DNA from: Corallochytrium limacisporum Hawaii
Lineage: Eukaryota > Protista > Pluriformea
Reading direction: 5' to 3'
Assembly: GCA_002811645.1 (NCBI GenBank)
Contig: PDIP01000005.1
Coordinates: 135,198 to 199,197 of the forward strand
DNA: 64,000 nt
A model generated the notes under the pieces. That model worked only from the letters and a program-made list of their open reading frames with translations. It had not been told where the DNA came from and did no database searches. The position numbers and the translations under genes are program-made. Below are positions 1 to 64,000 of the stretch, in pieces (position 1 is the first letter of the stretch; the number at the start of each line of letters is the position of its first letter).

Positions 1-1270
1 CAAAGGGGGGTTGGGGGACCACCCCGGGGGCTTCGGGCGTTTGGCCACAACAATGGAAGCGGTCGGGCCATACTCGTTTCTTGGCGATGCGCCTCTGCTA
101 CTAACGAGCCAAATCCTGAGAGTCTTCTTTGGTCTTTGTGTACTGCTTTTCTTGGGTCTCCGTCCTCTCTCCACACACACACAAAAAGACCCCACCGTAG
201 AGCGGACGGACCCCTCTCTCTCTCGCTCGCTCTTTCGTCTTTTCTTCTTCCCAGCCCCGTACTGACGCGCTCAGCTGCCAACTTTTTTATTATCCTACCC
301 CCAACCCTGCCCTGCCCTCTCTTCGTGCTGCGCTTTTGCTCCGAGGGAAGTCTGCGCGCACCCAGTATTTTTTTTTGGGGCAGTAGCCATTGTTTTTTTT
401 CGCGACGGGCGATCGAACAGAGCCCCTTCCCCCTATTTTTTAGTATTTCTCCTCCGCAAGTTACCCCCCCCCCCGGTTAGAGTGAGTGTGGAATGACAAA
501 TTTATTCTCTCTTTACCGTGTTCCCCTCCCCCTTCCCCTCCATTGCTTCCTTGGTTTTCTCTTCCGTTTGGGAAAAACTTATCAGGGGCTCAGGGTGCCC
601 CCCTCCCCCCCCAGAAGGAGGGAGAGGGAACGGACCGATGGGACAAAGTGTTTCTGTTGGCCCCCCCCCCCCGGGGGGTGTGGGGGGAAGGGGGCAGGAG
701 GTCTTTTGTTACTTACTTTGCACACACACTGGCTTTGTACAGGAGGAGGGATGATTCCGACTTTCGGGCCCGTGGTTCTCAGGACAAAGTGACACAGAAG
801 GGGAGACACTCAACCTCTGCACAGGCGGAACTCACCCCGTTCTCTGCCCTCAGATTTCCCCGGTGTGCCGGCCCTCTACTCCGTGGGTGATCTGTCTGCT
901 GTGCCCGTGGTGTCGTGTGCCTTACACCGGCCGCAAACTCCTCTGTGACTGTGCTGTTGTGCAGTGGCAGCAGTAAGGCCGATGCCTGCGAGCTAGAATT
1001 GTGTTCTGCCTTTTATTTTGGAGTGTGTGTACATGTCATAGTCAATTCCCCCGCAAGGTCAGGATTTTTCGTATTAAGCCTCTTGTGTTGCTATACAGAA
1101 ACTGAGAACAATTGAGAAAGTGATGAGTGCACATGTTCAGTGCAGAACTGAGGCATCGAGCTGACAACTCTGGGTACTTTTAGGCGACAGTGTCCCATGA
1201 TTGTGGCATCTCCTCAACACGTACTCATATCTCAGGTTTCCATTGAGAAGTACGTCATTGTAAGCCGATC

Positions 1271-2623
1271 ATGAAGTTCTTCAGCATTTTGGGACTGGCT
1301 GCTCTGCCTGCGCTCGCTAGTGCGTGGCTCTTCGAGCCCTCGGCCATGAGCGTGGACCGCCACCATTCTCTCAGCGACAAGCACCGCGCCAAGAAGATTG
1401 AGGGTCTGTGTGATACTGTGGACCAGGAGGCTGGCTACATTGACATTGGTGATGGCAAAAACATTTTCTACTGGTACTTTGACTCCCGCAATGACCCTTC
1501 CAATGATCCCGTCATGATTTGGTTCACTGGAGGCCCCGGCTGCTCTTCAGCTGTCGCTCTCTTCCACGAGAACGGTCCCTGCCACATCCAGGAGGACAAC
1601 AAGACCACCAAGCCAAATCCCTACTCCTGGACCAACAAAGCGAACGTGCTCTGGATTGACCAGCCCGCTGGAGTTGGATTCAGTTACGGACCCGAGGACG
1701 ACCGCAACGAAAACGACGTGGCTGATGACATGATCACTTTCCTGACGGTCTTCTTCGAGAGCTACCCTGAGATCAAGCACCGCCAATTTTTCATCTTCGG
1801 AGAGTCCTACGGAGGACACTACGTGCCTGCCGTGGCCGCACGTGTGCAGATCTGGAATAAGAACGCTAAATCAGAGGATGAGAAGATCAACCTGGTCGGC
1901 ATTGGTATCGGAAACGGTCTAACCGACCCTCTTCACCAGTACCCTGAATACCCAGAGTATGCGTACAAGAACCATGTCAAGCCTCTTGTATCCAAGGACG
2001 AGTATGAGAGCATGAAGGGATCTGTGTCAACCTGCAGTGCCTTTATTAAGCGTTGCCAAGGCGGTTCATCCGTCTCTTGCTTCTTGGCCTACACTTACTG
2101 CAACATGGAGCTCATGCAACCCCCTATGAAGAAGGGCATCAACCAATACGATGTGCGGGAGCAGTGCGAAGTGAAGCCTCTCTGTTATGACTTCTCAGAT
2201 GTAGAGACCTTCCTGAACTCTGACGACGTCCAGAAAGAGCTGGGTGTCGACCAATCATGGACCTCATGCAACTTTGATATCAACCGCAACTTTATGTTCG
2301 ATTTCATGCGCGAGTTCGAAAAGATGGTGGCTGACAGCCTGGCCGACGGTGTCCGTGTCCTCATTTACGCCGGCGACTGTGACTGGATCTGTAACTGGAT
2401 GGGTAATCTCGCATGGGTTAAGGTCCTTGACTGGGAGCACAAGGAGGAATGGAACAAGAGCGAATTTGAGAAATGGTCTGTCGGTGGTAAGCCCGCTGGT
2501 GAGAAGATCAGCAGCAACAACCTGACCTTCTTGCGCGTATATGAGGCTGGGCACATGGTTCCTATGAATCAGCCTGAGGCTGCCTTGCAGATGTTCAATG
2601 AGTTCCTGGACGGTGACCTGTGA
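1271..2623 (+). CDS. Serine carboxypeptidase, family S10 (carboxypeptidase Y-like), secreted/vacuolar
   Basis: 450 aa; signal peptide MKFFSILGLAALPALASA; WFTGGPGCSS, WIDQPAGVGFSY, catalytic GESYGGHY, GDCDWICN and AGHMVP motifs. Confidence 0.96.
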   Translation: MKFFSILGLAALPALASAWLFEPSAMSVDRHHSLSDKHRAKKIEGLCDTVDQEAGYIDIGDGKNIFYWYFDSRNDPSNDPVMIWFTGGPGCSSAVALFHENGPCHIQEDNKTTKPNPYSWTNKANVLWIDQPAGVGFSYGPEDDRNENDVADDMITFLTVFFESYPEIKHRQFFIFGESYGGHYVPAVAARVQIWNKNAKSEDEKINLVGIGIGNGLTDPLHQYPEYPEYAYKNHVKPLVSKDEYESMKGSVSTCSAFIKRCQGGSSVSCFLAYTYCNMELMQPPMKKGINQYDVREQCEVKPLCYDFSDVETFLNSDDVQKELGVDQSWTSCNFDINRNFMFDFMREFEKMVADSLADGVRVLIYAGDCDWICNWMGNLAWVKVLDWEHKEEWNKSEFEKWSVGGKPAGEKISSNNLTFLRVYEAGHMVPMNQPEAALQMFNEFLDGDL

Positions 2624-3208
2624 AAATGGAAAGCCGCCATAGATTCTTCCAGCACAGGTAGTCTCTTATCTTCGGTAAATACGCACATTCTCTATTCAAT
2701 CTGACCAACATTACCACCAAGATGAAGAATCACGCACTACCGTGTAGAAGCCAACAAGATACATACGAGATACACGACACAACGCCGCATTGATCAGCAA
2801 TTACAATACACACCTATGAGGCTGAAAAGTTAATAAGGCCCCCATCTAATTGAGGCCCTTCCTCCGGAGTACCCTCAATTAGGACCATGTCCGGATGTAA
2901 TATTTTTGCGCGCGAAATCCGTACAATAGTGTAGTACACCGTTTCCCCAAACCCTGTCTCTTCCTACGCGACAGCGGTAAAGTCTCCCGACTCTTGGAGA
3001 CCCGAGACAACTACCCGCACGCAACCGCTAGCAGCAATAGTCAGTGAGAGAGTCCGGACAGGTAGCTGAGCACGGAGAGCCTCACATAGAGCTACATGAA
3101 GAAGTAATCTACGACAATAAACGTGGTAGTTTAAAATCGGGAAACAGTGCCAGGAAAACGAGATCACTATGTGAAGAGCACCCAAAATATTCAGGAAAGA
3201 GAGCTACA

Positions 3209-5476
3209 ATGCCGGGGGTTCCCGACGCAAGGGGTGACAATGCCACCGTGCCACCGGATCTGTACTCAATTTATCGTTATTGGAACAACTCGTTGAGCGT
3301 CAGCAATCTACGGGCGCAACATGAGAAGAAAGAAGCGGCATCTGGTGCCCATGAGAGACCGACTCTACTGCAGAATATGTTGCACAATGAATGCGAACCG
3401 TTTTCGGAACAACTGCGGCTACAGTACGTATCGCTCATGCTTGAGCATGAAGTGATTCGAGAGCTGCTCTGGGCTTTACAAGGCTTACCTACGGAAGTGA
3501 TCCTTATCAAAGAAGGAGAGATATACAGGCAGGGCAGGATTGGCGTGGTGGAAAGCCTTTCTCCAGGTTCGCTGTCTTTGTTGGCCATGAACTGGGCCAA
3601 GGTTGCAAGCGAGCTTGAGTCATTGCGGAAAATGTTGAAGCAGGCGCAGCATCAGAGATCAGGACTGGGAGACCACAATCTATACGAACCAAAAGACACA
3701 CTTTTTCAGACGATGGCAAGTACAGTGCGGCAAATTGAGGACAGCTGTGCTGTCTATGAGCACAAACTGGTAGACCGGTTGCGTCTGGAAACCAACAATC
3801 CTGTGAACGGATCCTTTGGCGAACTTTCAATTAAGCGTGGGTATTTACTTTTACAGTTTGACAATGATATGCGGGAAATTGAAGAAACCGTCACTTTGCT
3901 GTGTACCGTCCGCGACGAAGTCGCAAAGTCAGGGGCATCTCTGCGGCAGACGATGGGCCGACTGGATCACTTGTTGATGATCCACGATAGGCCAGTAACA
4001 GGAAATCAGTCCATGTCGGTCCTGCGTAATTTCTCCAGCGACTTGCTTCTCGCCACACTGAACCATTTGTGGTCTTGCATGTTCACGACAACTTTAACTA
4101 TTCCAAAGGTGGCTCCTCTGTTCGACATGAACGTGGAGGAATTCAATCAGATAGCGGAAGAGGAGTACTGGCTTACCCTCAACCTCTCGGAAGAGAAGCT
4201 TCCTCCGCGAATGGCTCCATTCCATCACGCGATCGAGGTGGCGATCAAGAGTGCTCTGCTCCTGCGAAGCTGCACCAAAACACTGCATGATCTGACCCAG
4301 GCATCCCGTCGGGAGATGAACGAAACCATGGGACCATGCAGCAGTGAAGCTTTCCCAAATCTCCGTGAGGCCATCAAACTCAAGGAAATAAGGGCCGTTG
4401 AAGAAAATCTAGCAAAGGGACCGACGACAGGCAGCAGCAAAATCTCACTGCAAGCCGACATTGATCAGAAAGTCTTGGAATCATTCGCTGGATTAGACCT
4501 CATAGAAGGTAAAGTGCACACCTCAGAGGATACGACATTTTCGAGTGTAAAATTGGAGACAATCAACGCCATGGACACCCGCCTCTACCGGGCCACACAA
4601 CTGGATCTGCGGATGGCCCAGAGAGCATCATCCACGCCACTGCTCAACCTGCTGCGTACCCAGTACAAACTTGTGGATCACCTGGAACTGATTTGGAGTA
4701 CCTATCTGTTTGGGAATGGTCATGCTCTCGATGCTTTCTACTCAACCAGCGACTTCAGTGCGGGCATCGTGGATCGCACGAAGGCCATCATTTCTCTGCG
4801 AGAATGTCTCACCGCCACGGGCTGGTCTGATAGAGCAGTTCGTCACCTAGACTTTTCGCCAACGGCGCATACATACCTGAAGCCGAATGAGAGCTTCGTC
4901 AACAGTCCTCTGCGGTATACCAGCCCGTTCCCAACAGACATCGTGATCCACTCGGGTGCAATGAGCATGTACCAGGACCTGTTCTGCTTGTTGCAGATGC
5001 TAAAGATCGGCCTGAAGGGTTGCGAGAGTGGTGTAAAGGGCACATACTGTCCCCGAGAGGGCTATATCTTGCGCATGAAGCTTCTGCACGCCCTGCGGTG
5101 CCTGTTGACGGTTTTTGTCAGCGACATCATCCAAACAAGCATCGGTGAGCTACGGAAGGTCGTCGAAGAGGCGGAAGACCTCTATGATGTCGTGACTTCG
5201 CACAACTCCTTCATTCGTGCCCTACATAGACGTTGTTTCCTCGGTGGCCAGAATAATATGATCATGGGGGTCATTAAACGCTTCGTCGGCATTGGACTGA
5301 ACCTGCAGGAGCTCATGCGTCACCCGGATGGCATCAACAATCGCAGCTTGAATAACCTCCGGCGAGAGCATGAAAACAGCGAACGGTTCCTCATTCGCGC
5401 GCTAGGCACCATGCGCACAAACAATCGTGATGCTGAACTGCTCCTCACTTTGTTGGGTATGGATGCTGAACAATAA
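3209..5476 (+). CDS. Gamma-tubulin complex component (Spc97/Spc98 GCP family, possibly GCP5-like)
   Basis: GCP-like segments EHEVIRELLWALQG, SLSPGSL, LRYTSPFPTDIVI..MSMYQDLFCLL, HNSFIRALHRRCFL; first in-frame ATG at 3209 (ORF track starts at GTG 3044); paralog assignment uncertain. Confidence 0.75.
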   Translation: MPGVPDARGDNATVPPDLYSIYRYWNNSLSVSNLRAQHEKKEAASGAHERPTLLQNMLHNECEPFSEQLRLQYVSLMLEHEVIRELLWALQGLPTEVILIKEGEIYRQGRIGVVESLSPGSLSLLAMNWAKVASELESLRKMLKQAQHQRSGLGDHNLYEPKDTLFQTMASTVRQIEDSCAVYEHKLVDRLRLETNNPVNGSFGELSIKRGYLLLQFDNDMREIEETVTLLCTVRDEVAKSGASLRQTMGRLDHLLMIHDRPVTGNQSMSVLRNFSSDLLLATLNHLWSCMFTTTLTIPKVAPLFDMNVEEFNQIAEEEYWLTLNLSEEKLPPRMAPFHHAIEVAIKSALLLRSCTKTLHDLTQASRREMNETMGPCSSEAFPNLREAIKLKEIRAVEENLAKGPTTGSSKISLQADIDQKVLESFAGLDLIEGKVHTSEDTTFSSVKLETINAMDTRLYRATQLDLRMAQRASSTPLLNLLRTQYKLVDHLELIWSTYLFGNGHALDAFYSTSDFSAGIVDRTKAIISLRECLTATGWSDRAVRHLDFSPTAHTYLKPNESFVNSPLRYTSPFPTDIVIHSGAMSMYQDLFCLLQMLKIGLKGCESGVKGTYCPREGYILRMKLLHALRCLLTVFVSDIIQTSIGELRKVVEEAEDLYDVVTSHNSFIRALHRRCFLGGQNNMIMGVIKRFVGIGLNLQELMRHPDGINNRSLNNLRREHENSERFLIRALGTMRTNNRDAELLLTLLGMDAEQ

Positions 5477-6019
5477 AACAAGTTTAACATTTTCACAAAA
5501 GTCATGTACAAGAAGAATTCTGGTCAGCGTCCGAACCGCCTTGGGTACCTCCTCTCCGGAACCCCCCTCCTCGCCCCTCCCAACCCCCCCCCAGGGCGGG
5601 TGATGTCAACTGCCACATACCACGTCCCCCCCACCCCTTCGCTCGCTCCCCTCACCGGGGGAATGGCGGGTTGTCCTTAGTGGCCTGGATTGGTTGATTG
5701 GTTCTGGCTGTAGCGGGGCAGGGTGCAGTTCGGAGGTACGGCAATCACACGTCGGCGGGTCTCCCTGTAAGGGCATACTTGGACACATTCATGATACCAG
5801 TGCAGGGAACTTCAAACCCTACTTGAGATGGCACTTCTCTGCAGGATAGTGATCATCACGTTATCTTGGACTTGATCGGCTCCTGTACCAGAGAAGCAAT
5901 AAAATATCGCCAAATAGAACCTAGTCAATATGGATAGCACATAAGGAAACACAGTTGAGGCCCAGTGTAGGTTATATTGAGTGTTTGGGCGCTTTAGTCG
6001 GGCTCAATCACCAGCAAAG

Positions 6020-9000
6020 ATGTTTGAAGGCTTCGTTTCTAACTTTCTCAACACTTGGCTTGGTGATTACCTAGAGGGAATCAATACTTCCGACCTCTCA
6101 GTCGCCGTATGGAACGGGTTAGTTACACTGAAGAATGTTCGCATTCGAGAAGACGCATTATCCTTCCTCGATCTCCCAATTTCGGTGCGCAATGGGGTCA
6201 TTGAGGAACTGCAGATTCGGATACCTTGGGCTCAGCTCCAGAGTAAGGCAATCCAGGTCGAGGTCTCCAACATTCGCATCTTGGCGGTGAGCGAGACCGG
6301 CGCGGAGCAGAAGGACCGGCAGGAGCAGCTTGCGTCGGAGATCCAGAAGAAGTTGAAGTTGTGGCACCAGGAGCAGTGGGAGCGGTTGATGGCCAGTTTT
6401 GAACCGGAACAGAAACAAGCAGATGGATCGGAAACAATGACGTCCGCACTATTGTTCCGATTAATCAGCAATGTGTACATTAGCGTACAAAGTGTTGACG
6501 TGAGATACGTCGCAACCAACCTAGAGAATCAGGGACAACAGAACATTACATGGGGAATGTACTTCGAAAAATTTACGTTAATGGCCACTGATGCCAATTA
6601 CAAGAAGGCATATATGTATGATGCGCATGGGAAGCAGCATCGGGTCCTGTCATTGAATAGGTTCAATATGTACATGCTAGCCAATGAGTATGAGAGCACC
6701 GATGTCTTCGAGCCATTCAATCCGGATAGACATGCCCAGCATGGTATTATTAGCAATGTGACCATAGAAGCACGTATGAACTGGAACATGCACAAGGACG
6801 GCCATATGGAAGCATCCCTGGACCTGAAGACACAGAAAACTCCAGTGCAATTGCGCAAGAGTCATCTGAACATAATTGCAGAAGAAGCCGAAGCTATCAC
6901 TATGTCTCGGCGACAGCAGAGATTTGCAGATATTTCGCCAAAGACGGCGGAAGCATTGCGAGCGGATCCAACGCCGAGGAAGCGATGGAAGCATGTGATT
7001 AGCTGCATTGTGAAGGAAATTTCTCGCCGACGGGAGCGCCAAACGCTGCCTTACTTAGTAGAGCGACGTGGAAAACGTTTGAAGCATGAACCAGTTTATC
7101 ATCAGTACCTTGATGAATCTCTTAACTTTGAGGAGAAGAAGAAGGAAGAGAACACTGGCTCGCAAACGCCAAGCGCTCTTGAGATTCCAACCCGAATGGA
7201 GGAGGCGCAGGCGTCATTGGCGAAGATGGAAGTCGGATTAGAACTGGATGACATCAAGTACTTCCGCACGACTGGACTTTTAAGTTGGACCAAGGAGCAT
7301 GCTAAGCAACTCAAGGAGCTTAAGAAGCCAAAGAAAGTTGAGGCTAGCTACCAATCGTACCTGATGGGCTTTCTCGGAGGCAGCACATCAACCGAAAACC
7401 CGGAAGCGTCGAAAACGGGTGATGTGGAACAGGATGTTAACCAACTCGCTGAAGTACTGGAACAGTGGGTCAAGGAGGCTCCAGTGGACAAATATTTTAC
7501 ATACGACGTTAAATTCGAGCTCAACAAAGGATCAATCACACTGATGCATGATATTATGCGTTCCGACAATGATGAGGCCATTTCCACTGAGTTGGTTTTT
7601 GATACCATGGCCTACAGCCTGGAGAAGAATATCGCGGAAGACGTTACCACTCGTATTGCTTTGCATGGAATGAAGATGGGTGAAATCGACCATGATGCTA
7701 ATGATAAGACCAGGGAAGTGATAGTTTCGAAACATGCGTCTGATGGAGAGTTCTTCAAGGCAAGGTACGTCAAGCACGCCAACACGGGGAAACGTGAGTT
7801 ACGGGTGGCGCTGGCACCGTCGGAAATGTTTATTGATGCTGAGCTGGTAAAACGGTTGACATCAACTTCGAAGTCTTTGATGCGCATTGGTAACCTGTCA
7901 ACCATACAACAGACATTCGATGTTATCAGGCATCTACAAACGGAGACATTGGAGACTTTCACTGAGGTGATCAACAGCGAGAGCATTGATGCAAAACTGA
8001 ATGTGGCTGCCCCCAAGATTCATTTGCAGGCAAATGAACAAGCTTCCGCGAAACTGTTAGCTGATTTTGGTGAACTCTCCATTCAGATTGGCAGATGGCA
8101 CGAAGCCGCGGAGAAGGATACTGAATTTGAGACTCCACCATCCTCTCCCGAATCACTTCCTTCGCAAGATGGTCTACAAGTGGGTATAGTTGAGGCGGAC
8201 CATGATGAGTTGCAGACCGGCGACTTCCCTTTGAAGTTAGCCCTGTCCAATGTGAGTGTGGCATACGTCGATGGTGACTCAGGACCGTATGATATTTTCC
8301 GAAGGACGACATTCAGCCTCAATGCGCTGCCCTTGGAGCGCTCTGAGAAGAAGGATCACCACGGACACCATCCGACTGAATGGTTTGTGCATATTCCCAT
8401 TGACTCTATCCGAGTATCTCTCTCCGAAGACACGTTGAGGAGCATTGTTGGCATTGGTAAGGCATTCAACTACTCTGAGGCTCACGGAAGTGGCTTTGTG
8501 GAATCTATCCCTGTTGCATCGCATACAGACATCGTAGAGGACCACGACGAATCAGTTGACATTGACGTTCGTTCGGTGGTGAGCAAAGATACCCATGGAA
8601 GGGGCGGCACACGGCAAAAGAGGGTACAAATCCGGAAGGTTAAGCTGCGGATCCGGGATATACATGCAGATTTGAAGGATAGCATGAAGGCCGCCAAAGA
8701 GCGATGCCGCGTCGAATTCCGGGGCATGGAGTTTGCCTACCAGCGCGAGGACAACGGAAGCACAGAGAGCACGTTGAAGGTTAGAGAATGTGATATTCGC
8801 AGTCGGAGTTCTGAAGCGTTGGAAGCGCTACCGATTGTTAGTAGTGATCATCACAGTGGAGGAGGAAATGCAAAGCATTTGGTCATGGTCCAGATTGCGA
8901 CAAAGGGCCGAGATACTAGGGTGACGGGCACGCTGAGTACGTTGCGACTTGATCTATGCAGGAACAGATGGCTACCAATCATTCAGTTGTTTGGGGCCTA

Positions 9001-12000
9001 TGGATACCTGCCGGCTCCATCCACACCACGACTTGCGCCCTTGTCGTCTCCTGCGCTGTCCCCGGCTCCATTGTCGCCAGGTGCGGACCGGCCACCGCTT
9101 CTTCGTAAGCGCACTGTATCGTCGACTGTCGGACCTAGTGGCAGACGGCGCGGCAAGTATGACATGGACGTCCAGTTTGAATCATTGACAGCTACATTGT
9201 ACAGCGAGCGCAAGAAGTTTTTGGATGTATCGGTCCGGGATGTGCAGCTTGAAGGCAAGTTTTCAGACGGTGCTAGTGACTTACGAGTAGCCCTGGAGAA
9301 TGTTGAGAGCACGGAGTATCGATCCAATGAGAAAATATTTGACATGCAGCATGCTCTGTCGTTGGATCTCCGTAGGAAGGAGAACTTAACTGATGTAAGC
9401 ATTGCCATTTCCCAAGCTGACTATACGTACGATGTCTATGCCATTAGAAAAACTGTGGCATTCTTTGAAGATTTCTCTGAAGTTGGCAGTGTTTTGCAGT
9501 CTGCGCGCGATTCTGCGGGTGCCGCGGTTTCAACCTTAACCGCAGAGTCATCAGTTAAGTTCCGGTTGGTTGGCGAATCACCTCTGGTTCACCTCAGTAG
9601 TGGAGACTACGGCAAAACCTTACTCTGCTATTTCGGCAAGTTTTCAATTCACAATGATTGGTCGTCGGTAGACGGGGCCTCCCCAATGGCAAATTTAGAT
9701 CTTGACGAGCAACACACCAAGCTCGCAATAGTCACACTAGAAGATATCAGCATGAATTTGAAAGACTCCCAGGATCAATCACAAAATCATGCTATTCTGC
9801 ACCATGGCAATTGCGACATCTTAGTCTGCCGGAAAACAGCGACTGATGCCCTCTCGGTGGTTGTCGTGATTCCTGATGTCGAGTGTGATCTGCCCCGCAC
9901 CGTATTCAATGATATTCAGGTGATCGCGGATGTGAATTCCCCTGCAACAAGTGTTGAGGAAAGGCCTAGTGCCCAGTCCTTGGATTCCGTGCGTGGTCCA
10001 GAAGTGGGCGTCGAAGATGCCGACCAAATTCGCTCTGTCTTTGAAGTGAGACTATCCATGGCTAGTGTTGCTCTGCGCCTGTCATCGGACATTGGTCATG
10101 GAGTTTCAAATTTGGCGGTCATCAAAGGCACTGATTTGGACATGAAAATCACAAGTGACGAGAAGATGGTGACAACTGCATTTGAGTTCCGGGATCTCGA
10201 TGTAGTTGATGAGCTGCAAGCGTCTGTCCACGGTGCGGAGCCGAAGACGATCGGCCGTATGGAAGCAGGTGAATCTACCATAGACCGTTCCCGCGCATTG
10301 AGGGTCGTACACGAAAGCCCACACGCTTCACATGGAAACGAAACTGGCCTCGATGATCCTGCAGCCACACAAACAGAAATCATCATTGGAAAGCTGTGGG
10401 CCATCTATGAGTCAGAGACTTGGCTCACTATTGTTGACTTCCTAACCTCCACTCCTGAAGCAATGCATATGAAGTCATTGCAAGCCAGCGATTTGTTCCA
10501 GACGTCTCTGGAGGTGCAGCCCTTGGACGACGGTACCGAAGGGGAGGATCAGGGACCTATGAATTTGCTAGAGAAGCCGATACCTCGTTTCATCAATCTG
10601 AACATCATGCAATTGAGTCTCGAAGTGGACAACAGTCATGGAACACGGGCACTCATGGGTGTGAAGCGTGTCGAGTCTGCAATTCTGCTTCAAGGAAATG
10701 ACTGGAACATTGACGGCAAGCTGGACAAGATTTGGGTGAATGATGGCAATGCTAATCTGGAAGAGTATCATTGCATCTTCGACAGCTCCATGGCTGAGGA
10801 GCTAACTTTCAAGTACATCTATGATACAACCGCGAAGCAGATGCTACTTGACATCGACATGTCAAAACCGTACATTGTGTACTTACGAGCATTTGTTGAT
10901 GATCTGTATGAGATTTTAAAGGCCACCATAGATATCAACAATCTCATTCAAGACCTCAGAGGCAAGTATGTGGCCGAAGGTATCAAGTTCAATCCAAAGG
11001 TCAAGGTGACGGACGGGTTCATTGCACTTCCTATTCACCGAGGGGCCCGGCCATTCATAGGCTTGACTTGTGACGAGTTGCTGCTTTCAAATCGACACTA
11101 CGATCGTGACAGTGACCAGACAGCGGTGAATGAGTTTCTCATCGATATCAAGGGGGTCTGTGCTGGAACATCCAAGGCAGAGGCTTCCGTACGCGAGATG
11201 CCGTTGAGGCCATTGTTCAAAGGGAAAAAGGACATGCAGGTGAAGGTAGATTTCTTATACCTTGACAACTACATCGACGAATTTGCTTACCAGATCGGTA
11301 TGGACTTTACCAACGTGGCACTGCAACTGGATAACAACAAGTATCAAGTGTGTATGGCCTTTTTGACTGGCAATCTCGGGATTGCTGGCGGAAATTTTGA
11401 CATGGTGAAGGAGACCAGTCTGGTGCGTCGTGATTCTGGACCAAAGACCAAGGACACTCAGAACCGCGAGGCAGTTAATTTCCCCACTGGACCTGTCATT
11501 GAAGGATCTACTGACAAAGACCTCAAGTTTATGGAGATGGTTATCAACATAAGGGACTGTCGATTACTCATGGAACACAATGTAGGGCACTACTCGCACG
11601 TCATGGAACATAGTGCCAAACTGACATGTGATGTGCAAAGGGCAACCATAGATTTGACCACGATCATTCATGCCGGAGATTTTGCCAAGAACAGCACCAC
11701 CTTCGATTTTCAAACTCCAGCTATCAGTGTGTACGAGGGGCTTGACACCTCTGATAACTTCCAACCGATTACCAATCTCCCTGTGTTCTTCCAACCCCGA
11801 GTAGACACTTCGGAGACGTCATTGCTATTTAACTTCAACCGCCGTAGCACTATCAAAGACTCTCAAACGAAGTTCATCGTGCACAAGGCCCGGCTTTTCT
11901 TCATGCCGGATGTTTTGTACTCCATGGCTGAATTCTTCATGAACATGGAAGATGAGCATAATGAGATGTCACTTGCATATCAGAAACACGAGGGGCCAGA

Positions 12001-15000
12001 AGATGACGCCTATGCGTCTTCCTTGGCTGTTGACATGCTTGAACCTGACCTTGTGGTTTTGGTAGATCACCCAGACTATCCACTGGACATGGCAATGATT
12101 TTCCGTGCATGCGCGGTTCTTCAGCTCAAGTTCCAGCCGGACGCAGCACTTGTGTGCTTCTCTGAACTCAGCGATATCGAGGCGTTCTCGTGCATCCTCA
12201 GCCGAGAAATGGACACAAAAATGAATTTGATCGAGCCGTTCCAGATATCGTTGCAGTCTGAATGGGACCCTGTGAGAGAAAAGGAAAAGATCAGTATGTC
12301 AGTGATGGAGGCGTTTGTGCGGTTCTCGTATAGTGATGCGCGGTTGATGAACGCGATCCTGTCTGTGATCCACTACGGAGTGACAAATGATGAGAAGTCG
12401 GAGCCTGCAACTCCGGAGGCTGAGTTTACGATCCATCAAGCGTTTGAGCATCTGGAACAGGAAATCCAGCGTGAGAAGATGGTAGCACAGAGATCTATGT
12501 TGCAAAGTAAGAATGCTGTTTACACCAAACGCGATATAAGCATTCATGTGGATGGCCTAGCGTTCAATCTCCTTGATGATACCACTAAGTATGACTGCCC
12601 TGTGGCACGGCTGAAAATTGCCCAGATCGGGGCGGATATTCGTCTGACCGAGAGAGGTACAGTACAGAGTGCAGCGACAATGACTCTAGCAGCCGACTTC
12701 TACAACACCCGCACATGCAATTGGGACAGCCTCTTGGAAAGTAGCCAATTACGAATGGTTTACAATAGCGACGACAACAGTCAGAACAGACACGTATCTC
12801 TTCAGTCTGATGATGTTCTCAACATTACGATCTCACGGCCCTTGTTGTCTACTATCCGTGATCTCAGTGGCAAGATGGAAGAATCGATTCGTAAGAGAGT
12901 CAGTGTCGAGGAAGAAGATCTACGCCGTGCCTTTCTACCCTTCGTGCTTGTCAATAAGACAGGAACCACTGTCAAAGTTCATCTCTGGGACAACAAGGGA
13001 CATCAAACAAAAACATTGACGCTGGCAGCGGACGAAATGAACGAGTTTGATTTCGAAGATAAGGTGGATCCAAAGAACAACATCCGGAAGTTGTTTGTTG
13101 ACGATGATGAGCGAGCAGATCGTGGTGTAAGCTTCATGCTTGGCAAGTCGCGAGAGTCACGTGTCATCAGCGTGGATAAAGCCGGCATGCAGTCGGTGGT
13201 ACTCAAAGCAATTGAGTCTCAGGACCACTACCGACTGTTGTCATCGATGGAAATCGTCACTGGTCAAAAGGTCATCACAATCTCTGGTCACATCAAGGTT
13301 GTTAACACAACAGATATTGACCTAGAGGTGGCCCTGTTGGATGGGCCGACGAGACAGACCCGGCATGTGAACAAACTTGTTAATAACGAAGAATTCTTCG
13401 TCCCGATGGATCTTGCTCTCGAGACCTGTGAACTCGCTGTGCGGCCGGCGAATCGGGAGAATGGCGTCTTTGCATGGTCTTCCCCTGGGCTGTCCATTTT
13501 TGAGTCCACTGAATGGGTAGATGCAGAGATCGCTGGCTTGAACCGCAGTACAACGGCAACTGATCATGTTTTCTTGACTTGTGCACGGAGCAGTGCGACC
13601 AAGGCACCCATACTGATGATGTCGAACCGGAGCTTCCAGGCATCGGCGACAAGACATGGCACGTCCTTGTGCACGTTCACAATCACCCCTGCAGCAGTTC
13701 TGGACAACCAACTGCCCGTATCGCTGTGGATCCAGCTTGATGGCTACCCGCAGGCGTTTGAGCTGAAGAAGGGTGCCCTCTTTCCCATCCATCAGCAGGA
13801 TCTTCGAGAGCCTACCGCATTACGAGTTGCTTTGGATGGCTACAGTTGGTCAGAGCATCAAAAGATCAAGCACTTGGAGACTGGTCAACGACTGGAGGGA
13901 TACGTGCGAATGGAATCGGCTCAACGAACTCTGGTTGATATCAACATGACCCTGGAAAACACGTCAGGATTGTGTTGCATTTACTTCTGGATGCCGTACT
14001 GGATTGTCAATCGGACTGGTGTACCCCTGCTGTTCAGACCTGCCCGATCGCGTACCTTATTTCCCGGCCAGACCGAAGAGAATCACCATGCATCGATGGT
14101 GGACCCTTTACTGGTGAACTTTGACCCGACAATGAATGATCACACTGTATCAGTGACATGTACAACAGGCACGGCTACCAAACTCTTCTGGTTCGAGGTG
14201 GGTGGCATAGATGCGGTTGGTCGAACTGGCAATGTCAATCTGGTGGTGGAAGATCCGCATTTGCCGAACGGCCGTGTAGAGTATCAGGTCGGTCTAAAGA
14301 TTTCCCGCCTAACCAAGCAAGGGCGATTCAGTCGGACAAAGGTGGCGTTGTTCATGCCGCAGATTATTCTAATGAATCACACAGACGCACCTCTTCATTG
14401 TCTACAAGAATTCGAAACAAAGACCGGCGCCATTGCCCACGTGTTGCAGCCGTCCTGTCTGAGCCCGTTTCACTGGACTTCTACACAGGAGGAGCTTTAT
14501 CTTTGCCTAAGATTGCCTCCCAAAACCGACGAACATGGCCACACCACAACCTGGCGTTGGAGTGGTGGATTCCGCGTCGACCAGGGCGGTGAGAGCTATT
14601 TGAAGATCATGTCTGAAGATCGCAAGCAGTTTGTACTAGTGCGCGTTATGGTTGAAGTACGCAAGGCTGCCTTCTACATCCACATCTTTGATGATGATGG
14701 AGTGGGACCGAGCTGGATCTTCAACCATTCACGATTGTCATTAGCGTGCTACCAGAAGGACGTACATTTCATCACAGACATTAAGCCGGAGTCCAAGATA
14801 CGGTACGCTTGGGATTCCTTGAAAGGGGAGGCAGAGATGCATCTTTTCCTTGATGGTGACAAGAGCATGCGCGAGGTTGTACTCCGCCTCGATGAGGCTC
14901 CGAAACACTACAATTTCCGCTACGAAAACCCTTTCACTATTCAATCTGTGGCCAATGGCTCTCTGATGGACATTATGGAGACGCCCATGGAGGGGTGGAT

Positions 15001-17431
15001 TCCAGTCCTCAGCAAGGCCACGACCGGGGCTGATTCGCAGTTCTGGCTTCTAACTAAGGACCACAAGCTCAAGAACAAGCAACTCGGCAAGTACCTAACA
15101 GTCCAACGGCTCAGCGGGGGAGGTGCAGAATACCGCCTCTGTCTGACGGCGTCCACCAAGGGTCGAGACGGTGCGCAGATGTGGAATTTTGGCAATGACG
15201 GGTCTATTACAAATGCGCTGGATCCGAGGATCCTCCTCATGGCTGCCGGCGATATGATCCTTGTCTATCATTTGCCGAAGGGCATACCGGCGCGACCTGA
15301 TGATGTGGAGTATATATTCAGCCGCAAGAACCTGCATGACGGATCTGGCATGGTCTCTTTTGCCGTGGAGAGTCAGGGACCGGTACGCATTCTGCACATC
15401 TACGATCCTGTTACCCAGAAGATTGACAGTACACCATCCAAGTTGAGCACCAACAAGTCGGTATACTCTGTGAGGAGTCAGATGAGCGTGGCGACCTCTC
15501 AAAACGAACAAGACCTGGTCACCTCATCGGAGTCTATGGATTTGGCCGCCGCGTCAGCGGAACCTCGTACGCGTAGCACTTATAGTGGGCATGTCCGCAC
15601 TCCCTCTGGTGCTAGCTCTCAGGAGAGCGTCGCCAATGATCCCATGCGCACGTCAGGGACCGGTCTTGCCAGCCAGACTGAGAGCGAGTTGATAGAGGAC
15701 GCGGAAATGGAGTTGCGCGGTGACCTGGGCGGTATTGGCTTGTCTCTCGTAGACGACATGGGCCGTGAAATCCTATATCTTTGCATGATAGGGGTCCGTA
15801 CAACCCTTGAACAGCGCGATCGACTGATGCAATATGATCTCCGCATTCAGGATGTGCAGATAGATAACCAGATCAACGCTGGAAGCTCCTTCCCCGTCGC
15901 CGTTTTTCGCAAGCCGGATCCCCGTGAAAAGGTACGCCACCCGCACATATACATTTCCTTTTCACGGCTCCTGGACCAACCGGCTAATACGCAGACGTTC
16001 CGATACTTCACTTTGCTGATCCAGCGGACCACCATCATGTTGGACGAGGAAATGCTTGTGCACCTGAACGCCTTTTCCGATCCGGAGCGCCGCACGCATC
16101 TGCGACCAGTCGAAGAAGAGGACTGTAATATTGACGAACTTACAAGCTTTGGTCTTATGCCTCGTGGTAGCGATGGCAACAATCCGAGCTGGCGTGAATC
16201 GTTCCGCTTGTACATGGATGTGCTAATCCTACAGCCCATTTCCATGCGCGTCAGTTTCCGACGAGCGACTCAAATGTCGCATTCGGACGGTGAAGTCCTT
16301 AAACGGCGCTATGGTGTGGACCTGCCAAACTTTTTCGAGGCTCCATTCCCATTGCAGCTGGTCTACGAGCGCCAACTGTACGGCCCGGCGTTCCTGATCA
16401 CGCGCACCATCTACAAGCGCTACATGCAGGACATTCTAAGTCGCACCTATCGCAACATCGGCTACACCGATGTAATGGGCAATGTACAAGCCAACTTTTC
16501 GACCATTGGTGCCGGCTTTAAAGACCTCTTCTACGAGCCGTACAACGGTCTGATTTCATCACCGAAGGACTTTTTGGTCGGCCTTCGAAAGGGCACGGGG
16601 AGCTTTGCGAGCTCCCTCGTTGCAGGCATGGCATCCACAGCAGCTACAGCAGCCAGCAGTGCGAACGACATTCTCAGCAACATGACTATGGACCAGGACT
16701 ACGTTCGCGAACGCCAAAAGGCCCGCAACCAGCACGATACCAAAGGGGGTGCCAAGTTCCGCCGTGGCGTGGACGGCTTTGTGCAGGGATTTGCGAGCGG
16801 TGTAACTGGCATTTTCAACGAACCACGAAAGGGCATGCAGAGTGGTGGAATTGCTGGAGGTATGGCAGGCGTTGGCAAGGGTCTGATTGGTGTCGTCGCA
16901 AAACCACTGGCCGGTTTCAGCGAACTCGTCACAGATAGTTCCGGAGCAGTGAGCGACATGGCGCGCAAAGAGGAGGTCCAGCAGCGGATTCGTCCTCCCC
17001 GTGTCCCAAGCGGTCGGCACGGTCGATTGAATCCGTACTCGCTCTACCACGCGGACGGTAGGATGCAGCTATTACTCAAGCGTCCACACGAAGTCTACGT
17101 GAACCATTGGCTTGTTGACCGACGCCAGGCTGTGTCTCTGTTCCTCACCGAGCAGCGTGTGATTCTCTTTGAGAAAATGGAGACGGAATGGCTACGACTG
17201 GATCTGCATGGAGTTGTGGCCGCCGTGGTGCTGCCGGAGAACGACAGCTACATCCTTATCCGCAGCGAGGAGATATCAACCCGTGCGCACAACAGGTTCC
17301 GTTCTAATATTTCTATCGATGGCAGCGGCTACTGTAAGTCCATGATCAAGATAGGCGAGGATGCGAACGCCGCTGATGTCATCAAGGCGATACACAGTAT
17401 GGCTACCCGTCGGGCTGAGGACGATGAATGA
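6020..17431 (+). CDS. VPS13D: VPS13 bridge-like lipid transfer protein, VPS13D-like
   Basis: Chorein_N start MFEGFVSNFLNTWLGDY (ATG 6020); VAB repeats (PFVLVNKTG, PYWIVNRTG); ricin-B-like QxW segment; ATG_C region GFASGVTGIFNEP..GVGKGLIGVVAKP; RIRPPR. Confidence 0.9.
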   Translation: MFEGFVSNFLNTWLGDYLEGINTSDLSVAVWNGLVTLKNVRIREDALSFLDLPISVRNGVIEELQIRIPWAQLQSKAIQVEVSNIRILAVSETGAEQKDRQEQLASEIQKKLKLWHQEQWERLMASFEPEQKQADGSETMTSALLFRLISNVYISVQSVDVRYVATNLENQGQQNITWGMYFEKFTLMATDANYKKAYMYDAHGKQHRVLSLNRFNMYMLANEYESTDVFEPFNPDRHAQHGIISNVTIEARMNWNMHKDGHMEASLDLKTQKTPVQLRKSHLNIIAEEAEAITMSRRQQRFADISPKTAEALRADPTPRKRWKHVISCIVKEISRRRERQTLPYLVERRGKRLKHEPVYHQYLDESLNFEEKKKEENTGSQTPSALEIPTRMEEAQASLAKMEVGLELDDIKYFRTTGLLSWTKEHAKQLKELKKPKKVEASYQSYLMGFLGGSTSTENPEASKTGDVEQDVNQLAEVLEQWVKEAPVDKYFTYDVKFELNKGSITLMHDIMRSDNDEAISTELVFDTMAYSLEKNIAEDVTTRIALHGMKMGEIDHDANDKTREVIVSKHASDGEFFKARYVKHANTGKRELRVALAPSEMFIDAELVKRLTSTSKSLMRIGNLSTIQQTFDVIRHLQTETLETFTEVINSESIDAKLNVAAPKIHLQANEQASAKLLADFGELSIQIGRWHEAAEKDTEFETPPSSPESLPSQDGLQVGIVEADHDELQTGDFPLKLALSNVSVAYVDGDSGPYDIFRRTTFSLNALPLERSEKKDHHGHHPTEWFVHIPIDSIRVSLSEDTLRSIVGIGKAFNYSEAHGSGFVESIPVASHTDIVEDHDESVDIDVRSVVSKDTHGRGGTRQKRVQIRKVKLRIRDIHADLKDSMKAAKERCRVEFRGMEFAYQREDNGSTESTLKVRECDIRSRSSEALEALPIVSSDHHSGGGNAKHLVMVQIATKGRDTRVTGTLSTLRLDLCRNRWLPIIQLFGAYGYLPAPSTPRLAPLSSPALSPAPLSPGADRPPLLRKRTVSSTVGPSGRRRGKYDMDVQFESLTATLYSERKKFLDVSVRDVQLEGKFSDGASDLRVALENVESTEYRSNEKIFDMQHALSLDLRRKENLTDVSIAISQADYTYDVYAIRKTVAFFEDFSEVGSVLQSARDSAGAAVSTLTAESSVKFRLVGESPLVHLSSGDYGKTLLCYFGKFSIHNDWSSVDGASPMANLDLDEQHTKLAIVTLEDISMNLKDSQDQSQNHAILHHGNCDILVCRKTATDALSVVVVIPDVECDLPRTVFNDIQVIADVNSPATSVEERPSAQSLDSVRGPEVGVEDADQIRSVFEVRLSMASVALRLSSDIGHGVSNLAVIKGTDLDMKITSDEKMVTTAFEFRDLDVVDELQASVHGAEPKTIGRMEAGESTIDRSRALRVVHESPHASHGNETGLDDPAATQTEIIIGKLWAIYESETWLTIVDFLTSTPEAMHMKSLQASDLFQTSLEVQPLDDGTEGEDQGPMNLLEKPIPRFINLNIMQLSLEVDNSHGTRALMGVKRVESAILLQGNDWNIDGKLDKIWVNDGNANLEEYHCIFDSSMAEELTFKYIYDTTAKQMLLDIDMSKPYIVYLRAFVDDLYEILKATIDINNLIQDLRGKYVAEGIKFNPKVKVTDGFIALPIHRGARPFIGLTCDELLLSNRHYDRDSDQTAVNEFLIDIKGVCAGTSKAEASVREMPLRPLFKGKKDMQVKVDFLYLDNYIDEFAYQIGMDFTNVALQLDNNKYQVCMAFLTGNLGIAGGNFDMVKETSLVRRDSGPKTKDTQNREAVNFPTGPVIEGSTDKDLKFMEMVINIRDCRLLMEHNVGHYSHVMEHSAKLTCDVQRATIDLTTIIHAGDFAKNSTTFDFQTPAISVYEGLDTSDNFQPITNLPVFFQPRVDTSETSLLFNFNRRSTIKDSQTKFIVHKARLFFMPDVLYSMAEFFMNMEDEHNEMSLAYQKHEGPEDDAYASSLAVDMLEPDLVVLVDHPDYPLDMAMIFRACAVLQLKFQPDAALVCFSELSDIEAFSCILSREMDTKMNLIEPFQISLQSEWDPVREKEKISMSVMEAFVRFSYSDARLMNAILSVIHYGVTNDEKSEPATPEAEFTIHQAFEHLEQEIQREKMVAQRSMLQSKNAVYTKRDISIHVDGLAFNLLDDTTKYDCPVARLKIAQIGADIRLTERGTVQSAATMTLAADFYNTRTCNWDSLLESSQLRMVYNSDDNSQNRHVSLQSDDVLNITISRPLLSTIRDLSGKMEESIRKRVSVEEEDLRRAFLPFVLVNKTGTTVKVHLWDNKGHQTKTLTLAADEMNEFDFEDKVDPKNNIRKLFVDDDERADRGVSFMLGKSRESRVISVDKAGMQSVVLKAIESQDHYRLLSSMEIVTGQKVITISGHIKVVNTTDIDLEVALLDGPTRQTRHVNKLVNNEEFFVPMDLALETCELAVRPANRENGVFAWSSPGLSIFESTEWVDAEIAGLNRSTTATDHVFLTCARSSATKAPILMMSNRSFQASATRHGTSLCTFTITPAAVLDNQLPVSLWIQLDGYPQAFELKKGALFPIHQQDLREPTALRVALDGYSWSEHQKIKHLETGQRLEGYVRMESAQRTLVDINMTLENTSGLCCIYFWMPYWIVNRTGVPLLFRPARSRTLFPGQTEENHHASMVDPLLVNFDPTMNDHTVSVTCTTGTATKLFWFEVGGIDAVGRTGNVNLVVEDPHLPNGRVEYQVGLKISRLTKQGRFSRTKVALFMPQIILMNHTDAPLHCLQEFETKTGAIAHVLQPSCLSPFHWTSTQEELYLCLRLPPKTDEHGHTTTWRWSGGFRVDQGGESYLKIMSEDRKQFVLVRVMVEVRKAAFYIHIFDDDGVGPSWIFNHSRLSLACYQKDVHFITDIKPESKIRYAWDSLKGEAEMHLFLDGDKSMREVVLRLDEAPKHYNFRYENPFTIQSVANGSLMDIMETPMEGWIPVLSKATTGADSQFWLLTKDHKLKNKQLGKYLTVQRLSGGGAEYRLCLTASTKGRDGAQMWNFGNDGSITNALDPRILLMAAGDMILVYHLPKGIPARPDDVEYIFSRKNLHDGSGMVSFAVESQGPVRILHIYDPVTQKIDSTPSKLSTNKSVYSVRSQMSVATSQNEQDLVTSSESMDLAAASAEPRTRSTYSGHVRTPSGASSQESVANDPMRTSGTGLASQTESELIEDAEMELRGDLGGIGLSLVDDMGREILYLCMIGVRTTLEQRDRLMQYDLRIQDVQIDNQINAGSSFPVAVFRKPDPREKVRHPHIYISFSRLLDQPANTQTFRYFTLLIQRTTIMLDEEMLVHLNAFSDPERRTHLRPVEEEDCNIDELTSFGLMPRGSDGNNPSWRESFRLYMDVLILQPISMRVSFRRATQMSHSDGEVLKRRYGVDLPNFFEAPFPLQLVYERQLYGPAFLITRTIYKRYMQDILSRTYRNIGYTDVMGNVQANFSTIGAGFKDLFYEPYNGLISSPKDFLVGLRKGTGSFASSLVAGMASTAATAASSANDILSNMTMDQDYVRERQKARNQHDTKGGAKFRRGVDGFVQGFASGVTGIFNEPRKGMQSGGIAGGMAGVGKGLIGVVAKPLAGFSELVTDSSGAVSDMARKEEVQQRIRPPRVPSGRHGRLNPYSLYHADGRMQLLLKRPHEVYVNHWLVDRRQAVSLFLTEQRVILFEKMETEWLRLDLHGVVAAVVLPENDSYILIRSEEISTRAHNRFRSNISIDGSGYCKSMIKIGEDANAADVIKAIHSMATRRAEDDE

Positions 17432-17556
17432 AATGCATGAGCGTGTAATCATGGCTTTTCTCATTATGTAATATATGACATAATATCAATGTAATACTTC
17501 GTGCGTAACATGCACTTGACTACAAGACTGTACTGGTTCCAATCCAGTCTAATTTG

Positions 17557-18846
17557 TCACGCGCTGGTGTGCTTGTTGATCAATGGATCAGGACTATGGG
17601 ATCGCGAGTATGCGCGATTCTCATCGCGTGTATGCAAAGCACGTTGCTTGAGGCGCTCGTCTCTGCGTTTCTCAGCCTGCGCGAATCGTTCCTTGGCTTC
17701 TAGATTGGCGCTGATATGCAGTTTCGGCAGGTTGGTGAACCGCTCGTCATCCTTGAAGGCGACGTATGTGAAAAATGCGTCGTTGGTAAAGAACACTTCA
17801 CCCTGGCGGTGCACATAGACTGACACCATCACCTCAATCGATGAATTGAACACGGCTGTGACCTCAGAGTTGAAGTAGACAATGTCGCCGACGTTAGTCG
17901 AGGAAACAAAGTTCAACCGGTGAACGCCAGCAGTGCGAACATCACAATTCCGTGCAACTCGACATGCACTTACATACGCGCATTGGTCCATCCACATCAT
18001 GATCATGCCACCGAAAGTGACCCCAAGTGTATTGGCCGCATTGGGCAAGACAATCTCGCTCATGAAAGTCATGGTCTGCTCTGGTAAGATCACAGCCTTA
18101 CTGAACTCCTCTCCGTTTTCAAGCTGGGTTAGTCTTGGGGTAACAATCTCAGATTCTTTGTAGCGTACAGCCTCCTCACGCCGACTTACATGGTGCGACG
18201 TGTCGTAGCGGATGCGATTGGCCAGGCGAAATTCACGGCGTTCGAGAGCCATGTCAAAGCGTTTCTGATCACCTTCTGTCTCAGGAAACATCTGGTGGAC
18301 CGGACAAGGTTTGCGGCGTTGGCGGTCGATTGACACAAACGTCACGTAAGCACTGCAACAATGCACCCGTTCACCTGTTCGAAGATCTTCGGCCTCGACA
18401 CGGACGCCTATTTCCATTGACGTCCGGAATGCACGGTTGACGCTGGCGTAAAGAATGACGACGTCACCAAGCTTGGCCGGCCCAACAAAGTTGACAGAGT
18501 CGAAGGAGGCCGTGACACAAGGGGAAATGGCTGCGGCTTTAGAGGCCGCACCGGCGCAAAGGTCCATCCACGACAAAATTTGACCCCCGGTACAGAAGCC
18601 ATCAGGGTTAGTATGTTGCGGAAGGACTAGCTCGTGCATGATGACGTGTGATTCTGACAGAGGGCGCTTCTCGATGTTGACAGCAGGCTGAACTTTGCCG
18701 TCATTGGCGGAGTTCTTAGTTTCTTTCTGTCCATTCTCTCTCTTCTCGGTGGGTGCATCTGAAGATGAGGTGGTAACTAGATAGAGCCAAAAGGCAAAGC
18801 CCATGCCAGCTAGACCGTACGCCGCATAAATGCCGATTCGTGACAT
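17557..18846 (-). CDS. Double hotdog-fold acyl-CoA thioesterase (ACOT7/11/12-like) with N-terminal hydrophobic anchor
   Basis: Two hotdog repeats: ELVLPQHTN..GGQILSWMD..VNRAFRTSMEIGVRV and EIVLPNAAN..FGGMIMMWMD..VFNSSIEVMV. Confidence 0.9.
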   Translation of the reverse strand: MSRIGIYAAYGLAGMGFAFWLYLVTTSSSDAPTEKRENGQKETKNSANDGKVQPAVNIEKRPLSESHVIMHELVLPQHTNPDGFCTGGQILSWMDLCAGAASKAAAISPCVTASFDSVNFVGPAKLGDVVILYASVNRAFRTSMEIGVRVEAEDLRTGERVHCCSAYVTFVSIDRQRRKPCPVHQMFPETEGDQKRFDMALERREFRLANRIRYDTSHHVSRREEAVRYKESEIVTPRLTQLENGEEFSKAVILPEQTMTFMSEIVLPNAANTLGVTFGGMIMMWMDQCAYVSACRVARNCDVRTAGVHRLNFVSSTNVGDIVYFNSEVTAVFNSSIEVMVSVYVHRQGEVFFTNDAFFTYVAFKDDERFTNLPKLHISANLEAKERFAQAEKRRDERLKQRALHTRDENRAYSRSHSPDPLINKHTSA

Positions 18847-19405
18847 GTCTCTTCTGATCAGTCCATCAGAAACAACTTCGTGATCGAATTACTTGTTTTC
18901 TTTCTTTTCACTTGGCCTGTTTCCCGTGTTCTAGTCACGGTGCCGGAAGACACCGCACAGCAGTCCAATGGCACCTTTCAAACTTATATATCCTAGCGGC
19001 TGTTGTGCACATGGTGTGTCCGAAGGTCTTCAAATACAGTGGCCGTCGGACGGCCTAGGAGGAAAAAATTGGCCCGTCTTGCTTATCCCGGGGGTAATGA
19101 AGGAAGAAAGGTCGGTGGATAGGGAGGAGGGGCAGGGCTGGTGAAGCTCAAGGTCCGAGCTAGAGAGGCCCTCGAGAGGAAGCTTGGTCAGTCAATCGAG
19201 CAGGGCCCTGTGGAGCATAGTAAGACTCGCTGAGGGTGACCTGCGGGTGGAACATTGCATTGAATATAGCATGCAACTGTATTTCAGAGAAATGAATCGA
19301 AATAACTTCTCGATGATGGTAAAGAATACATGGATATATACAAAACGATATCAGATGAAGGCAATGGATTCGGTAGAAGGTGGTTTGGTAAAGCGTGATG
19401 TCTGC

Positions 19406-20743
19406 TCATTTCTTGCGCCGTCTCCGTTCGTTTGGGTTGCGACGGCCGTAGCCAAATTCCGTGTTTGCAGCCCGCAGTTTGGCGCTAATGTCTGTGGTTG
19501 CGAAAGGTTGACCGTTTGCGAGATCACGGTCATCGTAAACCTTGTGCACGGGCTTACCTCGACGGGTTGCACGTTCCTTTTGGTCCTCGCGCAAGATCAA
19601 GTCGCTGTTGTGCCGTCCACCCTTTGGAGTAGGAATCGAGTACTTCGTACCCCGTAGGCTGATCTGACGAGGTTGGACGTACCGTACAGCCCCATTCTTG
19701 TCGCTGACGACCTTGGTGCGCATCATGGAATGATTGCCGCACTTGGGGCAGAATTCCTTGGCCATGTTCGAGGTTGTTGTCGAACATGCTGTGCACATCA
19801 TAACAAAATGCTGCACTTTGCGCACAATGTAGCCCTTGATACCAAAAACGAGCATGTTCATGTGCAGAAGCACGTTTTGCATAGTGAAATCCGTAGTCAC
19901 ACAGCCGACCAACACTGCTCGCTCTTTGCGCGCCTCTGCTTCGTCCTCCATCGCATCATCCGGGAATGCGGCGGCGGCAGTGTCCAAATTGTCGGGTGTG
20001 ATCCAACCCTCATCGTCTGCAAAGCTCATATCTGGCCCGTCATTGTTGTCTCCGTCATTTTGTTCACGCTGCTCCCGCAATGCCCTAGCCTCGGCTTGCA
20101 GCGCAGCCTGCTTGTCCTCGTTTGTTCGGAGCTCCTGGTCATTCACACCAATCTCCGCCGAGTATTCGTCCATTGACCCCGTTCCCAGGTACGCAAGCGC
20201 CTGAAATACTGTAGCGGATCCGAGGGTCTCTGCAAAGGGTGTGGAGTTTCCCCAGGTCTTAGGCTTGACAAAGCCAGGCGTCTGGTCCAGGTTCTTGGTC
20301 GCTTTCGTGCGGGCGTCCTTGAGGCTGATGGGCTCCGTATTGATATGATCCTTGCCATTGTACTCCATATCGAGATGGAGCGAAAGAGCGAGAACTTTGA
20401 CATCGGTGTGGCTCAGGTTGGCGTAATCACCGCTGCGTTTGGCGAAATCGATTACCATTTTCATGGCATCTGGGCTAGGCTCCTTTAGCTTAATTTCTGA
20501 GAGAGTTACCGTCTCTTGTGCAAATGTCTTGGATTTTTTGTCCCGGATCTCATCCACCACTTCCTGCACTGTGTACAGATCACCTCCAAATTCATCTGGA
20601 CGGATTCCCTTAATAAAAACCGCGGTGTCCAACACTGCTACTTTCTTGCGCTCTTGATCGGCACTAACATTGATTGCAGCACCCGTGCCGGTTGTGGTGT
20701 CCTTGTTGGCACTTGCCGCCAAACTAGCCCATGTTCCGGACAT
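19406..20743 (-). CDS. NOB1: NOB1 20S pre-rRNA endonuclease
   Basis: PIN domain VLDTAVFI..EVVDEIRD..GDYANLSHTD; GWITPDN; TTDFTMQNVL; Zn ribbon CTAC..FCPKCGN; LRGTKYSIPTPKGG. Confidence 0.97.
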   Translation of the reverse strand: MSGTWASLAASANKDTTTGTGAAINVSADQERKKVAVLDTAVFIKGIRPDEFGGDLYTVQEVVDEIRDKKSKTFAQETVTLSEIKLKEPSPDAMKMVIDFAKRSGDYANLSHTDVKVLALSLHLDMEYNGKDHINTEPISLKDARTKATKNLDQTPGFVKPKTWGNSTPFAETLGSATVFQALAYLGTGSMDEYSAEIGVNDQELRTNEDKQAALQAEARALREQREQNDGDNNDGPDMSFADDEGWITPDNLDTAAAAFPDDAMEDEAEARKERAVLVGCVTTDFTMQNVLLHMNMLVFGIKGYIVRKVQHFVMMCTACSTTTSNMAKEFCPKCGNHSMMRTKVVSDKNGAVRYVQPRQISLRGTKYSIPTPKGGRHNSDLILREDQKERATRRGKPVHKVYDDRDLANGQPFATTDISAKLRAANTEFGYGRRNPNERRRRKK

Positions 20744-22582
20744 AATTCCGCTGTTGTTTCTTCAGACAGCTCCTAAACCCCCTGACGACGACTATTGCTA
20801 CCTGTGCTAATTCCCTGTAAGAACAACGATAAGCTATGTAGTGCTCACAAGGATGATTGAATCACTATATTCATGGTTCATGCACGCACCAAAATACATG
20901 ACGAACGAATATGGCCCCTGTGATTCTCCGCATGTGCAATGAACTAAGCTCATGATTGTCGCTGGGTGTAGACGAAATACCCGAAAACAAAAACCTCAGC
21001 GTGGAAGCGGACCCAGCAAAGTCTCACAATGTGTCCCCCTTGCACTTTCTGCGCATGGCCCCCCCTGGGCTTTCTGGCCGTTCCGACCCACTACAAGGCC
21101 AATCACTTCTCACGCGGCCCAGAAGACGGAAGTGCGGGTCTGGTTGATTCATATTTGATTTACATACTCTTACATGTTATAATACTCTAACAGCCCTTAA
21201 TCAAATCTAATGCCGGTCTTCAGTTCATTATATTGACTCTATATAAGTTCAAATTGAATCACGTTCAAAACGGGAGTCTATTTTGTGGCTTTAGGCGACC
21301 CTCCAGGGACGCCGCGCGCTGTTGGACAAGTGAGAAATGTGCATTGCGAGAAAGCTGGAGGTTTCGTGAAAGAGTTTCCAGTACATTCAGCAGCGGACAG
21401 ACCGGCTCGCAACCCGAGAAGATCACATCAGCGATATTTCGACACCGTAACCCACCACCATCACCAGGAACATACATCGCCAGCCAAGAAAGTAAAAGGA
21501 ATGGTGAGTACGCATGGTAAACCATCGCCACATCTATCCAATGTAGTAAAAATTTCTGAAGGTAAAACGTGAGTTGTGAACACTCCTTGCTTCCCTGCTC
21601 GTATCATCGGAGCTCCAGGGGATGTCAGAAGCCGGGGCCAGAAGGTTCTTGCACACTTCCGCTATTCTTGTTGGGCCCTGTGCTGTCTTCAGGCAGGCAA
21701 AGCAGAGAAACTTTGCGGGGGCGATGGCAAATAAAACAGGGGACCAAACATGTCTCTCGTGGCTGATAATGAAAAATCCACGAGGCCCCCGGGGAGGGGG
21801 GTTGTTTCAATTCCAACGTCTCTAGCAAAGGGTTTGCCAAAAAGAAAAGCCGAATACTGGTCACTCTAAGCAAAAGAATAAGCCATCCAGTATCAAATAT
21901 ACTTAATTAATACTGCATGATGTCCTAAAGTTAACATCGAGTTACTGTCAAATTTTCCTGGAATACGGATCAGAACTAGGGCCGCCTGTAAACACCCAAC
22001 CGGCCGCAGGTTTCATACTGAATATACTACATTATTCGCTATTTTTCTCTAATCTGTTGAAGAGATGGTACCATACACGAAACCGAGGGGTTACTTACCT
22101 CGCCCAATTGCGACAGGACTTGAGCCGCCCCATTTTTGTCCACGGACTCGAGCCGTCAACCCCTCCCTAAACTCGTCCTCCACTCCCCTTTACTTGTTTT
22201 GGGTATAGTCAATGTACTCACATGTTTCCGATCGGTTTTCTAGTTCTCTCTCTGTTATCTGACGTGTCCCGCCTCTTTCTCTGGTTTCCTCTGAGCCCTT
22301 GCTCTGAAAGTCTTTGCTCTCTTTCTATTGGCTTTGCGCCCGCTCATCCTCTCCTGGCTGCCACGGTGATCCATCCTTGGAGTGCTGACTGCTACCAAAC
22401 CAAGACCCAGTTCTCAGTGATTCTTTACTTATGTTTTTGCTCTGTGTTTTGTGCTGTCAGTGCTGCAAACGTGTGTGCTATCTTCGCTTAGGAGTTGCCA
22501 ATTAACTTTTCATTTGATTCCTCTGCGTGTCTTATTTTTTACTATTGAATTCCTTGGCGTTTAGCGCGGCTGTTGTTCGTTT

Positions 22583-22603
22583 TTGTTGTTGTTGTTGTTG
22601 TTG
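22583..22603. repeat. (TTG)7 microsatellite
   Basis: Read directly from sequence. Confidence 0.9.
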
Positions 22604-25600
22604 GGCTGTCATTTACATTCCTCTTTCTTTCTTGTTCGTGACTTCCTTGTGATCAAACGCCCGCGAAAATTGTCCTTAAGTATGGACTTTTTCTTTTTTC
22701 GACCTTTCCTAGGTGGGGGTGGGGGACTGCTACCATACTCCCCTTTTTTCATTTTTTTTTAAATGTCCTGGTCAAGAAGCTCGAGGGTGACTCATCGGAG
22801 CAACCGCTCCGGTTGGGATGAAGGCCCCGGCCTTGTGTGTCGGCAAGAAGCCCGGACGATGTACATCAGCACACTGGGTGGGTGTCGAATACCGATACAT
22901 CCAGCTACCATCCAAGAACATGTAACAAGTGCTGGTGATCTTGACAGGGCATAGAAGCATGGGATCAGTACAGTGGCACGATGGGTACAGCCTTGGTCAT
23001 GTTGATGGACCGCCATACTTGAGGTTAAGAGTGGATGGGGTTAAGTTGGCGTTCGGAAACCGTTTGTACGATCAGGCCATTCCTGAATCTTCATCTACTC
23101 GGTTTAGCAGCCCAACAACATCACATGAAAAAATCGTAGTGTAAAACTGAACTATACAGCGGAAATCTGAGTGTGGCGGTGCAGCTGATGCCCTACTGGT
23201 CGGTTGGGCTGATTGCATGTCTTGCGTTGCGATGCAGCCTGCCAAATTGCAGGGAATTTTGCGGTGATGGTTGGCGTAATCATGTACAATACCTAGAAGA
23301 AACAGCCCAGACAGAAACTTTAAGCATGAAAGCGTCCTCTCAAGAGGCTGTGTAGACGCGGGAGCATGCTGGAGCATCATGATTTGAAGGGGAAAGCCCG
23401 GAACGAGCGAAGCGAAGCAAACAGAAGAAGTCCGGGAATGCCTCAGGGAACAGGGACTGAACATCGGCAACAGCGACATTGGTTGCAGATGATATGAGCG
23501 TATAGTGGACCCGCCTAGGTGATGATGAACGCGGGAACAAGACCCAAGAGTTGGAAGTGCAACGAGATAACACACCGGGGAACACCCACCAAGACACGGT
23601 AAGAGGTGGTCGGATCATGGAATTGGAATGTTCTCCTTTGCACCACTGCCGGAGCAGCTGCAACTTCGACATTGATTCTGATCCGGCACGCTTGCACGCC
23701 TTTCCACGGCGAATTGTTCTCTGATCTTACTCACTTTTTTCATCCGCAGACGTCCTCGTTCGTCTGTGTGTGTCCTTTTCCTCCTGCTCATCGCCGGGCC
23801 GCAGTGGCGATGCACTGTATAGCCAAAGTACTGCCCAATGGTGGTGCCATACTTCGGAATGCACCCATAGCGCACACGCCCCGCAAGGCCGAGACGTAGA
23901 AGAAACGTAGGTGGTGGATACTCCTCCGCTTACTTCATAACCACAATCTGCCATAGACAACAAACTGCTATTTTGAGACAGGTTTCATAGTACGCAGTTC
24001 TCATTCCGCGTACGGAGTACGTCATCAGTGGCCGATATCAGATATCGAAACCTTTCGTGAGTGGTACATTCAGTATTGAAGATTGGACCACGAGTCATCA
24101 CTTTTTGACACTCCCCATGATAAAAAAAGACTGTCGCAGGAAAAGTTGAAAAGAAAATCATTGTGGCGAGAGTTGCTGCACCAGATCCAAACCCGAGCGA
24201 ACCGCAACAGAGCAGGGCAGGCAACGCGACACGCAGCGGGAAAAGAGTGTGCGGTTGAGACAAAAAAGCAAGTCTCGGAGCGAGAGCGAGATAGATAGTG
24301 GAATGCGTTTAAGCTGAATTCGGAATTACTCACGGGAGAGATGCTCCAACCGCATTCCCGGCCCCCGGCAGAGTTGGGACCGCGAATCCTCAATAAGCCC
24401 GACTGCAGCAAACCCAGCAGCAACGCAGTGGTAGGGGAGGATTTCTCAAGAATTGCGGGAGGTTGCAAAATTAAAAAAAAACCAAAGATCATTTTCGTGC
24501 TACATATCTAGGTTCATTATGTATAGAGATATGGTTAGTCCGTACGAAGCCAACGTGTGCATTGTACGACCGATACAAAAGTTGCAAGCGCAGGCCAGAG
24601 AAAAAAAGTTCGAAGTGAGCAAACTCCGTGGACAAACGAAAGGGACACCGAAGTGGAACGAAGCCAGGAATGGGAGGCCCGCCGCGGCCCCTCCGGCCCC
24701 TGCGAGGAGGGAGGGGGAGGGGGCAGGCGTGCAAACGAATTTTCGCAACAGAAACTTTCTGCGGTTCACACATGGAAACAAATTATATTGAATACTTAAT
24801 ATGTGTGTAGAAAATGTGTTTAATATGAACAGAGCAGACAGAAAAAAACAAGGGAACCGCCCGTGAGGAAGATCTGAAAGACAGGCACACCACCACAGGC
24901 CGTTCACATGATCTAACCCACACACCCCGGGGCGGGCAAGGACCGGTGAAGGAGAAAGAAACAATTAGAGTCAGATTAACCAGGGACGAGAGCTTCCAGA
25001 ACGGTGGGTGAAAATATGATTTTGTCTCCTTTTCCTTTCATTTGGCTGGAAATTTCTAATAAAAAATATGAAAAAAAGGAGGGCTTCCCAGCCCTTCCCC
25101 TCCCTGCCTTTCGTCTCCGATTCCCACTGACACCCTCCCCCTCCCCCCCAACCGTTCGGCCTTCTCCGCTACCTCGCACGCACACTCCCTGCTCGACTTT
25201 CCCCCCGGGGGGGTCCTGTCCCGCCCTGGACCAAAGAACAGAGCCTTGAATTGAGTTTTCGGAGTCTCGGAGAGGAAAGAGAAAGGGCAAAAAAAGTTGG
25301 GAGAGAGTGAGACCCCACGCACGAGTTGCGTACCGGCGGCCAACTTGAAGGTTATAGTACTATATGTTCAATATTGAGTTACGTGTCCATTGCTGCAATG
25401 ACGTGAATTGAGGACTATCATGTGCGGGACTGTCCTTGTTGCCGTTCAACGCCAAGCGCTTAGGAGAGACTGCGGCGTAGGGGTACCCAGTTCCGGAAGA
25501 GCTATTTCCCAATGGGTCCAAATTAGGTACTGAACGTACCGCTATTTTTCCACTTTTGGAGATACTTAACGGAAAGGGGCTATTTCCGACCGTGATATAG

Positions 25601-26729
25601 CGGTGGAAACAAGCCCTAGAATGACCAACCCCCGTCCTTTTTCCTTCTGCCTTCCCCCGCTCTGTCCCCGTCCCGTCCACTGTTCCTTTCTTTTTCCATT
25701 GGTTTTCTTCCCCATTTTTCTAAATGAAACTCTCCATTCGTTTCTCTTCTTCTCTTTCTATTTTTTTTTACTGTCCGCACACCCCACCCCAGTCTGGCGT
25801 TGTCATTTTGTTCAGTTCCCCTCCCGTCCTCCCGCCTGGCTACGTCTCCGTCCTTTCCTTCCTCTCTCCCCCCCAAACCCTCCTCCTCTCCTCCCGGGGT
25901 GGAGGGGAGAGCCTTTGTGTGCAAAACCACCGGTACGTCGCGGCACCTCTTCTCATATTCATTCGCAATACACCCTCGCGTGGAGTATGCACAGTACTGA
26001 GCTGCTTATGGGGAGTCGTAGGCCGCTTCGACACAGGAAAAGGGGTGGTGGTGGGATGATCCGAGTTCGGAAGATTAAGAAAAAAAAAACAAGAAAAAAC
26101 TTTTTGACGGGCGGGTCGTAGAAAAGACGAAGACGGGGGCTCCGGAGCGAGAGAGAGATATATAGAGGTAAGGGCCGAGCGATTAGAGAGAGAGAGAGAC
26201 AGGGAGCGCGAGATCTTTTCTGTGTCACCAGCATCTGCCCACACTTGCACTTGGCTCGCTAGCCGGTCGGGATGTGTCCTTCGTCCTCCTGACTTTGTCC
26301 TCCGCGCCGCCCTCTCTCTCTCTCTCACTCTCTCTCGCTCTTTCTTTCTCCAAGCCTGTCTCTCGCCCCATTTTTTCTTCCTTCTTTTCTTCCGCCCAGT
26401 GTCTCAGTGTCTCACTCCCGCCTTTGCCTCCTCCGGGCCCAGGGCGGAAGGGAGGTGCCTCCCTCCCTCCCTCGTCCTCTCTGGGGCTGCTTGTTCCGGT
26501 TCTTCCGCGGCCTTTCCCTTCCCCCCCTCTCTGCCCGGGCCTGGCTCGGTGACACCTAAACACCTCTCCCCTCCACCTCCTGCTTCCTTCTCACTCCCTG
26601 CCTCCTCCCTCTCAACCACAGCGATATGCCCGCTTCCCCTACCCGCGGAGGTGCTCGTCTCTGCCGCTAGTTTTTTTTTCCGCCTCCCGCCCTAAAAAAT
26701 TTTCTCTGTCCCCCCCCCCTCTCGCTCTC

Positions 26730-26735
<6 letters not shown>

Positions 26736-26773
<38 letters not shown>
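26736..26773. repeat. (TC)n microsatellite in a pyrimidine-rich region upstream of the arrestin gene
   Basis: Read directly from sequence. Confidence 0.9.
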
Positions 26774-26778
<5 letters not shown>

Positions 26779-27645
26779 GTCCTTGGCTTTCGTTCCTTCC
26801 CCCCTCCCCCTCTCCCCGGTCTTCCTTTCTCCTTCACTCCCCGTTCCTTGGCCTCCTTCCCCCTCCCCCCTTGCCTTCCGGTTAAGTTTTCCGTTTAAGA
26901 AGTTGGGCTCTGCTTCGGAAAGGGGGACCCCCCTTCGGCTATCTTTAGGAAAGGTGGAGCTCCTGCCGAAGGGTTATTTGCATACTTGCTCTGGTAAAGG
27001 GTGGTGGTGGCTGCATAAAACGAAGGAAAAAGGTGGGGGAGGAGAGGAAAGTTCCTTTCCTCATTGATCGCAGCTGGTGCCACTGCTACCGCTAAAAACC
27101 ACCAACGCCTTTGGCAAGTTTTCATGGCTCGGTGGCCAGGAGATGACTTCTGAGGTTATCGCTCTCCCTTTGGACAAAGGTTGGCACGGACGTGATGCGC
27201 CTACACTTATATACCCACTAATTGGTTCTGTGTTTCTTGGTTGTAGTCATAGAGAGACTGCTTGAGACTTCGACCAAGTATTGAATCCTTGTTCACGTGT
27301 AGACGGCGAAAAAGGGGGAACAAGCAGGTACAAGGAAGATCAGGGTGGTACATATCTTACGATCTCATAGCACATAAGGATACAACAGTCAAGTCGTATA
27401 ATGGTACGTGTGAACAAGTTTTATGGGAAAGATTAAAGAATAAGTGACAACGAAAAGTCATTTAGCGAGCAAGAGCCCTTTGATGCGACAGAGGAAACGA
27501 ATTTGCCTATTTCCATTCGGTAGATCACATTAAGACGAAGAATGTAAACATGGTTGAATAAGTTAGACGGGATCCACAATTGAAACAAGTGACGGTATAA
27601 CCCACCAAATAGTTTTCAATTTTTCAATCTAACTGTTTATTTAGC

Positions 27646-30600
27646 ATGGGCCTCTTCAAGCGCAAATCAAAACTGCGCAATAGCACGGCTGCACCTGCAG
27701 AGCCGCCAACGGTTCCAAGCGGAGTTGTCGTCCCGAACAAGCCTTTGCCCCAGTATCTGCCCGAAACACCTGGTAATGGTGCAAATGAAAGTCGTTCTGG
27801 CACTCGCGCCAGTGCCAGCGGGGAAATGGACGGCACGTCCGTTTCATCACAAACAGCGTCTCCGTTGAACGGAAACTCGCTCACCGAACCGGACCATGTA
27901 GTCACCGGTGGCTTGGCCGCAGGATCAGTACCAAGCAACGCAAACATTTCTTACACTCTCGAAACATACAGTGCCGGAGCGCTCGAGGAAGAATTGGGCA
28001 CAGTGGAGCGTCGGGGCCGGTCTCCGTCGCCGGGCCGACGCAGTCAGAGCAGCCGTCGCAGCAGGGAGTTTGGCAGCAGCAGTGCTGCAATCCGGAGCTC
28101 GAGTCGCCACAGCCGCACCAGCACCGGGTCTCCGACGCGCGGCAGTCGTTCAGAGGCGCGACGTCGGCATTCTTCGGCCTGCTCAACGGGATCTAAGCGC
28201 AGCAGCCTCGGTGCACGTCTCGCAGGTATGCTCGTAGGCGTCGGCGGTGATACCGAAGATGGCACGAGGGTCGAAGTCACGCGGCACTCTACACATGACA
28301 AGATCAGCAAAGAGGGTGGAGTGCCTGGATTTGGTAAAGGAAGGCGAGTGCGGGACAGTCGTCAGCATGACGCGGCTGCCGTACACGATGGGGGCAGCAG
28401 CGGGGGCACCCGCGGGTCAGCAAGCAGGGATGGATCAACCGATGAGGAGCAGCGCCGGCGCAGCATACCTGAAATCGGTGACCAGGCCATTGCAGCCGCC
28501 ATCGCCGCCTCCATTGCAGAAAGGGGCGAGGATCGGGACACAACGACCGTCACTGCAACGATGGAACCGCAACAGCCCCCACTGGTGGTCCAGTCGGGTC
28601 CGTCAGCTGCACAACTGGAAAGGTCCGCAATGGCCTTGGAATTGGTCAACTCCAAGAGCGAGAGCTTGGCCGCAGCTGGTTTTGCTCCATCTTCCGCATC
28701 ACCCGCGACCTCAACATCGACAATGAATGTGGCAGGCACTCCAATGGCAACTTCACTGGCAAGCGTAGTTAATGAAGGCCTTGGCCCGGGGATCGAGGAA
28801 GAACAGGCTAGTCGCACCATTTCTGAAGAAGAGAACCACACTAGCACCCAGGGCGGCAGTAGCAAGCGCAAAGGTCAGCGTCGCGAAAAGAGCAGCCGAA
28901 GTCGTAGTGGTGACAAGCACCACAGTAGCAACAGTCACAAGCGCCGCGACAAGAGTAGCAGTCGGTCGAATCGAGGACACAAGAGTTACACGGGCCAGGG
29001 TGATCTTATCCGGGACGAATCGCTGTTTGTCAAGGAAAGCATTAAGAGTCAGCTGGACCCGTCTCTCAAGTACTATGGCAGCGGTCGGTCCAAGGCCATG
29101 CCCTACCCTGAATACGTGGAATTTGCTGTTATTGCCCCTAGGCGCCACATTTACGCTGGACAGCCGGTCGAAGGCTTTGTCTACCTCCGCGTCAACGACA
29201 AACCAAACACTGTACAGGACGTGGTGGTGACCTACCGTTGCCGCCTTGACATGGGCCGCAGCGGCAGCCAAGTGCTTTGGAGTAGCACGCAACGCAGTTC
29301 AGTTGTGTTTGACCGTGAGGGTCTACCTCCTGGTGGTTATGAATTTCCGTACGTCTTCGAGCCACCGGCTCACTTACCCCCGAGTGGTGAGTTCCTGCAT
29401 CTAGCCGCCCTAACTGGCAAGCAGCGCTATTTGGATGATCCCGTTGTCGAGGTGTACATACGGCACGAAATCCGTGCCCACATTATGCACCCGCGGCGCG
29501 AGGAGGATGGCATCAAGAAGCGCAAGCATTTGCGCGTGCAGGGTGCCGTCAGCTTCAGGGCACACTATGAACTTCCGCGGAACCTGCCCGGCATGGGTAT
29601 TGTAGTGGATTCTGTGCGCCAGAGCCGCATCCGCCTAACTGCGCAGCTGCGGTCCATGGTTGTTGTCAAAGGCCAGCCTATCGAAGTGCACGTGACTGTG
29701 GAAAATGAAGGCCTCTCAAAGGTCACAGAAATCTGGTGCAAACTGATTCAAGTGGTTAAGGTAGAGAAGGGCATTTCAGGCACTGTGTACAATCTGCGAA
29801 TTCCAGTCGGCATCTCGCGGTGCGACATGAGTTGTGGCACTGGCAAGGCGCAGACAGCCCACCTAGAGATTCTCGCAGACACCTGGGCCAGCCGCCGGGA
29901 CGCACAGGGCACTTACGTGGTGCGTCAGCAGGACCGCACATTCGAGACCGTTTCGACGTTTGAAATGTCTCGCTACGAGGGCAGTCCGTGGGTATCCGTC
30001 GGCTACGAAGTCGAGACTATTGCCCGCACGTCAATGCGAGGCAAGGCCATACTTGCGCAGAGTGTGATTCTCTGTGATCCTAAACCACAACCTAGCCCCT
30101 TGCCGTCTTACTACGCTGCGACAACCGCAAAGCACTTTGCGATCACCGACAGTGGGCGTCCGTCCTTGAGCGGCGGCACCGCACACTTGAGCAAGGCAGA
30201 CGAGGCCGCCAGGGAGGGACTGCTGGCCAAACTAGAGCGCGAGCGCGAAGAGGAGCTCGCCGAGATACAGGCACGTGACGGTCCTAGCCACGAGGATGTG
30301 AACGCGCTCATTGGCCGTGGCAGCATACCTGCAAACGGTGGTGGTGCCTCGACCAGCGGCATTATTAGCAGCCTCGCCGGATTGTACAGCCACTCGCAGA
30401 TCAGTCACGGAAGCAGTAACACCTCACGAACCTCTGCACCGGAACCCGATGACGCAGCCAATCTGCCATCGTACCACGAAGTTGCGGCGAAGCCCCACAT
30501 GTTTGCTCCTATGCGCCTGGTTGCCCTGAGCTCTTCGATGGATGACTTCCAAGACGTCGAAGCCTTAGCCAATTCCAACGGCAGCCTCGGTGATCGTGAT

Positions 30601-30951
30601 TCGCTGGTGATTGACCTGACATCGGAGCGACCGTCGATTGGCTCGGCCAGTCCCCTGTCACTTCGACAGGCCAAGGCCCAGGGTCACGTTCAGAGCCCCT
30701 TGTCACGCGGAAAAGAACCGGCGCCCCTCGGTTCCCAACTGGGACAGACTGTGGACGGTCAGGGTCGCGTCAATATCACCAGAGACGGTAGTCACGAGGA
30801 AATTAACTCAGACGAAATAGTGGACGAGGATCAGGAAGCCATGATGGATGTCGAGGACGACGAAGATGATCGTCGGATGCATCCGCGGCATCCACGCGAC
30901 ATAGACTCGGGTACTGCTAGTCCCTTGCACGGGGCTGCGAGCAGAAGCTGA
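27646..30951 (+). CDS. Arrestin-domain protein (alpha-arrestin-like) with long disordered termini
   Basis: Arrestin_N: IYAGQPVEGFVYL..LPPGGYEFPYVFEPPAHLPPS..VYIRHEIRA; Arrestin_C: GQPIEVHVTVEN..KVTEIWCKLIQ..VSVGYEVE; LPSY motifs. Confidence 0.85.
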   Translation: MGLFKRKSKLRNSTAAPAEPPTVPSGVVVPNKPLPQYLPETPGNGANESRSGTRASASGEMDGTSVSSQTASPLNGNSLTEPDHVVTGGLAAGSVPSNANISYTLETYSAGALEEELGTVERRGRSPSPGRRSQSSRRSREFGSSSAAIRSSSRHSRTSTGSPTRGSRSEARRRHSSACSTGSKRSSLGARLAGMLVGVGGDTEDGTRVEVTRHSTHDKISKEGGVPGFGKGRRVRDSRQHDAAAVHDGGSSGGTRGSASRDGSTDEEQRRRSIPEIGDQAIAAAIAASIAERGEDRDTTTVTATMEPQQPPLVVQSGPSAAQLERSAMALELVNSKSESLAAAGFAPSSASPATSTSTMNVAGTPMATSLASVVNEGLGPGIEEEQASRTISEEENHTSTQGGSSKRKGQRREKSSRSRSGDKHHSSNSHKRRDKSSSRSNRGHKSYTGQGDLIRDESLFVKESIKSQLDPSLKYYGSGRSKAMPYPEYVEFAVIAPRRHIYAGQPVEGFVYLRVNDKPNTVQDVVVTYRCRLDMGRSGSQVLWSSTQRSSVVFDREGLPPGGYEFPYVFEPPAHLPPSGEFLHLAALTGKQRYLDDPVVEVYIRHEIRAHIMHPRREEDGIKKRKHLRVQGAVSFRAHYELPRNLPGMGIVVDSVRQSRIRLTAQLRSMVVVKGQPIEVHVTVENEGLSKVTEIWCKLIQVVKVEKGISGTVYNLRIPVGISRCDMSCGTGKAQTAHLEILADTWASRRDAQGTYVVRQQDRTFETVSTFEMSRYEGSPWVSVGYEVETIARTSMRGKAILAQSVILCDPKPQPSPLPSYYAATTAKHFAITDSGRPSLSGGTAHLSKADEAAREGLLAKLEREREEELAEIQARDGPSHEDVNALIGRGSIPANGGGASTSGIISSLAGLYSHSQISHGSSNTSRTSAPEPDDAANLPSYHEVAAKPHMFAPMRLVALSSSMDDFQDVEALANSNGSLGDRDSLVIDLTSERPSIGSASPLSLRQAKAQGHVQSPLSRGKEPAPLGSQLGQTVDGQGRVNITRDGSHEEINSDEIVDEDQEAMMDVEDDEDDRRMHPRHPRDIDSGTASPLHGAASRS

Positions 30952-31330
30952 ACCTCATTGCCATGGACGACCAGCATACTCTCCTGCTGTCGCAAACTCC
31001 CAGAAACACGTTTCGAACATATAATTTAACATGATCATCATCAAGAGACACCGAACTCATCAAGCATCATCAGAACTATAATCATTTACATAGCATAGAC
31101 ATCATAGTCGCTTTTTTTCATGACTTCCATCTCTACACTCGGGTTGGGTTTCGCATGTCCCGTGGCTGCTGCGTTGGAGGAAACGAGATAGGTAGTGTGT
31201 ACGAGAGCAGATGATCGTTTCTCTTCGGAGACGTTACGGAAGAGGTCACTGGAATAGATAACTTTACACGTTTCTCACACGATTAGACGATATGCTTCGT
31301 TTATTTTTGAAATTCGACGATTTCACACGG

Positions 31331-32641
31331 TCACCGAGAGACCCTAATCACGGACGATGCGCCCGTGAGCTCTGCGCCGGTGGTGCTGGTGCTGGTGCTG
31401 TCGGGGCTCGTCCGGTACTGTCCATCAGCACTGCCTCTGGCATCGCCTGAACCACTGTATCCGCCATTGGTCGGGGTTTCGCTGCCGCTGCCTCTGTCCT
31501 CACCACTCTGCTGCTGTTTCTCCTTCTTGGCCTTGCGTTTCGCCAGTAATGAACTGTTCACATCGTTGAGGTCGCTGAGGTTGTGTGTTTCGTCGATGCG
31601 CATGTCTTCTAGCGCACGGCTGAATTCATTGCGTGCGTACTGAGCGAGGTCCGCGTTGCTCATGTTCTGCACGTTCAGTGGTGTCATGGGCACGTTCGTG
31701 TGGTTCATGATCCACTGACTGCGCTGGACCTCGTCAATGGTGGCCCGTTTAGTCGGATTGGTAAGCAGACAGCGCTGGATGAGTGTGACACATTCTGGAC
31801 TGACCCGATCCCAGTCTTCTGCAGGGAAGTCATAGTGACCGGAACGAATGCGGTGCTTCATGCCTGGACTGATCAGACCACCACTGTAACTAAAGAAAGG
31901 CGGATATCCCGCAATCAAGATGTAACAAATGACGCCCAGAGACCAAACGTCGCAGGCTTTGTCATAAGAGTAGTTTACGGGCGTTTCCCCGTACAATTCC
32001 GCCTTCAAAATCTCCGGAGCCACGTAATAGGGGGTGTAGCATGCCGTTTTGCAAGGTGTTTCCTCCGCTTTCGCAAAACCAAAGTCCGAGAGTTTAATGT
32101 CTGAATCCGGGCTTTTGTCGATGAACAGAATATTTTCCGGCTTCAGGTCACGGTGCGCTATTCCAAGAGCATGCATGTGCTGCACAACTTGTGCCAGCGT
32201 ACTCATTATCCGAGCAGCCATATTCTCTGTGAAACGATGCAAGGACTGGATGCGATCAAGCAATTCTCCACCCTTCATGTATTCCATGATACATAGCAGT
32301 CTCTGGGATCCCGATGAGTTTACATGCTGAAATACGTCGATGATTTTGACAATATTCGGGTGGCTTTGACACATGTAGTGCAATTTCAATTCACGCCGTG
32401 CCCGGTCATTGTTGGGCAGGATCTTGAGCGCGAATGTCTGTCCGTCCTTCTTGGACGAACACAGGAGGACGTTGCCGTTGATACCCACGCCGACAGCACG
32501 GTTACTGACATGGTAATGTTGACTAATGTCGTCTGTCCGATAAACCAGCTCGCTGGCGCCTGGTCCAGCTATGGGGGTGACTCCGTCAAATGGAAAAGCC
32601 TGCTGTGGCTCTGTCTCTGTATCTACCCGCATGGACATCAT
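31331..32641 (-). CDS. MAPKAPK2: MAP kinase-activated protein kinase (MK2/MK3-like)
   Basis: GVGINGNV, FALK, IAHRDLKPEN, DFGFAK, CYTPYYVAPE, YDKACDVWSLGV, ISPGMK, VPMTPL, C-terminal SLLAKRK docking/NLS motif. Confidence 0.93.
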   Translation of the reverse strand: MMSMRVDTETEPQQAFPFDGVTPIAGPGASELVYRTDDISQHYHVSNRAVGVGINGNVLLCSSKKDGQTFALKILPNNDRARRELKLHYMCQSHPNIVKIIDVFQHVNSSGSQRLLCIMEYMKGGELLDRIQSLHRFTENMAARIMSTLAQVVQHMHALGIAHRDLKPENILFIDKSPDSDIKLSDFGFAKAEETPCKTACYTPYYVAPEILKAELYGETPVNYSYDKACDVWSLGVICYILIAGYPPFFSYSGGLISPGMKHRIRSGHYDFPAEDWDRVSPECVTLIQRCLLTNPTKRATIDEVQRSQWIMNHTNVPMTPLNVQNMSNADLAQYARNEFSRALEDMRIDETHNLSDLNDVNSSLLAKRKAKKEKQQQSGEDRGSGSETPTNGGYSGSGDARGSADGQYRTSPDSTSTSTTGAELTGASSVIRVSR

Positions 32642-33892
32642 ATTCTGGTTTCAATCCTGCAGATATCTCTTGTTGCTCTTGTAAAAGAGTTTTGCACCGT
32701 CACCGTCTCACTTAACCCAAGCCTTGGCTACACACGTGATGGGGTACTGAATGCCTTTTCTGATTCAAACTGAACACCTACAGCTGAGACGAGTATCAGC
32801 CTTCGGTTATGTCTATGGAAAAGACGTTAATGCATGATCCATTGCCTCACAATGGCTCTCTCTCTCTCACTCTATTCCTGGCCGTAGCCTTTCCTGGCCG
32901 TAAACGTTTCCAACTATCCTTTTCACCGCTTGCTTACTATTCGTCTTGATCACGAAGTGAAATCTCCTGCAATTGTCTCGATTCACGAAGTGAACAGTTC
33001 TGTGTTTGTGGAGGCACGACCCTTCTTGCACCTGCCCTAGGGCTGTGTCCATAATACATGCAGAACCGGAACAAGAAATGGCCTTGGGTCCAAGAGAATG
33101 GACAATTTCAGTGCCCGATGAATACACATCTCTTACCAATCCCTTTTCCATTCTTCACTTCCTTCTTTTTGGCAATAATGCTCGCCAAAGGAATGAAGGA
33201 TGTCACTGTGCAGGTCTGGCACCACGGCGAGTTGTCCCGTGCTTACCACCCGTCCGGTCCCCCCCTCCCGTCCTCCCGTCCCCGCCCGTGCGTTGGACGG
33301 TGGGGAGAGGGAGGCAACAGACACCCCTCCCCGGGAAGGGCTCTCTCAACGTACACCCAAAACCAATACATTTTGTTCCTCTTTTTCTTTCAAGAAAACT
33401 TCATTTTCGTTGGTTGCGACTAACGCTGGGCGGCCCCAAGGCTTTCCCTTAATTAACGGGCCGCCGCCTCAGCGCTACCGTTCTCCCTTCCTCTCCCCCC
33501 CTCGCCCACACTTCCCTACCGGGCCCAAACCTCTCATTCCTTTTTTATTTTTTTTTCTTTTTCTTTTCTTCTGTTTTCATCCTCGGGGCGTTTTGACCCT
33601 CTCTCGCTCTCCATTGCTCCGTTTCCCCCTTTCTTTATTTTTTTTTCCCCCTTTTACTTCTCTCAACCCCCCCCCCCCCGGGGCAAGAAACAGAGGGAAA
33701 CACCAATGGCCCTTTTCCCAAGTACTACTACCACCACCACCAATGTTCTATTTTTCTTTTTCCTTTTTTTTTTATCTTTTGGGTTTTGGTGGTGTTCTGT
33801 GTTAGCTGCCGTTTGTTCCCCGGCCCAGCGATGGGTAGGCCATCGTACAAAAACCACCAACGCCGGCTGTCTGTCTGTGTCTGTGCCTGTGC

Positions 33893-33895
33893 GTG

Positions 33896-33926
<31 letters not shown>
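33893..33926. repeat. (GT)n microsatellite, one interruption
   Basis: Read directly from sequence. Confidence 0.9.
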
Positions 33927-34467
33927 CAGCAGCCGCTGTTGTGTGTGATGCAAAACCCTTCACTGCTCCCGGTGCTTTGTGGTGGCTGGTACTACACACA
34001 CCCCGAAACATTGAAAAAGGGAAGTGACCAGTAGCCAAAATGGGCGGCGGCGGCCCTGCCCGCTCCCCCCCTCTACCCCACTGTCCCCCCCCCCCAACTC
34101 TCCTTCGGTCGTTCGGGCTCCTTATCCATGGATCTCTCTCTATAGAGATCTGCTCCAAGGCTGTGTGGTGTCACGCACTTTTCTGTTTTTTTTTTGGCCC
34201 TGGTTATTTTTTTAAGGTCCATTTTGTTCTGTCCAAGTTCTTTTCGCCTGCTTCCCGTCCTCGCGCGCATAAGCGAGAGAGCGAGAGAGCGAGAGAGCGA
34301 GAAAGATAGAGAGACAGAGCGAGTGTGGTGGATTCGGTGCGTGTCTCGGATGAAAACGGTGTCCATCCTCCTCTTGCCGGGTCGGCACAACACACACAAA
34401 ACGTCTGAGGTGCGAGATTAAGGATCAATGACGCTCTTACCCCTGCCACCCTTCCGCACGCATGCAT

Positions 34468-34493
34468 ACACACACACACACACACACACACAC
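34468..34493. repeat. (AC)n microsatellite
   Basis: Read directly from sequence. Confidence 0.9.
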
Positions 34494-37400
34494 TGTGTGT
34501 CCCCGTCTCATCGCTGGGTGTCCTACTGACCGGCTCTCGATGTGCGGTATCTCTCTGGTGGATGTGCATTCCACCACCGTCTTGGACCCAAAGGCATCGG
34601 CTTCCGTGGCGGGCAGCGGTGGTGGTGGATTCCGCTTCACCTTCCTTCTACACAGTGAGAGCCCCGAACCAACTCCAAATGGACTTCAGATCGCCTCTCA
34701 ACACATGCATACTCCTCCCTCGGAGGCCTCTCCTTGCTTTCGCTGAATGTGCCGGTTTCTTGCACCTCGTCGTCGGTTGGGTGCTTCTGTGCGTGTGCTT
34801 GGCCTGGCTTGGCTTTGTAGTGCTTGAAAGATTTGTTCTGTTCCGTCTACGCGCCCGCCCTGGGAAACCGCAAACTATTCCGTCTGACCGGTTTCGCCTC
34901 AGGGGGAGCAGGCTGTTCCGGTACTAAATGTACCGAATTAAATCTCTGACTATTGAGAGGGTGAGAGACCTGTCAAGCCGCTTTGTCAACGATCGTCCGA
35001 GGATGCGTAATCGCGCAGCAACCTGAAAAACCCGGTTTGGAGGCACGCGTGTGTTCGGCCAGGGCGGGTGGGGACAAGCACCACGGTACTGAACTATACA
35101 CACTCACCTAGCGGGGCGAAGGCTCGCACATCCCAAATCACAGGGGAGATTGGGGCGAAGAGGCGAGCAGCCATGCTCGATGCGCGCGCACGTTCCGATC
35201 ACTTATGGCCATGGGCCCTGCTGAAATCGCTCTCTTTTGCTGCTGCGCGGTCCCCATCAATCTGACTTTGTCAAGAATTCGGTTACAACCGCTTGCTTTG
35301 CGCGTGAAGGCACATTCCATCTTGGTCGACTATCCTGGATCCAACCAAATGGTGGAAGTTATGGTGAGGGTGGTTCCATCGTTGATGGCGATGGAGAATG
35401 TTTGCCTGCAGTAAGAATAGATCTTCTGTACGAGACATGTTCGGCTGAGTAGGGCGTAACAAGATACGTTCTTGGGATTCCATTGTCAAGGGGGGAGTCC
35501 TGTGGCTGTTTAGAACCTAGTTTGAAGACGCACACAGTCCGTCTGGTATGAGCAACGGACACTGGAAACCTGAGGACTGGCGGGCAGGAACGAGAAACCC
35601 ACTGAAGTGCGTATGCTCGAGGATTGGGGGTGGCAGGGGACCAAGACCCGTAGCAAGACGACGCAAGCATCGTCACCAAGGTACTCCTTGACGGGGGGCT
35701 CCACCCTCCACCTCATACGAACCGAACGCGATGACCAGCGTGATGCCAGGTCACGGTGACATTGCGGCCAACATCGGCAGTAATTCCGGTTCCTGACCAT
35801 CCATGTGCCGGTGGTAAAGCAGAGCAATGGAATGAATCGCTCCAAAATTCAGACCCCCATCCCGTAGAATTCGGTTCGCAGTAGTGGCCACTCGGGACCA
35901 CCGTGTAACATCCGGAACTGGAACATCGCCGACCAAGAACACACACATCTACATACCTAAGACGCTATCAATTTCAAAAATACCATGGCAGTTAAAGTCC
36001 CGGGGTTGCTCCACCATGGATGGTTTACAGTTTGAAGGCCCGCCCACATTGACCACAATGACAAACGAGGCCATGGAAAAGGCTATTCCCGCTTATTCTA
36101 ATTTAAGGATACTCTAACGAACCAGACCATGAAAAGTCAAGTTACTGTGGTGGTTGCATGTGACAATCCCTTACATTATGGTGATCACTGGCCATGCCAT
36201 TCGGTGATGTCAATACACACAAGGTGCGGTTCCGATTCAACTGAAACGCGGTCCATCGGTCTCAGCCTACGGGGATCCACTTTCCACCAGGAGCGGATCT
36301 TTGCCCGACTTGCGCTCTCATCTCCATATACTGAGCAGACCTGGGTCAATCAACGTGAACCCCACATTGTCCACTACACGACCGGACAATAGTGATATCA
36401 ATGCTCTTCGTGAGAAAACAAATGTGCAATGTATTCAGTACCGAAATGGCCCAACTCCCACACATGCATAATTGTCACCACCAACTTTTTCTTTCCTCTC
36501 GATCCTTTTCTTTCCCCCCCCCCTTCCCCTTCTCCGTGCTACTTCTCCACCGGGTGGACTGCTCACAGATGTGTGCTGCAACCGCGTTAGTTCACGAGAC
36601 GGCCCGTCCGTGAGTTAAGGTCGCAGTATATTTATTATAGAAACGGAGCATCATCCCCGTCAGTTCCTGGGAGGACCGGGTCGGGTGCTAGGAGTGAACT
36701 CCTCGATAAATGTGAGTCGTGGACATTCCCTGGACCGCGACCCAATTTTAATACATTCAGTATACCACAAGAGGATTTATGGTCGCGGGACTGGACGGGT
36801 TCCGTTTCTTATTAAGATCATCATCGCCATTATCAAACACGATGATGAACACCATGCTACCTAGAAGTATAATCAAGAGATGACAAGTTCTGGCAGATCT
36901 CCTCAGCATGTCATGAACCATGTTCCCAAGGTCTTATCTGCTCTGCTAAGACACAGCAATACAAAGAACTCGAGACACCAGCTCCTCATCGAGCTAACAA
37001 GGTACACATGGGGGCTCCTCCCCTTACGATAGACTAGATGATCACCCGTCGGAAGATTAGATTCTTGCATGGCGAAACATGTGTACGACCTGCTGGATAA
37101 CACAATGCGTCCTTTTCTACTTAATTCACATCCATCCCAACCAAGCGCAAACAACACCCAGCCATCTTCCTTCCCCTTGTTTACATCGACCGCGTGCCGT
37201 GTCCGATCATCATAATGTTTCATTGGCACACATGGCATGCCGTGTGTTCGTACGGGGAGAAAGATCCCATCTAACGGCCATTCCAGACATACGTATGCAC
37301 AGAGTCGGCGTACCGTAAACAAACATGGACCCCACTGGGCTTGCACACCCCCCCCCCCTCCCCGCGGCGGTGGTGCCGGAAGTGAAGGGGAGGGGTGACC

Positions 37401-37929
37401 CTCCCGTCAGCGGCGCACCCACGGTAGAAAATCCTTCGGCTTTGGCACACACGCGCACACACAGACACACACACGCGTCCTGGTACACACGAATACGGAG
37501 GCTAGGTCTAGAGGACTGGGGGCTATGGCAGACGTGGCTGGGCCGCGGGCGGGGGTCCGGTGGGTCCATTCATGCACGGCCTTTTAGTTCGCATCTGTGG
37601 CACAGGTCCGCGGTTGGAAGCCAGAAGAAAAAAGGACGGAGGTTAGAGACATGTGCTGACTCCAGCTTCTGACAAGGCCGAGGGTGGGTAGTTGTTTGGG
37701 AGCTTGTTGGAAGGTGTTCTTCGCAACCTCCTTAGCATTCATTTTGGGATTTCACCGACTGGTTTTCTTTATTTGTTAAAATTAGCGTGTTTTGCTACTT
37801 CAGTCCACTCAGGATCAAACGTCTGTGACATCGTATCCATTGGGCGAATACAACAAAAAAAAATGTGAAACGTTGGGGTCGGCGATCAAGAAGTATACTG
37901 CATACACAGAAACCGTTATCATACCCATA

Positions 37930-38670
37930 ATGCTTCGTGTGACCAGGCTTGCGGCCGTTGCCCAGCGAGGTGCATGGCGGATGTCTTCCCGTCCCGTTAA
38001 TGACACCTTCTCGCGGGCCGTCGTCAGCAGCAAGACTGTGCCCCTGTTCCACACACGTTCCTCCATGCGCTGGTACGCCACAGAGAACAAAGAAGCTGAG
38101 GAAAAGGCCAAAGTCGAAGAAGGATCGGAGAAAGAAATGGAGGGTGCCGATGCCGAAACTGCGGGAGTTGAGGAAGCTGATGCTTACACCGAAGAGCTAG
38201 AGAAGCTCAAGAAAGAGAAGGATGATATCCTGGACAAGTACAAGCGGGCCCTGGCTGAGGTTGAGAACACACGCCAGCGTGGACGGAGGGATGTGGAAAA
38301 TGCAAAGCTGTTTGCTATTCAAAAGTTTGCCAAGGACCTGATTGGTGTTGCCGATGTGTTGCAGATGGCCATCGATGCCGTGCCACAGGAGGCCCTTCAG
38401 AAACTCGAGTCCGACTCACCCTTTAGGCACCTGTACGACGGCGTGGTGATGACTGAGAAGGAATTCCAGAAGACCTGCGGTGGCCATGGACTGGTCAAGG
38501 TCCACCCCATGGGCGATAAGTTTGACCCCAACCTCCACGAGGCCATGTTTGAGGTCGATGATCCTGCCAAAGAACCGGGCACTGTTGGATTCGTGCAGCG
38601 TACTGGATACGTGCTGAATGATCGCACAGTTAGGGCTGCACAGGTGGGAGTGATCAAGCAACGCAAGTGA
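37930..38670 (+). CDS. GRPEL1: Mitochondrial GrpE nucleotide exchange factor (Mge1/GRPEL)
   Basis: Arg-rich presequence from ATG 37930 (MLRVTRLAAV); RALAEVENTRQR, FAIQKFAKDL, FDPNLHEA, GYVLNDRTVRAAQVGV. Confidence 0.96.
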   Translation: MLRVTRLAAVAQRGAWRMSSRPVNDTFSRAVVSSKTVPLFHTRSSMRWYATENKEAEEKAKVEEGSEKEMEGADAETAGVEEADAYTEELEKLKKEKDDILDKYKRALAEVENTRQRGRRDVENAKLFAIQKFAKDLIGVADVLQMAIDAVPQEALQKLESDSPFRHLYDGVVMTEKEFQKTCGGHGLVKVHPMGDKFDPNLHEAMFEVDDPAKEPGTVGFVQRTGYVLNDRTVRAAQVGVIKQRK

Positions 38671-38912
38671 GGTTAAAGTCTGGATCTGGATTACCTTAAC
38701 ATACTCTCTGATTAATTCATATAGCCATGTTTCTAATAGATTACGTCTGGATACTGACATAAGTCAATCCTTACACGGTCTCAGTACACTTCAACTAATT
38801 GTCTATCTGATGAAACGTTATGTACCACGCACAGTAGAAAACACATCGGAGTCGTGCAAGGCTAGGCGTTTGTCTTGACCGGGAGATATGGAGAAAAGCG
38901 CCTTCAAATTAT

Positions 38913-40604
38913 TCACAAAGCGGTCTCCTCGTCCACATCCTCGTCACCCATGGAGCGAAGCTCATGTTGACCAGGCTGTTGAGGTGGCGCATAATATTTG
39001 CGGTACCTTTGATGCTGAACACGCCGGCATACAAACATACCGGCACCGATGCCAACCATAAGAAGTGTCACAATCAGCAGAGCCATGCCCATAGAACTTC
39101 CCTGGTTGTTAGGGTCATATTCATCACTGCCTCCAGGTGCCACTTCCACTCCATCGTTGACCGGTTCGTTTCCTGTCTTTGCTTTAGATTCGTCGCATCC
39201 GTCTTCTCCACATTGCTCCTTAGCTGACGAGCTCTCGTCAGTGGGAGTCGAAATTGGTGTCAAGGTGTCTGTACCCTCTGGAACTTCAGTCTCATTCTCC
39301 TTTGGTTCTTCAGTGCACTCCTCAGGATCTTTGGTCTCGGCTTTAAAACTGCCATCTTCTCCGGCCGTCCAATCGATGCGCACCTTCTCTTTGTTGGCGA
39401 TCACCTTAGCATCAGTGGAAGCGACGATTTTGCCATCGACCCGCAATCCGACCTTATAGTCCACTTCCGGCTTAACTAGACGCCAGTACTCCCCATTAGC
39501 ATTGCTGCGAATCGCATGACTAATCCATTCATCATCGCTGGTGTCAGAAACAAGGATTTCTGTATCTTTCAAGGGGTTGCCGTCCTTGTCCTTGACCAAA
39601 CCATACACGACATTGTGCACGTATTCGTTGTAGGCCAACAGACTCTCCTTGTTGAGCTCCCAGAACTTTCCAATATCCGACTTCTTGGGAATTTTGCAGG
39701 TCGCGACCTCAACCGTGATCTCAAAGCAATTGCTGTTGACATAGTTCCAATCCTGCATGCCATTCGCCACGGAGTACCAGTCCGCACCGTTGGTGATACC
39801 ATCTTTGAATCCCTCGCCCGGACCACAGCCAATGCCAGTTTTCATCACTGGGTGGTTCTGTGAGTAGGTCAGTGCAAGGTCGCGGAAGACGTTAATATCT
39901 GGAGCGGGATTCGGGCCATCATGGTGAGTGCCCCTGTTGTAGTCATCCCAAGGATAGTTGGCCACAAGGCAGCCTCCGTGGAGGTTGGCGCTCAGCACAA
40001 AGTCATTTTCATTGATCCAATCCATAACATTCTGTGTCTCAATTTGGATCGTGTCTTCAGGGTCGCTATTTTTTTTGAAGCGTCCCGGAAAGTTTCGGTT
40101 CAGATCAACCCCATTGGCATTGCCACGACCGAAGACGGTCATGCAACTGGACTTCGTTTCAAACTCGGGTTTCTTCTTGTTCCAGCGTTCGTATCCATCT
40201 GGATTCATAGTTGGCATAATGTGAATGTCGGTATTATCGACCAACCATGTGACCCGTTTATCAATGCCATAGTTCTCCACCAGGTGCTTTATGTACGTCA
40301 TCAAGATTTCCCTTGATACAACTTCATCTCCATGCATGTTGCCAATGTACTTGAATTGTGGAACGAGTAGTTCTCGCTGCTCAGCTTGAGGATTCTTACT
40401 GATCTGGACGACCCACATATTTCTGGACTGCCCAGTGGAACCCACACTGTACAGCCGCGTAATGTTCGGGTAATTATCACTTACCGAATTGAGGAACACT
40501 TCCAATTCTACCTGATCATGATGCTGCGGTTGGTAAAAAATCTCCGGATTCACAGCTAACGCTGCACTGGCGGTCAAAGCCAGAAATCCAATATTGTATT
40601 TCAT
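38913..40604 (-). CDS. Metallocarboxypeptidase M14B (carboxypeptidase D/M-like), single catalytic domain, type I membrane
   Basis: Signal peptide; GNMHGDE, MNPDG, RGNANGVDLNRNF, SANLHGG, GITNGADWY, MQDWNY, CFEITVE; transthyretin-like subdomain; C-terminal TM and acidic tail. Confidence 0.93.
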   Translation of the reverse strand: MKYNIGFLALTASAALAVNPEIFYQPQHHDQVELEVFLNSVSDNYPNITRLYSVGSTGQSRNMWVVQISKNPQAEQRELLVPQFKYIGNMHGDEVVSREILMTYIKHLVENYGIDKRVTWLVDNTDIHIMPTMNPDGYERWNKKKPEFETKSSCMTVFGRGNANGVDLNRNFPGRFKKNSDPEDTIQIETQNVMDWINENDFVLSANLHGGCLVANYPWDDYNRGTHHDGPNPAPDINVFRDLALTYSQNHPVMKTGIGCGPGEGFKDGITNGADWYSVANGMQDWNYVNSNCFEITVEVATCKIPKKSDIGKFWELNKESLLAYNEYVHNVVYGLVKDKDGNPLKDTEILVSDTSDDEWISHAIRSNANGEYWRLVKPEVDYKVGLRVDGKIVASTDAKVIANKEKVRIDWTAGEDGSFKAETKDPEECTEEPKENETEVPEGTDTLTPISTPTDESSSAKEQCGEDGCDESKAKTGNEPVNDGVEVAPGGSDEYDPNNQGSSMGMALLIVTLLMVGIGAGMFVCRRVQHQRYRKYYAPPQQPGQHELRSMGDEDVDEETAL

Positions 40605-41737
40605 TCTTCCGGAGTTAGCCCAACCCTAATCCCTGTTCATTCTTTTATGTTGCATAAATATATGTATACATGAAATTACATACGAAATAAAGACAACAGG
40701 CCGTTCAACGAATTCCCTATGTTGCTCTACGTATAGCAACAACTACTCCCTTAAGTAAGTGTACAGCCCTACATGCGAAAAACACCCGCAAGAAGACCGA
40801 CCTGTCTGCACCTCCGATAGGGTGCGCCTTCGGCCGGTTGCAGAGAGATGGGGATTAATTGCGATATCAAACGACGCGACGTTCCGGTGTCCAAGCCAAA
40901 CCCGTACTGAATATAGGAATGAATTACACAAACAAGTGTCGCGTACTGTGCTCTGCCTCCGATGTCTCTCCCGAAGTTTCGAGCGTCCTGTCGGCTGGGG
41001 CCAAGGGAGACGAGACCAAAGTAACACAGAGTGAGTCGAAGGTGGCTCGGCAGTACTAAAGCTTCCGTAATTACGCAGGTAAGGCCACTGTGAGTCCCTT
41101 ATCAACAGGTACTATCGGAGCAGAAAGAGAACCGCTCGGAGGGGGGGGGGAAGACACGGAGGGCCAGGAAAAGAGGGGCGGGGATTGGGGCCGACCTCTG
41201 CTTCCAATTCAGCACCGGTTGCGGTTTCCATGCCCAGGCGAGAAAATGGACCCCCGGTGCCCAGTGCTTTTTGGAGACCGCCTTTCACCAGCAGGGGCAC
41301 GCACTATTGGACACTGCGTGGACGGGAAAGGGGCCCGGGGGGGGTGGGAAGGGTATTAGTTTTGTCCCAGTCACCAGGCCATAAGAACGCTGAGAAATTG
41401 AGCGGAGGAGATACCCAGGTTTGTGTGATAGTATGACTCTGCGGGGAGGAATTTCACGGTCGAGGTTTCTGAGAAACTTCTTACCCTACGCTATAGGTCA
41501 CGAGGCCTATCATCTCCGCTGTCTGGCGGTAGGGAGAGCCGATACTGGCTGGATCTGGAGGAGCCGCTTGGGGAATTCAGCGCATCGAAAATTAATCGGG
41601 GAGGGCACACTTCCGTCCCTTCATGGTGTCCATCTCTATCTATATAAACTGCCAGGTTTCTCGCGACATATTGACCTTTTGATCCAGCACGATATCATGT
41701 TTTGATCATATCTCCAACGGACGGAACTTATGTCAAG

Positions 41738-42499
41738 ATGGGGGTAGAGACAAGCGAGAAGAAGAGGTGGATGGAAATGGGCTCCATGACTGAGGAACAG
41801 GCTTGGACTCGGTGGCATGGTTTGCTCAAAGGGCTCCCGGACGATCAGATGAGGGCAAAGTACAAAAAATCAATGACTGCAACCAATGACTACAAGCACC
41901 CTGCACCTGCCCGCGATGCTAGGGTAGTGAGGCCGGATCAGTCGGACGATGAAGTCAGCCTGCTGGATCTCATGAAAGAGGAATGCAATGCTGCGGGTGT
42001 CAGGTATATGGTCTTGAACTTTGGTTCGTACACTTGACCCCCGTACAGGATGAACCTCCCGAGGGTAGAGGGAATCCTCGAGGAGCACAAGAACAAGGTG
42101 CGACTTCTCCATGTATACATTCGTGAAGCGCACGCTGCGGACGCGTGGCAACTTGACTCCAATAAGACGGATGATGTGTGCTACATGACACCTAAGAGGC
42201 TTGAGCAACGTCTGGACATCGCCAAGGACATGCTAAGCAACATAGAACTTAAGTACCCATTAATCTGCGACTTAATGGACGACAATTGTTCCACCGCCTA
42301 CGAAGCAATTCCGGAACGGCTGTACATCATCGATGTCGAGACGGAAACAATGATTTGGCGGTGTGGTATTGGCCCGTTCTGTTACGATTTGAGTGGCTTG
42401 CGCGCGACGCTTGCCAGTCTACCTAGCAAACCCACTGTGCCAAGTGGTCTCAGGAACGAAGGAGTTGTTGAAGTCACGCTTCCTAACGCTGATCACTAA
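41738..42499 (+). CDS. Iodothyronine deiodinase-family selenoprotein (253 aa; in-frame TGA 42035-42037 read as Sec100)
   Basis: ORFs 41702..42037 and 42050..42499 share a frame; joined they read VLNFGSYT[TGA]PPY..VYIREAHAADAW..DLMDDNCSTAYEAIPERLYII, matching the DIO motifs LNFGSCTUPxF, IYIEEAH..DGW and AYxAxPERLY. Confidence 0.93.
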
Positions 42500-42544
42500 A
42501 TGGCTTGAACACGCTGAGCAAACGGTGGAGACAATATTGCAGGA

Positions 42545-42627
42545 ATCTTCCTTACCATGATGCCGCCTGAATCCAAATGAAGAGAAGGACAGGAACCAAG
42601 ACATAACGGCTGACGAACTAATAGATG
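42545..42627 (+). promoter_or_regulatory. Candidate SECIS element (atypical, 13-nt bulge in helix II)
   Basis: AUGAU core 42557-61 / UGAC 42611-14; GCCG/CGGC, CCUG/CAGG, UCC/GGA pairs; apical AAA 42575-77 located 13 nt after the core; 58 nt downstream of the DIO stop. Confidence 0.55.
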
Positions 42628-42791
42628 GCGCGGGTTGGGATCAATTTCCCTCAGCTGAGATCCCACATGAGATTGCCGCCATCATGGAGAATTTTGCAAG
42701 ATGACGACCGCTCTACCCAAATGCTCCTGTAGGTAGGTGACCACGAACATCGCATTAAAGGAGATTACAAACCCCTTCCGCAAAGGGACAG

Positions 42792-42807
42792 AAAAAAAAA
42801 GATAAAA
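42792..42807 (-). terminator. RNA polymerase III terminator (T4 then T9) after the permuted tRNA
   Basis: Minus strand reads ..AATGGG-TTTT-ATC-TTTTTTTTT immediately after the 5' half. Confidence 0.8.
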
Positions 42808-42813
42808 CCCATT

Positions 42814-42911
42814 CTGAGCTACGCCCCCAACAGTACATATTCAGTACTCAAATGTGGAGGCGAGGGGAATCGAACCCCTGGCCTATCGCATGCGAAGCGA
42901 TCGCTCTACCC
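42814..42911 (-). tRNA. tRNA-Ala-CGC: Permuted tRNA-Ala(CGC): 3' half 42911-42855, 26-nt spacer, 5' half 42828-42814
   Basis: Rejoined 72-nt cloverleaf GGGGGCG-UA-GCUC-AG|GGGUA-GAGC-G-AUCGC-UUCGCAU-GCGAU-AGGCC-AGGGG-UUCGAUU-CCCCU-CGCCUCC-A; all stems pair; G3:U70 and A73 alanine identity elements. Confidence 0.93.
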
Positions 42912-42944
42912 TAACTCATGGGCGTCGAGTCACCAGTCATGATG

Positions 42945-42985
42945 TACCGACTAAGCTAAAGAGGCGAAAAATTAATATATATATA
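42945..42985 (-). promoter_or_regulatory. Pol III promoter elements: extra A box TAGCTTAGTCGG (42958-42947) and TATA tract (42976-42985)
   Basis: Matches the A-box consensus TRGCNNARYNNG; lies upstream of the T-loop B box GGTTCGATTCC. Confidence 0.65.
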
Positions 42986-43131
42986 GCTTATGCATATTGG
43001 TGATCGGGAGTCTATTTATTTAATCTTTGCCGTAGCGAATTGCGTGAATGGAAATCTTGTTCATTACCTGCGTCACCATTGCAGGCCTTTTTAATGGTGA
43101 ACTAAACACACGATCCATGCCTATATTTTCA

Positions 43132-43410
43132 TTAAGTCTCTTCCTTCTTGACCAATCTATCCTCCAATTGCCGCACATACAATACATTATTGCACCGGAT
43201 GAGAACCTCGCCTAGCTTTCCTAGTTCCTTCCCTTGTGCGTACTCTACAGTGTCCTTCAATTTAATGTTCATGTAGTTGTCGTATGACACGAGTTTCCCT
43301 CTATACTCCAACCCCCATTTCAACTTCACAGCAATCTGCCTTCCCTTTTGAATTGAGAGAAACGGTTTGGGGTTAAAGGGCCATGGCGCCTCTACTTCTT
43401 GCTCTGTCAT
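43132..43410 (-). CDS. SNRPF: Small nuclear ribonucleoprotein F (SmF)
   Basis: [42 protein letters not shown]; ATG at 43410. Confidence 0.93.
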
Positions 43411-43808
43411 TCTGTTTGTTTTCAAAGTTGTGGTAGTCCAAGAGTCTTAGTCATGGTTATTTGTCCACCGTTTGGATATTCTGATCGTTTGTATTAGGTT
43501 CAAGACAAGTCACAGTCTCCGTACACAACTTTACACGCCACATAAATACCTACTGTGTGCTGTCTTCCCTTTTCTGCCATAGCCTGGTTGGCTCGTCCTC
43601 TGCCACATGCCAGAGGGCCTCCCAGCCCGGAGGGGGCACAAGGCGCGAAAGGCCGAAGTGAAGGGGGGCCCTATACGCGTACGAAATGAGGAGGAGCGAT
43701 ATACCCTCTGCGCAATCGATGGCAAGCGGTGGCAATGCACCATGGAGAGCTATGCATCTCTATGTCTGAAGCTGTATTGTAATTCTCGTTTACTCATGCA
43801 GTTGTGTT

Positions 43809-44468
43809 TTACTTTCTGCAGTCCGGACAAAACCATTTTCCTTTGGGAGCTTTCTCCAATCCTACACACTCGAAATGAAACCATTCAATCTTGCATTTCT
43901 TGCCGTCGCAGCCGATCATATTGCCGTGGAACGGACCCTTGCAGTAGCAGTAGGTAGCACTTCCCTCGGGGGCTTGTGAATTGGCGGCAGGCAGGACCTC
44001 ATTCTCAGCTTGCTGGACGCTGTCATTTGGTGCCGGCAATTCAGTTGGCTCTGCCGGAATTGTCTGTCGATTATTGATAGCGCTTTCGATTAGCGCCATT
44101 AGCGCGGCCGCGTCTGGGAAATCGTCAGCTGCCCCGTTGTCGTATCCTTCCATGTTCATTTCGACGAAGTCTTTTGCTAGCTTGGCCCGCTGTTCTTTAA
44201 CAAGTTCCACTGCTTGATGTGCCAAGATGACCCGCTGCTCCGCACGCTGTTCTGCTTCTCGGCAGTGGGCCAGAAGCCCCGCAATCTTGGCGCTACGTTC
44301 GTTCGCTGGCAAATCCAACAGACCCTGAATGTACCTTTCATCCATCTGGTCTGCTAACGCATCATCCTCTTCTTTGCTTAAATCTTTTATTAGAGAGTAG
44401 ATGCGTCGCAGTTCAGGCGGCAAAGTCTCGAGGGACACCAGGAAGTTCTCCAAATGAATGGACGACAT
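43809..44468 (-). CDS. ING-family PHD finger chromatin reader
   Basis: N-terminal LENFLVSLETLPPELRR; C-terminal PHD YCYC..GNMIGCD..CKIEWFHFECVGL..PKGKWFCPDC. Confidence 0.93.
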   Translation of the reverse strand: MSSIHLENFLVSLETLPPELRRIYSLIKDLSKEEDDALADQMDERYIQGLLDLPANERSAKIAGLLAHCREAEQRAEQRVILAHQAVELVKEQRAKLAKDFVEMNMEGYDNGAADDFPDAAALMALIESAINNRQTIPAEPTELPAPNDSVQQAENEVLPAANSQAPEGSATYCYCKGPFHGNMIGCDGKKCKIEWFHFECVGLEKAPKGKWFCPDCRK

Positions 44469-45721
44469 CCTTGTTTCTGTGTTTTTTTGGTGGTTTCTCC
44501 CGGTTGATCACTCACATAGTCTACACTGTTCTTCTTTTCACTGTGATCAGTACGTTATGATGTCGTCCATTTCTTTCAGCCGTCCATTAACAATTTACTC
44601 CTCGGCACAGTCCAAAATAACGACTCCCTTCATTTTCGCGCCTGAAGTACTCGCCCGTCACTACTACCAGTATCTCTGCGAGGGGCGCCTGTGCGCTGGT
44701 CCTTTCCCGAAGAAAGGGGAGGCCCCCCTCCCCCCGGGGGGAGAGGGGGCCGCCGGCCGGGCCACACCAGGCGCAGCGGTCCGGCGATGCCGGAGCCCAT
44801 TTGTTTTGGTGGCTCCTTTGGTAGATCCTTCTCGTTTGAGATGGTTCTTCCCGAAACAGTGGCGCGCACACCCACCCTTCGTATTCTCCCCGGAGGGCCC
44901 CTTCCTCTATTCTCTCGTTTTTGGTAGGGCCTCCACCAGTTTTCTTGCTGGCCGCACAGTTCCAAAAGAGGAGAAACCTCGTGCTTTCTTATGTGGGCTA
45001 GTGAACTTTGCGGCTTTTGGGAAATGCACTGCCGTCAAAGCGAACCCATGCAAAAATGTGCTTTGAATTGGGGAAGGCCGTCCGACATTGTCAGCTCTTT
45101 TTGAAATTGTTTTCGTTTTCTTTAGTGCCCGTTATGTTTCTTGTCCCGTGTTCTGGCTCTTTGTCCTGGAACACTTGGACGGTACAGTCCATGGAATCCA
45201 ATGACGACGTTGATTCCCCCTTTTGTTCCAGTGTACCACTACCAGTGCGACTGGTATCGGAGGTGCCCATTCTGACGGGAGTGGAGGACGAAGAAAATAG
45301 GTAAATGGTGATAAATTGACGAGAGAGCAAACTGATGCCCAGGAAAGCAAATGAAAACAGTTTCTTCTAGACTCTGCTGCTCTGTTTTTATCTTCCCATC
45401 TCTTGCCGGGAAGGTCATGCTCCTACGGGCAGTCTCGGTGACATGAAAAATGCACGGCCAAGACTGCGGACCCACCTGTTCTGTCATTGTTTGGGAGCCA
45501 TGTCGTCAGTGAACCTGATAGGTCTCTGTGTTCTTTAAGGGTGCATGCGCTCCTACATATGCTTGTACTGATTTGGCTTAAATTGTGCTCAGGGTTTAAT
45601 GTCCATCTACTTATGGTCTGTAAGGCGGAACAAGCGAAATAGTTGTTCGTGGCCCCTAAGGTTTGGTAGTGATTTTGCTTTAGTCAAGTACCAAACTTGA
45701 CACCCGAGTCATACTTCCAAG

Positions 45722-46633
45722 ATGGCACAGCCTCAGCCTCAACCTCAGCCTCAGCCTCCGGGTGCCACTTACGGTACTGGTCCTCAGACGACCGGTGGGT
45801 ATGCGGGACAGTATGGAGGATCGCAACCCCCGGGAGCCACGTTCTCCAACCAGCCAGGAGCCCAGCCCGACCCTGGCCAGCAACAGCAGCAACAGCAACG
45901 CCGCTTGTCCACCGCTGGTCAAAGCCTTTATGCTGCCCTGGGCGTGGAAAAGACGGCCACAGAAGATGAAATCAAGCGTGCTTACCGCAAGAAGGCTTTG
46001 AAATGCCACCCTGATAAGAACCCGTCTCCTCAGGCCCATGAGGAATTTGCAGAACTGAACCGGGTCTATCACATTCTTGCAGATAAACGCAAGCGGGAAA
46101 TCTACGACGAGAGCGGCAGTGTCGGTCTTCAAGCCTATGACCAGGGTGGTGAGGATATGTACAAGATCTACAAGATTGCCAAGAGCAAGCGCTTCCGCTT
46201 CTGCTTTGTGTTCTGCGGTATCATTACTCTGTGTTACTTCTGTTGCTGCTGTTGCTTCTGCTGTTGTGGTCGATGCGGACCCAAGCCTGAGGAGATGCAC
46301 GATGTGCCCACGGCTGCGGAAATGGAAGAGGAGGAACGACGGGAGAGCCGATACTATGGTGATGTGCCTCCAGGTGGATTCCCCCAGGGACCAGATCACC
46401 TGCATGAGGAACAGCCCAAGAAGGACGGAGACGGTCCCATCATTTTGGGAGCCCCGCCGCCTAGCACGGACGACCGTCCTATGAGCCCTCCCGTTGCCAA
46501 CATGGACGGTGCACCGCAACAGCCCATTATTCTGGGGCCACCTCCGTCGGCCCCTGGAGCAAGTAGTGACGCTAACAACAGTGGTGGACCGATCATTCTG
46601 GGACCTCCCCCTGGTGCGGACGAGAGCAAGTGA
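45722..46633 (+). CDS. DNAJC5: Cysteine string protein (DnaJ C5)
   Basis: RRLSTAGQSLY; J domain with HPDKN; KREIYD..GSVGL; cysteine string CYFCCCCCFCCCGRCGPKP. Confidence 0.92.
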   Translation: MAQPQPQPQPQPPGATYGTGPQTTGGYAGQYGGSQPPGATFSNQPGAQPDPGQQQQQQQRRLSTAGQSLYAALGVEKTATEDEIKRAYRKKALKCHPDKNPSPQAHEEFAELNRVYHILADKRKREIYDESGSVGLQAYDQGGEDMYKIYKIAKSKRFRFCFVFCGIITLCYFCCCCCFCCCGRCGPKPEEMHDVPTAAEMEEEERRESRYYGDVPPGGFPQGPDHLHEEQPKKDGDGPIILGAPPPSTDDRPMSPPVANMDGAPQQPIILGPPPSAPGASSDANNSGGPIILGPPPGADESK

Positions 46634-46863
46634 AAGAGAGGTGAGGATGATGAGGTTTATTTCCATTAGTGATCATCCGACACTGATGTTACAACAGATA
46701 GTCTCATTTCTCGATCTATCGTAGTTTCCATTTTGTACATTAGAACAGGATACAACACCAGACGGTTTACTATCACATAAACTAAACAAAGAACGCGAAA
46801 AGAAAAGAGGAGCTGTGTTTCTATTGAAATAAACTTGTTTTACTTTCGCATGCGAATGGAACA

Positions 46864-48321
46864 TCATGTGCTCTGCTGGACAATCTCGACAATGACCACC
46901 GTCACATTGTCCATGCTACCGGCCTCCAACGCTGTGTTGACCAAGGCTTCCGCTGCACCTTTCAATGATGCATTGCGCTTGCGGTGGTCCCCAACAAACT
47001 CGCAAACTTCCTCATACTTCATTACATCCCACAGACCATCACAGGCAAGGATGATGAACTCGTCACCATCTTCAAGGTCCACACAGCGAATGTCCGGCGT
47101 GCCAATGACAAATTGCTTCATACCTGCATCACCAATGCTCCTAGCCACGCTCAGCACACCATTCACCCGCCAAGTACCGTACCAAACCACCACACCTCCG
47201 GCGGCTTCAATCCGAGCCTTCTCGTCCTCCCGTTCTGGTTTGTGTGCCTGCATAAGGACCTTAGGTTGACCATTGCGACACAACACCGCCTGTGAGTCAC
47301 CGAGCCAGGCACAATAGAGTTTCTTTTCTGTGACAGTGACAGTCACGCAGGTGCTGCCGCACTTGAGATTGTCCCGGAGGCTCCGATTGATAAACGATTT
47401 GTCGGTGGCCAAAAATGAGTTGTGGAGTGCTTCTCGTATTTTTTCTTCGTTGTCAATCTCCGAGTCAGCGAGTGCACTGACATGACGAGCAAGAATCCAA
47501 GGAAAATGGCTCCGTGAGAACTCGGCCGCTTCCAGGCCGCCGTGTCCGTCAAAGACTCCGAAGAGTGCCACATTCGATGGTGCATTTGGGCACAACTGTT
47601 GGAGTGAGGGCAAGGCCACATGACTGTCTTCCATGGTTGGTCTACGACCCTTCTCGCTGTGGTGACTAATAGCGAACCTTTTGGCAAAGGCAGGCACCTC
47701 AGTACCATTCAGTCCTTGCAAGCCTCCGTCTGGATCAGTTGTCTTCAGACGTTCGTCCATAGCATTCATTACCGTAGTGGTGATTGTATGACCATCTACG
47801 ACTTCTTCCTGTTCATCTTCCCCCTTTTCTACGGTTTCTGCATGCTCAAAAGCACGGGGATCGCTATTCTGCCTACGTACCATCCGTGTTGACCCATCCC
47901 CGAACCCATTGGCCAACACACTTGCAGTGACCTCATTAGCCAATAGCAGTCTGTCTGTGTCCCGTTCTGGGTTGTTTGTCAACTGTTCCAGGTACCGATA
48001 TGCCAGTCCATACACTTCCGCCTCGAGTTCATCGAATCCAACGGTTGCAGGTACGTACGGTGGTGGAGTTCTAATCTTCAAATCGTCCACGTTCATTCCC
48101 TGGGCCCCCAGATCACCCTGGCTCATGGAAGTGGCGCTGAAACGGTGCATGTTCAATTTCTTACCGCGTAGAGTATTACTGCGAGGCCTACGATTCCTGC
48201 GCATTGGACCGCTCCCAGAACCGGCTGCTTCCTGGGCAGCCGGGGACTCGGGAACTGATAACGAGTCTGTGTTGGCGGCTATTGCTGAGCTATCGCCAAG
48301 GGCATTTTCAAGTCCCTCCAT
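46864..48321 (-). CDS. PP2C/PPM-family phosphatase (PPM1E/F-like)
   Basis: GRRPTMED, VFDGHGG, GSTC, AWLGDSQ, HKPEREDEKARIE..WRVNGVLSVARSIGD, LACDGLWD, GSMDNVT. Confidence 0.95.
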   Translation of the reverse strand: MEGLENALGDSSAIAANTDSLSVPESPAAQEAAGSGSGPMRRNRRPRSNTLRGKKLNMHRFSATSMSQGDLGAQGMNVDDLKIRTPPPYVPATVGFDELEAEVYGLAYRYLEQLTNNPERDTDRLLLANEVTASVLANGFGDGSTRMVRRQNSDPRAFEHAETVEKGEDEQEEVVDGHTITTTVMNAMDERLKTTDPDGGLQGLNGTEVPAFAKRFAISHHSEKGRRPTMEDSHVALPSLQQLCPNAPSNVALFGVFDGHGGLEAAEFSRSHFPWILARHVSALADSEIDNEEKIREALHNSFLATDKSFINRSLRDNLKCGSTCVTVTVTEKKLYCAWLGDSQAVLCRNGQPKVLMQAHKPEREDEKARIEAAGGVVVWYGTWRVNGVLSVARSIGDAGMKQFVIGTPDIRCVDLEDGDEFIILACDGLWDVMKYEEVCEFVGDHRKRNASLKGAAEALVNTALEAGSMDNVTVVIVEIVQQST

Positions 48322-50055
48322 TGTGTTAAATTCGACCTTTAGATCAGAATACTATGAAACGTGGAACACAACCGGAAACTCATCGAATGCTCATTGTGAA
48401 CTTTTCTCTAGTGCATGTATAAATTTCTACCGCCCTGGGATTAAAACTGAACAAGAAAGTCTACCAGTGAACTTGGAAGTGACCTCTTCAATCCTTGGTC
48501 TGCTGACACATGCCAGTTGGAAATACGTGGTGGGTATCAACAGACGACAGTCTCGTTTGATATTCTTTTGTTGCTTTATCTAGAAATTGTTCCGAAACCC
48601 CACTTCCGTTACCATCTCTTCCGTATTCGCTGTTTGTCCTCTGCCCATTCCTTTCAATCACCGACAATATTAGCAATCGTTTCCGTATTCTCTTTCCTTT
48701 TGCGTAGCCGACGAAAGTCACCGGAAACTGTCCTCCCCCCCCCCCCCCAACACAGCACAACGAGCACACAGGGCTAATTTACTTTCTACTTCCCTCTCTG
48801 CTGCCCGTCCTCGGCACCGCGTTCGGCGTATGAGCGCTGTAAAAAAACTACAGAAGAGGAAAACATGGGACGGCGTTGCGGCTGGGTCCTGGAAATCGAA
48901 GAATTCGATCTTCGAACAAATGCCAAAGCAGCAGCAAAAACTGTTACTTACAGACTATGTGTGCCAAACGACAGGAGTCTGCGCGGGCTGAGCGCGGCTC
49001 AATGCCGGAGGACACCAGCCATAAGAGAATTGACAGAAACCGTCCCGACGCCCCCAGTCATCCCAAAACACAGAAGCAGACACGGTGGTCGCCCCGGTCC
49101 AAACAGTAAGGGACCAGCAGGCACCCCTGGGCAACCAGGCTACAGCAATCACAAGCAGAGAAGCAGGCTGGTAAAGCACAGCCCCAGCAAACCCACAAAG
49201 GGCACACAGAGAACAAGGGACGATTGTAGCGGTGAACCACAGACTCTCTGGTGCATACTAAAACTATGGCAGTTCATAGAAGAGGCGCCAGGAAATAGGG
49301 GGCCGACCAATCCTTTCCCTCTGTGGCGATTGGTTGGAAACCGCGCAGCTTGCCTCCGCCCGTTTCCCCTGGCTTCTTTGTCGTCTTGCTGGATACTCCA
49401 GGGGTCAGCAGAAACTAGAGCCCGGAAGTTTTCTTAACACCAATAGTAAACGTTCTTCGACTCATGCTCTGTTTACTCTTTTTTTTACCCCTCCCTTTTC
49501 TCTTGCCTTCGCCAACCACGCGCAAACGTTCCCGTCCACAAGTCTTTCTCTCAGGTGCCCAAGTTAGACTAATTTGATATACGTAGAGTGGCATTTTTGA
49601 ACTTCCGGTCCGCCGTGGCTACTACCAAGTCTCCAATAGTCTCCACCTGCACAGGAAACTAGTTCCCCTTCTCCTCGTTGGGGGGTCACATGTGGAACCG
49701 TACAACAATCCCAGCGGTGTATAAGGAAAGACTGGGAGGAAGGCTGGGCAGCACCAGTGTGACACAAACACACGAACAGAAGGGCACGTCATTACGTACT
49801 GTGAATTGACCAAACCTGCTCCTTCTTTGCTGTCATGTTTTCCTACAGGTGAGTATTTCGTTACAGTATGGTATGAAAATAGTAAGATTTAAACGTCTTT
49901 GGGACTTTGTAAGCCCTCGCATAGATCTTATGTAGGATTCAGGGAACAGCACTTCAACTGAGCTTTCATTGAAGAACCATTGCATAAACTTTTACAAGAT
50001 ACTAGAGCCAGTTGATCTTTATGTAAGAGTTACAAAGGAACCTTAGAAAGCAGAA

Positions 50056-50922
50056 ATGCTCGTACGGATAGCATCTCGGGTCCGCCTTCTGGGACCCACT
50101 ACGGTCCGGGCAACCACGTTCCGAACCCTTGCTGCAAAGGCTGGGTCTGCGGCGAAGGGTGGCGACAGGGAAACCCGGCCTCAAGAAGGATCCATTGTTG
50201 CACAACCTCCTCCCGGCGTGATGTCCAAGCTGTATGAGCCGACTCTGTTTGGAGTCCCAAACAATTTCACAATGCGTACACTTTTGAAGGCAGGAGTACA
50301 ATACGGACATAGGAAAGGCACGCGGTGTGTGGAGGCCAAGGGTTATGTCGCCGGTGTGCGTGAAGGCATCTACCAAATTGATCTCGAACAGACCATTGTG
50401 CATTTGCGTCGGGCCTTGACGGTGGTACGTGAGGTTGCGTATGGAGGTGGCATTGTGCTTTTCGTCGGCACCCGCCCGAATACAGAAAAGATCATAATGG
50501 ATGCAGCCATGTCTGCTGGAGAGTACCATATCACACGGAAGTGGGTTCCTGGTACACTGACCAACATTAAGCAGACAATGGAAACGACTGTCATGCCGGA
50601 TGTAATCATCTTTCTGTCTCTTCCCCGGACACAGACTGCCGTTGCAGAAGCGAAGCTCGCGAGGGTGCCGAGCATTGGCATTGTGGACAGTGATTGCAAC
50701 CCGGACGATGTCACCTACCCAATTCCTGGCAATGATGACTCACCCGTGGCAATTCAGCTTTACTGTAACCTGTTTGTGGCTGCCATTCGGGAAGGTAAGA
50801 TGAAACGAAAGCTTGGCATCAGCTCCACAATGAACATGCTACCAAATGCTCAAGATGGTTCTGGACAGGGACAGCAGAGCAATAGAAAACGCTCCCTCCG
50901 TGGCATTGACAAGGGAAACTAG
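50056..50922 (+). CDS. MRPS2: Mitochondrial ribosomal protein uS2m
   Basis: Presequence; LLKAGVQYGH, IDLEQT, LFVGTR, KWVPGTLTN, IGIVDSDCNP..YPIPGNDDS. Confidence 0.93.
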   Translation: MLVRIASRVRLLGPTTVRATTFRTLAAKAGSAAKGGDRETRPQEGSIVAQPPPGVMSKLYEPTLFGVPNNFTMRTLLKAGVQYGHRKGTRCVEAKGYVAGVREGIYQIDLEQTIVHLRRALTVVREVAYGGGIVLFVGTRPNTEKIIMDAAMSAGEYHITRKWVPGTLTNIKQTMETTVMPDVIIFLSLPRTQTAVAEAKLARVPSIGIVDSDCNPDDVTYPIPGNDDSPVAIQLYCNLFVAAIREGKMKRKLGISSTMNMLPNAQDGSGQGQQSNRKRSLRGIDKGN

Positions 50923-51890
50923 AAATAGGAGACTCTATTTAATTGAGTGTGAATAGCACATCTCGACAGCATAATGAAGCAATATAGTACCATATAGTAT
51001 CATAGTCAAAATGCATGCAAGAACGTAAACAGAAACTGCGGGTGCAGCAATCTAATGTTTCTATTCATGTTTCTTGTTCTTTGTCAGGATTTGGGACCAG
51101 TTTGTCACGGTAGAACCATGGGCAACCGCTTTGACAGGAGCCCTCGTGTGTCTACTCAACTTTGCACGGTCTGATGCCGTAGAGGCTCGGTGTCCTTTAC
51201 TCGACAGTTTGGCAGAAGTGATGCGCAGGGCAATGTCAAGCCCAATGAAATTCTTGCGGTCCTGCTTGTCGGTGGGGGGAATGGGTTTTGCGTGGACCCA
51301 GTCAGTGAGGGAAATGGGAGGGATAATGTAACTGTTAATCAAAGAAGAATCATTGACTGGGAGTCTATTTATGTCGCCCATGTGGTTCTGTCGCTTGGGG
51401 CGAGTAGGTACCCTAGGAAAAGGGTACTGGTCCCCTATGCCGAATGGAATGAGAAATCGCTTCCCCGCGAGTAAAACCAGAGCAGAGTTCAACTTACATA
51501 ACACGATAGAGGGCACCTGGTGTGGGGCCTGTCGTGTACACACACATATGCGTATCCGCATTCCTCTCGTTCTCTCCCGCAAGACACCCGCCACACGCTA
51601 TGCGCTCCAGTTCTACATTTCATGCACCCACCCGTCCGTTGGTCATTCATGAGACACACGCGTGCCCAGAGGCACCTGCCTTTGTTACCAATTCTTTCTG
51701 TGGGTGTCAGTGTGTTCTGCAAACGACTGTCAAATCGTTCACTTTACACTGCATGTCTGAATCCCCGAACGGGCTACTTCAAGCCACGTTGCAATCCGGT
51801 TGACTTAGACAGCCGGCCGGCCGCGCACCTAGAACTCATATTTCTTGATAGGGAAGCGGAAACTCCTATGCGCAACACACAATACACAAA

Positions 51891-52604
51891 ATGAAAAAAC
51901 TGGATCAGCTCATGACTGCCCACGAGTCTGACTCAGACTCTGAGACCGGCGATATTGCCAACGGAAGTGATGGCTTTGCTGACAACGCCGGTACCATTTC
52001 GCTGGACAAGGCCGCTGAGAATAAGATCAAAACTGCTTTGCAGTCCGGAAGACATGCCACTGAGGATGACGATGAGCGTGGTGTGCTGTACATTGGACAT
52101 CTTCCATTCGGTTTCTATGAGAAGCAGCTCCGGGAATATCTCAGTCAGTTTGGTGAAGTGACTCGCGTGCGGGTAAGCCGGAGCAAGAAGACCGGTAGAG
52201 CGAAAGGCTATGCCTTTGTTGAATTCAAGTACAAAGAAGTAGCAGAGGTGGTGCAGGAAACCATGGATAAGTATCTGATGTTCGGAAGAATGCTGGATTG
52301 CAAATTGATGGCCGAAGATGACATTCACCCCGCACTTTTTAAGGGTGCAAATTCAAAATTCCGTCGAATCAACTGGACAGAAATGGCAAAACGTACTCAT
52401 AACAGAGAGCGGTCAAAATCTGATGAAAAGCGCAGATCTTCTCGGATAGCCTCACGATCTTCCAAGCGGCAAGCAAAATTAGCTGCTCTTGGCCTCGATG
52501 TGGACCCACCAATTAGTGGCAGGTCCCAGCTGTCTCAGAAAGCCGAGAAGCTGGCGAAAGGCAAAGCAAGAAAGTCTAAGTCGAAGAAGAACGTGAAGGC
52601 ATAA
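51891..52604 (+). CDS. NIFK: Nucleolar RRM protein Nop15/NIFK
   Basis: GVLYIGHLPFGFYE, SRSKKTGRAKGYAFVEF, ETMDKYLMFG, IHPALFKG. Confidence 0.93.
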   Translation: MKKLDQLMTAHESDSDSETGDIANGSDGFADNAGTISLDKAAENKIKTALQSGRHATEDDDERGVLYIGHLPFGFYEKQLREYLSQFGEVTRVRVSRSKKTGRAKGYAFVEFKYKEVAEVVQETMDKYLMFGRMLDCKLMAEDDIHPALFKGANSKFRRINWTEMAKRTHNRERSKSDEKRRSSRIASRSSKRQAKLAALGLDVDPPISGRSQLSQKAEKLAKGKARKSKSKKNVKA

Positions 52605-52833
52605 ATAGACCAATCCAACGTGTCCCAATAAAAATATTTGAAATTTCGCATGGTCAAATTGTAGCATATGATTTAGAATTGAATTTCAACATACAGTATC
52701 GACATAATTGAATTCGACCGGAACACGTGCCTAAGATTGAATTGATGGGTACCTGTAGTTAGATCGCGACCGCTATATTCTGCTGAGCTGATTCAATACT
52801 ACCATTAATCACATTCGAAGACTTCTATTTGAA

Positions 52834-54291
52834 TTACATTCCGAACATTCCGAATTGGTTGGCATATGCCATTGGCTTGATATCAGGATGAGGTACAGCT
52901 TCAAATTGGGTGAATTCAGGCTCACACTCAGGTCCCAATGTGATAATGGCGCCCTTGTTACCCATCTGATCACAATAATTGGGAGCAGAAAAGATAGTTA
53001 TGCACTTGCCATCATGTGCAACTTCATACCCCTCATCCTTGACTTCGTGGCTGCGCACAAGATACTTCAAGCCATTATCTTCCAAGAATTTTGCGGTAAC
53101 GTCGGGTCCAAATTGTAATCCAATACCTCTCTTGGAAGCACCACGACCGGGTGCGTCCTGTGGGTCGGCCCATAAAAGATCTGACATAAGACCGCCCTCG
53201 GGGGGTTCTCTGTTGCGGTCAATCTTACGAATGTCGTCCAAGGTGACATCGTCTTCACTGGAGAGGCCACCGTGCACAACCAGAACCTTGCCGTCGATAC
53301 AGTAGGCGAGAGGCATCAACCTGAAGACCTCATGGAACACTTCTGCCATTTTCTGGTTGAACTTGGCCTTGACTTCTCCGTCAAATCCGTACATCTTGTT
53401 CATATTCTCAGACTCGTGGTTGCCACGTGTGAGATGGAAGTTGTCCGGGTAGAGCAGCTTGAAGGCCAGCAGTGTGAAGATGACTTCCACGCTAAATGAA
53501 CCGCGGTCCACGAAGTCTCCATTGAACAGATAAGCGTTCTCTTCCGTTGGCAGTCCCTTAATGGAAAATATGTTCATAAGATCGTAAAACTGGCCGTGTG
53601 TGTCACCGCAGATGTTGAACTGTACACCTTCCTTCTTGGGAACATCCACAAGTGAGGGCAACGCCTTGAAGTGATCTCTCGCCATGGTTAGCAGCATGTA
53701 AGCGTACCGTCTGGCAATGAGCTTTTGGTTCTTGAACCGCTCAATCATATCTGCGACAAACTCCTTGTTGACCACTTCTTCACCTTCTGGGAACTTGTAT
53801 CCGTCATATTCAGTAGGTAGAGCAATACTTTGCCATTCAATGTCATCGAAAGCACTCTTCATAACAATGTCAACTGCGATGGCTTTGGCAAATGCTTGTT
53901 CTTTAACAATCTTCTCGCATGCTTTCAACTTTAACTGGGCATCCCGATCCGCTGGAGCCACCTTGACCACCATCTTGAAATCCTTGAGGCTCTCCTTGAA
54001 CTTACAGAGCGCCATATTGGCAGTTGCCCGGCGGTAGTATGCTTTCACAAAGCTGGAGTCGATCTCAATGGCCTTTGAAGCGTCCTCTAGAGCGGCACCA
54101 TAGAACTCTTCTTTAATGTAGGCAAAGGCTCGGTTGGCGTAGTACGCTGGCACATTGGGATTCGTTTCGATGGCTTCACCGTAGAGCCTAATGGCCTCGT
54201 CAAAATGCTTTGCCTTGAAGGCATCATTTCCCTGTGCCTTCAATTCTTCGGCCTTTGCAGCCACGTCTGGGGACACCTCAGCTGCTGCCAT
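52834..54291 (-). CDS. PPP5C: Serine/threonine protein phosphatase 5
   Basis: Three TPRs plus PPP domain GDTHGQ, GDFVDRG, RGNHE, FSAPNYCD; C-terminal PHPDIKPMAYAN. Confidence 0.98.
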   Translation of the reverse strand: MAAAEVSPDVAAKAEELKAQGNDAFKAKHFDEAIRLYGEAIETNPNVPAYYANRAFAYIKEEFYGAALEDASKAIEIDSSFVKAYYRRATANMALCKFKESLKDFKMVVKVAPADRDAQLKLKACEKIVKEQAFAKAIAVDIVMKSAFDDIEWQSIALPTEYDGYKFPEGEEVVNKEFVADMIERFKNQKLIARRYAYMLLTMARDHFKALPSLVDVPKKEGVQFNICGDTHGQFYDLMNIFSIKGLPTEENAYLFNGDFVDRGSFSVEVIFTLLAFKLLYPDNFHLTRGNHESENMNKMYGFDGEVKAKFNQKMAEVFHEVFRLMPLAYCIDGKVLVVHGGLSSEDDVTLDDIRKIDRNREPPEGGLMSDLLWADPQDAPGRGASKRGIGLQFGPDVTAKFLEDNGLKYLVRSHEVKDEGYEVAHDGKCITIFSAPNYCDQMGNKGAIITLGPECEPEFTQFEAVPHPDIKPMAYANQFGMFGM

Positions 54292-55153
54292 AGTTGGCTC
54301 TTCCTCTACGGCACACGTCGATTAAGAATAGTATGTGTTAAGGGATAAACAATTCAACAAATCTGTATTGAAATATCACTTTTGTAGCTCATGAAAGTAC
54401 CTTGTCTCTTCGTGTCAATGACAGGCAAAGATTGCGTGGGCCCCCAGTTGCCGGCATTGAGGAGTCGCGGCGATGACCATGGTTTCGAGCCACCGGTCAG
54501 CACTACAGCCATAGGGAATGCCGTCCCACTGCTCTACGCATGGATATGGTGACGGAGAAGAAAAATAGAAGTCATCATCACAAAGCATTGGTAGTTAACT
54601 GAGTTTCCTGTATATTCACAAACAGCGAGTCATATGCCATGGTGGCAGTCCTGTTTTATACAACCGCTGTCGCAATGTATGTTTCAGAGCTCGAGTGTTT
54701 CGCATAGTAAACTCCACAACTGGTCGCCTCACTATAGTCATAGCGCCAGTTTCTCTAGTATATTCTTGCTCCTACCTTTGTATATTCGCCTGGACTGACC
54801 TGAGTAAATACAAGACCCCCTTCCCTCTGGTGGGGGGTGTCCATGTGAGTATTGGAGACAGGTGGAAATTCCAAGTAGCAGCAGCCCACAATCGAAATCA
54901 ATGATATTCGAGGTTAACTTGGACACCGGCTGAATTGCATTGTGGTGACCAGGTGTGACCCACGAAAAAGCAGGTGTGCCGGAAACATATAAGGGCAGCA
55001 CCCCAATCGGAAATGAGTGTTGTTGCATTTAAGTTGAGATTCTTGAAGCTTCGCTGAGTTGTCGATACGGTATTGAGTCACCCTGAACACATTTTCAATC
55101 AATCCTGAACCTCAAGACACGAAATAAAGAAATGATTCCAGAATAGAGCTGCA

Positions 55154-55831
55154 ATGACCAGCTTACGGGCAATGGCCGTACAACAGGGGTTCCTTACCAC
55201 GGCTCCAGATGGTAGTACTCGTTTGCGGACGGGACAGACGGAATGCATCGCAGCAGTTCGTGGGCCATACGAACCCATACCTAGTCAGAGACGACCGGAC
55301 AAGGCCACGCTTAACGTATACATTACACCAACTGTCGGACAAGGTAATACTCTCTATAAAAGATATGAGGAATTTGTGGCAGCGGGTTTGGAATGGGCCC
55401 TGAAGACGACTGAGTTTCCACGAGCAGCCATTGATATCGAGCTTATCACTGTTAACGATGACGGCGGCTTTCCTTCCTGTGCACTGAATGCTTGTGTTCT
55501 TGCGTGCATGGATGCTGGAATTCCTATGAAAGAGACACTAACGGCGTGCTCTATAGCAATCCCGGCCAGTAAAGACGTTGCTGGGGTGGTGGTTGATCCA
55601 AGCAAAGGAGATTTGAAGCAAAGCAACAAGCTCGCATTGGTGGTACATTTTGTTTGCAATCGCTCCAACGTGCTGCACACCCTGGCGGAGGCTACTGTGG
55701 AAGGCGAAAGGGTCAAGGACTGGGGCATTATTGATGAAGTGGAAAGTATAGCCCTAAAGGCTTCTGTAGCACAGAGGTCGTTTATGCGCTTAGCACAGCA
55801 GCGGCGATACGCCAAAGAAATATCGAGCTGA
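55154..55831 (+). CDS. EXOSC5: Exosome RNase PH-like subunit Rrp46
   Basis: DGS..GQTECIAAVRGP, KATLNV, FPRAAIDI..DDGG..CALNACVLACMDAGIPMK. Confidence 0.85.
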   Translation: MTSLRAMAVQQGFLTTAPDGSTRLRTGQTECIAAVRGPYEPIPSQRRPDKATLNVYITPTVGQGNTLYKRYEEFVAAGLEWALKTTEFPRAAIDIELITVNDDGGFPSCALNACVLACMDAGIPMKETLTACSIAIPASKDVAGVVVDPSKGDLKQSNKLALVVHFVCNRSNVLHTLAEATVEGERVKDWGIIDEVESIALKASVAQRSFMRLAQQRRYAKEISS

Positions 55832-55919
55832 GTTGAATAGAGTACACATGGACACAAATAGTAACAATGAATGATGCAATTTTGTATTCTCGCCACATCG
55901 ACAATGTCGGCGAATGAAT

Positions 55920-57236
55920 TTACTTGACGCGGCCGCCGGACGTAGCACTGGCTTTCTGGCTCGCAGTGGCTCGCATCTTTTCTGACAGATCGATGCCAAT
56001 CATAGAGTTCAAGCTTTCCGGCAGTTTGGTCATGATATCCATAATCTCTCCGGTCAGTTTGCTGGCACCAATATCACCACCACCACTACTGACCATGGTG
56101 ATCTTGTTGGCTTCACAGAGAGGTGCCGCAATCTCAGCCGCAACCTTCGGCAACTGCTGCAGGACCATGTCAACGATGGCAGCTTGACCATATTGTTCGT
56201 ACGCCTCAGCCTTCTTGTCCAGGGCGGCCGCCTCGGCCTTGGCCTTCTCACGGATAGCAAAGGCATTGGCCTCTCCCTTCTGACGGATGGTCTCAGCCTT
56301 GGCTTCAGCCTCAAAGACCATCTTGCGGGCTTCACCTTTTGCAATTGTCTCTAAGCGGTACTTTTCGGCTAGGGCAGGTTTCTTAACCGTGGATTCAAGC
56401 TCGCGGTCGCGACGTGCAATCTCCTGGGTTTCGACTTCAATCTGTTTCATACGTTCGACGACCTTGATTTGCATTTCTTCCTCAGCAATGCGCTGTTGGT
56501 TCTTGGCAGCCTGCAGATTGTAGGCCAGCTTGGCATCAGCTGCCTTAGTATTCATCTCCTGCTTGTAGACAGCGTCCTTGAGCTCATAGTTGCGCTTGGC
56601 TTCAGCGATTTCGGTGTCGTTCTTGAACTTGTTTATCATCTTCTGCTCATTGGCTTTGGCTTCCCTGATCTTGGCATCCCTTTGAGCCTCAGCCGTACCA
56701 ATGCGAGCGTCACGCTGCACTTCAGCAACTCGCTTGGCACCAAGGGCACGAAGGTATCCCTGTTCATCTTTCACATCCTTAATGGTGTAACTGACAATTG
56801 TGATACCCATGTTAGATAAATCCGTAGATGCAACTTGGAAGACAGCGGTAGCGAATTTCTGTCGATCTTGGTAAATCTCTTCCACAGTCATCGTACCCAT
56901 AATGGCACGCTGGTGACCTTCCAGAGTTTCTAAGGCAACACGTTGGATCTCTTCAACAGTCTTACCAAGGAACTGTTGGATGGCACTGCGAAGCATATCC
57001 TGGTACTGACCCTCGATTTTCACCTGAGCAACACCGCTGACGGAAATAGGTACACCCATCTGGGTGTACACGCGAGGGGAATTGATGTTTAGAGTCATAA
57101 CATTAAGACTTAGACGCTGGATTCGTTGAACGCAGGGAAACACGTATACGCGTCCACCAGTGATCACAGCAGGCTGGCTGTGGCACATGCCGGATACGAC
57201 CATACACTCATCGGGACCGGAGGTTTCAAAACCCAT
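55920..57236 (-). CDS. FLOT1: Flotillin (flotillin-1-like)
   Basis: ATG 57236 [16 protein letters not shown]; [11 protein letters not shown]; [14 protein letters not shown]; [19 protein letters not shown]; AEA-rich flotillin domain; IGASKLTGE. Confidence 0.95.
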
Positions 57237-58638
57237 TTTTGCTGGTGTTTGAACAAACTGATTCTGAAAATATTGACACCAAGGGCGTAAGGATCGTACG
57301 TATGACACTTATTCGTCATTAGAAGAAGTCTTTGAAGGACCTTGAGTTAAAGCTCACAAGGTTCTGGATAACAACATTATACCAACACTCATGGAGTGGA
57401 AGAAAAGGAATCAACAATAGCATCATAACCCGGCATTTTGAATCCGGAGTGCTAGGTCTTTTTGGTTGTCGCAGCGATGGCCTGTATACACACTTGAAAC
57501 CTTCACAAAGGTGCGGGCAGCAATTCCCGCCCTTTGTGCGTCAGGACGTATTTGTTGGGTGGATAAATGTAGCAAATTCTTGCTCCACAAGCAGAGACAG
57601 GTAGGGCGCTTGTATGGCAAGAAAAAGCCAGCAGAAGGATCAGCGCCACAAAATTAAACAAGCATCGAGGGAGGACATGACGGCGTCGACCTCAACAGCC
57701 AAAACCACATTTTCAAAAATACGGTTCAGTTCACGTACACTTCTGATAACATTCTGTGTGATTGGCTGAACAACGGGACTGTTTTGACAATTGCTTTACG
57801 GTAGGATTCGGCTCTTGGCTTTTTTTCAGTGGGATCCATTATTTCCCCTACTGAGAGCATTTGAGCATTTAGCAACCGGCAGGGGTACGATTTTCTCAAG
57901 CCAGGGCATATGCAAGTATCCACGTCTGCCAGCGGCGATCCAGTATATTCACTATTGAATCAATTCGCCATAGGAATTTGAGCCGCGCTTATCTGGAAAG
58001 GATCGGATGAGAGCACAAGGCCGGAGTTTTAATGGCGGGGTCTAGACTATACTGCTTCTGCAAGGGGCCCCTGCTACCGCTTCCTGTCCTTCCCCCCTCG
58101 CCGTCCCAGGAGGAAGGGGGGGGGGGGAGGAGGAACCAACACCCAGAGCCCATCCTTCAACTGGCGACGAGAAACCGATCCAAATTACTCCTGGGTTGCC
58201 AGAATCTTCCCTCACTCTCCCTTTCCTATCGCCAAGGAATTCCGCATGCGGGCAGTTCGGTGTGCCCGGACCATTTCGGCGGTGTTATATTCAATTGGCA
58301 ATTGATTTCTCCTAGAAGACTAGCCAACCTGAACCCGGAGTCTCCGGCGGCGCTTCCCCCGGGCGTGCGGAGGCGGGAATTCGTTTTCCCGTCTTTTCCT
58401 GCTCCAGGAAAATAGACTCCCAATCGTTTCACGAGGGTTTCATGCATTGGTCGCACGGCGCAGATCAGCAAAAAGCAGGGAGACGGGGGAGGGTAGGTAA
58501 GTGGGCACCAGGTGCGGTTCATAGTTCATAAGGAGAGGGGCGGAGGCGGCTATTAGATGACAGAGTGGGACAAAGCATTGGAATATCGAATTTCAGGCAT
58601 TGGATAATGATCAATGATAGCAGAGCATTGTCACAAGT

Positions 58639-59082
58639 ATGCTCAGACAGGCATTTACTCGCAGTCATCTCATCCGGGTGCCCATTTCGCAGCGCGTGCA
58701 CATTCGCGCTCTGTTCGTCTCTGCCAATGTGCGGAAGGACCCATTGGGTGAAGAGGTCCACATTCCTAAGATTCCACCGATTTCTCGGGAAGGTGAGACT
58801 CGGGAGATTAAGTTGAAGCGCTTGACATATCAAGTCCGCAAGCGTGGCACTCTCGAGAATGACCTGATTCTCTCCACCTTTTTTCACGAGCACAAAGATT
58901 CCATGAGTGATGGTGACCTTGAGTACTTCGACAAGCTGCTGGACGAGCACGAGTGGGATATATACTATTGGGCCACTAGGGCTAAACCTGTACCAGAGAA
59001 TCTAAAACACCCGATCATGGATAAACTCATTAAGCATACCAAAAATGAGGGCAAAGAAGCAAGGAGACAGCCTAACCTGTAA
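58639..59082 (+). CDS. SDHAF2: Succinate dehydrogenase assembly factor 2 (Sdh5)
   Basis: Presequence; KRLTYQVRKRGTLENDLILSTF; EWDIYYWAT. Confidence 0.95.
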   Translation: MLRQAFTRSHLIRVPISQRVHIRALFVSANVRKDPLGEEVHIPKIPPISREGETREIKLKRLTYQVRKRGTLENDLILSTFFHEHKDSMSDGDLEYFDKLLDEHEWDIYYWATRAKPVPENLKHPIMDKLIKHTKNEGKEARRQPNL

Positions 59083-59282
59083 GTCCAAACCCAGATGTCA
59101 TCATACCATGTACCATAAATAAACTCCTTCAAACTTTATCATACAAATTTCCACAGCTCATGCCGGCGAGTGGACCTGTTCCTTGTATCTTGTCTGCGGA
59201 CTGGCCTGCGCGTTCTTCATCTGATATTTGGTCATAGTTTATTGTAATGATGCATGATTTTTTATGTGTGTTTTCTGTTTTC

Positions 59283-61529
59283 TCAGCGGATACGCAAGAC
59301 CGCCTGGCCGTTGAACTGCTGCTGAATCTCCTCACGAGAACGGAGGGCATCCAGGACGCGCTTTACATCGAACTCATTGAAGCCCTTGCTAACACATGTT
59401 TCGATGAGACGGGAGGTCTTGACACTTTGACCAATATTCAAACGTTGCAGGATAAAGTTCTCAATCTCTGGGAACCGATTGGCATCCACACGAGACGTAA
59501 GACCCTCAGCACCGTTCAGGTGACCCTGCATTGCGGCGGTGAGGGTGGAGACTTTGAAAAGACGCAGCGCCTCTTCGACGTCCTCTTCGGAGGCAGTGTC
59601 GGACAGTCGGGTCTTGGCAATAGCCTCAGAGATACGGATCAAAGCCTCAAGTTGGCGGATAGTCAAGGGGATGGCAGCGCTTCGTTCGCCACGCAGCTCA
59701 GCCTCCCTGGCCTTTTGCCGGTAGCTTACGAATTGATCCTTGAGCAATTCAGCAGCGCTCTCGCTCAGACGAGGAGCAGCACGGCTGCGGCAATAGGCAA
59801 TATAGCGCTTGAGGAGATCAAATTCAATCGGTCCCGTGGTCTCTTCATGGCGCGCAGTACCACTGTGCACACGTAAAACATGGCGAGCAATGTCAACATC
59901 GCGGCGAGTTTCGTGAGTGTCGCGAACGATGAAGATTAGATCGAAACGAGACAGAATAGTTGTCTGGAAGTTGATGTTGTCGCTGGCGTCCTTAGTGTCG
60001 TCCCACCGGCCGTAGACACCGTTAGCAGCAGCCATCACAGCTGTGCGACTGTTTAGGACAGTCGTAATGCCCGCTTTGGCAATGGAGATCGTTTGCTGTT
60101 CCATGGCTTCGTGGATCACCACGCGGTCGTCCTCGCGCATCTTATCGAACTCATCAATACACACCACTCCACCGTCTGCAAGGACCATAGCCCCCGCTTC
60201 GAGACGAAACTCGCGAGTGCTGCTGTCGCGAATGACACTGGCAGTCAGACCAGCGGCACTTGAACCCTTACCAGAGGTGTACACCCCCGTGGGTGCAATT
60301 TGGTGCACGAACTTCAAAACCTGAGATTTGGCAGTACCAGGGTCACCCAACAGCAGTACGTTGACGTCACCACGTAGGCGCATGCCGTCCTTCAGTTGCT
60401 TACGAGTACCGGCAAAGAGCAGGCAAGCCACAGCTTTCTTGATGTCGTCCTGGCCGTAAATAGCTGGAGCAATGCTTTTGGAAATCTTCTCCCAAAGATC
60501 TGGAGTCTGACTGAGCTGACGGAAATCGGCTTCCTCTTGGGGAGAGAAGGACTGATTGGTGCGACCAGACCCCTCCACGTCCTCTTCGATGTGCAAGGCA
60601 CGGATGTACGGGACTCGCGTGCCACCGGAACGACCTTGACCTCCGCGCTGGCGATTTCCCATGTCCGAGAAAGTATAGACACCAGTGATAATAACACGCG
60701 TACCCGGTACCACTCTGTTCACGAGGTACTGTTCGCAGGCGATGGAAATGTGACCTGGCAGTTCACCGGTTGGAACGGATTCTGGAGTCTCCTGAAGCTT
60801 GAGAGTCTGCACATCGATGCACTTGCATTCGTCAGCGAGAATAATGTAAGGATCCAGTGGGCACCGATCCCCCGCATCGGCACCCTCAAGCTTGGCAGTC
60901 TCGCAGACCCGGGGCAGCTGTGCACCACCAAGGCCGGGTTTGACGGCCTGGTCTCGAAGGCTATGGCACTTACGACACATGAGTTTGAGGTTCACGGCCT
61001 TGCTGCGGGGCATGTTTGCGGCAACTACAACACCAGGAATTTTGACAACCTTTGAGATATGAGTAGTACTGGTATGCAGGTCGCGGATTTCCATCACCCG
61101 ATGGTCAGTTTTGACCTGGATCTGCACCGGAGGGACCTGATCTGTCTTAACGCGCTCATTGTCCTTCTTTGAGATGAGCAATCTGTTGGCAATGAATTCC
61201 TTGGTGGCACTCTCGAAAGCAGGCAGTACAATGAGAGGCTGAGTGACTAGGTCCTCTGCGAGAGTGGAATTATGCGAGCGTAGATCATTAATGTCAAGCT
61301 CCATGAGGTACATGTTCCTAGCCACCGATTGGGCCAACTGATCGCGGTATTTGAAGCCACCTGCATTCTCAAAGTGCTCAATGAAGTCGTAGAATGGTTT
61401 GCGGAACCGACTGGTAACGCTAGTTTCCTGTGCAGTAAGAGTGGACTGGTTCAAGTCACCCAGCTGGGAGCGGTTGACTCCACCGATATCGTCACTTTGG
61501 TACACACGACCCTGGTCGAACCCCGACAT
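59283..61529 (-). CDS. MCM5: DNA replication licensing factor MCM5
   Basis: MSGFD N-terminus; CPLDPY; GELP; GDPGTAKSQ; IDEFDKMREDDRV; TILSRFD; TIRQLEA. Confidence 0.97.
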   Translation of the reverse strand: MSGFDQGRVYQSDDIGGVNRSQLGDLNQSTLTAQETSVTSRFRKPFYDFIEHFENAGGFKYRDQLAQSVARNMYLMELDINDLRSHNSTLAEDLVTQPLIVLPAFESATKEFIANRLLISKKDNERVKTDQVPPVQIQVKTDHRVMEIRDLHTSTTHISKVVKIPGVVVAANMPRSKAVNLKLMCRKCHSLRDQAVKPGLGGAQLPRVCETAKLEGADAGDRCPLDPYIILADECKCIDVQTLKLQETPESVPTGELPGHISIACEQYLVNRVVPGTRVIITGVYTFSDMGNRQRGGQGRSGGTRVPYIRALHIEEDVEGSGRTNQSFSPQEEADFRQLSQTPDLWEKISKSIAPAIYGQDDIKKAVACLLFAGTRKQLKDGMRLRGDVNVLLLGDPGTAKSQVLKFVHQIAPTGVYTSGKGSSAAGLTASVIRDSSTREFRLEAGAMVLADGGVVCIDEFDKMREDDRVVIHEAMEQQTISIAKAGITTVLNSRTAVMAAANGVYGRWDDTKDASDNINFQTTILSRFDLIFIVRDTHETRRDVDIARHVLRVHSGTARHEETTGPIEFDLLKRYIAYCRSRAAPRLSESAAELLKDQFVSYRQKAREAELRGERSAAIPLTIRQLEALIRISEAIAKTRLSDTASEEDVEEALRLFKVSTLTAAMQGHLNGAEGLTSRVDANRFPEIENFILQRLNIGQSVKTSRLIETCVSKGFNEFDVKRVLDALRSREEIQQQFNGQAVLRIR

Positions 61530-62189
61530 GCTTATCTCTGTATTGGCTTTCTGTTGTTCTAGGATCGAATGAGTGTCCTAAAGAGTTTTGTTTACGTTCG
61601 CCTCGAATCACTCTTCGAATCCTTACCTCACTGAAATAGCTTTAAAACCATATTTGTAAGTACACCAGGTATTTGCCGTCCCGCGTCGTTTACACAGGAA
61701 CCTTGGGCTGACCTGGACGGGAGACCTTTTTGGCCTTTGCTCCCCTTGGCTGGTTTTGCTTTTGGCGCGAAAAGCTTTCGGTTCTCTTTCCCTAAATTCA
61801 ATACAGAAGGTATGGGCAATGGAGGTATGAACAATCAGTGCGAGAGTAAAACCTGTGGCCAAGCGAAAAGAAAAAAAATTGGGGGTCCGAGACCGAGCTC
61901 GGCTCCTCTCCTTTGGACTTTTCGCGCCGGTTTTGCTGCTGTGTTCCGAGGGGCTCCGTGCCATCTGTGGGTCCCTGCGAGTGCGAGATCCTGAGCGCTC
62001 GGACCCAATGAATCAATGTCATGACCTGGCTGTGGCCGCAGTGTGTCATGCCATTAGGCAAATAGTACAAGTTCAAGCCTTGAATGCAGTAAAAGTGTGT
62101 GACAGATGTAATATAAAACATACTCTTAGTGTGCGTTTAGTAGTGATCAGTGGGTGCTTTGTGGCACATCTTTGTAAACACTTAATAGT

Positions 62190-64000
62190 TTAAGCATAGA
62201 TGCCGTTGGTGAAGGATTCGTAATCGTAACCCTCATCGGTCTTCTCCATCTGAGAGATACAGAAAGCAGCCATGTCGGGTCCGAGCTCACGGATCAGGTC
62301 GTCCTCAGTGACATACTTCTTGTCACCAGCAACAGTCTTGAAGGACTCCAGAATCTGGTCCTTGGTGTCTGTGTCCTTCTCCTCAGAGACCATAAAGTCA
62401 ATAAAGGCAGATAGAGAGATGAAGCCAGTGGCATCGGGGTCGACAATAGACATGATGCGGTCGAATTCAGGGTCACGGGGAGTGGTGGGCTCCTTGTCCA
62501 AGCTGGAGGTGGACTTGGAGCTCATGGCAGTGCCAGCAAGAGCATCACTGAGCTGGTAGCCGAGAGCAAGCAGGCAGGCACGGAACTCATTGCGATCCAG
62601 AGTGCCATTGTTGTTCTTGTCAAAGTGGCGGTAAGCCTGGCGGTACTCCTGGAGCTTCTCCTCGGGCACACCGGACATTTCCTTGGCAATGATTTGATTG
62701 TTGACCGTGTTCAGAGTCTTGGTGTTCAGTGTCTTAATACTGTCCCAGGCGACAGACAGATCGTCCATAGTGCGGGTGGTGTACTTGTTCTCAAGGATCA
62801 TGCGCTCGTCCATCTGCGCGTGCAGCTGGACCAGGGCCTGATAGTCGGCATCATGCTGAGCGATATCCTCAGACACCTGGTTCAACTTGGCAAGCTTCTC
62901 GCTGGAGTCCGCAGCATCACCCTGGATAACCTCCTTGAGCTGATCCATGGTGGCCTGCATGGCCTCCGCCTTCTGGGCGAAGTCCTGGCACAAGGCATCG
63001 TTGTCGGTCTGGCGCTGCACTTCGGCCTCGATGTCCTGCTCGCGCTGGCTAAGGAGAGCGTCGATCTCAGACTTGCGGGCCTGAACTCCGGACTCGTCAA
63101 TGGCAGTGTACGGGTTGGAGCCAGTGGCACCCAGGCCAGCCAGGGCAGAGGCAATCTCGGAGAACTTGGACAAATCACCGCTGGCGGCGACCTGCTCCTT
63201 GACAGAAGCAAATTCAGCCTGCTTTTCCTTGGCAGAGTCCAGGTTGTAGGTCTTCACAGGTTCGCTAAGGTCCTCGGCGGTCGTATCAGCGTAGCTCATG
63301 AAGCTGGTCACCTGCTTGGCGAAGGACATCCACAGGTCGTCGATTTGTTCCCAGGTAGCCTTGGCTGCTGCGAGAGCAGTCTTGCGAGAGGCAACCTTGT
63401 CCTTAATAGAGGCCCATTCGTTGCTGCTGCTCTCAAACTTGGCGTTGACCTCGTCCTGGTTGTGGTAGCCACCGGCGGCCAGCTGCTCCTTGATCTGAGC
63501 CATGGCATCGATGCGGCCGTCCTGAGCCTCGACCTCGGCAGTGAAGGTGTCGTGCTGCTTGATTAGACCCAGGACTTCAAAGAGGCCAGTGCCTACGCTG
63601 CTGTTCTCAATCTGACCGTTGTTGGCCTCAACCCACTTGCCCTGAGTGTCAGCCTTGCGGTTGAAGCGAGCGGCAAGGCGTTCGAGTTCCTCCAGACGCA
63701 GCAGTTCCTTCCGCAGGTGCTCGTCGGTCGCCTTATCATCACCGGAGAGCTGGTTCCAGGCGGCATCAATGGCCTTAATACTCAGACCCTCAGCTGGGAC
63801 ATAGGCAGACCGTCCAGAAAGACGCAGGGTGGTCTGCAGAGTAGCGTAGTGGTTCTCAAGGGCAGCTTTCTGCTCAGACTTGGGGGGCTTCTCCTGGCTC
63901 TTGTACTCGCGGTAAGAGGCAATGAGTTGCTGGACCTCAGGGATCTGGGTGTAAGTGACACGGTAGGTCTCAAAGAGGGCAATCTTGGCCTTAATCCACT
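62190..64000 (-). CDS. ACTN: Alpha-actinin (5'-truncated by window edge): four spectrin repeats plus EF hands
   Basis: Frame open from 63998: WIKAK..EKPPK..LQTTLRLSGRSAYVPAEG (SR1), RLEELERLAARF (SR2), QIDDLWMSFAK (SR3), NDALCQDFAQKA (SR4), FRHFDK-like EF hand, DKKYVTEDDL..YDYESF. Confidence 0.93.
   Translation of the reverse strand, partial: WIKAKIALFETYRVTYTQIPEVQQLIASYREYKSQEKPPKSEQKAALENHYATLQTTLRLSGRSAYVPAEGLSIKAIDAAWNQLSGDDKATDEHLRKELLRLEELERLAARFNRKADTQGKWVEANNGQIENSSVGTGLFEVLGLIKQHDTFTAEVEAQDGRIDAMAQIKEQLAAGGYHNQDEVNAKFESSSNEWASIKDKVASRKTALAAAKATWEQIDDLWMSFAKQVTSFMSYADTTAEDLSEPVKTYNLDSAKEKQAEFASVKEQVAASGDLSKFSEIASALAGLGATGSNPYTAIDESGVQARKSEIDALLSQREQDIEAEVQRQTDNDALCQDFAQKAEAMQATMDQLKEVIQGDAADSSEKLAKLNQVSEDIAQHDADYQALVQLHAQMDERMILENKYTTRTMDDLSVAWDSIKTLNTKTLNTVNNQIIAKEMSGVPEEKLQEYRQAYRHFDKNNNGTLDRNEFRACLLALGYQLSDALAGTAMSSKSTSSLDKEPTTPRDPEFDRIMSIVDPDATGFISLSAFIDFMVSEEKDTDTKDQILESFKTVAGDKKYVTEDDLIRELGPDMAAFCISQMEKTDEGYDYESFTNGIYA

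Follow-up and report, generated by a model that had tools for sequence, protein, structure and literature searches.

A candidate for a functional, circularly permuted nuclear tRNA-Ala(CGC) gene, known from its sequence and predicted fold, is located on the minus strand of the window (the whole stretch of 64,000 nt of Corallochytrium limacisporum DNA that was analysed). The locus probably is such a gene. In minus-strand order it consists of a promoter box, a leader of ~43 nt, the tRNA's 3′ half, a 26-nt linker, the 5′ half, the sequence AATGGGT and T-runs. The features are given below; BHB-type helices are denoted H (central) and h′ (outer), and cut positions are those of register 1, one of two possible registers of the junction.

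42961..42986, minus strand: upstream promoter box CTATATATATATTAATTTTTCGCCTC, a TATA-like element plus ATTTTTCGCC; almost every nuclear tRNA gene of the genome has this box, which stands here before the 3′ half
42955..42960, minus strand: TTTAGC, probable transcription start region, as suggested by the spacing in other tRNA genes
42924..42951, minus strand: leader hairpin GUCGGUACAUCAUGACUGGUGACUCGAC, present in the MFE and centroid folds and adjoining the outer helix
42918..42923, minus strand: leader strand of outer helix h′, GCCCAU (G at 42923, CCCAU at 42922-42918), pairs with trailer AUGGGU
42914..42917, minus strand: GAGU, the strand that the leader contributes to central helix H; its partner is GCUC, D-stem nt 10-13
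42912..42913, minus strand: leader UA, the last two nt removed according to the BHB rule; predicted 3′-side cut between 42912 and 42911
42855..42911, minus strand: 3′ half of tRNA-Ala(CGC), nt 16-73, GGGTAGAGC...CGCCTCCA, with G16 at 42911, as given by ARAGORN on the joined sequence
42829..42854, minus strand: intervening linker of 26 nt with the hairpin AGUAC-UGAAUAU-GUACU (42848-42832), presumably removed by RNase P and tRNase Z
42814..42828, minus strand: 5′ half, nt 1-15, GGGGGCGTAGCTCAG; GCUC (nt 10-13) at 42819-42816, and A14 and G15 (42815-42814) are the retained bulge nt
42807..42813, minus strand: trailer, composed of A 42813 (third bulge nt, removed), AUGGG 42812-42808 and U 42807; predicted 5′-side cut between 42814 and 42813
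42792..42806, minus strand: T-runs (TTT A TC TTTTTTTTT), putative Pol III terminator; similar T-runs end all tRNA genes of the genome

The elements described in the initial annotation are all present in the sequence, and the coordinate it gave for the leader end is off by one.

Joining of positions 42828-42814 to 42911-42855 yields a 72-nt sequence, which ARAGORN calls as tRNA-Ala(cgc) with a perfect cloverleaf. The joined product displays G3:U70, U8, G18G19, U33, the T-loop TTCGATT and the D-loop AGGGGTA. All conserved tRNA positions are present and both tRNA halves are undamaged. There is no encoded CCA. ARAGORN and Rfam searches with the genomic order of the locus gave no match, as expected for a permuted gene. 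The linker hairpin is similar to the leader hairpin of the Arg(TCG) gene (L002).

The arrangement is the one by which a tRNA gene is defined as permuted (Soma et al. 2007). The 3′ half is upstream of the 5′ half on the same strand and the joined cloverleaf is canonical; the 3′ half is preceded by the promoter, the 5′ half is followed by the terminator, and the linker contains neither; and at the junction the leader pairs with the trailer in a BHB-like motif.

Transcription unit

The flanks of 35 nuclear tRNA genes of the genome were extracted for promoter comparison. Nearly all show the sequence TATATA, 1-4 bases, and ATTTTTC(G)CC upstream, and all end in long T-runs. The pattern ATATAN{1,7}ATTTTTC has 47 genomic matches (10 in a reversed control), and at least 18 of these adjoin tRNA genes. 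Other tRNA genes often have a TTTCAG/TTTAGC-like element ~20-30 nt after the TATA element, and the genes with the shortest leaders begin ~25 nt after it.

The position of the box and of the T-runs, together with their absence from the linker, fits one RNA polymerase III transcript, which would start near 42960-42950. Two transcriptome-contig runs from 2015 show no joint and contain no small RNA, and thus give support neither way. A transcriptome contig that covers 41711-42890 represents the transcript of the plus-strand neighbour, which extends into the locus.

The predicted splice junction

The junction was analyzed with a BHB scanner that requires a helix H of 4 bp, followed 3′ on each strand by a bulge of 3 nt in which the cut is placed after nt 2. 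The flanking helices, h on the exon side and h′ on the side that is removed, are counted, and products accepted by ARAGORN are kept. A blind scan of all exon-end/exon-start pairs at the locus gave H GCTC/GAGT, h 0, h′ 6 and the cuts AG|A and TA|G (the bar marks the cut). The relaxed HBh′-type motif between leader and trailer that the initial annotation had proposed, with the exon-side helix absent, was thus recovered. The outer helix AUGGGU/GCCCAU has five Watson-Crick pairs and one G-U pair. Two other solutions, with the 5′ end at 42801/42800 and the 3′ start at 42902/42903, are tolerated by ARAGORN but delete the D-stem 3′ strand and G18G19, and were rejected.

A strict BHB (hBHBh′) has two 3-nt bulges with a 4-bp helix between them, flanked by h and h′, each 2 bp or longer. 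Here h = 0; the second cut site is not enclosed and there is only one closed bulge at the junction. As modelled, the junction fits the relaxed HBh′ class as this is defined in the legend to Figure 2 of Soma 2014 (PMC3978253).

Because the trailer reads A-G-A-A, the bulge can slide by one position, giving either AGA (register 1) or GAA (register 2). In register 1, H consists of three Watson-Crick pairs and one G-U pair, and the junction is at 15/16. Register 2 has H CUCA/UGAG with four Watson-Crick pairs, the cuts GA|A and UU|A, a 9-nt D-loop AGAAGGGUA (DNA AGAAGGGTA) and a junction one position further 3′. The first is favoured by homologues and the second by the folding ensemble, in which the GAA bulge has a share of 0.68 and the AGA bulge 0.30.

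A chance test was performed with the two halves fixed, 25 leader nt and 12 trailer nt shuffled, and all registers admitted whose D-loop is 7-11 nt long. At least six flanking pairs together with a 4-bp H were found in 1.0% of shuffles (0.6% with random flanks), a figure that is modest alone and strong together with the comparative data shown below.

In the predicted fold of a precursor starting at 42955, the unconstrained MFE (−56.6 kcal/mol) is a conformer in which the leader is paired with the 5′ half. When the D-stem is forced the value is −52.3 kcal/mol, i.e. ~4 kcal/mol worse. With starts from 42962 to 42945 and three different 3′ ends, the helix cores of the motif have P 0.92-1.0 (0.77 for one end combination) and the D-stem has P ~0. 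This bears out the suggestion, made from the sequence at the outset, that a central helix using D-stem nt 10-13 excludes the mature D-stem. The start at 42965 that had been put forward for folding lowers the motif to P 0.33, with ten extra 5′ bases competing, and the high values are those of the promoter-consistent starts.

The helix is predicted to continue beyond H: leader U, U and A pair with G10, A9 and U8 at P 0.99, 0.95 and 0.86, respectively. The 3-nt segment UAG of the initial annotation is not a free bulge in the predicted fold, where its U and A are paired with A9 and U8. The second cleavage site is predicted to be a frayed helix end at a multiloop and not a free 3-nt segment.

Interrupted tRNA genes in the genome and on metagenome contigs

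Disrupted tRNA genes that are missed by the standard model were located in the genome with a T-arm pattern (53 matches, 18 in the control) and the promoter box; the resulting catalogue is partial. The same scanner gave one sensible solution per calibrated gene, with tRNAs accepted by ARAGORN for Gly(GCC), SeC and iMet. Listed are the intron, helix H, the flanking helices and the cuts.

Gly(GCC) (L076): 49-nt intron at 59/60; TTCG/CGGA; h 5, h′ 5; AT|A, AG|T
SeC (L058): 56-nt intron in the T-loop; TTCG/CGAA; h 4, h′ 4; AT|A, AT|T
iMet (L073): 57-nt intron near 43/44, plus 31 nt at 37/38; ACCC/GGGT; h 4, h′ 5; AT|A, AT|A
Ala(AGC): 25-nt intron at 37/38; TTAG/CTAA; h 5, h′ 0; the usual hBH form

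Leu(TAA) (L086) has an intron at 59/60 with TTCG/CGAA, which was solved by hand. A permuted model of this gene with the junction in the acceptor stem lacks a BHB and was rejected, also by hand. A candidate second permuted locus (L060, C173) gave no clean mature tRNA: there is an extra C between T-stem and acceptor strand, the D-loop has an insert of 64 nt, and the anticodon arm is irregular. The best candidate for its D-loop likewise uses GCTC, with the cut AG|T.

The introns of the genome are strict hBHBh′, in contrast to the relaxed motif of the permuted gene, and BHB sites elsewhere in tRNAs are found side by side with canonical hBH introns at 37/38. To judge from these genes, BHB sites are present at a minimum of four positions and the cut rule is valid in this organism. 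The initial annotation had proposed position-independent BHB recognition, archaeal-like rather than by a 37/38 ruler. Sites at 15/16, ~43/44, 59/60 and 37/38 make the first part a fair inference. The second part is overstated, since the canonical 37/38 introns are also there and the endonuclease subunits Sen2, Sen34 and Sen54 are animal-type.

Both catalytic endonuclease subunits are encoded: Sen34 (P0002), whose best PDB match is human TSEN34 (3e-26), and Sen2 (an open reading frame at L048), with human TSEN2 (2e-22). A Sen54 homologue (P0003) and RtcB (P0001, 546 bits) are encoded as well. The RtcB, Sen34 and Sen54 proteins are identical to EukProt entries of the Clim_evm series. A Sen15 search of the genome yielded sub-threshold matches only (18.6 and 17.2 bits), and a genome search for a Trl1-type ligase domain, run without a positive control, found none. 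At the sequence level the splicing enzymes are of the ordinary animal type and not archaeal-looking.

A metagenome scan with a 25-nt core (D-stem 3′ strand plus anticodon arm) gave 35 contigs. Most of these have conventional Ala(CGC) genes; L101, L106 and L132, whose anticodon arm is identical, read GCTC-AGGGGTA-GAGC, and L106 is almost identical to the joined Corallochytrium product. The D-loop is interrupted at seven distinct loci, six with introns and one permuted. Helix H, the cuts and helix h′ are as follows.

L098 (= L118): 25-nt intron; GCTC/GAGT; AG|A, AA|G; h′ TGGGT/ATCCA
L121: 33-nt intron; GCTC/GAGT; AG|C, CA|G; h′ CCGG/CCGG
L131: 26-nt intron; GCTC/GAGT; AG|A, TT|G; h′ TGC/GCA
L099: 25-nt intron; CTCA/TGAG; GG|T, AT|G; h′ TCTGC/GTGGA
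L107: 25-nt intron; CTCA/TGAG; GG|T, AT|G; h′ CTTGT/ACAAG
L124: 25-nt intron; CTCA/TGAT (3/4 pairs); GG|T, CT|C; h′ CTAGC/GCTAG
L100: permuted, 8-nt linker; AGCT/GGCA (3/4 pairs); CA|T, CT|G; h′ TCAGCGG/CCGCTGA

L125 is also permuted with an 8-nt linker; its register is ambiguous (a 2-nt bulge or a 9-nt D-loop) and it was left out of the seven. The seven homologues take one strand of H from nt 10-13 or 11-14 and have h = 0-2. Their h′ helices differ in sequence and pairing is kept in all, which is the covariation at CCCAU/AUGGG that had been suggested as a check, seen here across species. The spliced D-loop is AGGGGTA or AGGGGCA in all except L124. The nearest named proteins to an open reading frame of L098 are from Aureococcus (54%-57% identity), and the contigs L098-L131 probably come from pelagophyte-like algae, a weak identification.

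The leader GCCCAT-GAGT-TA and trailer A-ATGGGT resemble the two ends of the L098-type intron (A-TGGGT...ATCCA-GAGT-AA). The model in which permutation arises by tandem duplication of an intron-containing gene predicts that leader and trailer are the intron ends (PMC3978253). The likeness may represent either common descent or constraint. A different origin of the leader, as a relic of tRNA nt 1-15, was rejected with only 2/10 bases matching.

The homologues bear on the choice of register. Register 2 leaves the gene and pathway as they are and moves the junction by one position; it appears rather unlikely. It has the better central helix (four Watson-Crick pairs vs three plus one G-U) and the larger share of the ensemble, its product is accepted by ARAGORN, and a CTCA/TGAG helix is actually used in L099 and L107. 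However, in these two homologues the CTCA/TGAG geometry still gives AGGGGTA, as their exon carries G16. The homologues favour register 1 at the Corallochytrium junction because the D-loop of register 2 matches no homologue and no catalogued tRNA of the genome. AGGGGTA is the D-loop of Thr(CGT) in this genome, and it is contained in that of Pro(CGG) and Pro(AGG), TAGGGGTA. In register 2, moreover, three paired leader nt must open vs two A-U pairs, and the calibrated local bulges start with A in 7/8 cases, which fits AG|A better than GA|A. The original proposal of a cut after the second bulge nt, leading to AGGGGUA, is supported: the rule splices Gly(GCC), SeC and iMet blind, and the homologues converge on the same D-loop.

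The tRNA set of the genome is relevant to function. A BLAST search with the 3′ half against the 24.1-Mb assembly (286 contigs) showed it to be unique, with no second copy. Standard-model and box-guided searches gave no further Ala(CGC) gene; the only other Ala genes found are Ala(UGC) and Ala(AGC). The Rfam search of the genome scored 63/584 candidates, and an ordinary Val(CAC) gene (L078) escaped it. As it is incomplete, the statement that there is no other Ala(CGC) rests mainly on the 3′-half BLAST. GCG constitutes 16% of Ala codons in six genes.

The locus might be read as a non-functional rearrangement relic (e.g. of a tandem duplication), either silent or with its transcript degraded, with Ala(UGC) reading GCG; we consider this very unlikely. 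Truncated tRNA pieces do occur in the genome, e.g. the 3′ piece of Asp behind a full Asp gene (L059). GCG can be read by Ala(UGC) through wobble, so the permuted gene need not be essential. Against this reading stand an intact and correctly placed promoter box and terminator, undamaged halves with the conserved positions and G3:U70, and a compensated leader/trailer structure of 10 pairs whose exact position yields a normal D-loop. Also, genes are present for all other C34 isoacceptors that were sought (Thr CGT, Pro CGG, Arg CCG, Leu CAG, Gln CTG, Glu CTC, Lys CTT and Val CAC), and several other organisms keep this architecture.

Proposed pathway and comparison with known systems

We infer that the permuted gene is transcribed, cut at the two predicted sites, circularised and functional. 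RNA polymerase III would start at the standard tRNA promoter box, make one RNA from leader to trailer and stop at the T-runs. The leader GCCCAU-GAGU-UA would pair with the 5′ half and trailer, GCUC-AGA-AUGGGU, to form the relaxed HBh′ signal, which occupies D-stem nt 10-13. The Sen2/Sen34/Sen54 endonuclease would then cut on the 3′ side of G15 (AG|A) and on the 5′ side of G16 (UA|G), and RtcB would ligate G15 to G16. This would leave a circular intermediate or, with earlier processing of the ends, a nicked complex of two pieces. The D-stem would then be free to form, RNase P and tRNase Z would take out the linker, and CCA would be added.

A pathway without a circle, in which RNase P and tRNase Z act first and two RNAs are ligated as in archaeal split tRNAs, or one in which a non-TSEN nuclease cuts, is hardly to be expected: the 7-bp acceptor stem and ~10 leader/trailer pairs could hold two pieces, and the order of steps is probably set by enzyme location (review, PMC3978253), but the species found in C. 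merolae are circular intermediates, no result here suggests another nuclease, and the first version differs from the main explanation in step order only.

[quoted passage not shown] According to a 2026 review, eukaryotic permuted tRNA genes and non-canonical BHB sites are found only in "certain unicellular algae". The BHB is described as the dominant recognition element also for all known nuclear endonucleases, and permuted tRNAs of C. merolae as maturing via a circular intermediate (review). Our search found no literature that links permuted tRNA genes or tRNA introns to Corallochytrium or to holozoans. As far as we have found, the holozoan lineage and the Ala(CGC) D-loop series are new; the junction class and the relaxed motif were already known.

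On balance we favour a broader interpretation, in which a unicellular organism closely related to animals uses an ordinary animal-type Sen2/Sen34/Sen54 and RtcB for the maturation of permuted and ectopically interrupted tRNAs. Position-independent BHB splicing and permutation would thus be present within Opisthokonta and, to judge from the pelagophyte-like contigs, also in stramenopiles. The match between D-loop Ala(CGC) introns and leader/trailer would be a snapshot of the tandem-duplication route. If this is true, position-independent BHB splicing and tRNA gene permutation are no longer algal or archaeal curiosities.

The animal-type endonuclease uses a ruler mechanism, and it recognizes the mature domain through TSEN54. 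If the permuted gene is functional in a holozoan, an animal-type endonuclease would be able to act away from 37/38 in vivo, and Corallochytrium would provide an experimentally tractable opisthokont for testing this. The junction itself (relaxed, with a D-stem strand in the helix and two competing registers) is a useful substrate; the real cut would reveal what the enzyme measures. In addition, standard tRNA finders under-annotate the Corallochytrium genome, and probably other protist genomes too.

The initial annotation implicitly used C. merolae as its frame, which is not the appropriate one, as the host is a holozoan and not an alga. It also took 15/16 to be a different class of junction. 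This position is already tabulated as type V (15/16) for Ser(CGA) of O. tauri, where it is flagged as atypical, unverified and needing experiments (Maruyama 2010, as tabulated in Soma 2014, PMC3978253, Table 1). The O. tauri gene is permuted and has the same nominal 15/16 junction as register 1; however, its product is a Ser tRNA of class II and its host a green alga, and the comparison is one of junction position, not of motif.

Three other comparisons will be given. The homologues L098-L131 from marine metagenomes share with the Corallochytrium gene an identical anticodon arm and D-arm, a central helix GCTC/GAGT or CTCA/TGAG without exon-side helix, a cut of the AG|N type after G15 (or G16) and the D-loop AGGGGTA/AGGGGCA. 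They differ in being, for the most part, interrupted by ordinary introns (25-33 nt) and not permuted, their acceptor and T arms have other sequences, and an extra T-loop intron is present in some.

The strict hBHBh′ introns of archaea, and the introns in the T-loop and variable region of Gly(GCC), SeC, Leu(UAA) and iMet of Corallochytrium itself, follow the same cut rule and presumably are processed by the same endonuclease and ligase. These introns have both flanking helices (h 4-5 and h′ 4-5), whereas the permuted junction has h = 0 and one closed bulge.

The Leu(UAA) gene of C. merolae, whose junction in the D-loop (20/21) belongs to the HBh′ class according to the legend to Figure 2 (PMC3978253), shares with the Corallochytrium Ala(CGC) gene a permuted nuclear organization, a D-loop junction and a relaxed HBh′ motif. 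Both also have a TATA-like element upstream and a short linker, end in a T-run terminator and encode no CCA. In Corallochytrium, by contrast, the junction is predicted at 15/16 (register 1) and not at 20/21, the tRNA is Ala(CGC), the central helix uses the 5′ strand of the D-stem, and the gene, here predicted from sequence, is that of a holozoan and not of a red alga.

Promoter box of nuclear tRNA genes and contig C286

Nearly all nuclear tRNA genes of the Corallochytrium limacisporum genome assembly (G000; its contigs are numbered C) are preceded by a conserved box, as seen in the upstream flanks of loci L001-L046. The box consists of TATATA, 1-4 nt, and ATTTTTC(G)CC, often followed by TTTCAG, and the tRNA leaders downstream of it span 0-65 nt. 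A scan of the entire assembly with the box pattern gave 47 matches vs. 10 in the control. Several matches are ahead of non-tRNA sequences, and these sequences may represent other Pol III RNAs. The box at the permuted tRNA-Ala(CGC) gene and three of the non-tRNA matches are:

window 42961-42986, minus strand: box at the permuted Ala(CGC) gene
C227:4471 (L085): box ahead of non-tRNA sequence
C268:59943 (L091): box ahead of non-tRNA sequence
C33:195863 (L074): box ahead of non-tRNA sequence

Contig C286 of G000 carries approximately 24 tRNA genes in 36 kb and looks like the mitochondrial genome. Its tRNA(UCA), labeled SeC by ARAGORN, is probably Trp(UCA).

Linker hairpin and antisense transcript at the Ala(CGC) gene

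Small GTAC-based hairpins (AGTAC-loop-GTACT) are repeatedly seen in tRNA leaders and trailers, i.e. the leaders of tRNA loci L002 and L044 and the trailers of L051 and L061, as well as in the permuted Ala(CGC) linker. The linker, AGTACTGAATATGTACTG, is close in sequence to the Arg(TCG) leader, GGTACTGAATGTACTG. Features at the window locus are:

window 42832-42848, minus strand: GTAC hairpin in the Ala(CGC) linker
window 41711-42890, plus strand: transcriptome contig (run X1, record 2) from the upstream plus strand gene

The transcriptome contig reaches as far as the tRNA-Ala(CGC) 3′ half, on its antisense strand; therefore the mRNA 3′ UTR of the plus strand gene and the tRNA gene may overlap on opposite strands.

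Marine metagenome loci and unpaired acceptor 5′ ends

Marine metagenome contigs L098-L131 show a single syntenic Ala(CGC) locus, with the downstream flank in common, across related organisms. The locus displays several forms: a D-loop intron, D-loop and T-loop introns, a T-loop intron only (L119), and a permuted form (L100, L125). An apparent 37/38-type permuted tRNA is present immediately after Ala in L098. An L098 ORF has its closest named proteins in Aureococcus, a pelagophyte, at 54-57% identity; stramenopile permuted tRNA genes are absent from the lists in the reviews consulted.

In the metagenomic Ala genes L099, L107, L124 and L131, xAGGAAT is found in place of GGGGAAT. The same type of acceptor mismatch, where the initial 2-4 nt of the 5′ strand are unpaired with the 3′ strand, is found in two C. 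limacisporum genes:

G000:C238:23477-23873 (L086), plus strand: Leu(TAA) gene
G000:C11:252412-252924 (L051), minus strand: Ser(TGA) gene

Such ends could be explained by editing or repair at the 5′ end, or by a further gene piece that is hidden.

Second permuted candidate and a tandem tRNA fragment

Two further loci are:

G000:C173:7656-8168 (L060), plus strand: second permuted tRNA candidate, with the same promoter box upstream
G000:C143:118665-119177 (L059), minus strand: truncated tRNA-Asp 3′ fragment

The order in L060 is T-arm and acceptor 3′ strand, ~90 nt, GAACGGG-TA-GCTC-AGTT, a 64-nt insert, and GGTA-GAGC. Its best D-loop bulge-helix-bulge also uses GCTC, with a predicted cut at AG|T; no clean mature tRNA could be derived from the candidate pieces.

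The L059 fragment, which covers the anticodon stem through the 3′ end, directly follows a complete Asp gene and its terminator. Partial tandem duplicates like this one feature in origin models for permuted genes.
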